Shown here: positions 1 through 64,000 of the stretch, piece by piece
How the letters are laid out: each line of letters starts with the position of its first letter
Numbering within the stretch: position 1 is the first letter of the stretch
Assembly: GCA_964016885.1 (NCBI GenBank)
Contig: OZ024748.1
Location: 60,264,001 to 60,328,000 of the forward strand
Direction of reading: 5' to 3'
DNA: 64,000 nucleotides
From: Eledone cirrhosa
Taxonomy: Eukaryota
Translations under genes and position numbers: made by a program
Notes under the pieces: model-generated
What the model was told of the DNA's origin: nothing
Database searches by the model: none
Seen by the model: only the letters and a program-made list of their open reading frames with translations

Positions 1-870
<870 letters not shown>

Positions 871-871
871 A

Positions 872-1591
<720 letters not shown>

Positions 1592-1683
1592 TATACATAT
1601 CTCTATATATATATATACTTATATATATACATATATATATATATATACATATCTCTATATATATATATGTATATATATACATG

Positions 1684-1729
<46 letters not shown>

Positions 1730-1731
1730 TA

Positions 1732-2140
1732 TAAATGAAAAGTATAGAAATTATTGTAGCGAGAAGCTAACAGTATTCCATAATATATGTGACTATAGCG
1801 TCAAAATGGGAAAATAGTTAACATAAGATATGGGAAAAATAATTCAAACTCAATTCAAAAAGATTCAGGATATAGATTTATCCAACAGAATTTAGAGAAA
1901 TCCAGGGAAAAATCAATAGAGCCTTAACTCATGATAAAACAAAGTCTAAAGTACTCATCCTTCAATTTGGGACAACTTCAAATGCTCTGTATAGTCTTGA
2001 AAAGAGTATTTCACGAAAACTTTCAGTGGGTATGATCACGGTTGGATTTCGTTCATCAGCATAGCTCAACGTGGTAACCAAGGTCTCACTGATTAATATG
2101 CCAAAAAGGGAATTTAAAAGCAGGGTAGTTTAACATCATG

Positions 2141-2143
<3 letters not shown>
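1732..2143 (-). mobile_element. HHR-bearing non-autonomous element, family J (probable Penelope-like pseudo-LTR)
   Basis: Homologous to 13457-14020 and 35885-36410. The three copies share one end abutting (TA)n and differ at the other end. Confidence 0.7.
1984..2065 (-). ncRNA. Type I hammerhead ribozyme (family J)
   Basis: Minus strand: GCTATG-CTGATGA-ACGAAA..TTTCGT-GAAA-TACTCTTTTCAAGACTA-TA/CAGAGC. One mismatch in stem I and one in stem III. Confidence 0.7.
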
Positions 2144-2193
<50 letters not shown>

Positions 2194-2218
2194 CACACAC
2201 ATATACATATATATATAC

Positions 2219-2249
<31 letters not shown>

Positions 2250-2338
2250 CTTATATATATATACATATATATATATAAATATATATATATATACATGTAT
2301 ATATACTTATATACACACACACACACACACATATATAC

Positions 2339-2454
<116 letters not shown>

Positions 2455-2601
2455 ATTAAAATACTGGAGCGTGTTGGAGTTAAACACCCTCTTCGTATTA
2501 TAGAAATGACAGTAAAAGGTATAGCTCAATGTAATTAAACAGAGCCGAAGAATTATGAAAGTAAAACAAAGAAGCCTTCAATACATCAAAAGTCTTTATT
2601 A

Positions 2602-2639
2602 GCCAACAATGTTTCGTCCTATTAAGGACTCATCAGGGC
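2602..2639 (-). ncRNA. Minimal type I hammerhead ribozyme (family A)
   Basis: Minus strand: GCC-CTGATGA-GTCCTTAATAGGAC-GAAAC-ATT-GTT/GGC. Confidence 0.8.
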
Positions 2640-3638
2640 AATTAAAACAACAATAAGTATTATCGGCCTATACAAACCGAAAACTCCGAAGAATATGGAG
2701 TGTACATACACTAAAGTATTGCAAGATTATGGGTAAAAATATATAATAAAAATCACTAAGGAGGTGTATAGCATTTAGAACCATATTACAAATATAGTCC
2801 AAAGCAAAAAAACCTAGAGCTAAACAAAGGTAGTTATATAGAGCGGGAATTATATATAATACTATATAATATAATATAGTATACTTGTAACAATATTAAA
2901 ATTACAATAAAAATTAAAAGGTACAATATATATATGTATATATGTACGCACACGTACGCACACATACACATACATCAATAGACATATCCATCTTTAACAG
3001 CACAAATTAAACCTTATTAAGAGTTTAAATATAAATAAGCATGATAGGAATAAAAATAATAATAATAGTAATAATACATATATCTAATATACATGAGGTA
3101 ATAATATGATATGATTATAAGTAGCACATATAATATATAATAAATTATATAATTATATACCATATAATATAATATAATAATAGATAATCTCCGGTTAATT
3201 TACACAAACAATATAGATGTCACAATAATACTATAATAATAATATAATAACATATATAATATATAATATATAATAACAAATCAATTCATATAGAGTTACA
3301 GAGTAGGTGAGAAAAAATATAAATTGTACACTGCCCAAAATTATGATGGTACAAAAATATAAACTTCTTACATGATATATACAATTTAACATATCATAAT
3401 GTTATATATAATCAACGGTAAATAATAAGGATCGATAGTACAATAACAAATACAATATAAAATAATTAACATAATATAATATATGATTACTTATAATTAC
3501 AAGGTTGGTAAACAGACATATATGTGGATGAGTGAGTAAGGGCCAGACAGTAAATAGAGTGCACAGTAGTATTAATAAATAAATAAATAAATAGAATCAA
3601 CCTTGTATAGGCCGATAATACTTCTTGTTGTTTTAATT

Positions 3639-3676
3639 GCCCTGATGAGTCCTTAATAGGACGAAACATTGTTGGC
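3639..3676 (+). ncRNA. Minimal type I hammerhead ribozyme (family A)
   Basis: GCC-CTGATGA-GTCCTTAATAGGAC-GAAAC-ATT-GTT/GGC; stem I GCC/GGC, stem II GTCC/GGAC. Confidence 0.8.
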
Positions 3677-3721
3677 TAATAAAGACTTTTGATGTATTGA
3701 AGGCTTCTTTGTTTTACTTTC

Positions 3722-3813
<92 letters not shown>

Positions 3814-4439
3814 TAACAGATTAAAGTTTAAGCAAAGAATCGCTGCTTTCACCCTTACACCCTTAACGGGATCTTCTGAAACTAACAAAGTCAATCTGTG
3901 AAAGCAGAAGTGTATATTTAAAAAAACGTTGCAACCGGGGGAAGATAGGAAGACGATACTTTGGTTCGTGGAAACGTTCCCTGGCAAAGAACGGGAAAAA
4001 ACGAATATAATACGTCATTATTTGGAGCGGTGAAAAACAATTACACGCAAAGACAAAACCACGTTTATGTTATAAAAGAAGTCGTAGACTCTTTATGTCA
4101 ACACAGGAGCAAGAATGAGGGTCTCATTCTACTGAGATGGCTTAAAAGAGGCTGTTTGCATAATTGCAAACGAATCGAATATTATTAATATACGAAAAAC
4201 TCAGATTAGATTTATTGTATTCAACGATGTAGAGCGATAATTTTCTGTTAGTTATATAAATATTTATCTGCCAAATGCAATTTGTTTTAAAGTCGAAGAA
4301 TGAAATTTACAATTCAACAACGTTTCCATACACAGGAAGGTGAAAGGAGACTTTTTGTTTGATAGTTGTTGATAAATTTGTCGATGTTCATTGAACGTGT
4401 TTTATTTTGATCAGTATAATAGTAAAAATACAGTACAGT

Positions 4440-4810
4440 ATTAAAATCTTACATATGTTCCAGCGTTATCTACTAGTGTTTGTAATTCTCCAGGTATATC
4501 CTGGACTGAATTAGTGAGGAGTTCAAGCGGTATATTTGTCCGTATGTGTCCAATAACTTTGATTCAATAGGAGGGACTTCCAATTAAATCAGAGTGTTTG
4601 GTTTCAAGCGATAAACTTCTTCATTCGTCCAAGCCCACTGGTAAAGTCATTCAGGATTTGTTGCCGGCAATTCATGTGGATCTCGCCGAACTAGTCAACG
4701 CCATGGGAATTGGCAATCAAGTCCCTCACGAACAGTGCGTGCTAAATGAGGAGGGGCTCCATCTTTCATGAGTATAATGTCATTGATGTTGCACCAAGTG
4801 GTTACAGGAA
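4440..4810 (-). pseudogene. Tc1/mariner transposase C-terminal remnant
   Basis: Manual translation: MKDGAPPHLARTVREGLDCQFPWR*LVRRDPHELPATNPE, then after a frameshift FYQWAWTNEEVYRLKPNTL. This matches the QDGAPPH...WPARSPDL...WGxxKxxVY pattern. Confidence 0.8.
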
Positions 4811-5415
4811 ACCAAAAAAAAAACAAAAAAAAACACTGAGAGATCTCGACTGCCGAGTAGTAGTAGTCACCATCGTTGAAAATACATAATTATAAAGGTA
4901 GTCATAGATTGCCTCCATATGGGATAAAGACGGGAGGGTCTTTGAGCATATGACTTGAGGATGAGATTTAAAACACAACACCAACATGATATACTCGTCA
5001 TAATGGTCACACAGAAAGACGATGAAGAAATACGAGGAGAAATTCTAGAAAGGACTAGAAGCTAGCTCGAAAACTAAACTTAGAATTCCAGAATTATATA
5101 AACTGGAAGCAATACTTCGATTCTGTTTCTTGGTATTAACATTCAGATAGAAACAAAAACAATAAAACAAATACTCCCCTTTCCGCCTACATACAAATCA
5201 CACACACATACTCTCTCTCTCTCTTCTAATACTCTTTCACTCTCCTTCCATCTACCTCACCCTTCTCTTTCTCTCTCTTCTCCCATCACTTTTTCACTCT
5301 TCTTTCATCTATCTCCCACTCTATCTCTCTCTCTCGCTCTCCATATATATATCTATACATATATACATATGCATAGATATATGTAGGCATATGTATATAT
5401 ATAAAGACACACACA

Positions 5416-5570
<155 letters not shown>

Positions 5571-5766
5571 ACACACACACACACACAAATATATATATAT
5601 ATATATATTACTCCTTTTCATTAGCATGATTATTTATTTATTATATTTATCTATCTACAACCATGTTATTTGTAAACTCTTAAAGCTTCCTTTTTTTCCC
5701 CATTTCGTATTCCTGTCTGATATCCCTTGATTGGATTAGACCATCCTGTTCCTACAACAACAACAG

Positions 5767-5832
<66 letters not shown>

Positions 5833-6065
5833 TTGATTAAACGACCAGCAACAGTATAGCAATCATGATGGATATCTTAAAACAGGAATAACTCACTCCA
5901 ATCACGTAACTCTCTAAAATTAGAGACAAGATTTACTCTACTAAAAAGACATCTTTTTTTTCACCTTCCCAAATTAAAGATCGTCTGATTAGTTTCCTTC
6001 CCTATTTATTACAACAACAAACAACCAAACAAAACTTTTCTCTTGCTTATATCATAGGCCACCCG

Positions 6066-6163
<98 letters not shown>

Positions 6164-6323
6164 TATGTTCATATATATATTCATATCTATCTATCTATCT
6201 ACCTATCTATACAAATATATAGATGTGTGTGTGAGTGTGTGTATATATAAACATATAAGTATATATAAATATGTATACATATATATAAATACGTATACAT
6301 GTATAAAACATAAGTATACATAC

Positions 6324-6361
<38 letters not shown>

Positions 6362-6372
6362 CGTATATATAC

Positions 6373-6424
<52 letters not shown>

Positions 6425-6434
6425 GTATATATAC

Positions 6435-6482
<48 letters not shown>

Positions 6483-6527
6483 TTTCTTCGCCCTAGTTTA
6501 CACACTAACATATATACATTTATTTAT

Positions 6528-6584
<57 letters not shown>

Positions 6585-6631
6585 TCTCTCTCTCCTCTCT
6601 CTCTCTCTATCTATCTATCTGTCTCTATCTG

Positions 6632-6748
<117 letters not shown>

Positions 6749-6995
6749 TCTCAATATTGTATATATATTGTATATACTCACACAAACATACTTAGACCAC
6801 TATACGTACAGTCAATCGTAGCTTTAATATTATCTCTTAATGAGGCAAAACAGAAAATAAACAATAAAAGAATGATTTCATCTATTTATGATTATACACA
6901 CACAAATATAGCTGAATGTATATAATATACACTCTATACCCGGAGGCTAGAAGATGAATGTATTTAGATATACATATACACATAAACATATATCG

Positions 6996-7029
<34 letters not shown>

Positions 7030-7238
7030 TATATATATATACATACATACATATATATATACATACTTACATATATATATACATACATACATTCACATAT
7101 ATATACATACACATATATATATAAATCTACATATATATATACATATATACATATATATACATACATATATATATATATATACATACATATGTATATACAT
7201 ACTTAAATACATATATATATATACATACATATATATAC

Positions 7239-7341
<103 letters not shown>

Positions 7342-7418
7342 TACATATATGTATACATATATACATATATGTACATACATACATAAATACATATATATAT
7401 ACATACATACATATATAT

Positions 7419-7547
<129 letters not shown>

Positions 7548-7594
7548 CATATATATTTCTATATATACATAAATGTATGTCTATATATATATAT

Positions 7595-7878
7595 AAGTTA
7601 AAACAATGAAATAAAAATTTAAGTCATTAGGAAAATGCTTCACTGCTTTACGATCGTTTCTAGGTGATGACCTAGAAACGATCGTAAAGCAGTGAAGTAT
7701 TTTCTTAATGACTTGAATTTTTATTTCATTGTTTTAACTTATATCATGACTCTGTTTTCCTTTTGATGATTTTTTTGTTTTCCGGGATTTATTTTAACCT
7801 ACAACATTATCAACATATGAATTACATTGAGTTCTTCATGCAGACTAGACCCCATAACTAACTGTGGATAATTCTGTG
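7595..7878 (+). mobile_element. Pseudo-LTR fragment with ~146-bp palindrome and 3' half of an HHR
   Basis: 7595-7740 is a near-perfect palindrome centred on TAGGT-GATG-ACCTA, followed by GAAAC-GATC-GTA. Flanked by (TA)n. Confidence 0.65.
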
Positions 7879-7923
7879 TATATATATATATATACATACA
7901 TTTTTCTTTCTATATATACATAA

Positions 7924-7987
<64 letters not shown>

Positions 7988-7989
<2 letters not shown>

Positions 7990-8697
7990 TAGCATTAAAG
8001 CCCGGCGTTGCTCGGGGTCATTAAGTTACCAAAATGAGGTTGCACCACCCATTTTATGGCACCACTTTTTTGTCTGCCAGGCACTGGGTGAATGAATTGC
8101 AGACCTGGAAGCATGAGCTGCGCCAGCAGTGACAATTGTAGTTTCGCCTATGGATATTATCTCTGTGCGAAAAAGTGTTGAAATTTATTGTTTCACAGTA
8201 CTTGCGCAACACGCGCGTAGACGATGCCAGCCGAACAACCGAGCTGCGATGGAGTTGTTCTACATGGTTGTCTGTGTGTATTCTAAATTTAAGACAGTAG
8301 GGAGGGTTGTGATATGAGGGAGAGTTAGCTGCTGTTTCTAGCAGGTTTAGTGACCTCATAGAGGATATGTGTTTTCTAAATTTAAGACAGTAGGGAGTGG
8401 TGTGAACGGACAGTATCAGCATCAAGCTTGGAAAGAGAAAGTAGCAGAAAGTATGAAGTTGTATAGATTTTGAATGGTATAGAAAGAGTTCAGCAGTTTA
8501 AATGAGAGAGAAAAATCGTAAAATATTGAGTTTTATCTATTTTTTGCGTAATTGTGGGTGAAATTGAAAAGCTTATCTGCGTCAAGACGCAATCGAAACT
8601 ATTTCGAATACTGAATTGAAAATTTCAATTGAAGAAATTCTATATCGTAGATTTCTATAACGAAGGAGCATGACCACACACTGAGCTTTATAGATTA

Positions 8698-8753
<56 letters not shown>

Positions 8754-8915
8754 CGGCGATGAATTAGTTTTGCGAGGTTTTTTATATGAAATCGTGTGTC
8801 GAAACAGATATTGTTATATTTGGGGAGGGTCATATTTGCGTAATATTGCCAGAATTAATAACAGAACACACTCACTGTTTGGTTGGTTTTCGCTTCTCGC
8901 TGTCTTTTATATATA
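7988..8915 (-). mobile_element. Non-autonomous Helitron-like element
   Basis: Minus-strand 3' end CCCGAGCAACGCCGGG hairpin followed by CTAG|T, the canonical Helitron terminus. The 5' boundary (TATATAAAAG near 8905-8915) is approximate. Confidence 0.6.
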
Positions 8916-9029
8916 TATATCTGCGATCTAACTTACTCGGTCCTCAATGTTGCCATTGACTGACCGGCGGTCAAAAATAATACAGATACAATATAGACAC
9001 AAACACATATATATAGTTTACATAATTTA

Positions 9030-9067
9030 CATAAATCTTTCGTTGCACATCTGCAACATCGTCAGTG
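9030..9067 (-). ncRNA. Minimal hammerhead ribozyme (family B) inside a TA-flanked island 8921-9172
   Basis: Minus strand: CA-CTGACGA-TGTTGCAGATGTGCAAC-GAAA-GATT-TA/TG. Stem I is short. Confidence 0.6.
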
Positions 9068-9167
9068 GTGTTATATTCATTAGATAAAACCCGCAGAAGG
9101 CCTGGCCAGCCTCAAGTTCTGTTATTAATTCTGGCAATATTACGCAAATATGACCCTCCCCAAATAT

Positions 9168-9278
<111 letters not shown>

Positions 9279-9280
9279 TG

Positions 9281-9316
<36 letters not shown>

Positions 9317-9422
9317 ATATATATATACATACATATATCTTTCTATACATACATAAATGTATACATATATATAATTATAAAAATAGACAAAGAAGCCTTC
9401 AATACATCAAACATCTTTATTA

Positions 9423-9463
9423 GCCTACAATGTTTCGTCCCATTAATAAGGACTCATCAGGGC
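9423..9463 (-). ncRNA. Minimal type I hammerhead ribozyme (family A, GUA site)
   Basis: Minus strand: GCC-CTGATGA-GTCCTTATTAATGGGAC-GAAAC-ATT-GTA/GGC. Confidence 0.82.
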
Positions 9464-10691
9464 AATTAAACAGATAAGAAGCATTAACGGCCAGAACAAT
9501 CCAAAACTCAAAAGAATAGGGAATTCATATCTATGAAAGCTTATGAGAGATATGAAGGGAAAGCATGCTAAAGCTAAAGCTAAAAGTTTGCATTTACAAA
9601 AATAGATTATATGGAAAGGAAGTGAGTAAAATGTCAAACCCACGTAGAAATTACAGTATGATACAAATACATTAAATACAACATGGTAATATAATATCAG
9701 AATTACAATACAATATAATGGGTAATAAAGCTTAATATATGTATATATATATATATCCATATATATACATTTACACAAACACATACTAACACTTAATAAG
9801 TATAAATATACTCTTTATAATATAAAATAAAAATAAAAATAAAAATAAAAATAAAAACTCCCTGACGGTGCGCATAAACTATACAAAAAATAAACTATAC
9901 AAAAAATAAGCTATACAAGAAATAATATAATATAATATAATAATATAATAAAATAATATACAGACATCAAAAATATACAAAACTACGTCATACATATCAC
10001 TTAATGTCAACAAGTTGTATATAAAGTTTTACAAGGGCAAGAAAAAATATCTTAATAAAACTGGAGTATGTTGAAAAATATATATATATATACATAAATA
10101 CATAAGTACATAAAGTATTGATAATAAGTATATAGATTACATTTATAAAATATTACAAAATATTATAAAATATAACAAAACAGTACCTTAAAAATCAGAC
10201 ATAAAATAATACGTATAATTCCATTACATAGAAATAATATGATATATAAATATTAATATTATAATGATAAATGATACAATAATATAGAAATTTAAAAGCA
10301 GACTAGCAGAGTCAATTGAAAATGTTTAAGAGATATTTACGCGAATAATATATTATATTAATATAGGGAGGCAAGTTATTATGCAAAGCATATTATAGGA
10401 AGACAAAGCAGCAAGTGGTAGTGAAGAAGTAATGATGATGATGATAGGAAGACAGACATCACGTGGTAGTAAAAAAATAAATAAAATAAAATAAAACGAG
10501 GAACAAAAACAAAAAGCAAAAACAAGCACATATATATATATTTATATATAACCAAAAGGCTATTCAATTTGTTGGTAATTCAACCAATATAAATGTTTAT
10601 AACTGATTCAGAGCACTCGACAAGTTTTCTGGAGTATAACATTCAATGATATTAAATAAATGGAAACTATATTTATAAAACCATATTTATT

Positions 10692-10744
10692 CTATTATAT
10701 ATATTTCAAGTGTACCAAAACTTTGGTACGCTTTCATCAGATAA
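10692..10744 (-). ncRNA. Minimal type I hammerhead ribozyme (family C)
   Basis: Minus strand: TTAT-CTGATGA-AAGCGTACCAAAGTTTTGGTACACTT-GAAAT-ATAT-ATA/ATAG; palindromic loop 3. Confidence 0.75.
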
Positions 10745-11921
10745 AATACAAAGTTTGTTTCATAAATTTTGACATAACCAAGAAAAGATACCTTAACGGT
10801 TCAAGTCTTTCTTGGATAGTGAAGGAAAAGAGAAGAAAAGTCAGATATTTCAAATTATTAAGATGAATATGCAAATTAGGTTGAGGTTTAGGGCTGAAAA
10901 AACGTTATTTTAGACGCTATGCAGAATTTAAATAATTAGGATATATATATGAGTAGGGAGAAGAAAAAAAGAAAGAAGAGCTTGATTTACGTTAATTTAA
11001 AAGGAATTAACAATTTGCGGGAATGGTGGAATATGATTCCAGAATTTAAATTTAGCTAAATTATGAGTTATAATATTGTATATATAATCAATTAGATTAT
11101 ATGAAGAATTATGGTTGTAAGTAGATTTTATCTTATTACATTACAATAGATTGTCAGTATATAAATATCTATATAGATTAATAATTGTGCATGTATAAGT
11201 ATTATAGAAATAGAAATAAGTTACAATTATTAGTTGTTTACATTTCTAATATGAGTTACAAAGGATGTTGATTTTGCATTTTACATAAAAAAAACACGTA
11301 GTTCAAGTTGTAAGAGGAGAACAATTTGTAGATTCAAATATTTTGTTCCATCATTGAAAATGTTTTCAGAATATTGTTAATTTAGCGAAGTTATATAGTT
11401 TATCATACATATTATATCATAATATAATGTTTATGTTTGCACGATTGAAAAGGGAAAGATAACTCCAATCTTGTTTGTTAATGGTTAAATTTGATGAATG
11501 ATTTTCTCAGAAAATATATAGAGAAAATTATATATTATTTTGTGTGAGATTAATTTCAATAAAATATTATTTTAGTCGAAAGATATGTGAAAGTTTGAAG
11601 ATAAAAAGAAGAGGAAAAATTAATGTGCATTTCGAAGAACTATCGTAAAGAAGATAAACTTTCAGAATGTCAATTAAAGATTATCAATCTACATCTAAAC
11701 AAATATATTTAGAGGGGTATCATTAAGAAAATAATGTCAAAAGGTAAAAATAGTAAACAAATATATTAAAAAATTAAATTTTTTTTATCTCAAATGGTAA
11801 AAATAGTAGAAATATAAAAAAAATTAAGAAGGAAGATCATTTAAAAAAATTTTAATTTAAATATTTAAAGAAAATAGGATAATTTTGAAGGTGTATAAGG
11901 TATAGTCAAGTGTAATGAATA

Positions 11922-12899
11922 TCATAAATTAAAAATACTTCTGAAAGTGGAATTTTGGCGATTTCTGCAACTAGAAAATAATTCTGTTTTAAGATTAATA
12001 GAGTTTTGACAGTTAATTATATAAAACATTTCTTTGATACACAAGTTACATAATCTTGAGAAAGCCATATTTCGGTATGCAGGCGCTTTCGAAATCGTTT
12101 CCCAAGATATTGAATAGTCTATATTGTTATCTTTTATGTTCCAAATTAAATATGAAAGTGAAGTTAAAGATTTTTTTATCGGATCTATTAAATGTGTGTT
12201 TATGGTTATACCAGCGTTCTTTGAATTTTGTAGAAGTGGCACCAATATAGTTAAATACTTTGTATCTAGTTTTAACTGTACATTTATAAATTACGTTTTT
12301 GTCTAAGCAATTATTTTGTAAAGGGCAGTTTGATTTAATTCTACAGTTACATTTTCTGGAGTTATTGTTCGGAACGGTACTATTATTCTGAATATTGTTG
12401 TTAGAAATATTATTATTGCTATCTTGGTTAGTTTGGTAAGGGTTTAAATTTAAGTTTCCATTATTAATTCTATTTATATTTTGTGCTATGTTCATAGTAG
12501 TAGAGTAGGATAGTTTTATAGTGTGTCTGTTAAAAATAGAGTGGTATCTGTGGGCTTTAGGAAAACATTTATCTAGTGCTTTAAAAAATAGCTTTGCTAA
12601 AGGTGTTTTAACGCTTTATGAGAATGGGGGAGAGTACCAAATAATATTTCTAGTTCTAGCTTTTTTGTTTAGTTTAGCGTTTAAGTTAAATTGTTTATTA
12701 TTATTATAAATAATTCTAGGATGATTTGTCATGTTATTGTTATCTATGTATTTAATTTTATTCGAGTATCCTGCTCTATGTAAAGCTTAATTGTAATATT
12801 CTGCCTTATCATCAAAAATACTTTTATTAGCAGAGATGCGTGAAATCCGTTGTCGGACGCTATTGACAATAGTGTTTTTAATATTTCTAGGAGGATTAG
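11922..12899 (-). pseudogene. Penelope-like RT thumb + linker + GIY-YIG endonuclease (frameshifted)
   Basis: ORF 12127-12495 gives CNCRIKSNCPLQNNCLDKNVIYKC..YIGATSTKFKERWYNH; ORF 11922-12245 gives CNLCIKE..ELFSSCR; upstream frame reads RQRISRISANKSIFD. Confidence 0.88.
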
Positions 12900-12913
12900 G
12901 GTTAGGGTTAGGC

Positions 12914-13354
12914 TTAATGAATATAATTCTAACAGCACGTAAAATCCTAATATAATTTAATAATCATCTCTGGACAAGACCCGACAGAAAAAAACAATTT
13001 TGATATCACTATGGGATAATCTGACTCGGCGCAAGTAACGGACCTCGTTGGATTATTTATTAATAATGTACTGCATAGGAAAATGCCACAGATGATCAGA
13101 GTTTTATATCGCGACGATATGTTACTTTTAATTGAAAACCATAGCAATAGTGAAATTAATAGGAGAAGGAAATCCATAATACAATTTTTCAACAACTACA
13201 ACCTTAATTTAGAAATCTAGAATAATTACAAAATCGTTAACTTCTTAGACGTAACCTTAAACCTTAGCACAGGTCTTTACTATCTATTCCCCAAAATTAA
13301 CGAAAGTCTAAATTACGTAACTTTCAATTCTAATCATCCTAGAAATATTAAAAA

Positions 13355-13360
<6 letters not shown>
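12914..13360 (+). pseudogene. Penelope-like RT core (inverted 5' segment)
   Basis: Manual translation: FDITMG*SDSAQVTDLVGLF...LYRDDML...VNFLDVTLNL...YVTFNSNHP, with stops and a frameshift. Confidence 0.88.
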
Positions 13361-13418
<58 letters not shown>

Positions 13419-13456
13419 TTCTATATATAGATAAATGTATATATATATAAATATAT

Positions 13457-14019
13457 AAATGAAAATAGAGAAATTAATGTAAGCAATATGCCAACAATAA
13501 TTCAGACATATAAATGACTATACCATAAAGATGAAAAAACTTTTAATGTAAGATATGGGAAAAGTAATACAATCCTAATTTAAAACAAATCAAGAAGAGA
13601 AACTTTATCCTCAGACTTAGTGTAAGTTGGGGGAAAAAGCAGTACAATCTTAACTCGAAATAAAATCAAGAAGAAATACTTAATCGTCAATTTGGGGAAA
13701 ACTACAAATGCACTATTTAGTCTTAAAAGACTATTTCATGTAACTTTTCAGTGAGGTTATTCACGTTTTGTATCGATCTCCAGTAGCGGTCAACACATTA
13801 ACTAGATGGTCACTGTTAAAATGCCGGAAGGGAATTAAAAGAAGGCATACGACAGCGTGTAAAATTGAAATAACAAAACACACGTGGAAGAACGCTAGTG
13901 ATGGCGGGATGAAACTAAAAGCTGTTTACAAGAAACAGTCAAAACATTCCGAAAAAACTCAACAAAAATATGGAGCTCAGCATAAGCAATATTATCACTT
14001 TTTTATTTTATTTTTTTAA

Positions 14020-14020
<1 letters not shown>
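13457..14020 (-). mobile_element. Family J element, diverged copy with decayed HHR (13711-13788)
   Basis: Aligns by eye to 1732-2143 and 35885-36410. Core reads CTGGAGA...GAAATAGTCTTTTAAGACTAAA. Confidence 0.65.
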
Positions 14021-14055
<35 letters not shown>

Positions 14056-14149
14056 GCGAAGAAATACCTATAATGGCTAGTAGACCACTGATGATGGATA
14101 GTCCTGGCTTCTATTTCTAATTCTTCATTTTAATATATATATAGGGCGG

Positions 14150-14610
14150 GTAAAATTCCCGGGATCCATGGACGAGTCTCTGACCCTCATTATCGATGCC
14201 ATGTCCTGCGTCTCCAACAGACCAGTGTCTGACCTTAGAGTATCAACATATGTTAACTTCGGTCTTCCTCTTCCAGTGTGTCGATGAAGGGGCTCCCACG
14301 GGAGCACTGAATGTAGTGTCAACTGTGGTATTCGGTGAGCATGTCCAGCTAACCTCAGTCTCCTCTGTGTCACTTTTGAGCTAACATTTGGGAGGCTCCT
14401 GTACAGCTCCGAGTTCTTCATCCTCGGTGTATACTGATTAATGTTCAGAGGTATCCTCAGCATTCTCGTATAGCACCCATCCACCATCTGAAGATTACTA
14501 ATGTAGCCGAGAAGCCGCTATAATTGGTTGAGGACTTCCTCTATTTCGGAGCAAAGATTGGGAAGACGGAAGATGATGTGGTCGAGAGGAAGAGCAGAGC
14601 CTAGGCGGCT

Positions 14611-14612
<2 letters not shown>
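14150..14612 (-). mobile_element. RTE-type LINE 3' fragment with 5' inversion
   Basis: Minus ORF VDGCYTRMLR..RRLRLAGH..GRPKLTYVD. The plus-strand segment 14490-14612 reads VEDFLYFGAKI..EDDVVERKSRA. Confidence 0.8.
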
Positions 14613-14641
<29 letters not shown>

Positions 14642-14649
<8 letters not shown>

Positions 14650-15779
14650 GGAGCTGCGGCGTTGCAAAATGGAATACATATGAAAAAGTGGGTCCTCATC
14701 AGTGACCCTCCAACCGTCCTCGGCATTTCATCGCTTTAAGGGCCATATGCCTCAGGTTGGTGCGAACAACGGCTAAAAAAAGTCGTTGGGACACGTAAAT
14801 AAAGGGGGACATTAGAGTAACAACAAAAGGGTTATAGTAACGGAAAGTGAGTAGAAATAGACAAGTCCCAGATCTCTATGAATATAAACTCTGTGAAATC
14901 GTGAACAAGAGACGAAAGACGAAGATTTCACAGAGTTTATATTCATAGAGATCTGGGACTTGTCTATTTCTACTCACTTTCCGTTGCTATAACCCTTTTG
15001 TTGTTACTCTAATGTCCCCCTTTATTTACGTGTCCCAACGACTTTTTTTAGCCGTTGTTCGCACCAACCTGAGGCATATGGCCCTTAAAGCGATGAAATG
15101 CCGAGGACGGTTGGAGGGTCACTGATGAGGACCCACTTTTTCATATGTATTCCATTTTGCAACGCCGCAGCTCCATTATCACCATATTTACACATATACT
15201 TTCCATGCTGCCTGTCTGTTTCGTTCCTTGTATCTCTACCACTTTTAGCAGTCTCCTCTCTGTTACCCTCTCCTCAACTTTCACTCACTCATTCTCTGTC
15301 ACTACCTCTCCTCCTCCTCTTTCCTCCTCCTCCTTCAAGTTTGACCTGTGTGTAATTCTTTTCTCGCGCAGTCTTGACCGAGCTGGTAATAATTTTTTTT
15401 CTCTCTCTTTCGTCTGCGACTTCACAAAACTTGCGTTTACCGAATTCGTAGACCAGTTTTCGTTCTCTCTCTCTCTCTCCTTTTTCCCCCCTGTCGAACC
15501 TGGGCGAAATTCTTTCCTTGCTCACATTTCTACCAGGTTCGATCGTCTTTCGTCTCTTGTTCACGATTTCACAGAGTTTATATTCATAGAGATCTGGGAC
15601 TTGTCTATTTCTACTCACTTTCCGTTGCTATAACCCTTTTGTTGTTACTCTAATGTCCCCCTTTATTTACGTGTCCCAACGACTTTTTTTAGCCGTTGTT
15701 CGCACCAACCTGAGGCATATGGCCCTTAAAGCGATGAAATGCCGAGGACGGTTGGAGGGTCACTGATGAGGACCCACTT

Positions 15780-15785
<6 letters not shown>
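14642..15785 (+). mobile_element. Non-coding family X, copy 3: ~1.35 tandem 641-bp units plus ~280-bp inverted arm
   Basis: 14924-15144 repeats at 15565-15785, and 14642-14921 is an inverted copy. (TA)n on both sides. Confidence 0.85.
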
Positions 15786-15846
<61 letters not shown>

Positions 15847-16081
15847 TATATATTTCTGTGATGGGTAATTTTATTGGATCTTGATATCCAAGACAGATTT
15901 CATGAACAACAAATTTCATCGCGTGTAAATATTTTCGTTATTTAGAAGGACCGCCAAAATGTAACAGTCTCAGTGACAGCATGAGTCTATCAATGTGAAG
16001 ATTAGTTTGAAATTAATTAGACGTTCTTCCCTTACAGCTGAAACAATCATGTGAGATAATTAATATCTATATATATGTATA

Positions 16082-16164
<83 letters not shown>

Positions 16165-16193
16165 ATCTATCTATCTATCTATCTATCTAGGGA

Positions 16194-16240
<47 letters not shown>

Positions 16241-16275
16241 TACATATATGTAACCCTATATATATGTATATATAG

Positions 16276-16341
<66 letters not shown>

Positions 16342-16465
16342 CGAGGAAGTGTAACTTGGAGTTACTGCAGGTTCACCCGGGTGAGCACTCGATGTTTAGG
16401 TTCACTTCTGTGTTGAGGTGTAGAGCTATACAGAGTGTAATATATTGAAAGGATAACATTTTAAA

Positions 16466-16552
16466 GGGTCCGTCGAGCTGCCGATTATAGAGTCGGGTAA
16501 GATCGATACAGATCGAACATTGAGGTGATCAGTGGCGAAATGCGCGTCACCT
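16466..16552 (+). ncRNA. Degenerate hammerhead with expanded stem II (family D)
   Basis: GGGT-CCGTCGA-GCTGCCGAT..ATCAGTGGC-GAAAT-GCGC-GTC/ACCT. The core has two changes from CTGACGA. Partial sister copy at 22353-22455 (minus). Confidence 0.55.
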
Positions 16553-16599
16553 ACCAATAAATGTAATGAAGGAGTAACCAATCGTCCTTGTTATCCTTT

Positions 16600-16643
<44 letters not shown>

Positions 16644-17829
16644 AAAAGAAAATTTCGCTCTACATGGCTGAATACAATAAATGTAAACTGAGTTTTTCGA
16701 ATATTAATAATAACATTCGATTCGTTTGCAATTATGCAAACAAGCCTCAATTTTATAGCCATGTCAGTAGAACGAACACGTCATTCTTGCTATTATGTTG
16801 GCATGCGAAATAGACGGGAAAGGGGCTAAACTTGATAACGTCCGAACTGTCATATTCCACTGTATGTGGTTTGTCAAAGGCTTTCTGAGGGTGTAGTGGT
16901 CACAGACCTGTAGAATTAGACAGGAAATGGGGCTAGAGTCGAAAAGACGAAACTGTAAAACTCTATTGCATAGGATTTGTTATTACTTTCCAGAGTGTGC
17001 AGGGATCATTGACGTACAGAATTTGACGAGAAAGGGGCTAAAGTCCAATATATTGAAACTATCACATTATACTCTATGTCAGCCCTTTACAAGCACAGCT
17101 GCGGCCCACAAAAAGGTTTTTACAGCGCGAGCGTAATATAAAATAAAATATATTAGTTGTAATGTACGCAATTAGTTGTCATGTATGGCCCTCAGACAAC
17201 ACATATGTGACCTATGTGGCCCTCAGGGTAACCCTCAGTTTTACATGCCTGATATATATTATTAATCACTATCTTTCAGAGTGTGTAGTGGACAAAGACG
17301 TGCAGAAAAAGAGTCGAAAAGGCCACACTGTCACATCCTATTCTACATTATTTGTGCCTGCCTGTTATAAGATGTAGTGACCACAGAGAAGATTGGTAGA
17401 GTCCGACACGGCCCGACTTTTATAGTAAACCCCATACGATTCTCAAATCTCTGTTGGAATGTAGAATAACTTCGGATGTGTAAAAATCGATGGACAGTAG
17501 AGAAAGTTCAACAGGTTCGAAAGGCGCAACTGTTCCCCATACAGATCCCACTTTAGTAGGGTTAGTGCCCCGTCCTTTTTTCTATCAACAGTAGTGCACC
17601 ATATCCTATGAGAGTGTACAGTATGAACTGGACTCAGAAATATACTGGACAATGGATAGAGTGAAACATGTACAACATATAGGGGTGTTTATTATCAGAC
17701 TTAGCTAAGTGAAGACATGGTCTGTCTGGAAGTAAACATATGTAAATCTTGCTTAGTTGTTTGCCAGCCTATCTGTAGGAAAAGACAGAGAGCTGTTCAA
17801 TTCTTATTCTTCATCGTCGTCGTCATTGT

Positions 17830-18065
17830 CAAATTATTTCTGGTAGGGCCGTGGTAGCAATCCACAAACACTCCTTCCAGTGTGTCCTGTCAGTGACGCA
17901 ACCGTCTCTAATTGATCCGGGAGGATCCTCCATGCGAGACCAGCTGAGCTTCCCCTGGATGTTATCCAACCATCTTGCTCGGTGTCTATTCCTGGGTCTT
18001 CTGCCAGTTGGTTTTGCCCGTAAAATCTGTCCAGCGATTCTTTCCTGGAACATACTAAGCGCATG
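17830..18065 (-). mobile_element. RTE-like LINE extreme 3' fragment
   Basis: HALSMFQERIAGQILRAKPTGRRPRNRHRARWLDNI resembles the RTE C-terminal HVxRM..GRRPxGRPRxRWxD motif. Confidence 0.7.
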
Positions 18066-19236
18066 CAACTTTTAATAAGCACCGGTCGTTTGTGATCTAC
18101 TGTTTCAACAGCAGCAGCCACAACATCACCATAAATGCTGACCCAATATTAAACAATTGAACTGAAATACCACAAAATATATATTTATATTAAATCTAGT
18201 GAGCAAACACGTTCACACACTTTCACACACACAAGAACGATGTTTCTTTTATATTTTTATTACACTTGGTTCGTACAGTTCTGTTTAACCATTTCCTTTC
18301 GTTTAAAGAAATTTCTTCTAGAAGACTTAGTTTATGTTCTACATTGAAAACCCCAACAGTAACCACTACAATAGAATAAATAAGAGACAGTAACAACAAC
18401 AGATTTATGTATGGAACGTTGGTGTCATTATAAGCTGAACGTATGTTGCACTTAGAACATATGTTTCTGCAACACATAAGAAATACACTACTACTATACG
18501 TGTTTTTATTCTTAAAAGGAATCTGTTTATCGAACATAATTGAGCGAAATAAAAACATAAAATATTCATTGTGCTATTTTCTTTAACAATTCCATTTGCA
18601 TTTATTAGGAGTTTATTTTTATGAATTCTTGCTAAAACAAAAGAACCAATAATTTGAGATGATTCTTTATACAAACTTTCTTGTATTCTTTTTATCTGAA
18701 ACTAATATAAAGTGACAATATAGTTTTCAAGGAAAGATTTAAACTTGAGCCGACACAGTCCACACATATAACAAACGAGTATCATACGGTGTCGTTCGGT
18801 CTAGTACGACTAACAACCAATATTTTTCTACTTTATGTATTTATGTTTATTTTCCTGAATTATTGCTGACACGTCAGAACCAATAATTCCAGTTTGGTCT
18901 TTATATAATCTTTGTTTTATTTCAATTTAAAAAGAACAATTAAAGTATTAATATAGTTTTAAAGGCGAGAGATGATCGGGTGCTTAAAGAGTTCATTTAT
19001 ACAACGAGAGATATCCATATTTAATAGCTCAGCTCAATAGAAATATCAGCCATATCTCACCTCAAATTACATTCTGTCGTCTTTAAAAGGAAATAATATA
19101 TTAGATAATATAGTCTTACAAAAGACTATACAGTTCCGGTTGAAATGCTTTTCATCATAGGTCACCTTGACAAGGTTTGACCTTGGTTAAACAACAACAA
19201 GAGCTCTGCTTGTTTATAAATATTTTCATGCGAACT

Positions 19237-19615
19237 CGGTGGATTGGCAGTATCGGTAGAGAGTCAGACACCATGCTTTCCAGCATAGTTACGTCCCTTT
19301 ACGATCTGAGTTCAAATCCCGCCGAGGTTGACTTTGCCTTTCATCCTTACGGGGTCGATAAAATAAAGTACCAGTAATGCACTGGGTGATTGCTGGCTTT
19401 GTGCCTAAAGTAGAAACAGTTATATTTGGAGAGCGGTGGATTGGCAGTATCATTAGAGGGTCGGACGCCATGCTGTGCAGCATAGAGTTACGGCCCCGTA
19501 TGATCTGAGTTCAAATCCCGCCGAGGTTAACTTTGCCTTTCATCATTACAGGGTCGATAAAATAAAGTACCAGTAATATACTGGGGTAATTGCTGGCCTT
19601 GTGCCAAAAGTAAAA
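19237..19615 (+). mobile_element. Two tandem tRNA-derived SINEs (Meta-domain-like)
   Basis: A/B-box head (TGGCAGTATCGG..GAGTTCAAATCC) followed by GCCTTTCATCCTTACGGGGTCGATAAAATAAAGTACCAG, present twice. Confidence 0.85.
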
Positions 19616-20364
19616 AAAATTATTATATTTGGAGAGCCTCATGTTATCCTAATATTGCTAAAAATAGTAAAATACAGCCATTGTTTGTTTTGGTTGGTTT
19701 GGTTTTCGCTTCAGTTTTAATATATTTTGTTATATTTCTATAAATAATTTATCTGGCAATAAATAATGAACTTTAAGTTTTGTTTCCTATTCCTCACGAG
19801 TTTAAGCGAAACAATTGTTTAGCTGCTACATCTCACGCATTTATAATTGCAGTTTGTAAATTCAATCACAAAACATATTCTGGTATTATCTCCTCTCGAA
19901 CATCTCGGCTATGGAATTCATTTCCGGCTTCTTGTTTTCCTGTCCACTACAATTTGTAAACGTTCAAATAAAACCCCAATCGCCATCTCTCTCCATGAAT
20001 TATCTTCTCACAGTTTTGTCCTTCTCAGCACTCCTTGCATTTTTGTGACTTTATTGTCTTGTTTAGGGTGAGCGAAACAAAAGAAATTAACTCGTAAAAT
20101 CCCCAAGCTATTCACTAGCTTTCATTTGAACACATGATCTCAAAATATATATAGGGAGGGCATCCAGCCATAGAAATTTTGCTAAACAAAGGTTTTGAAG
20201 GGCACTTCAGTTTGTGTCAAAAGATGTGACAACCTTTCCGTTGCATTCGATAGAATGTATGGACGTACGTAAGCGAGATGCAGACACCTCGGCCTATATG
20301 CGAGAACAGTAAGCCTGCTTCAGACCCGCCCAAGCCTTGCTAGAATCAGACAACATGCTTTATG

Positions 20365-20535
20365 GCATAGGGTTATAACATTTTACGATCTGAGTTCAAA
20401 TCTGCCGAGGTTAGCTTTATCTTTGATTCTTACAAGATGGATAAAATAAAGTACCAGTAATGCACTGGGTTCAATTTAATTGACTTTCCCTTCACCCCAA
20501 TATTGTTGGCCTTGTGCCTAAATCAGAAACCAATA
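20365..20535 (+). mobile_element. tRNA-derived SINE (Meta-domain-like), partial
   Basis: Same B box and central domain as 19237-19615. Confidence 0.75.
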
Positions 20536-20892
20536 TTACTAATGTCACGAATCGCCATCATTAGATTTATCATCATCAATACCTCCAAGACCATCGCTAT
20601 TACCTCCCTTGATATTACATCACAGAACAAGAAGCAATAACCGATTGTTATGACTAACTGTTATTTGCTGCCACTTGATTATGAAACATAAAATATATTG
20701 TTTACTCGTAGATCACTTGCCCAGATATATTATGTAATATGGCACTTCAAAATGAAAGAAACTTATATACGTTTTAGGTTTTACTTTTTTACTTTCAATC
20801 TGCTTTCTTTTACGCAAATTGCATTTGTTTTGTCCTTCAATATCATTTTATGTGTGCCCACACTCGCACATATACATATATGTATATACATG

Positions 20893-21015
<123 letters not shown>

Positions 21016-21064
21016 GTATGTATACATATATATATATACACATATATATATATATATATATATG

Positions 21065-21124
<60 letters not shown>

Positions 21125-21643
21125 TATATATGTATATATATATAGACATATATATATGTATGTATATATATAGACATATCTATATATATATATGATGTAT
21201 TTTTACTTTTTCTTTCTTAAAATTATTTCATTTTATTTTCTTTTGTTCATTTTATATACTTACATACATATTGGTGTACATATATATACTAATACATATA
21301 TATATATACACATATACAAATACATATAGCTTTTCGTGACACGATGCTATCGATAAATTTCAAATGATATCCTTATACATATTTATTTATACACACAAAC
21401 AAACACGCACACACACACACATACATACACACACACATACGAGTGTGTGTATGTGTGTAAGCATGCATGTACATATGCTTTTACGTATGTATGCTTGTAC
21501 GATTGTATGTATGTATGTGTGTATCTATGTGTGTGTGTATGTATATGTGCATGTATGATTGAATGCATTTATGTGTGCATGTATGTATGATTGTATATAA
21601 GTGTGCATGTATGTATATATATGTATATATATATATGTATATA

Positions 21644-21774
<131 letters not shown>

Positions 21775-22059
21775 ATGTGTGTGTGTGTATCTAAACATGC
21801 ATGTATATATATATATATATATGTTATCTCTTTCTCTTAATTTCGAGTATATTTTTTTGACCGGCCACCTTCCTAGTGGCAAAGTTGTAAAAGAAAAGAA
21901 ATTGTCATCCCTTGAATCGCAAGAATGTTTTGCCAATATTTGTATGTATGTATATATATTAATATGTATGTAGGTATGCATGTATATATATGTGGGGTAG
22001 GGTTGGGGGGTGGGGTGGGGTTGGGTGTATGATTGTATATAAGTGTGCATTTATGTATA

Positions 22060-22130
<71 letters not shown>

Positions 22131-22267
22131 GTATATATATACATATATATATATGTATCTAAGCATGTATGTATATATATATATGTATGTATGTATACAT
22201 ATTTGTATGTAAGTATGCATGTATATATATGTGGGTGGGTGTATGATTGTATATAAGTGTGCATTTA

Positions 22268-22356
<89 letters not shown>

Positions 22357-22772
22357 AGGATAAAAAGGACGATTGATTATTCCTTCATTACATTTATTGA
22401 TAGGTGACGCGCGTTTCGCCACTGATCAGCTCAAGGTTCGATCTATATCGATCCGTATATATATAAATATATATATATATACATATATATATATGTATCT
22501 AAGCATGTATGTGTATATATATATGTATGTATGTATACATATTTGTATGTAAGTATGCATGTATATATATATGTGGGTGTGTATATGTATGCATGTATAT
22601 ATGTATATATGCATATACGCAGGTAGGTGGGCCGGTGGGCAGGTAGGCTGTGAGGTTGGTCGGTGGGGAGCAGGGTTTGTATATCCATACATGCATTTAT
22701 ATATGTGTCTCTAGCATATGTCACCCTCTGATGCTGTGCAACAAAATCTTTTCTTTTCATATTATTTTGTTG

Positions 22773-22831
<59 letters not shown>

Positions 22832-22879
22832 ATATATATATATACATATATATATGTGTATATATGTATATATATGTAC

Positions 22880-22947
<68 letters not shown>

Positions 22948-22975
22948 GTATATACATACGTACATATATACATAC

Positions 22976-23016
<41 letters not shown>

Positions 23017-23059
23017 CCTATATATATACATATATAAATATGTACATATATATATATAT

Positions 23060-23119
<60 letters not shown>

Positions 23120-23211
23120 AGGAAGTTATAGTTCACTTGAAGCATTGTGTAATGAGGTATAAACATTTGTATATTTATATATATATATATATATATTACA
23201 TATATATATAC

Positions 23212-23244
<33 letters not shown>

Positions 23245-23378
23245 CGTATACATATATATATATATACACACATACATACATATACATATATATACATATA
23301 TAGACACACATATATATATATTTTATACATATACATATATACACACACACACATATATACATATACATATATATATAT

Positions 23379-23409
<31 letters not shown>

Positions 23410-23425
23410 CACATACACACACACC

Positions 23426-23462
<37 letters not shown>

Positions 23463-23473
23463 ACCCACCCCCC

Positions 23474-23561
<88 letters not shown>

Positions 23562-23577
23562 CACATACACACACACC

Positions 23578-23624
<47 letters not shown>

Positions 23625-23635
23625 ACCCACACACA

Positions 23636-23686
<51 letters not shown>

Positions 23687-24026
23687 TAGGCTTTCTTTTT
23701 CGCTATTCTCGAATAATTCTTTGGAAGAATTGGATTACACAGCAAGCGTGTCACTTCAGTGTTTAATGGAAATTTGGTTAATATCATTTTAAGTATGTTT
23801 TTGCCTGCAGTATTCTGTATAACGATCGTAAGATATACCTGGCTACTTGGAAGATTAGAAGCATGGCGTGATGTTTCATTAGGTTATATAAAAGAAGATG
23901 AAATTAGAGGAATAAGCTTGGACTAGAAGCGACACATTTAGAATATATAATATATTCCTATTGTATACTTCCATTTTATTCCGCTCTGCCTATAAACACA
24001 CACATATATATATATACACACACATA

Positions 24027-24081
<55 letters not shown>

Positions 24082-24791
24082 TTAATAAACACCAGTCGTT
24101 TACGATTGACTGTTACAGATGTAATATATGTTAGAAGTCAAAATTGAAAGAAAAGTAAAACAAAAATAATCCTAAACAATTCCAAATTCTACTCCAAACT
24201 ATCTGGAAATTCTCCTGGCTGAAATTGATTGAAGATCCGAGATAACTGTTATGACAAACTTTGTATTTGTCATTTGAAGCATAAATAAACCTTATTTACA
24301 CACAACTATCAGATTATGAAGAGGGAGAGAAATCACTTAATGATATTAGAGCTGATACCTAGTGGCTATCGTTATATACATGTTTGGTTCAATATGGAGA
24401 AATCATAACAATACATTTTGACTTTCGTTTTTAAATTAAATAATTTAATTAGGAATGTTTTACGAAAACCCATTCGCCTTAGATTTTTCCCCACTTCAGT
24501 AGAGTAAATATATATCGTAAAAGTGAGTACTTATGTAACGTATAAAATAATCTATTGGCTGTGATGTAAAATGGACAATGTTTTCAAACCGGAAGCAGTC
24601 CTGCCTTTGATAGACATTTTTGTTTTGAGTTATCTTATAAAAGACATCATTGCTGTTGTTTTGTCCCAGGTAAGATTTTATTGAGTAGATAAACAATTAA
24701 GGCGTTCAAACCATGACCATCACGATGGTTTTTCTGTTATAATAATTCAATAAAGAATAGGAAGTATTATATATAAATGTTTATGTGTGAG

Positions 24792-24834
<43 letters not shown>

Positions 24835-24879
24835 TCTCACACACAAACATTTATATATAATACTTTCTATTCTTAAGTA

Positions 24880-25137
24880 GACTTAATTGTGTTTACAAAA
24901 AATTCTGACCAATCCTCTTGACAACTACAATCTTCCCATATAAGGAATTACCCTTTGAAAAGTTCGGCTATTTATTTACCACGCTAAATATTCTAATTTA
25001 GTGCAGAAATAGCCGTCGAAACGGCTTCAGCTCTGCCGTCGGGGGTCATACATTTTCCTATTACTCACTTTACTACCCTAAGTATTGAATACTCTGGTGC
25101 GTTACGGTCCATCTGGTTCCTTACCACAACTCCTTCG

Positions 25138-25140
<3 letters not shown>
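24880..25140 (+). mobile_element. Family F pseudo-LTR-like element with decayed HHR (24951-25030)
   Basis: TTGAAAA-GTTCGGCTATTT..AAATAGCCGTC-GAAAC. Sister fragments at 35330-35530, 37389-37640, 43100-43195 and 57122-57310, mostly TA-flanked. Confidence 0.65.
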
Positions 25141-25198
<58 letters not shown>

Positions 25199-26134
25199 TG
25201 AATATATTTATGTATATATGGTCGTATGAATGTATGTATGTATATATGTATGGGTATATGAGTCAATATGGATGTGTATTTCTGTTACCGTAATAGGACA
25301 CATGACTGCGAAATACTCAACCACTTACAAGTTAATTCGATGAGTAAGCCATTTATTTGATCGAACAACTGAAAGTTTTTCAGCGTCATCGAAAACCAAT
25401 CCATCATAATGACCATTTATCAAAGAGGTAATTAATCGCTTTATATATATTCATATTTAATTACTGTTTCTCCATGAAATGCCTTTGTTCATTATGTTTA
25501 TTAATTATATAGTTTATTTAATATCATAAGATTAATGCCATAATCTATCAAGGATATGTACTTAAACACATTTGAGATTTTTCCTGATATATTTATAATG
25601 GCCGAGGTGGCGAATTGGTGGAGTCGTTAGAACGTCGAATAGAGTGTATTGCAGTATTCGTTCCAGCTCTGAGCTCAAACCTCAGAGGTGGAATGGCTGA
25701 AAGAAAGGGGTACTCAATATCGAAGTAGAGTTTTAATATTAGTTTTATTAACAGTGAGTCTTGTTATTCTGGAGTTTCTGAAGTCTCGCCTGTTTATCAC
25801 ATGGTCATAAATTCTTGTCTGTTGACTCTGTGATAAACAGACGAAAGTCCAGTTGAACAAGACTGAATATTTAGCTCTAATAGAAAGGAATATATATATA
25901 TGTATAGTGAAAGAATGAAGCCGTACGTTAAAACTATCCATGACGCGGAGTACTCACAACCTCTAACTGGATTACCTATAACGATAACTTGTTACCCCAT
26001 ATATATACCCTCTATCTCAACTCTACCTTTGAAAAGCAGAAGAACTGCGAAACCGCTAAAGGAACCAAATAAATATATATATATATTTTTTAAAAAATAA
26101 AACTCCAGTTGCATTTTCGATTTCATCTTTTTTT

Positions 26135-26165
<31 letters not shown>

Positions 26166-26700
26166 CGGAATTATCTGTTTATTATATAATGTCGGAAAAG
26201 GTCCTTAGAAACGCCGGTATGTGAGAATGATAGATCGACTGTTCTTCGATTAAGCCTGTTGAATCAGTTCCTAGAGGCACAACTAGTTTGAGGAGTAAAC
26301 AGATATCTTATTTGTTTAAAGACGAACAAAAGGATATAAAAAGAATTACTTTTAAGAAAGAAAAAGTAAAAAATATATTTAGATACATAATATATTCCCC
26401 TTTGGCAAAGAATGATCTCCTCTACTCGATTAATTCGATAAATTCCCAGTCACTGATTCCTGTAACTAATCAATATGTTCCCAATGGCGGAAGACATTTT
26501 TCTTTATTATTATTTATAAAAAGGTACGACTTCCGCTTCATTTCAGATTTTTCAAAATGGAAGCCAAAACAAAGCCAATATGAATTACATTTGAATATAT
26601 TGTCATTATTATTGATATTGTTGCTGCTGCATATTGTTGTTGTTATTATTGCAATCACTACTATTACTATTACTATTATTATTAGCTTTGTTGTTATTGC

Positions 26701-26767
<67 letters not shown>

Positions 26768-26853
26768 GTTATTGTTATTCCTTGAATCTCAGTCATTGAT
26801 GTTGGTTAACTGGAAAGTCCGTTGGATTGAATATCAAGCCACTACCTGCAGCC

Positions 26854-29800
26854 TCAGATATTCAGGACGTATCGGAGGGTTCTTGCCGTTCCAAGCAAGC
26901 ATGCCTTTTGAAGCGTTCCAAAAAGCGTGAAGGGGCCGATTTTCTTTAACCATCCCTGGAAACCTTTGGAGATAGTCCCCAGTGCGCCTATGATAATCGG
27001 GATCACTTTGACTTCATGGCAGTTCCAAATCCTTTTCACCTCCCACTTTAGGTCCTGGTATCGGTTAATTTTCTCCCTCTCCTTCTCTTGCACTCTCGTG
27101 TCGAACGGGCAGGCCACATCCACAATCAGGCACGATCTTTTTTCTTTGTCCACAACCACCAGGTCAGGTCTATTGTGTTCCAGTTTTTTGTCCGTCTGTA
27201 TCCTAAAATCCCACAGCACCTTCACCTGACTGTTCTCCATCACCGCCTCTGGCCTATGCTCATACCATTTCTCAGAATGTGGTAGATTGTTTACTTTGCA
27301 CAGGTGCCAGTGGATCACCCTGCCCATCACATCGTGTCTCCAGCCCTTATAGTGGGTCTGGGCTAGGTGTTTACACTCGGACACAATGTGAGCCACAGTC
27401 TCCTCTCTCTCTCCACAGATCCTGCACAGTGGGCTAGCCTCCTCCTTGTAGATATGGTGCTTCAACCACTTCGTTTTGAGGGCCTGCTCCTGCGCAGCCA
27501 TTAGCATTCCTTCTGTAGCCTTTTTGAGGTCTCCTCTTCTCAACCAGTTCCATGTCTGTGGATCTCTAAATTCAGTTTTCTCAAAGAAGGTACTATGAAG
27601 GGATTTTCCCTTAAGGCTGCTCTTCCTCCTTGATGTTATTTCCTCCTTGGGTATCCCCTGGCCTACTGTCCCCTCCTTCAGTACAGCTCTGAGCATTGGC
27701 TCCTTACTATAGGTCACGTATTTGTATAGGTTGTTTTTCTCCATCTGAACACAGTCCTCTATGCTGATAAGACCTCTTCCACCCTCAGATCTCCTTAGGT
27801 AGAGTCTATCGACATCACTCCTCTTGTGGAACATGTTGTAGATAGTCAATAGCTTCCTAGTCTTCCTATCCATTTCTTTTTGTTCAGCAACATTCCATCT
27901 CAGAATTCCCGCACTGTACCTAATAATAGACACAGCTCGGGAATTTACTGCGCTTATGGCATTTCTGCTGTTCAGATGTGACTTCAATACGCTCCTTACT
28001 CTCCGAATGTATTCAGTTCTTAACAATTCCTTCATTTTTTTGTTCTTTATGCCATCAGCCTCCAGAACGCCCAAATACTTGTATCCTTCCTCAGAGTCAA
28101 TTTCCTTTATCATCTCACCTGTTGGTATCTGGATCCCGTTACTTCTGCTCAACCTACCCCTCCTCATCACAATGACTCCACATTTACCAATACCAAACTG
28201 CATACATATATCACTGCTGAAAATACGGACAGTGTCAACAAGCACATCCAACTCCTTCTCACTTTTCCCGAAGAGCTTAAGATCGTCCATGAAGAGGAGG
28301 TGATTGATGGTAAGCTCTCCCCTTCCCAACTTGTATCCTGCTCTCACTTTTCGCAGCATAATGGTCAAGGGCATCAGGGCAAGGACAAACAACAGAGGGG
28401 ACAGGCTATCTCCCTGGAAGATACCTCTCTTGATCTTCACGCTTCCCAAGGATACTCCAGTTGATGTCAACTCTGTCTCCCAGGACCCCATACTCCTGCC
28501 CAGCAACTGTCTGATGTTATCTGCCACCCTGAAGATCTCCAGGCTTTTGGTGATCCAGGAATGAGGCACCATGTCAAATGCCTTTCTGTAGTCTATCCAT
28601 CCCATGGCAAGATCAGTGTGTCTCCTCCTGCAATTCCCCATTACCATCTTATCAATAAGCAACTGGTCCTTTGTACCACGTGACTTCTTTCGGCATCCTT
28701 TCTGTTCGTCCGGCAACAAGTTGTTTGTGTGGAGGTGATGGTAGATTTCCTCAGACACAATGCTCGTCAACAGTTTCCACATTACGGGCAGACATGTGAT
28801 AGGTCTATAGTTGGTAACATCATTACCCTTGATTCGGTCTTTCATTATCAGAACTGTGGTACCTTTTGTCAACCACTCTGGCACCTCACCCGACACCAAG
28901 CAGTCATTGAACATGGCCGTCAGCTTCGGGTGGAGGGATGTTAAATGTTTAATCCAATACCCCTGCACACCATCTGGGCCTGGTGATTTCCAGTTGGTTA
29001 GTTTTTTGGCTTGCCCCTTAAGAGTTTCAACTGTGATACTCAAATCAGTCTGTTGCTGTGCCTGCTCACCGATCTCCCTCTGTACTGTCTCAATCCACCC
29101 TGCCTGGGCATTGTGTCTAACATCCTGCTCCCATATTCCTCTCCAGAATGTTTTAGCTTGTTCCGCCCCAGGGATCAAGTCGTTGCCTCTTTCTTTCCCC
29201 TCAAGCTGTCCAAACAGCATCTTCTGGTTGTTGTCGAACATGCGGTTCTGTTTATACTGACTGACTCTGTTCTCGTATCGCCTGATTTTGGCACTCTTTG
29301 CTACAATGCGTTGCTTCAATTCCTCTATGATAATATTTAGCTTTTTACTCCTAGTTTTGTATTTTATTTCCAGTCTATTTTTAGTGCCTATGTTTTTTAG
29401 TGTCCCATTCAGTAGTGACTCAAGCTTTCCTATGTCATTTCTCATTTCCCCGATTTGCCCACTCAGTCGCTTCTTCCACCACGGCTCTGCTCTTTCTTGT
29501 CTGTTGTTTCCTCTCGCTTTTATACCAAGTAGTTTCCTCACCGTATTTGCTGTTGCTTTGAGGATATTGTTGCACTGGTGAAGACTCCTCGCCTCAAGGT
29601 ATGGGTTGACTTTGTTTACCTTAGCTGTTGTTTCTTTTAACTTTTTCCTGTCTACAAATCTAAGGTTCATAGGTCTCCCACTATCATTGTTCAACTCATC
29701 TACCACTAAATTTAGGATGTCAACCGAATCTTGTCCTAGCCCGTCAGCATTCATCTCCTCAGTGGCCGTATCTCTGTTCCAGGTATTATTTATCTCAGTA

Positions 29801-30246
29801 TTCAGATCATTGTCTGCTTCGGGTGGTTCCTCCGTTCTCAGGACCTCCTCACCTTCATTTCCCGCCGGCTCGCTTGTCTGGCATACTACACCCGCCATCT
29901 CCAAGCCATTCTCTCTGCTCAGTTCCTCCAGTTCCAGCTCGCTTATCCACCCATTAGTTCTTATTACCCGAGCCTGCCCGGCCAATTTTTGTTCATCTAA
30001 TTTAAATAAACCAATCTCGTTCCAGATGTTATGCATCCGTCTCCTGTAGCCCCTCTCCTTGGGGTTACTTTTCAGGTAGCATTGCATAACAGTTCTATTC
30101 AATTCTTTCGTCCAGTTGGTTCTGGCCCCTTTCCTTCTTCTTCTTCCTCCAACATCAGCAGTATTTGGTTGACAGTCAGGTTCCTGCTGCTGAGCCAGGG
30201 GGCACCTGTTGGGTGAGAGTCTGTCACATGACGTTCTAGTCTCCAT
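26854..30246 (-). CDS. Reverse transcriptase + CCHC + restriction-like endonuclease polyprotein (1130 aa)
   Basis: Motifs KSPGPDG, NYRPITCL, DYRKAFD, GIFQGDSLSP, HLLFMDD, YKYLG, CRIC..ETVAHIVSEC, RHD, RPDL..DVACP..KINRY. Confidence 0.96.
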   Translation of the reverse strand: METRTSCDRLSPNRCPLAQQQEPDCQPNTADVGGRRRRKGARTNWTKELNRTVMQCYLKSNPKERGYRRRMHNIWNEIGLFKLDEQKLAGQARVIRTNGWISELELEELSRENGLEMAGVVCQTSEPAGNEGEEVLRTEEPPEADNDLNTEINNTWNRDTATEEMNADGLGQDSVDILNLVVDELNNDSGRPMNLRFVDRKKLKETTAKVNKVNPYLEARSLHQCNNILKATANTVRKLLGIKARGNNRQERAEPWWKKRLSGQIGEMRNDIGKLESLLNGTLKNIGTKNRLEIKYKTRSKKLNIIIEELKQRIVAKSAKIRRYENRVSQYKQNRMFDNNQKMLFGQLEGKERGNDLIPGAEQAKTFWRGIWEQDVRHNAQAGWIETVQREIGEQAQQQTDLSITVETLKGQAKKLTNWKSPGPDGVQGYWIKHLTSLHPKLTAMFNDCLVSGEVPEWLTKGTTVLIMKDRIKGNDVTNYRPITCLPVMWKLLTSIVSEEIYHHLHTNNLLPDEQKGCRKKSRGTKDQLLIDKMVMGNCRRRHTDLAMGWIDYRKAFDMVPHSWITKSLEIFRVADNIRQLLGRSMGSWETELTSTGVSLGSVKIKRGIFQGDSLSPLLFVLALMPLTIMLRKVRAGYKLGRGELTINHLLFMDDLKLFGKSEKELDVLVDTVRIFSSDICMQFGIGKCGVIVMRRGRLSRSNGIQIPTGEMIKEIDSEEGYKYLGVLEADGIKNKKMKELLRTEYIRRVRSVLKSHLNSRNAISAVNSRAVSIIRYSAGILRWNVAEQKEMDRKTRKLLTIYNMFHKRSDVDRLYLRRSEGGRGLISIEDCVQMEKNNLYKYVTYSKEPMLRAVLKEGTVGQGIPKEEITSRRKSSLKGKSLHSTFFEKTEFRDPQTWNWLRRGDLKKATEGMLMAAQEQALKTKWLKHHIYKEEASPLCRICGEREETVAHIVSECKHLAQTHYKGWRHDVMGRVIHWHLCKVNNLPHSEKWYEHRPEAVMENSQVKVLWDFRIQTDKKLEHNRPDLVVVDKEKRSCLIVDVACPFDTRVQEKEREKINRYQDLKWEVKRIWNCHEVKVIPIIIGALGTISKGFQGWLKKIGPFTLFGTLQKACLLGTARTLRYVLNI

Positions 30247-30815
30247 TTCACCGTTATTCGAACTGTTTATGTTCGATATTTAAACACTCTTATCGAGGAT
30301 TGGCGAATGTATGTTTACATAGCCATCTGTGGATCCGCCATCCCACTTGGCCCTTGTGTGGCATTATCACCACGCTGTATACGGACACACATAAACAAAC
30401 AAACACACGGGCAGAAAGGGCCCCAAAAATGAATAAGCATAAGTTTCATTGTAATGTAGTATTCGAATGTCTGACTTAGTTTTTGTTTTTTAAGTTTTAC
30501 TTTTTCCCCCCTCTTCTCTGTCCGTCCGCCTGCTTCTCTCTTCATTCTTATTTTCTTTACGTTTTTGGGGTTTCTTTTTTTGTTTTTGTTTTTCTCTGTT
30601 TTTCTCGTTTTTTACTGTTGTTGCTGTGCTGCTTTTGTTGTTTGTTTTTTCTTTTTTCTTTTGAGTCTATCTATATATTTTGATGCCTTCCTCTTTGTTA
30701 GTAGTAGGAATTCTATAATGTGGAAGTGGTAGCCAGCAGAGACTGGCGGCGTTGGCGATACTGAGACAGTGGTGGTGGTGATGTCGATACCGAGGCAGTG
30801 GTGGCGGTGATGCGA

Positions 30816-31794
30816 CCGTATTACTGTAGTGATGGTGCTGTAGCGGTGGCAGCAGCAGTGAAGGAGTCAGGGGGTGGTGGCGGCGGTGATGGGATAGTGG
30901 TGGTAATGATGGCCGTAGTGAGCGGTGGCGGTGAAGGTGAAAATGCTGTTGTGTTCAGTGTACACAGATGATGGGGTGGGTGGTGTATCTAGTTTCTGGT
31001 GTTGGTGAGTTTCGCTGTCCTATATAGTGTAGCCAGAGGAGAGGAGGGGGGGGGGGGGGTTCTTCTTCTTCCATTTATAGCCATTTTATTTTTTTTTTGG
31101 ATATACAGTGTACAATACAAAGTTGAATATTTGAATATTTGAGCCGTATTACTGTAGTGATGGTGCTGTAGCGGTGGCAGCAGCAGTGAAGGAGTCAAGG
31201 GGTGGTGGCGGCGGTGATGGGATAGTGGTGGTAATGATGGCCGTAGTGAGCGGTGGCGGTGAAGGTGAAAATGCTGTTGTGTTTAGTGTACACAGATGAT
31301 GGGGTGGGTGGTGTATCTAGTTTCTGGTGTTGGTGAGTTTCGCTGTCCTATATAGTGTAGCCAGAGGAGAGGAGGGGGGGGGGGTTCTTCTTCTTCCATT
31401 TATAGCCATTTTATTATTTTTTTTTTTTTGGATATACAGTGTACAATACAAAGTTGAATATTTGAATATTTGAGCCGTATTACTGTAGTGATGGTGCTGT
31501 AGCGGTGGCAGCAGCAGTGAAGGAGTCAAGGGGTGGTGGCGGCGGTGATGGGATAGTGGTGGTAATGATGGCCGTAGTGAGCGGTGGCGGTGAAGGTGAA
31601 AATGCTGTTGTGTTTAGTGTACACAGATGATGGGGTGGGTGGTGTATCTAGTTTCTGGTGTTGGTGAGTTTAGCTGTCCTATATAGTGTAGCCAGAGGAG
31701 AGGAGGGGGGGGGGTTCTTCTTCTTCCATTTATAGCCATTTTTTTTTGGATATACAGTGTACAATACAAAGTTGAATATTTGAATATTTGAGCC
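30816..31794. repeat. Three ~320-330-bp tandem repeats in the LINE 5' region
   Basis: Unit CCGTATTACTGTAGTGATGG starts at 30816, 31144 and 31475. Units differ mainly in homopolymer length. Confidence 0.95.
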
Positions 31795-31960
31795 TTATAA
31801 CAATATATTTTGGGTCCGAATTTTTTTTGGGCTCAAGCCGGGTGCTTTACGTAGCATTTGTACTAAGAGTTGTTATTTCACAAATGATTTAAATATGTTA
31901 AAAATTCAAAACTTACGGGAGCGATTTCATGACCTCCGTCACCTCGTGCGTCTTCTTCCC

Positions 31961-32041
<81 letters not shown>

Positions 32042-32109
32042 TACTTCAATGTAAACCCCTCACTGTCTCTGTCTATTGTATTGTCCTCTTTTTGTTGGCC
32101 CTTGTGACA

Positions 32110-32162
<53 letters not shown>

Positions 32163-32163
<1 letters not shown>

Positions 32164-32530
32164 TGTTTCTACTATTGGCACAAGGCCAGAAATTATGGGA
32201 AGGGGAAAGTCGACTAAATCGACCCCTGTGCGTGAATGGTACTTTATTTTAGCGACCCCGTAAAGACAAAGTTAATCTCGGCAGGATTTCAACTCAGAAC
32301 CTAAAGGGCCGTAACTCTCTGCTTCAAATCATGTTGTCCGGCGCTTAACCAATACTGCCAATCCACCACCAATCCCAGTACATTACTGGTACTTTATTTT
32401 ATCGAACCCCGTAAGGATGAAAGGCAAAGTTAACCTCGGCAGAATTTGAAATCAGACCGTAAATGGACGTAACTCTATGCTGCAAAGCATGGCGTCCGAC
32501 CGTTTACTGATACTGCCAAACCACCGCTCC
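32163..32530 (-). mobile_element. Two tandem tRNA-derived SINEs (Meta-domain-like)
   Basis: Reverse complement of the 19237 family, present twice. Confidence 0.82.
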
Positions 32531-33246
32531 TATAATATAATAATAATAATAATAATTATTATTATCATTATCATTTTCATTATTATTATTATTAATATTA
32601 TTATTAGTAGTAGTAGTATTGTTATATCTTTTCCCTCTCCATTCTATTACATTTCATTCCAGTTCCTCCTACAACTATTCAGTGTTGAATAATTTAAAAT
32701 ATTTTTCCCGTTCATCAAAATATGTAAAAAAAACAAAAAATACCCAAACCAAATCACATTTTATTATACAATTTAACAGGAAAAGAAAGAAAAGAAAACA
32801 AAAACAAACAAAAATAGATAGAAGCGACAAAAACATGTTTTTAAAAGTCGCCATATTTACAATCATGTTCCATTTGAATATACAAACTTAAAATCCTAAG
32901 AAATATTTATTGATGTATTTTTCTTCACATATTTTTGCTGTAGACTTTATAACTGCTTATGTGAAATATGTCTGTTGTAGCCTGTCTTGTAAGTGTGCTA
33001 CGTGCGTGTATATGTAGTGTGTAAGTTTTCAGGGGTGGGTATGTTGTTGTTTTTGTGGTGGTGGTGTGGTGTGTGAAATGTGTGTGTTGTAGTCTGTGTT
33101 GTTGTATGTGTTGCGTAATTTTTCGAGGGTAGGTATGTTGTTGTTGTTGTTGTTGTCGTTGTTGTGGTGGTTGTTGTTTTTGTGGTGGTGATGGTGGTGT
33201 GTGTGGTGGTTGTTGTTTTTGTGGTGGTGATGGTGGTGTGTGTGTA

Positions 33247-33350
<104 letters not shown>

Positions 33351-34139
33351 GTGTATTGTAGTTTTAAATGTATTTTATAAGTGTATATTAATACGAAAAA
33401 TGTGTGTCTGTTAGTGTTCCTGTGGGTGTTTGTGTTATGTTGTGTGTGTGTATGTGTTACGTTGTTGATTGAAGTGTTGGTTGTATGTTTCTTGTTTATG
33501 TTGTGTTGTTGTTTTATCTGTTGAGTGAGCGTCTGTTTGTTATATAGGACTGTGTTGCATACGTGTTGTGTGTTTTTATATGTGTGTATATGTGTCTCTT
33601 ATATATTTTGTTGCTGTGTTTTAACTGTTGAATGGGTGAGTGTGTGTGCTATATGATCTGTTTATGTGTTATGTGCGTGTATTACATATGTTGCTAGATG
33701 GTGTGTTGTGTTTTATGCAGTGTGTGTGTGTGTGTTTAGGACTGTGTTGCATACGTGTTATGTGTGTGTCTGTATGTGTGGCTGTTATATATGTTGTGTG
33801 TGTTGTGTTATATGATGTATATGTGTCTGTGTGTTATATGTTGTGCTATTTTCTATGTGGTAACTGTGTGTGTCCTTGTGTGTTATATATTGTAAGTATG
33901 TCTGTCTATATATGTTATGTGTGTATCTGTATGTGTTTTACAATGTAAGTGTATGTTATTCTATGTTGTACTGTGATGTACAATTATCTATCATAAGTCA
34001 AGTGGACATATTTATAAATTGTGTTTATCAGTTTCCATGTCACTTATTTATGTCTTTTGGGATGACATAGTATAAACATGGAATAACTACATATATAACA
34101 AAGAATCTGTATGACACATAAATATATGTACAGCAATAA

Positions 34140-35060
34140 CAATAACAATAACAATAACAACAGTACCTCATCCATTTCCGTTAAGGAAAACATCTAAAAC
34201 ATGAACAAAAAACAACCTCAACATTAACACTAATATCTACAAACAACAACGATGACAACTAAAATACCGAACTCCTAAACCACTACCAACAACACTACCA
34301 CCATTAATGTCTAAACAACAACATGAATAACAACACAAACACCAACACTAATACCATCAACAATATCAGCAAGAATATCAACACCAACAATGATACCAAC
34401 ATCAACATTAACATCAATAGTAACATGAACCAGCTTTAATATCAACACCAATATTTACAAATAACAACATCAACGACGATTACAACACAGAACTTCTAAC
34501 ACCCACCAACATCACCACCCTTAACAGCAAAAAAACCCATCAATCAATAACAACACAGACACCAACAGCATCATAAAATATATCAGCACTGGCATCATCA
34601 CTAACAATAAAAGCAACATCAGTATCACAACCAACATCACCACAAACATCAACACCAATATCAATATCACCACCAGCATCACCAATATCAACTCTACCAT
34701 CACCACCAACATCACCACTACCATCACTACCAGCATCACAACCAACATCACTACCAACATTACCACTACCATCAACACCAATATCACCAATATCAACTCT
34801 ACCATCACCACCAACATCAACACTACCATCACCACCAGCATCACCAATAGGAACTCTACCATCACTACCAGCATCACAACCAACATCACTACCAACATTA
34901 CCACCAACATCACTACCAACATTACCACTACCATCACCACCAATATCAATTTCACCACCAACACCACCACCAACATCAACAACAACATCAACACTACCAC
35001 CAACAGAAACACTGACATCAATATCTCTTCCAAAATTAACAACAACACAAATAACCATAC
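34140..35060. repeat. Degenerate ACC/AAC/ATC minisatellite (about 12-bp period)
   Basis: ACCAACATCACC-like units, strongly G-poor on the plus strand. Confidence 0.85.
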
Positions 35061-35114
35061 AAAAATGTGCTATAATTAAACCTGGAGAGATGGGTTCCAC
35101 CAAACTTAATAATT

Positions 35115-35315
35115 GATTCTACTTTTGGCACAAGGCCAGCAATTACCTCAGTGCATTACTGGTACTTTATTTTATCGACCCGGTAAGGATGAAAGACAAA
35201 GTTAACCCCAGCGGGATTTGAACTCGGACCATTAAGGGCCAAAATTAATGATTGTTTCTACTTTTGGCACAAGGCCAGCAATTACCCAAGTGCATTACTG
35301 GTACTTATTTTATCG
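35115..35315 (-). mobile_element. tRNA-derived SINE fragments
   Basis: CTACTTTTGGCACAAGGCCAGCAATT..CTGGTACTT present twice. Confidence 0.75.
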
Positions 35316-35541
35316 AGAAAGGCCGTATGTCAACATGGCATACCTACGACTCCTTCAGAATTTACGGGACCATAATGCACCGGAGTATTCAATACTTAGG
35401 GTAGTAGAGTGGGTAATAGGAAAAGTGTCAGGACCCCGACGGCTGAGCTCCGGCCGTTTCGACAGCTAGATTCGAATCTAGCTGTCGAAACGGCCAGAGC
35501 TCAGCCGTCGGGTCCTGACTCTTTTCCTATATGTGTATGTG

Positions 35542-36480
<939 letters not shown>

Positions 36481-36673
36481 CACACACAGACACATTATAT
36501 ATATGATATATATATATATAACACATACACACACATACACACACACACACATATATATTTATATATACATACACACACATATTATATATTCATATATATA
36601 TATATTTATATATATAATATATATATATAGAGAGAGAGAGAGAGTAGAAAATGAAAAATCAGTGATTCATCTG

Positions 36674-36727
<54 letters not shown>

Positions 36728-37147
36728 TTATACTTATTTCTTTTATGTAGAAATATGTTTGTGTTTCTTGTTCCTAGTTTGCATATCGGAAAATGATTTC
36801 TGTACTGGAAACTGTTTCATTATTGGTAAAAGTTATGAATAAATTAGTTTCAATAATGGAAGGAGAAAAATGTATTGGATATCATATATTGACAATGAAT
36901 GATAATTAAGATTTAAAATATATGTTAATAAATAAATAATTATAGATAGAAAATACGAAATAATGAAGCGAACAGACAAGGCATGGTGAATCTCTCTTTT
37001 GTTATAATATTTTAGGATGGGAATGGTGCGACATATGTGTGTGCGTGGTGTGTGTGTGTATGCGTGTGTATGCGTTCTGTGTTTGTGTGTTTGGCTCCGC
37101 GTATGTTTGTGTGTGCTGTGCGTTTATGTATCTATATACATGTATAT

Positions 37148-37199
<52 letters not shown>

Positions 37200-37333
37200 T
37201 GTATATACATATATATATATATGTATGTATGTATATGTATATACATACATATATATATGTATATACATATAAATAGACACATATCTACACATATATATAC
37301 ACATAAATATATATATATATACATACTCACATT

Positions 37334-37392
<59 letters not shown>

Positions 37393-37435
37393 CCATCGAA
37401 ACGGCTTGAGCTCTGCCGTCGGGGTCATACTTTTT

Positions 37436-37497
<62 letters not shown>

Positions 37498-37682
37498 ACG
37501 AAGGAAATATGGTAAGGAACCAGGTGGACCATAACGCACCAAAGTACTCAATACTTAGGGTAGTAGAGTGGGTAATAGGAACGAGTAGGACCCCGACGGC
37601 TGAGCTCAAGCCGTTTAGACGGTCCTACTCGTTCCTATATATATATATATACATATATATGAGAGAGAGAGAGAGATAGTCG

Positions 37683-37713
<31 letters not shown>

Positions 37714-37716
<3 letters not shown>

Positions 37717-38702
37717 TCTTTTTATTTGCCACCAGGGCATCAAAAAGTGGGACAAGTACAATGGGGGGAGTTTACATAACAAGGCGTCCTCAATAAGGAG
37801 GAGGCAATAAAAAAATATAAAAATAAAATAAAATATAACAAGTTAAAATTTATAACAAAATCCTCAATAGAGAGGAGACGCCCTGGGGGGTCGAACACCC
37901 CCCCCGAAAAAAAGTGTGCAACCCTTCTCCTCAGGAGCACAGAGAGGGGGTGCTCCCTTGGTCTTTCATCTTCCTCACCTATAGTCTGATGTAGAGTGAA
38001 GGCCCATTCACACGGGCCATTCTCGCCACTTTCACCCATCTTTCATAAAAACGGCTGGGGTGCAGCACCTCTCTCTCCATCCTGATCCTTCTTCCGAAAT
38101 GATATCGGAAGAAACGGACCAGTTGTTGGCCAGAGAGAAAGGTGTCTGACCTCAGTCCTTTCAGACGCGTCCACCATACAACCTCCTTCTCCATGGCTAT
38201 TACGCACAGAAACACCGCCTCTCCTTCGTTTTTGAAGAGGGGAGGCGGCTTGATCGTTACAATAGACTCGGTGGTCAACCGGATCGGTCCCACCCTTGAC
38301 AGCAGTTGTTCGACATAGCCCCACAGATCGGCAATGCCCGAGCAGTGTACCAATGCGTGTGCAACGGTTTCCTCGTCGCACACACATCTGGGACAGATCT
38401 TTTTCGAGGGGTCCTTACCCGGGCGCCCGTGTCTGTAGAGCCTTTCTCGAACGGGCAGAGCCCTTCTGTAGCACTGCCAGGCCAGGGACCTCTGGAAGTT
38501 ATCCATGGGTCCCGGGCTGAATGTCCTACCGAACAGGTTGGCCAGTTCGTCTTCCTCCATGCCTAGGGCTTCTCCGAGGGCGTCGTCGCACCTGCTAACC
38601 ACCAGCCCTCTATAGAATGACGAGGTGGATTCTCCACTGACAGCCGGGTCCGCCTGCCAGAGAGCCGTGAGCGCCTGGGCACACTCGGTGTGCCAGGCGC
38701 CC
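37714..38702 (-). mobile_element. 5'-truncated L1/Tx1-type LINE (ORF2 C-terminal zinc-binding region) in (GATA)n
   Basis: Open frame from about 38701 to 37979 with ALPVRERL..CPRC..EETVAHALVHC; AATAAA at the 3' end; (GATA)n on both sides. Confidence 0.85.
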
Positions 38703-38739
<37 letters not shown>

Positions 38740-38906
38740 TACATATATATATGAATATATATATATATCACCAACAATATAATTGTTTCTACTTTTGGCA
38801 CAAGGCCAACAATTAACCAGTACATTACTGGTACTTTATTTCATCGACCCATAAAGATGAAATGTAAAGTTAACCTCGACACCAATAATATAATGCTGAT
38901 CTTTCA

Positions 38907-38958
<52 letters not shown>

Positions 38959-39399
38959 CACACGCACACCCACATATATATTTATATATATACGCATATT
39001 TTGCATTTTGAGAGAAATCTACATATATGATCATTACAAAGAGAATATTTATAAAGAGAAGTTTAGCGTGATTGCAGTAATAGGAATGACTATAGAATAT
39101 GCTGATCGTGTCTGTTTGGCTTCCGACAGAAAAACTGTAAAATGTCTAAGGCAAGTCGACATACAAGATGGCAAATGTGTGTTGTTGTCACTTAACTAGA
39201 GTTGTTTTGGAAGTGAGAAAGGATTGGCATGACTGTCAGGTATATTGGTTGTCAACGTTTGTTTTAGGCGGATATTTCATTGGAAGAGATTTAGAAGAAT
39301 AAAAAAAAAAATCGATAACATTCATGAGGAAATCTGTCTTGGGAGTTTCGTCTACTGATGCCAAGAAAGAAATTGATACAACCGTACAAGTTACGGAGT

Positions 39400-40010
39400 T
39401 ATTAGCTCGGTATTTATTCCTTCTTTCTGTAATTTACGTTCGAATCCTACCGAGGCCAAATTTCTTAAATAGGAAGAAAACTGCCTTGCGGTATTTGTTC
39501 CGATACTCAGTGATCCACATTCAAATACGACCGACGTTAATTATGATCTTCATCCTTTCATGGTCGATGAAATATAGTTGAAATCCAAAGTAGTGACATG
39601 ACAAGCTATTTTGCTAGAAGGAAAAAATAACTTGCTGTGTTTGATCCAACACTTTGCAATCTACGTTCAAATCCCACCGAGTGTAATTTTGCTTTCCACC
39701 CTTTCTTGAGCGATAAAATAAAGTTGTATTCCAACATGGTGATGTGAAAAACTCCTTAGATATTAAGGAAAATGGCTTGCGGTATTTGTTCAAGCATCCT
39801 GCGATCTACATTCAAATCCCACCGAGGTTAATTGTAGTTTTCATCCTTTCCTGGTCAATACAAAATAAAGTTCTACTCCTAAGTGGTGACATGACTAACT
39901 CCTTATCTAGTAGGAACAAATGCCTTGCGGCATTTTGCCATCAGCGTTCTGAGTTCCAATGTTAGCTTTATCTTTCATCCTTACGGGGTTGATAAAATAA
40001 TGTACCAGTA
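39400..40010 (+). repeat. Degenerate tandem array of ~146-bp SINE-derived units
   Basis: CTTGC(G/T)G..TTC(A)AAT..CCTTT..ATAAAATA units start near 39485, 39631, 39776 and 39924. Confidence 0.75.
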
Positions 40011-40257
40011 TCCTTTTTTCTTCCCATAATATTGCTTTTCATTTTTAATAGATACTGTTTAATTATTTTTACATGTCAATGAGATTTTGTATATTGAATA
40101 TATTTGGGTTCATTTAAATTATTCTATAACAAACGTTCAGATATGATACTGGAATCATCATCGTTGACACCAACAGAGGGCTATTTACTTAATTCACATC
40201 CCATCTTTTAAATGAGGAGAAAGTAGGTTCAATATTGTTTGTTAGAGTGCTTTATAA

Positions 40258-40440
40258 CTGGATTGGCAGTATCGGTAGAGGGTCGGACGCCATGCTTTCC
40301 AGCATAGTTACGTCCCTTTATGATCTGAGTTCAAATCCCGCCGAGGTTGACTTTACCTTTCATCCTTACGGGGTCGATAAAATAAAGTACCAGTAATGCA
40401 CTGGATAATTGCTGGCCTTGTGCCTAAAGTAGAAACAATT
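40258..40440 (+). mobile_element. tRNA-derived SINE (Meta-domain-like)
   Basis: Near-identical to 19237-19420. Confidence 0.88.
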
Positions 40441-40907
40441 ATTTATTTTATTATATTTTAGATTTTATTGCTTTAGACAAACTACAGGAACACATGGTTT
40501 TGATATAATCCTCTCGTGCCGTTGTGTAATTTGATAAAACTTTCTAAATTCCCTGTAAGACGAGAAATGCCCCATTTATATTCTACCGCCATCTCTCCAT
40601 CTCCGTACATAGGATGTCACTCTTTCGCTCTGTCACTCTATATACTATAGGAAGCATTAGCCATATCTGCTGCAGAGAAGAACCAAATATCAATTAATTA
40701 AAATTACAAACACACACTTAGTGATAAGAAGAGCTTAATATCTAAATTAATAATTCTTGTCACAAAAAGGACTCGAAGGAAACTCCGAAATTCTAATTAG
40801 TATAAATTAGATTAATATTAAACGCAAATGGTTAATAGGGTTGGTCTTTAGTACACATGTTACATATATTCTCGCACACAAATACCCATTATTTCCCTAT
40901 GTAATCT

Positions 40908-40964
<57 letters not shown>

Positions 40965-41005
40965 GAAGTTGGCGCACAGAATCAGAGACGAGCTCACATA
41001 CGGAA

Positions 41006-41097
41006 GCATATCTGACGATCTTTCGATTACAGAGTCAAGTTCGACCAATAATACGTCGTTCCTCGAGCTGATCGATAGTGAAACCTATGTAATATGT
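41006..41097 (+). ncRNA. Hammerhead with expanded stem II (family D-related)
   Basis: GCATAT-CTGACGA-TCTTTCGAT..ATCGATAGT-GAAAC-CTAT-GTA/ATATGT. Mismatches at the base of stem II. Confidence 0.65.
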
Positions 41098-41122
41098 TAA
41101 TAAATAATAAATAAAGATTAAA

Positions 41123-41315
41123 AATTGTTTCTACTTTTGGCACAAGGCCAGCAATTATCACAGTGCATTACTGGTACATTATTTTATCAACCCCGTAAGG
41201 GTGAAAGACAAAATTAACCTTGGCGGGATTTGAACTCAGATCATAAAGGGAAGTAACTCAATGCTTCAAACCATGCCCTTCGACCCTCTACCGATACTGC
41301 CAATCCACCGCCCTC
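41123..41315 (-). mobile_element. tRNA-derived SINE (Meta-domain-like)
   Basis: Reverse complement of the 40258 family. Confidence 0.85.
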
Positions 41316-42107
41316 CATATAAAAAAAGATAATATTAACAGCAGCAAATAACTGATTCGTGTTTGTTTAGAACTCATATCCCAGGAGTTTAGTGTGTGCT
41401 GTTGTGTTACTCATAAATTTAACCTTTCCTATAAGTCATATATCTTCCTATGACCTTTTGCTTTAGTCTATTCCTGTTTCCAATCCATGAAAGTCAGTAT
41501 AAAACGATTTGTCATCAGTAGCCATTGTTTTAAAAACATCACTTCCTATACAATGACATGTTTCTCCATATTTAACGTACAGTTTCCGGTCCGGAAGTAG
41601 CGTATAATAACTGAGTGAACACTTGTTTATCAATTACCTTTTATATTTTTAATTTCTAAAGAGTTTTTATCATTATTATTTATTTTATGTATTTATTTTC
41701 TATTTTATTTTATTTTATTATATAATTTTATTTTATTTCGTATTTCTCAAATCATGATTCTAACAGGTGGAATTTATTTGGTGGAGCCACTTTGACATAT
41801 AGAAACGATCTCGCAGATTGTTAAACTCCAACGACGCCAAGCAATAGAAGAATCGCCATATCTTTGGCAGAATACCATTTTCAATGTCTGAATTTAGATA
41901 ATAATTAACACAATTTTTTAAATGGGAATATATTCTGGTATAATATTGACAGTGATATACCGAATAGGTGGTAGATTGCTGGAGGTTTTGCGTGTAAAAC
42001 AAAATGCCATATGGAGTTTGTACGGGTCTGGTTCTATAGACTGTGAGTTCGAATCCCTGCCGAGTTTAAATTTGCTTTTCATTTATTAGGTGCATAGTAG
42101 AGAAAAT

Positions 42108-42206
42108 ATAATACTACTACTACGACAACTACTGCTACAATTATTACTACTACTACCACTGCTGCTGCTTTTACTGCTACTTCTGCTACTACTACTGCTA
42201 GAAAAT

Positions 42207-42243
<37 letters not shown>

Positions 42244-42288
42244 GACTACTACTACTACAATTATTACTACTACTAATACTGCTGCTGT

Positions 42289-42343
<55 letters not shown>

Positions 42344-42344
42344 G

Positions 42345-42396
<52 letters not shown>

Positions 42397-42404
42397 CCCC
42401 ACCG

Positions 42405-42477
<73 letters not shown>

Positions 42478-42512
42478 GATTATTACTACTACTAATACTG
42501 CTGCTGTTACTG

Positions 42513-42596
<84 letters not shown>

Positions 42597-42622
42597 TTAT
42601 TATTACTATTACTACTACTACA
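42108..42622. repeat. (CTA)n compound microsatellite
   Basis: Direct; source of the poly-S/V/L ORFs. Confidence 0.97.
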
Positions 42623-43002
42623 AACATTAATTGAATAATTCATTAACAATTTGCTCATTAGTTTACAGCATTAAATTATTATGTATGAATGTTGTTAATG
42701 AGGAGCGTGCATTGCGTGCCAAACACTCCTCAAAATAGATTCCATACGAATGTTACGTAATTAACTTTCTCTGTACAAGGAATTTCCAGGCGATCGTCTG
42801 CTTATATTTTAACTGGTAACTTTAACGGCAAAAGTCTCACTGATTTCTGAATGAATGTGACAAATAACACGATGTACAATACAGTTAAGAAAGTGATGTC
42901 AGCCATTTAATAGTTCCTTTTACAAAGAATACACGCATACATACATAGATACACATATATATGTATATGTCTAAATATTGCACCCTTGTATATCGAATGT
43001 AC

Positions 43003-43098
<96 letters not shown>

Positions 43099-43275
43099 TT
43101 AGTGGTTTAAAGTGTGGTAAGGAACCAGGTGGACCATAACGCACCAGAGTACTCAATACTTAGGGTAGTAGAGTGGGTAGTCCTGTTTTCCTATATATAC
43201 TGTATATATACCTACGGATATATATACATACGTTCAAATGCACGCATACACACACATATATATATATAAATAATA

Positions 43276-43375
<100 letters not shown>

Positions 43376-43669
43376 GGTGTTAAAGTTTGCTTGAAGCATT
43401 GTGAAATGTGTAAAAATACGTATTTAAGAAAGCCACAACAATTGCAAAGGGAAATCTCGAGGTAGGAAGTGAAATATAGATAGGAAAAACAGGTGAAAGT
43501 GAAAGTTGAGAGATATATATATATATATGCATATATATAGTGTGTGTGTGTATGTGTGTAATACTGGTGTTAATACCAAATCAAGACTCGATGCACAGGC
43601 AGAGTGTATATAATAGAAAAAACTAGGAAATATTTCTTATATGTAAACGAAACTTGGTCGCTTTTTTTC

Positions 43670-43707
<38 letters not shown>

Positions 43708-43710
43708 TAT

Positions 43711-43748
<38 letters not shown>

Positions 43749-44057
43749 TTATATATATATGTATCATTTAATCATTCTTTTAACAAAGAAATTCTGGTTT
43801 TTCCTTCTATACAACGAAAGTCATGTTTACTAAGTCTATCAGTCGTTTAGCGGTGTATGGAAATAGTTGTAACTAGTAGAATATATCTATTATCTATGGT
43901 TAAACAATGGAATTGGTGTGCGATGTTCAGTGTTCAGCTACAATAAAAGTTATACATACCTAAATACACACACATGCAGATATGCATTCATACATACATA
44001 GATACATATATACATATATACATCCACGCAAAGAGACATATATATATACATATAGGT

Positions 44058-44165
<108 letters not shown>

Positions 44166-44188
44166 TATATATATATATATATTATATG

Positions 44189-44254
<66 letters not shown>

Positions 44255-44256
44255 TG

Positions 44257-44290
<34 letters not shown>

Positions 44291-44318
44291 TATATGTATA
44301 TATATATATATATATACA

Positions 44319-44393
<75 letters not shown>

Positions 44394-44395
44394 AC

Positions 44396-44429
<34 letters not shown>

Positions 44430-44871
44430 ACGTACGTATAGATATGGATATATATATACATACATACACAGAAAGGCATACTCACACGCACACACATATA
44501 TGAATATATATGAATAATATATATATATATATGTGTGTGTATGTATGTATAAATAATATATATATATATATATATTGAACTGTGTTCCTATTTATAGTCA
44601 GTAAGTCTATCTTCATCACGGAGATATTAAGGAGAAATTACATTCATTGAAGAATTAATAAACGTATCTTTCCCTCCAGCTTCATAGACACTAATGGATT
44701 TTTAAACACACACACATAAATAGACACACATGTAGACACAGAAACACACACACACACACATAATCATACACACACATAAATCGACACACATGTAGTATAT
44801 GTTTGTATGGATATATATATATATATATATATATACGTGCATGTGTGTGTGTGTGTGTGTGTGTGTGCATG

Positions 44872-44948
<77 letters not shown>

Positions 44949-45380
44949 CATATCAGTATATTTCTTTTACATGATTTACATATAACTATTTATCAGTACA
45001 TATTTTATTATATAGATATTACATGCATATATCTACATAGTACACATGCTCAAATAAATATACGTACGTCTGTAACCTATGTGCGTATACTCACATACAT
45101 ATATTCTTATACGCACACACAGACACACACACATGCATGTATACATTCATACATACATACATGCATATATACGTACATAGACACATACATGCATGCATAT
45201 AACACATAAGTAGTTATATATTTGCGACAAGGTTTATGTACGAACTCTTTCTGCTTATTGTATCGTAAATAACCTTTATTCAATTAAGAGATTCGCAGCT
45301 TTATTTTAGGACTGAGCAACAGATATAATATATAAATCCTTAAACGATGGAAGACTGCCATATATGTATTGTTGTTGTTG

Positions 45381-45429
<49 letters not shown>

Positions 45430-45499
45430 ATACCGCACACCTATGCAAGTTTAGTTGGTCTCCTCCAAGGTATATCTTGTTGGAGGTGTATTGGGTGAT

Positions 45500-45670
45500 T
45501 TAATGATTGGGGCCCCAGTCCTATCATCTCATTTCCACAGCTGAGTAAACTGGAGCAACGTGAAACAAAGTGTCTTGCTCAAGGAAACAACGCATCACTC
45601 GGTCCGAGAATTGAACTCACAACCTTTTCGATTGCAAGCCCAATGCTCTAACCACTAAGCCATGCGACTT
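45500..45670 (-). mobile_element. tRNA-derived SINE, CORE-like
   Basis: Minus strand: TGGCTTAGTGG..GAGTTCAATTC..CCTTGAGCAAGACACTT. Sister copy at 55623-55742. Confidence 0.75.
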
Positions 45671-46376
45671 CAATATATATATATGTATTGGATCTCCAGT
45701 GGTTCGAGGAATGCTCCTATTGTTTGAGAAGCAGAAGGTAATATAGCAATGGCTAAGTATTCATCAGACACATGTAACTTTATCGTACGGTACATACTCA
45801 AATATGTCCCTAGAAATAAGTGAGAAAAACATCATTGATATGAAGGTTTATATAATTGGTTTATATATGTGGTCACCATTTAGACGATTTCGTCAACTTC
45901 AATTCTACGTAAAGAGGTTCTGATTCTTTGCCCATTTCTCAGACATAAATTATTTTCGTATCTGTTTATATTCGAGTATATACTCTTTTACTCTTTTACC
46001 TGTTCCAGCCATCCGGCTGAGGCCATGCTGGGGAACCGCCCTTGTAATGTAATTCTTAAGAAAATAAAACGTGAAACGCTACGCAACAAACCTGACCTTT
46101 TGAAATACAGATACACAGCTCTACGTGAAATAGACGTAGGTAAAATGAAATTTTTTGCTCAAGGACTCAACGCGCTGTCGTTACACACAATCAATGCCTT
46201 ACGCTTGTGAGCCGAACACCCTAACCACTTAACCATTCATCTTCACACAATGACAGATATCTTTCTGGTTTATGACCACAACAATTGACAATGTAAAACA
46301 TAAAAGTTGAATACGTACATCATACAGGCATCCATAGAAGTGTGTGTATGTATGATTGCGCTTAAATGAAGACACC

Positions 46377-46412
<36 letters not shown>

Positions 46413-47029
46413 AAATATATATATATTTGTATGGGGGGGGGGGGGTTATACCCATATATATTTATACAAACATTGAGAATGTGAAATAAATCGACAAGAA
46501 ATATCAAACGAGTAATGTTGAATCTGGTGAATGTTGTGTATGTATGTGTATGAATGAACGTGTGTGGGTATAAGTATATATATATATAAATTTATTGATT
46601 TATTGATTTAATTATTTATTTATTTATAAATATATACAATATATATATATATATATACTTATATACACACATATTTCTACTGTATGTATGTTTATATACA
46701 CACACATATACACATATATACATATATACATATGTATATCTACATATACACACAGACATATTACTACAACGTTATGTGACTTTAGTGATGCTGTTTTCCA
46801 CGAATGACGTAAGTTGATTGCTGGTTTTAAACGGCCATACATTACCATAAAGTCGCAGACTCTTACTGATTAGCCGAGAGAAGGATAAATGAGAATTCAG
46901 AATTCACCCACCAAAGTGTTGATGGTTTCTCTCATGAAATATGGTAGCTAATTAAGTGAAGAATGTATAGACTAAATCTCCAATTTGCGTCAATCAACTT
47001 CAGTTATCCGTAGTCACGTTGCTGTAGGG

Positions 47030-47410
47030 TTAAGCAGTGTAGCAAATCCTTCTATCTATCTCTGCCAAAGCGAATGTTTGGATTGTCACGAATTGTTTAC
47101 CGCTCCGTTCGGAAATCATTTTCGCCCATTTCATCATCTGATGTTTTTGCCGTCTTTTCCCTGAAGGATTCCTTAAAATATGGCTTTGGTTAATCCTTTT
47201 GATAGTGTTTGTGGAATTACAAAGGAATACACTGATATTCGAAATATCCATGATACAAAAATAACATGGGTATTTCCTACTCGGAATACATAAACAACGA
47301 AAGTATTAACATGACGACTGGATAACATACGAACATCTCACGAAGACCAGTTAACCACTGTAAGGACAAGAAAATTGTGATGTTATGATCACGTGACAAG
47401 ATCACGTGTT
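47030..47410. mobile_element. Highly degenerate RTE 3' fragment with inversion
   Basis: Plus 47330-47405 reads HEDQLTTVRTRKL*CYDHVTRS; minus 47030-47200 reads GKRRQKHQMMKWAKMISERSG. Confidence 0.55.
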
Positions 47411-48598
47411 TAGAGAGCTTACTCTTCTCTAACCATATACCAAAAATATTACGAAACTTTCATAAAAAGAGAAAAAAATTACTATAGATTTCTTTAACTA
47501 CACACATATTCGACATTATAAACATGTTGGTTACAATACATATACAGGTCTAGATAAACAAAACTATATATAAACGAATCCATGGTAAAGGGAGCTATAC
47601 AGTAGAATAATGGATATTTATCTTTGTTCTTGTAAACATCATATAAGCCAACTGATATTGGTTGAATATATATTTTTGATTATTTCTAGTAACCACCAAA
47701 ATCTGTCGTAAGCAAGGTTTTCAACTGTTCATTGATAAAAGAACCCACTTAGATTTTCTGGAAAAAATCGTTTATATTTTATAGGTTCCATGTTAGATAA
47801 ATAACATTCTCTGTAAGCGACTTTCCAGGCAATCATCTGCTTATGATAGTTTAAATGGTAACGTTAACAGAATAACTCTTACAGATTTAAGCGAGCGTTC
47901 GTCGACAGCGGTTCCTAATTTTCGTGCCTACCCATACATTGCGTGGGCTTATTTTCCTCCAACTCATACAATAAACTAAACAGACCACTATTGCTTATTC
48001 TGGTGACCATATATTTATGTGAAGCTCACTGTTTCACCAGGATGCTAGAAAAAAAAATAATTGTAAAAAGTACAATTAAATTTCATGCAACATGGCCGCT
48101 GCTAAGAATATATGTATTCTCTGATTTTGATTGTCATCTAAAACCAAAAACAAATGACTTCAAGCAAAATAGAAAATAATTAAAAAGATAAAACCATTTC
48201 CTTGATGACATCAATTGCAACAAATATCTAAATATCACTTTAAAAGTGTTTTTGTTTTTGTTTTTGTTTTTGTTTCTATGTATTTTCCTTAACTTTATTC
48301 ATTCATTTTCTACCTTAGATCGTATTATTGTTGCTGTTGTTGTTATTGTTTTCGTCGCCGGTGATGTTATTGTTGGATCTTTGTTATGGTAGTTGTAGTT
48401 GTTGTTGTTGTTGTTGTTGCTGTCGTCGTCGGTGATGTTATTGTCGGATCTTTGTTATGGTCGTTGTAATTGTGTTGTTGTAGTTGTTGTTGTAGTTGTT
48501 CTTCTCGTCACGGTTGTAATGGCTACGTTGGAATAAAAGAATAAATCAAATATTATTTGGAGATATTTCAATAGAAAACTGCAATTTTAAATGGATGA

Positions 48599-48638
<40 letters not shown>

Positions 48639-49562
48639 ATATGCAAGTGTGTATGTGTGTGTGAATGTGTGTGTGCATGTGTGTGTGCATGTATGTGTGT
48701 ATGTACGTGTGCTAATGTATGTGTATAGATACATATATATATATATACACACACATACACATATATATCCATATACATTCCCATATACGCATACATTTCT
48801 ACATGCACACACGCACAAACACACACGCACAACAAACACACAGACACACCACACACACAAACGCATATATGTATATAGCAAAATATGAGTTAGTGTCCTT
48901 TATTTTATTGTTGTTAATGGAGTTGTGGTTGTGAAAGTTAATATTGGTGTTGTTTTTGTTATTGCTGTTGGTGGTGGTGGTGGTGATGTTGTTATTGATA
49001 GAGGAATTTATGGTGGTGATGAAGGATGGGTGTGCTCGTGATGATGACGCTGAGTGATGTTGCGTGAGATAGTAAAAGATAAAGATTAAAAATAAAGATA
49101 CATTACCACACACTTATAGATTGTTACATAATGATAGCAAGGTAACTATTTATACAGATAACAGGAGAGTTCCTTGTCTTTTTGTTTTGTCTTTCATCCT
49201 TTTAAAATAGATTATGACAGATAGTGAGATTTATTATCGTTTGAAATGTAGGGGCTTTTACTACAAGTGGACAGCTATAATGGCTATCGTCGATTGCTTA
49301 GCCAGGCAAGACATTAAACAAGATGAACGCTTGGATCTGTTCTGATCTAATCAATAGCGTGTTTTAATCCACGTTTGTGTCAGCGCCGACCATATTAAGC
49401 AGTTAAAAGGATTTTGTGTTATATAGTTATATAATTATATAGTTATATAGTAATATAGGCAAATGGTGCAAGCGGTGTTCAATGGTAAAGCGACGCGGAG
49501 GAATGGTTGCAGTGGCTAAAATATTTAGATTAGTAAACAGGAGCAGCTGGTTCCGTGTTATA

Positions 49563-49779
49563 TACGAGGGACGACTGAAACCTTCATAGAATGAAGAGTT
49601 TATTGGTTGACGAAGATACTCTCATGGAATAATCAAATGGGAATTATTTTTCAACAGAGTCCCGGTAAAGAAATAGTTCAGTTATTAAGACGACGAGTTG
49701 AAATTAATGCATGCAACATTTCACAGTGATAGCATCACCCCCTTGAGTCAGCCTATAAACTTTTCAGACCATCTTCGTA
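49563..49779. mobile_element. Mariner-derived MITE
   Basis: Imperfect TIRs TACGAGGGACGACTGAAA / TTTTCAGACCATCTTCGTA with TA flanks. Related copy at about 50950-51166. Confidence 0.65.
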
Positions 49780-49877
49780 TACAGGCATATATATATATAC
49801 ATATTTCGGCTCTGTATTATATTTGTTATTTTACATTGAGCTATTCTCATACTTGTAATTGGATAATATTTAATATT

Positions 49878-50639
49878 GATTTCTTTTATTTGCCACTAGG
49901 GCATCAAAAGTGGGACAAGTACAAAGGGGGGAGTTTACACAAAAAGGCGTCCTCAATAAGGAGGAGGCAATAACAAAATATAAAAATAAAATAAGATATC
50001 ACAAAAAATAAAATTTTTAACAAAATCCTCAATAGAGAGGAGGCGCCTTGGGGGGTCGCACACACCCCCGAAAAAAGTGTGCAACCCTTCTCCTCAGGAG
50101 CACAGAGAAGGGGTGCTCCCTTGGTCTTTCATCTTCCTCACCTATAGTCTGATGTAGAGTGAAGGCCCATTCACACGGGCCAATCTCGCCACTTTCACCC
50201 ATCTTTCATAGAAACGGCTGGGGTGCAGCACCTCTCTCTCCATCCTGATCCTTCTTCCGAAATGATATCGGAAGAAACGGACCAGTTGTTGGCCAGAGAG
50301 AAAGGTGCCTGACCTCAGTCCTTTCAGACGCGTCCACCATACAACCTCTTTCGCCATGGCTATTACGCACAGAAACACCGCCTCTGCTTCATCTTTGAAG
50401 GGGGGAGGCGGCTTGATCATTACAATAGACTCGGTGGTCAACCGGATCGGTCCCACCCTTGACAGCAGTTGTTCGACATAGCCCCACAGATCGGCTGCAC
50501 CCGAGCAGTGTACCAATGCGTGTGCAACGGTTTCCTCGTCGCACACGCATCTGGGACAGATCTTTTTGGCGGGGTCCCTACCCGGGCGCCCGTGTCTGTA
50601 GAGCCTTTCTCGAACGGGTAAAGCCCCTCGGTAGCACTG
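49878..50639 (-). mobile_element. Second 5'-truncated copy of the L1/Tx1-type LINE with 18-bp target-site duplication
   Basis: Closely similar to 37714-38480. TGGATAATATTTAATATT is duplicated at 49860-49877 and 50640-50657. Confidence 0.88.
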
Positions 50640-50673
50640 TGGATAATATTTAATATTACCCACATTTTATATA

Positions 50674-50731
<58 letters not shown>

Positions 50732-50817
50732 TAATTTCATAGGCTGGCTATGAAGGAGTGATGTTAGTTCTGCGAAAGCCTGCATGCATTAATTTCAACG
50801 CGTCGTATTAATAACTG

Positions 50818-50946
<129 letters not shown>

Positions 50947-50949
50947 ATA

Positions 50950-51166
50950 CACAATGGACGGCTGAAAAGTTCATAGGCTTACAAGTTTATAGGCTGACCA
51001 ATGTACTCTCATGTAATGACCAAATGAGGTTTATTGTTCAACATAGTGCCTACAAAGTAACATACGAGTTATTAATAAGAAAGTTTTATATTAATGCACC
51101 AAACATTTCGCAGCTCTAACATCATTCCTTCATAATGAGCCTATAAACTTTGCAGGCAACCTCGTA
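50950..51166. mobile_element. Mariner-derived MITE, second copy
   Basis: CTGAAAAGTTCATAGGCT / AGCCTATAAACTTT..CCTCGTA; internal similarity to 49563-49779. Confidence 0.6.
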
Positions 51167-51805
51167 TATAGGGCTCTACATAATTGTTTTATTAACAAAT
51201 ACGAGATTAAGCGACTGACTAGAATACTTTACGATATCTAAAGATGATTTCTAACATTCTAGTTCCAATTTCAATACCCATCCCTTATCTCTCCTCCCTT
51301 ATGTCCTTCCAGGGTTTGATAAAAGAATTATCACTCTACAACGATATCATTGTGCAGTATTGTCATTTATATGTAAAGCTACATGTGTAATATAACATGT
51401 AGATTTGTATAGCACAACTATTATATTAATTTTAGATACAACGTTAGAAAAGGACAGATAAGAATCGATACGATTATATGTCAATGTTGCCAAGGGCGAT
51501 AACCAATAAACAATTACAACTTAATAATATATATATATATATATATAAATTTGTGTGTATACATATATTTGTGTGCATACATATCTATTAAATACACACA
51601 CGTACATACATGCATACATACGTATTTACACACACCATAATACATATATACATATATATATATATATTCAGACGTTCACGCACACATATACTTACTAATG
51701 CACATATTTGCGTACACACATGCATACTTACATTCATTGATACATACACATACATAAAAAGAAGGTATTTATGCATATACATATGCATACATACATACAT
51801 ACATA

Positions 51806-52415
51806 CACGGTGGCTACCAACTCGTTTTCGAGTACGGCCACTACTTTATATCCATGTTGGAGAACCCCTACCGATGCGCTGAACGAGTGTGACTTTTTAG
51901 TCCAGCCAGCGACTTGAAAACTCTGGTACAAACACTACACTTGTGACAATCATTGACACATAGTGTTGGGCCCATGGTACCATGTGACGACAAGTGCAGA
52001 GAGATCTCCAGATATAAAGCAATGCCTGTGCCGTGAAGCTTTTATAGTGAGCAAAGGCACTGCACAAAGTCAGTCCCACTCTCTTAACCAAGGTGATATT
52101 TACCAAAAAGAAAACAAGTCAACATCATTGGATACCATCAGGGTTGCAGGTGTTATATCAGAGTTTTCCTTCAACTAGAATTCTGCCTTGATAAAGGCTA
52201 AGGGGTCATCTCTCCCGGTGATTTTAGATGGCCATTGACTCTTAAGAGCTCCTTTGCCCTTTGACAGGTTTTGTTTTTAGTCCTGCATGATGTCCAAAGT
52301 CACCCTCCTCACAAAGAAACCTTGGTGGGGGTTGCCAGTTTAGTCGCCAACGACCCGACCATGAGACAGGTTGTACTGGGGTACATGTTACCAGTAGCAC
52401 CAACTGGTGACATGA
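51806..52415 (-). mobile_element. Short non-autonomous RTE derivative (5' UTR-like part fused to zinc-finger 3' end) between (CATA)n tracts
   Basis: 3' part reads CSVCTRVFKSLAGLKSHTRSAH*. The 5' part is homologous to 56619-57050, and the same 3' tail recurs at 63981-64000. Confidence 0.7.
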
Positions 52416-52501
52416 CATACATACATACATACATACATACATACATACATACATACATACATACATACATACATACATACATACATACATACATACATAC
52501 A

Positions 52502-52860
52502 TTGAGACAGATGGCACTAAGGAATACTGGTGGAACCTGAAAATAAAAACTGCCACCAAATTAAAGCACAACCGGCCTGATATTGTTGTTTGGGACCACA
52601 CATTGGAAACGTGTTCTGTTGTGGAGATCATCTGCCCACTTGATGTAAACGTTGTCAGAAAAATACAGGAGACGCAGGACATCTACGGACCATTGATGAG
52701 GAGTTTACAAATCCAGTATCCAAGATACACCTTTAGCTTCATACCCATCATTATTGGAGCTACGGGATATATGCCAACCCGTTTGGACCAAAGTATGACT
52801 GAACTTGGATTTGCGGACAACGAGCGCAGCTCCCTAATTCATAGTCTACAGATATATACA
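52502..52860 (+). pseudogene. R4/Dong-like restriction-like endonuclease fragment
   Basis: EYWWNLKIKTATKLKHNRPDIVVWD..VVEIICPLD..IPIIIGATG. Confidence 0.85.
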
Positions 52861-52915
52861 GATACATAAGCAAGTATATATATATATATATAAAGAGAGA
52901 GCGAGAGAGAGAGAG

Positions 52916-52983
<68 letters not shown>

Positions 52984-54036
52984 ATAGAAGTACTAACAAG
53001 CTATCTAAAGTGTAACAAGTTATTTTGTGGTGAAATGTTTCACTTAAAACAGTCAAAACTATGCTGCCAAATTAAGACTTATGCACATATATATATAATT
53101 GGAAATCAGTAAAATCGAATCTCTGGCGGTTTGCAAGTAAATTGGGCCTACTTATATGAAATGATGAGTTAGCAAAGCACTTGATAAGTTAGGCCCTCAG
53201 AGTAATAACATACGTTTAAATAGCTTGACAAATCGAACATTGTGGTAGGCGAAACTAACACACAATACATACCAAAGTAACGATAGAACTAATCAGGTTG
53301 AGAAAAGTACACCTGGACAAAACAAACGAACAATCGTTTAAAGTGTTTCTTTGAATCCGAAATCAAATATCAGACTTAAGTGAATGGCAAGCTCATGGTA
53401 TTGGTGATCGAACGGAGGATTCAGTTTATCAACAGGTTTTCGTTCTGCCTAGGACCGGAGTGATAAATTATATGTTGCATCTCGGTATGGCTGCTAATGG
53501 TATCTCTATATATATACAACGTAGCGAATCATTTTATTTTTGTCAATGATTCTACGTTCTGTGTTACTATCAATACGAAGGATATACCGCCAGACTCTAT
53601 CGTAATACTCCCCTATCCAATACCATGCCATGTTAATACTTATTAATATACACATGTGTGCAAGACTATACAGACCTGCACACACATACACATACAAACA
53701 CCTTTCTCCCTCTCACACACAGGTCTATATATAAGTACAGATACACACACATAGGACGGAGAAAAAGAAAAAAACGTTTGTTTCTTTTTCACTTCCTCCT
53801 ATCTATTTATATATATCTTTCTTTTCTCTCTCTCTCCTTCTTTTCCCTTCACCTCTCTCTCTCCGTTTTTTCTCTTTATCTCTGTTTTTTCTTTTTCTCC
53901 GTCCTTTTTCTAACTGTGCTTAACACTATAACTAAATAATTATAAACAAATCACTATCCAGAAAGCTTCCAAATATAATGGTCGCTTATAATAGGGTACG
54001 TCAAAATTATTTATAAAACTGTTTGTATATTGTATT

Positions 54037-54094
54037 TTATCTGACGAAGGCATGCCATATTTTTAATATAGTATCCCTGAAATATGTATAATGA
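54037..54094 (+). ncRNA. Minimal hammerhead ribozyme (family C)
   Basis: TTAT-CTGACGA-AGG..CCT-GAAAT-ATGT-ATA/ATGA. Flanks are homologous to 10650-10755. Confidence 0.7.
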
Positions 54095-54369
54095 AATAAA
54101 TATGGTTTTATAAATATAGTTTCCATTTGTTTAATATCGTATATATATATATATATATATATAAGTATGTATACGTACATACATATATGTATACAGACGT
54201 AAAGTGGTATGTATATATATATACATACATGCACACATATATATATGTACGTATGGATTCACCGAACATTTATTATAATGCTCGGTGTGTTTGTAAACAA
54301 ACATCCCGAATTAAGCCGTACAGTGTCTAGCAACCATCGTTGCTCATTTGTTCAACCCTGACAAAGGAA

Positions 54370-54410
54370 CGCTTTACTAGTTTCAAGCTTATTAGCTATC
54401 GTCAGCAACG
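54370..54410 (-). ncRNA. Minimal type I hammerhead ribozyme (family G)
   Basis: Minus strand: CGTTG-CTGACGA-TAGCTAATAAGCTT-GAAAC-TA-GTA/AAGCG; one stem I mismatch. Confidence 0.75.
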
Positions 54411-55045
54411 TATACCTTCCTGCCAGATGATTGAACGTCTGAAAGTATATACTTTCCTCATGCATATTAACGGCTGAGCAGCCTAATTTGCATATCGAGT
54501 GAGTTAATCGGCCGGGGTACCGAAAACGATAAACTGAAAAATGAAACGAAATTTCATTTCTCACTCTTACAAACACACCGAGCATTATAATAAATGTTCG
54601 GTAAACCCATACGTACATATATATATGTGTGCATGTATATATATACACATACTACTGTACGTTCCTTTGTCAGTGTTGAACAAACGAGCAACGATGGTTG
54701 CTAGACACTACGGCTTAATACGGGATGTTTCTTTACAAACACACCGAGCATTATAATAAATGTTCGGTGAATCCATACGTACATATATAAGTGTCCATGT
54801 ATGTATATATATATATACATACTACTGTACGTCTGTATACATATATGTATGTACGTATACATACTTATATTTAAGTAACAGCCGTACTAAGAGAGAAATG
54901 AAATTTCGTTTCATTTTTTCCGTTTATCGTTTTCGGTACCCCGGCCGATTAACTCACTCGATATGCAAATTAGGCTGCTCAGCCGTTAATATGCATAAGG
55001 AAAGTATATACTTTCAGACGTTCAATCATCTGGCAGGAAGGTATA

Positions 55046-55086
55046 CGTTGCTGACGATAGCTAATAAGCTTGAAACTAGTACAGCG
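55046..55086 (+). ncRNA. Minimal type I hammerhead ribozyme (family G)
   Basis: CGTTG-CTGACGA-TAGCTAATAAGCTT-GAAAC-TA-GTA/CAGCG; self-complementary ACTAGT in stem III. Predicted cut after 55081. Confidence 0.85.
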
Positions 55087-55379
55087 TTCCTTTGTCAGTG
55101 TTGAACAAACGAGCAACGATGGTTGCTAGACACTACGGCTTAATACGGGATGTTTGTTTACAAACACACCGAGCATTATAATAAATGTTCGGTGAATCCA
55201 TACGTACATATATAAGTGTCCATGTATGTATATATATACATACTACTGTACGTCTGTATACATATATGTATGTACGTATACATACTTATATTTAAGTAAC
55301 TTAAATATAAGTATGTATACGTACATACATATATGTATACAGACGTACAGTAGTATGTATATATATACATACATGGACA

Positions 55380-55742
<363 letters not shown>

Positions 55743-55841
55743 TTCTACCTGGAGTTGCGACCGATAGATAGTATTAGCAATTGGAAAGACCAACGGAAAG
55801 ATTGTTCCCTCGGTCCGATTTGACGAAAGTCGATCGTCCTT

Positions 55842-55867
<26 letters not shown>

Positions 55868-55873
<6 letters not shown>

Positions 55874-56595
55874 GTATGTGTTCCTACATGTAAATAATAC
55901 ACATAGGGATAAAAATATAGTCTGACAGTATGCCAGCGTGGTTCAATGGCAAGTTAGTAAATTAACAAGCTAGAACATATAAAATCAAGGGAAAGAAAAT
56001 AAAGAAAAATATTTTAAATAAATAAAAAAAAATTCACTGTACTTACTATATGTGCCTTTACCGCGGTTTCAGATCCCAAAACAAATAGATAATCCAGGCG
56101 GATTTCCAATGAGAAAGAGATCGAAAGAGATCTATATTCTCTGTCGGAGAATATAGAATTCCCGAGTTCAAAATACAAACTGGCGCCATAAAAAACTGCC
56201 CCAGAAAATAAATGTAGGAACACATACTTTTAATATTATTCTCCCCAACGGTGGAGAAAACTTTGGTCATTTGAACGGTTGCTAATTTAGTAGCAAGAGA
56301 TTGACCTGTCCACCTTGCTTTCAGTCTTTGCACACGGTAGTAGACCAAATTGTTTCATCATTCATTTGCTGGGGCAGTTTTGTATGGCGCCAGTTTGTAT
56401 TTTGAAATCGGGAATTCTATATTCTCCGAGAGAGAAAGGCCTTCTGACGAGGATCTCTTTCTCAATGGAAATCCGCTTGGATTATCTATTTGTTTTGGGA
56501 TCTGAAACCGCGGTAAAGGCTCATATAGGAAGTACAGTGAATTTTTTGAAATTTATTTATATTTTTTTTCTTTATTTGCTTTCCCTTGCTTTCAT
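55868..56595. mobile_element. Pseudo-LTR-like element with ~220-bp inverted repeats (family H)
   Basis: About 55986-56205 is inverted at 56369-56590; extra short inversion 55868-55889/56211-56232; TA-flanked. Confidence 0.75.
56439..56520 (+). ncRNA. Type I hammerhead ribozyme with long stem II (family H)
   Basis: GCCTT-CTGACGA-GGATCTC..GGGATCT-GAAAC-CGCG-GTA/AAGGC; perfect core and palindromic loop 3. Predicted cut after 56515. Confidence 0.88.
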
Positions 56596-56618
56596 ATATA
56601 TATATATATATATATATA

Positions 56619-57050
56619 TGTAACCCAGTACAACCTGTCGCATGGCCGGGTCGTCGGCGACTAAACCGGCAGCCCCACCAAGTTTACTTGGTGAAGAGGC
56701 TGATTTTGGACACCCTGCAGGACAACAAACTAAACCTGACAAAGGGCGGAAGAACTCATAAGAGTCAACGGCCATCCAAAAGTGTGTACATTTGCATATT
56801 CATATGTATCGCGCGGTTAAACCACTGGGAGTGAAGGACCCCTAGCCTTTGTCAGGGCATTCTTCTAGGAGAAGGCAACTCAGGAAACTGGGATAACTCC
56901 GATATAAAACCTGCGGCTCAGTGGTTACCGATGATGTTGATATTTTCTTCTTTTCGTGTTATAGCTACTGTCGCTCAGAGAGCGGGATTGTCTCAGTGCA
57001 CAGTCTTTCCTCACTTTAAAAAATATCTTCACGCACAGGCATTGCTCGAT
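56619..57050 (+). mobile_element. RTE 5' UTR-like fragment
   Basis: Homologous to 52020-52385 (minus). Confidence 0.6.
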
Positions 57051-57121
57051 AGAATTAATTAATAATTATTAATAATAGTATATCGTGCAATGGCCATACT
57101 CGATATAGGAACCATATATAT

Positions 57122-57306
57122 ATAGGAACCAGTAAGACCCCGACAGCTGAGCTCAAGCCGTTTCGACGGCTAATTGAATTAGCCGTCGAAACGGCTTGAG
57201 CTCAGCTGTCGGGGTCTTACTGGTTCCTATTACCCACTCTACTACCTCAAGTATTGAGTACTTTGGTGCGTTATGGTCCACCTGGTTCCTTACCACATTT
57301 CCTTCG

Positions 57307-57310
<4 letters not shown>
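57122..57310 (+). mobile_element. Family F fragment with perfect 109-bp palindrome
   Basis: 57122-57230 is self-complementary around 57176. Confidence 0.75.
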
Positions 57311-57384
<74 letters not shown>

Positions 57385-57891
57385 ACATATATATATATAC
57401 ATATATACATACATACACATATATACATACATACATATGTATACAGAATTACATATATATACAGATATACATACATATATATATATATATACCACAAACA
57501 CATACACACAGATAGACAAACCAATACATATATAACACATATTACATATATCACATATATACTGCCCTGGGGTCTTAGAGCAATATAATATCAATAACAT
57601 TGGTATCGTTTAAAATTGAAGAGATCAGAGATCATAAGCTAAATATTGTGCAAAGCCATCATATTCTTGGAAAATTCTCAGAATACAAAACAAACGAAAA
57701 ACGAAAACAACTAAAATAACACAAGAAAAAAAGTCTTGTATGCTATCTTACTCCCTTTGAGGCGAATTTTGAATAGGTTCATTTAGATTCTTCAGAAGAA
57801 GGTTCCAAACGAAACTCCCGAAGAAAAATTATGAAATTATTCACTGCGTTGGAAAGAAATTATTCACATAATTACGCTTCTATTATCTTCC

Positions 57892-58024
<133 letters not shown>

Positions 58025-58045
58025 ATATATATATATATGTATGTA

Positions 58046-58102
<57 letters not shown>

Positions 58103-58398
58103 TTATATATATATATGTATATATATGTATATATATATGTATATATATATGTATATATATATATTTATATATATATAGACAAATGTATATAGGTATATAT
58201 GTTTGTGTGTATGTATATATATGTATACATATGTATATACGTATACGTATATATGTTTGTATGTATATATATATTTTGTATACATATGTATATACGCATA
58301 TGTATATATGTTTACATGTACATATATATATGTATACATATGTATACGTATATATGTATATATATATATATATACATATGTATACTTATATATGTATG

Positions 58399-58519
<121 letters not shown>

Positions 58520-59193
58520 ATGTATTATTATATATAGTTCAATGAGACAACAAACAGAGGTAATAAAGTCTTATTAGTTTCACGCTTTATAATGGAATGG
58601 AGAAAGAAAGTTTGACAAATATCAATAAGTGTGTGTGTGTGTGTGTGTGTGTGTGTACATGTTTGTTTATGTATTATTATCAACGGAACTTCTTTACAAA
58701 CATATATCGATTTTATATCATAATAACGTAAAATTGTTTACGACGCAAATGATTTACTTGTGATCAGGGAAATAAGGTCGCAACAAACACCTCTTCTCGT
58801 CTCCATCTTTTAATGAAAATTGAAGATGTCGTTGACTTGTTATTTACACGTAATTTACCGATTTCCATATGAGGTGTTACTGACCTATTTGAACTTACGT
58901 CTGTGTTGCTAACACCTCTATTATTTAGGGATCATGGTCACCGGTTGTCTAGAACTCACAAGAGGAAATTATTGAAACACTCGTCAATTTCATTGTACTG
59001 CTATTGTCTACAACGTGAACACATTACTCTCAGCTAGTTGGGACAGGAGAGTTTGTATATACATATATACTGGATATGATTCCAGTTTCTCTGAGGAGTA
59101 ACAACACACACAGGATCTGGACATATCGATGAATCAACAGAGTGGAACACGTTACAACACCATGTTTTACCTGGTTTTCTAGATTAATTCTTA

Positions 59194-59246
59194 CTTCCTG
59201 ATGAGGTCACAGCCAATAATGGCTGTCACTGAAATATATATTGCAG
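59194..59246 (+). ncRNA. Minimal hammerhead ribozyme (family I)
   Basis: CTTC-CTGATGA-GGTCACAGCCAATAATGGCTGTCACT-GAAAT-ATAT-ATT/GCAG, about 50 bp before a (TA)n tract. Confidence 0.72.
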
Positions 59247-59335
59247 AGAATAAGAATAAACGAAGCCAACTTTAACATGTTTGACTTACACATTTATTTA
59301 TATATATATATATATATAAATATATATATATATAA

Positions 59336-59448
<113 letters not shown>

Positions 59449-59449
59449 C

Positions 59450-59520
<71 letters not shown>

Positions 59521-59667
59521 CCAGTCGAGCACCCGATTAGAATGACGCGTTTTTTTTCTGCCTGTGGCATATCAAAAAATTACATCATGGACTGCATAAG
59601 AGAACCGTTGAAATAATTATTATGAATAAACGATTTATGTAACATCAGCATCTTTCTTAATGTTATT

Positions 59668-59827
<160 letters not shown>

Positions 59828-60295
59828 TAGCGAAAATAATGTCAGCAATGACGTGATCATCAGAATGTCGTAATGCAGACAGTCAGGCATACAGACAGAT
59901 ATTATAAGGGTTCGACGGAGATCGATAACCGGCGCCTAACACCCCTTTGACAACCGAAAATTGAACAATAAAAGCTGCAATTAATATTTTTAGACCGCAA
60001 GGAATATATAAATGCAAGTTTGAAGTCAATCGGAGTAGAAATATGGATTTGTATAGACTTTGCAAAAATGAGGACACACAGACAACTACAGTTTTATACA
60101 TATATATATATATGATGGCTGCCCCCTCATTATCGAGTATGGCTATTGCACGAGAAAAATAATTAACAAAAATAATAATAATAACAACAATAATAATAAT
60201 GACAACAACAACAATAATAATATACATATATATATACACACACACACGCACACACATAAACATATCTATACACACACACACACACACACACACAC

Positions 60296-61310
60296 GATAG
60301 CAACTAACAGCGCTGCGATCGAATGTGGATTTTTAGCCCAGCCAATGATCTAAAATGTCTTGCACAGAGTCGGCAACCAAAACATTCACTGGGAATAGTC
60401 GGCTGTGGTTGGAATTCGTGTACTTTTGCATGTCGCCTGAGCCCTCCTGCTGATTTACATTCTCCACCACATGTTTGGCAAGCATGACGAGTAGCATCTC
60501 CAACAGCAGCCTGGTAGTCAACCACTGGTCTTACTTTATGACTGCGAAGATGACTTTCGAGTCCAGCTTTGCTTAGGCAGAGTCTCGCACAGACGCTGCA
60601 TGTCAACACCATAGGAGGACCCTCGCCGTCAGGAAGTGCAACAGCAATGCCCTTCCTCACATCCCGCTTTACTTTCTCGTATGCGATTCGAGATGCCTCA
60701 AAGGCAACTATTCCCTCATATACAGTCTTTCTCCATGTATCAGCAAAGATGTTAGCGTCTTTCAAAGAGGCTTTCAAGGAATCCTTATACCTCTTTTTTG
60801 GTTTATGTGGCGGTCGTATTCCTTTAACTAACTCTCCATAAAAGAGTTGTTTTGGTATTCTATAATCCTTCATCCTGGAAAGGTGACCACTCCAACGGAG
60901 TCGTTGCTTAAGCACAAGAGCTTCTATACTGACACACATAGAGCTTTCCAAAATCTCGACATCACTGATATGGTCCCTCCAGTGAACGCCATGGATCCGT
61001 CTGAGACACATCTGATGGAAACGCTCCAATTGCTTAAGGTGGTGTCGATATGTGACCCAGGTCTCGCAGGCATAAAGAAGAGAAGAGAGCACACATGCTT
61101 TGTACACCTTTACTTTTGTCTTCTTGCATATGTCTCGCCGACACCAGAGTCGCCTTTCTAGCTTTCCGAAAGCATCACTTGCTTTCCTAATCCTAAGTGA
61201 GATTTCACTATCAAGGTTGTTGTATCGATTGACAGTGCTTCCCAGGTAGACAAACTGATCAACCACTCCAAGTTGTTTACCATACACATAGATATTTCGT
61301 TCACTGTACT
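60296..61310 (-). mobile_element. 5'-truncated RTE/BovB-type LINE with three C-terminal C2H2-like fingers
   Basis: VDQFVYLGS, LLYACETW, RLRWSGH..RIPKQLFYGEL, then three CxxC..GL..H units; open frame to the stop at 60304. Confidence 0.9.
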
Positions 61311-61510
61311 GCACATATATATATATATATACATGCGTACATACATACATACATATATATATACATACAATACAATACAATACGATGGCGACCGTTGTGG
61401 TCAGTCTCCGATAATCGGACGTGTGTAATTACGGCTTACATGAAGGCAACATACCATATACTGGAAAAAGTTGAGCTACATTACGCGGTAAGATTACATA
61501 CAATAATTCT

Positions 61511-61770
61511 ACATAAGTGTTTGAACTGTGTGTTGTAAAACACCTATTTATATGAACGATACATACACTTTAACATATAAATGCAACGTTGTTATATTAC
61601 ATTTGTAAAGAAATATGCAAGTAAAGTTTTCGATTCAGAAACAAGACATAAGTGTTTGAACTGTGAATATGTTGTAGAACACCTATTTATTTGAATGATA
61701 CATACACTTTAACATATAAATACCGCGTTGTTATATTATATTACATTCATAAAGAAATATACTAAGTAAC
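61511..61770. repeat. Two ~135-bp tandem repeats
   Basis: ACATAAGTGTTTGAACTGTG at 61511 and 61646. Confidence 0.85.
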
Positions 61771-61948
61771 GGTTTTTTTTTGTTCTCGATTCAAACGATT
61801 CAAGAACAACGTTTAAAACACAGTTGTACAATTAAAAACTAACCGAAAAGAAATATTACCCAAGCTGTGAATAACTTTAAATTTGATTCTGACAGAACTT
61901 TGTCGAAACTTTTAAAGAAGATCATCGACTAATAAATACAAAATATTA

Positions 61949-63975
61949 GTGAATAGACGAACTCATCATGGCAAAACGTACAAGTCTCCTTCGACCAAAT
62001 CGCAACTACAACCGTTGTATACAGTGGAGCTTAACAAAGAATTATATGAAGTATACAAACAATCTGAACCCCAAAAGTTCGGTTTTATGCAAAGGCTAAA
62101 AACTTTATGGAACTCCAAACACCAGAATTAGACTTTTCTCCAAAGCATTTAAATGAACAGGCAAAACGTATCATTAGATGTAAATTGATACATCTAACGG
62201 AATTGAATGATACTACAAATACAGCCCTTGTAGACAACCACCCCACCTCCACTGACAGACAAAGAGAATGGCCAGCTAAATCTAACAGTGAACAGCTCAC
62301 CAACAATTTTGCTGAAATCCATCCCACTTCCACTGAAGAAGAGCGAGAAAGGTCAGCTAACTCGAGTAGTAATTGTCACCACATCAACAACGAGGCTGAA
62401 ATTCATGACTCTACTGTACAAACAGAACACCAAAAACTTGTGGACACCTTACAAGTGATATGGGACGATATGTTTCAAGAGATATACAGCCTTAATGTGA
62501 GTGACAGACCATACAACACCAGAATCAGTAAAGAACCCACTAAATTGGAATTGGAAGCGGTGAACGAAATAGCTGACAATTATCTGAAGGCTATACGATC
62601 TAAAGGTGTAGAAACGATATTTGAAACGCTTAACATTTTGTCATATGTTTCAGCTGTCACATTGCTATCATATAACAAACATCTAAAACCCCGCAATCAA
62701 GATACAAACAAAAAGCCTGAACCAGCGTGGATGCGAAATTTAAAAAGCAAAATTTTGTCCCTGAGACGAAGTATCTCACACATCGCAGTCGTTATGAAAT
62801 GCAACATAGAGAGCAACTTCACACGACACCAGGAATACCTAAATAAAAAGTTAGAGAGACGATTTGGAGATACAAAATTTAAACCTTTAAACTCCAAATT
62901 ACATCAGTTGAAACAATAACTCACAGCTACAACAGAAAGACTAAAATATAAGTCAACAGCACATAAACGACAAGTGCTAAATAGATTGTTTGCCAGAGAT
63001 CCTAAATCAGTTTATCGCAGCTTCGGTGGCAAAAGCCCAATCTCTGTAAATGACACCCCTTCAAAAGAGCAGGTTAAGAGCTACTGGAGATCTGTATGGG
63101 AAACGGATGACGGATTCAACAGACAAACTAATTGGCTAAAAGAACTGGAACAGGACTACTACCAACATGTCCAGACAAAACAATATGACATAGATGGGTC
63201 AATACTGGAAACAGCTCTACAGAAAATGTCGAATAGGAAATCACCAGGCCCAGACCTCATTACAGGATACCGGTTGAAGAATTTCACTTTCTATCGACAA
63301 GATCTCATACGGCTGTCTACAGAAACCATTAAAAGCACACATACCTGCCCAGATGGTTATCAACTGCCACTACTCTCCTCATTCCCCAAAATAGCCAAAC
63401 CACGCTTGCTAAAAATTACCACCCAATAGCCTGCCAAAACATAATGTATAAATTATATACTGGGTGCCTTAACCTGTTCTTACAGGATCACTGTGCTACC
63501 AACAACATCATAACACCTGAGCAAGCTGGTGGAAAGAGGGAGGTGTGGAGTTGCATAGATCCCCTACTAACTAATAAAATGATTCAAGAAAAAACAACAA
63601 AAAATCGCAGAAACATGACTGTGGTGTGGCTGGACTATCAAAAAGCATTTGATATTGTACCTCATGGGTGGATTGTTAAGGCTTTACAGTTAGACAAAGT
63701 CCCACAACCACTGGTAGCTGTTGTTGAACGTCTGACCAAGAACTGGTACACCAATTTGATCCTTAGAGTTGAGAAGGAACAAGTTAAGACTGATAAGATA
63801 CATTACCAGAAGGGCATCTTTCAGGGTGATAGCTTGTCAGTGCTACTCTTCGTTCTCTCACTCAATCCACTAAATCCAAATATCAATGACATCAAGAAAC
63901 AATTGGACCTCATTACACAATTTTCAACAGACATCAAAATGAAATTTGGTGAGTCCAAGTGTCCATATTTGGCAG
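61949..63975 (+). pseudogene. Degenerate R4/Dong-like LINE ORF (N-terminus + RT)
   Basis: GFMQRLKTLW, EPAWMRNL, KSPGPDLI, WLDYQKAFD, GIFQGDSLS, with stops and frameshifts. Confidence 0.87.
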
Positions 63976-64000
63976 TATACTTTCGAGTACGGCCACTACT

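Follow-up and report, generated by a model that had tools for sequence, protein, structure and literature searches.

The palindrome at positions 7595-7740 is likely the stump of a Penelope-like element inserted head to head, and the hairpin at its centre is likely a product (a scar) of the inversion junction rather than a ribozyme stem that caused it. The locus was analysed within a 64,000-nt stretch of Eledone cirrhosa DNA (hereafter, the window), which is AT-rich, microsatellite-laden and animal-like. The insertion that contains the palindrome, 7595-7878, is a real feature. The initial annotation had assigned it a Penelope-like origin, recognised the 3' half of a hammerhead ribozyme beside its centre and placed the turn near that hammerhead, all of which is likely right; the specific mechanism it proposed, in which the cDNA snapped back on the stem II hairpin and primed itself, is not supported, and a weaker claim of a breakpoint hot-spot is what remains.

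The palindrome and the extent of the insertion

As first described, 7595-7740 is a 146-base palindrome, with 138 of its 146 positions self-complementary. It is composed of two 71-bp arms around a 4-nt centre, GATG, with three arm mismatches (7620/7715, 7630/7705 and 7637/7698), and the centre pair 7666/7669 is also unpaired. Its fold has a z of -25.3, which was equalled by 0 of 200 shuffles. The central sequence is TAGGT-GATG-ACCTA, as had been stated, and is followed at 7675-7686 by GAAAC-GATC-GTA, which begins 5 nt beyond the palindrome centre. Judged by sequence, the whole insertion exceeds the extent originally given, in that the right arm runs on as family sequence to about 7878. The order is (TA)n, inverted short arm, forward arm, 134-nt tail and (TA)n, and the parts are as follows (X1, X4, X5 and X6 denote public runs).

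7534..7594 (+): left flank, possibly a long target-site duplication, rich in TA around a short unique core, 56/61 identical to 7885-7945
7595..7670 (-): inverted, 5'-truncated arm without a tail, which takes in the central GATGA (native TCATC in reverse complement) and has the left (TA)n at its end; from the sequence and four X1 contigs
7649..7660 (-): mirror copy of the hammerhead half-motif in the left arm, from palindrome symmetry
7670..7744 (+): forward, 5'-truncated arm, of which 7740-7744 is a common family 3' end; from contigs that break off into (TA)n after 7744
7675..7686 (+): part of a type I hammerhead, likely its 3' half, with a GAAA box, a palindromic stem/loop III and a GTA triplet (5' box not observed); from the sequence, the architecture in the available text of PMC4209133 and the motif at 56444-56515
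7745..7878 (+): tail of ~134 nt confined to the right arm, an unbroken stretch of family sequence with (TA)n at its end; from X1 records 1, 2 and 4-6 and X5 record 17
7885..7945 (+): right flank, second copy of the possible duplication, 56/61 identical to 7534-7594

The left and right arms overlap by one nucleotide, A7670, and X5 record 17 covers 7671-7877 in one piece. The left arm terminates exactly at a family 3' end, 7744, behind which (TA)n follows in 48 contigs from three runs (20 in X1, 2 in X4 and 26 in X5); other family members extend to about 7840-7878, giving the family two alternative 3' ends. GAAA lies 65 nt from the short end in this family, compared with 61-63 nt in families F3 and F4, which have full CTGANGA motifs. 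The insertion combines the Penelope-like traits of a head-to-head inverted, 5'-truncated copy, a one-sided tail with two 3' ends and a (TA)n target. It contains no open reading frame, a second copy of the repeat family was not found within the 64-kb window, and no function is evident for this one dead stump.

This layout is like that of endonuclease-bearing Penelope-like insertions, for which the available text of PMC8557442 and PMC3846280 describes a pLTR, an inverted, 5'-truncated partner placed head to head, a palindrome at the junction, a tail on one arm and a microsatellite target with a (TA)n bias. By contrast with those insertions, 7595-7878 is a stump without an open reading frame and its tail is ~134 nt rather than 30-40 nt, and the portions of the two papers available to us do not tie the junction to a hammerhead.

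The flanking 60-mer is mostly TA. It is present in three copies within 1.8 kb (7534-7594, 7885-7945 and 9318-9378, the third 54/61 identical) and nowhere else in the window; the three copies are possibly successive long target duplications.

Native relatives and the central hairpin

Four of the eight listed public runs were compared with 7640-7878 at 80% likeness, and 695 contigs (X1), 35 contigs (X4), 1055 contigs (X5) and 374 reads (X6) aligned. With hundreds of aligned contigs and reads, the sequence at 7595-7878 belongs to a repeat family. None of the runs listed as containing the stretch is an RNA run, and a family 19-mer gave 0 matches in metagenome contigs. Two viral loci from a 16-mer search and four metagenome loci from a gapped hammerhead pattern were rejected as chance matches, with only 13-23 nt in common with the element.

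Family members that continue upstream depart from the palindrome at 7670, namely 14 of 695 X1 contigs, 2 of 35 X4 contigs and 98 of 374 X6 reads, the last being reduced-representation reads from possibly few loci (54 end at one place) with a median loose length of 100 nt. A further 32 X5 contigs depart at 7672, where, as at 7667, the loose-end rows are blurrier (agreement 0.71-0.80). The consensus directly before 7670 in the non-palindromic members ends TTATCATC or TTATTATC, a reading of the loose ends taken from 24 rows listed of 214. The upstream extensions, of 54 and 128 nt in X4 records 9 and 10 and of ~100 nt in X6 reads, have neither a mirrored arm nor a strand-change joint among the rows listed; these X4 and X6 members are thus non-palindromic. 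A MITE or foldback element was rejected as a classification, as most family members seen are non-palindromic and lack terminal inverted repeats at their boundaries.

The native letters before ACCTA are CATC (or TATC), not GATG, and the central GATG is therefore their CATC in reverse complement, that is, part of the inverted arm. Indeed, four X1 contigs aligned to the left arm agree with it as far as 7670, GATGA included, and beyond that carry the reverse complement of the native upstream sequence, which indicates that the left arm reaches 7670 and that the arms overlap by one base. TAGGT-GATG-ACCTA, which had been taken for the native stem II, is accordingly not found as such in the relatives. 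The expectation that CTGANGA would precede TAGGT in non-palindromic members was contradicted: the native copies lack TAGGT-GATG, and the 35 nt visible upstream contain no TAGGT, AGG or CTGANGA. Inspection by eye of the X1, X4 and X6 consensus rows showed no conserved hairpin in the native sequence visible upstream. Since the central hairpin is absent from the non-palindromic relatives, it is probably a product of the inversion. The reading of GTGATGA as a remnant CTGATGA box was rejected as well, the native copies showing it to be the reverse complement of TCATCAC.

Both arms carry 7701T, where the family has A in ~99% of X1 depth and in 117 of 130 X6 reads; at 7705 only the left arm retains the family base. 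Among 40 variants listed of 157, none falls in 7671-7685, and the A>T variant at 7686 retains H. One X5 contig has a joint, 7675|7816, on opposite strands, an asymmetric inversion within the family, and in one X4 contig the loose end before 7824 resembles, by eye, the reverse complement of 7707-7731.

The hammerhead half-motif and junction positions in the window

A count over both strands of 57,000 unmasked bases gave 33 half-motifs of GAAA, palindrome and TH, 18 of them with a palindrome of at least 6 nt. The probability that such a half-motif lies within 15 nt of a given point is P ~0.004 (0.002 for palindromes of at least 6 nt), values that are conservative because the count takes in real hammerheads. 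An Rfam search of 7590-7885 returned no hammerhead and 14 sub-threshold hairpin-type matches, and a control search of 3636-3680 returned Hammerhead_1 (E 1e-5). For the whole window, the 150 matches listed of 347 were all below the gathering score and mostly involved microRNA models on microsatellites or hairpins.

The motif at 7675 is similar to the minimal type I hammerheads of metazoan pLTRs, as these are presented in the available text of PMC4209133, in its GAAA box, its palindromic 15.2-16.2 pairs and loop 3 (a palindromic loop 3 being a reported trait of pLTR hammerheads) and its UH triplet. It is unlike them in that CUGANGA and stems I and II are not observed in the 7595-7878 family, 11.1 would be A rather than C and stem II would span more than 35 nt. 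With A before GAAA, the motif at 7675 differs from the G10.1-C11.1 pair that PMC4209133 reports as conserved, as do other motifs in the window. The same source notes pairs of pLTR hammerhead motifs 100-700 bp apart on opposite strands. The copy at 7595-7878, which has no 5' box, would be unable to cut alone.

The spacing between boxes in the complete or near-complete motifs of the window ranges from 14 to 61 nt, with long spacings of 53 nt at 56444, 61 nt at 41012 and ~50-55 nt at 16478 and 24955. The motif at 56444-56515, with 53 nt between its boxes and a basal helix, has the same GAAAC-palindrome-GTA-AAG ending as the motif at 7675. These features suggest that the 7595-7878 family probably has a hammerhead with a long stem II, the 5' box of which has not been seen. 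Long-stem type I hammerhead-like motifs with non-canonical closing bases are located at 56430-56520 (+), 41000-41095 (+), 16465-16550 (+) and 24940-25061 (+).

Junctions next to a hammerhead could be compared in a second family of the window, F2, for which both palindromic and non-palindromic copies are available:

24940..25061 (+): non-palindromic F2 copy, type I hammerhead fold (z -2.6) in which stem II is long (z -3.9 for its region) and the CTGANGA box has decayed
35416..35530 (no strand assigned): F2 palindrome with a 0-nt centre 13 nt upstream of GAAAC
57122..57230 (no strand assigned): F2 palindrome with a 1-nt centre 12 nt upstream of GAAAC
37575..37638 (no strand assigned): F2 asymmetric inversion with a 28-nt spacer from the tail-bearing arm

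The fold at 24940-25061 is three-way, with a 9-bp basal stem II and a loop region of ~33 nt; Rfam gave 0 matches on 24930-25150. The tight F2 palindromes lack this native ~33-nt loop and mirror their own private changes. At 37575-37638 the long arm terminates 5 nt before the GAAA position is reached, on its upstream side, and the short arm begins ~3 nt after the predicted cut site. Overall, six F2 arms at four loci begin 5-13 nt upstream of GAAAC, a zone within or slightly past the strand that forms the 3' side of the native basal stem II, and the F2 copy at 43179 begins downstream of GAAAC.

Seven head-to-head junctions belong to hammerhead-bearing families of the window, and four of them (7667, 35473, 57176 and 37622) lie 5-13 nt upstream of GAAA, a bias to which F2 contributes three of the four cases and for which junctions were chosen by eye in one window. 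The other three lie outside this zone, at 39 nt before the 5' box in F3, ~160 nt in F5 and ~100 nt in F7. This distribution is suggestive of a putative breakpoint hot-spot on the 3' side of stem II.

Other copies in the window are arranged differently. Family P1 (157-737 and 14626-15820) forms palindromes with 282- and 264-bp arms and with 17- and 23-nt spacers of opposite polarity; it has a CTGATGA box near its 3' end, and its two palindromes turn with no recognised type I hammerhead motif nearby. F3 (2552-2675 / 3603-3726 and 9290-9522) contains complete short hammerheads (Rfam Hammerhead_1, E 1e-5), and its inverted arm retains the whole motif. The inverted F7 arm at 56070-56150 has a small local inverted duplication in place of the CTGACGA box region. 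A perfect palindrome at 55208-55388, with 90-bp arms and a 1-nt centre, is tail-to-tail relative to the hammerhead at 55051, which is the arrangement that PMC3846280, in the text available, expects from self-priming on a sense template. It is located within a complex of partial tandem and inverted copies (54156-55388), in which the copy at 54660 begins ~4 nt after the predicted cut site.

A Penelope-like endonuclease fragment, recognised by eye, is located at 11922-12615 (-), ~1.2 kb upstream of a hammerhead-like motif. It is part of a decayed Penelope-like element at 10600-13360 (-), which comprises the endonuclease fragment with a Cys-rich linker, a 1.2-kb AT-rich 3' region and the hammerhead-like motif at 10740, as well as a 31-bp inverted piece (12869-12899 / 13330-13360) and a few TTAGGG repeats near 12900. 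Pfam gave no match for two endonuclease-like fragments. At 26854-30279 (-) there is a 1141-aa open frame with a reverse transcriptase domain (Pfam RVT_1, E 6e-23), presumably of an R4/Dong-type non-LTR element. The ends of 7988-8700 may resemble those of a Helentron/HINE-type non-autonomous element in a TA run.

Origin of the head-to-head junction

Several observations speak against cDNA snap-back on a stem II hairpin as the mechanism of inversion. The hairpin was probably made by the inversion, and native copies have none at the turn. The centres of the F2 palindromes measure 0 and 1 nt, where the native loop is ~33 nt. A single snap-back would also leave the spacer on the wrong side, as the four loop letters sit in the tail-less arm and a copied arm cannot outreach the cDNA at its 3' end. 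As a general mechanism, a turn at stem II is contradicted by the 3 of 7 hammerhead-family junctions and the two P1 palindromes that lie away from stem II.

Our best explanation, to which we assign a little under an even chance, is that two cDNAs were made from the two cut target ends, both stopped 5-10 nt upstream of the likely GAAA box and the two were then joined. Each target end would prime one cDNA of the same repeat end; both cDNAs would stop at the same RNA barrier 5-10 nt upstream of the likely hammerhead GAAA, and the stopped cDNAs would be joined head to head in the (TA)n run. A barrier common to both cDNAs would give a tight palindrome with no prior hairpin needed, and independent stops would give longer, one-sided spacers. 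The spacer polarity in the window is mixed: the tail-less arm supplies the spacer at 7667 and 14901-14923, and the tail-bearing arm supplies it at 439-455 and 37593-37620. Such a mixture is predicted by two independent cDNAs and not by one target-primed fold-back, in which the loop-bearing arm is the first cDNA and the other arm its copy, so that the copy cannot reach further 3'. A 4-nt spacer can flip later, which would erase this argument from polarity. Two cDNAs are also favoured by the native CATC/TATC letters, by the asymmetric inversions in single X5 and X4 contigs, by a GAAA-to-end distance close to that of F3 and F4, by the endonuclease fragment at 11922-12615 and by the starts of F2 arms upstream of GAAAC. 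Other findings also weigh against two cDNAs. The shared 7701T fits copying from one strand at least as well, no coding sequence or CTGANGA box is linked to the family within the 35 nt of native upstream sequence, the A before GAAA is at odds with the reported G10.1-C11.1 pair, the tail is 134 nt versus the published 30-40 nt, the putative hot-spot draws on 4 of 7 junctions, three of them from F2, and three palindrome centres are nearly perfect.

The main competitor is a single cDNA that stopped near stem II, folded back on a chance microhomology of 0-3 nt and copied itself, followed by a spacer flip, a tail from a second cDNA or loss of the left-arm tail; we regard it as possible, though unlikely. 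It would account for the near-perfect symmetry of the three hammerhead-family palindromes with 0-, 1- and 4-nt centres and for private variants common to both arms (7701T here and TAGCTGTC in both arms at 35473), and the junction polarity at 37575-37638 and 157-737 is as expected for fold-back of a tail-primed cDNA. Self-priming as the source of Penelope junction palindromes was moreover proposed in 2013 in PMC3846280, which, in the text available, draws the same inference from such palindromes. The locus departs from that model in that the spacer at 7667 derives from the tail-less arm and there is no native hairpin at the turn. Spacers from the tail-less arm at 7595-7740 and 14637-15187 would require an extra event, only one base pair (A7670 with T7665) would close the loop, and 0- or 1-nt centres cannot be loops as they stand. 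A variant that retains the hairpin, in which a long native stem II has a distant 5' strand that pairs with TCATCACCTA, with cDNA snap-back and later deletion of the loop, appears improbable to us; its literal tetraloop form is refuted by the differing native upstream letters. Stems II are long in the window (50-61 nt between boxes) and the turn is where the 3' strand of stem II would be, but no TAGGT or AGG appears in the 35 nt visible upstream, the F2 palindromes lack the native loop and mirror private changes rather than the native 5' strand, and 0 of 3 tight palindromes retain any native loop.

We give a similarly slim chance to the idea that the element is not Penelope-like, or that a replication template switch or break repair produced the palindrome once the element had inserted, with the half-motif incidental. 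The family has no link to an open reading frame, no 5' box and no Rfam hammerhead match, all of which would fit an unrelated origin; it is countered by the position of the motif (P ~0.002-0.004), by a 3' geometry, tail and (TA)n target that are the same as in families with complete motifs, by the exact end of the left arm at a family 3' end and by the mostly non-palindromic state of the family members seen, unlike a MITE. That the palindrome is a fold-back chimera of assembly or amplification is scarcely credible, even though none of the 24 pieces listed of 1803 bridges the palindrome centre and reads therefore give the palindrome no independent confirmation, because 3 of 71 positions are mismatched between the arms, and the family base at 7705 is kept in the left arm alone. 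These arm differences indicate a real, aged locus. The end of the left arm at a family 3' end and the occurrence of the same layout in several other families likewise argue against an artefact.

Joining of two cDNAs has partial parallels in known systems. As reported in the available text of PMC11167929, the purified Penelope-like protein Poseidon PAc, a predicted dimer, nicks and extends both strands in vitro, starts reverse transcription at two internal sites, which set the tail, and can insert without hammerhead cleavage. Poseidon PAc and 7595-7878 have two 3' ends and AT-rich targets in common, and the protein supplies biochemistry for priming at two ends; 5' junctions and inversions are not treated in the portion of that paper available. 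In L1 twin priming (Ostertag and Kazazian 2001, as described in the accessible text of PMC2246262), both sides of the break prime reverse transcription and an inversion results. The two L1 primers copy different regions of one RNA, whereas the arms at 7595-7878 cover the same 3' region. A 2026 preprint on animal retrozymes (10.64898/2026.07.22.740005) provides context only. In the part of the literature that was covered, we found no title or abstract that ties inversion points to hammerhead stem II.

An extension of joining between two cDNAs, which we advance with some doubt, is that a folded or protein-bound stem II may be a fixed stop for the Penelope reverse transcriptase. A dimer would prime two cDNAs, one from each target end, at two start sites. 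Both would come to a halt at the 3' strand of stem II, and near-perfect mini-palindromes would result when the two were joined. How Penelope-like elements form inverted ends and what their hammerheads do are open questions in the available text of PMC8557442 and PMC11167929, and the locus at 7595-7878 takes away an attractive answer, namely that cDNA snaps back on a native stem II tetraloop. If the extension is true, the ribozyme would act on insertions as a structural barrier and not through cleavage, and the polarity of spacers in genomes would separate the joining of two cDNAs from self-priming.
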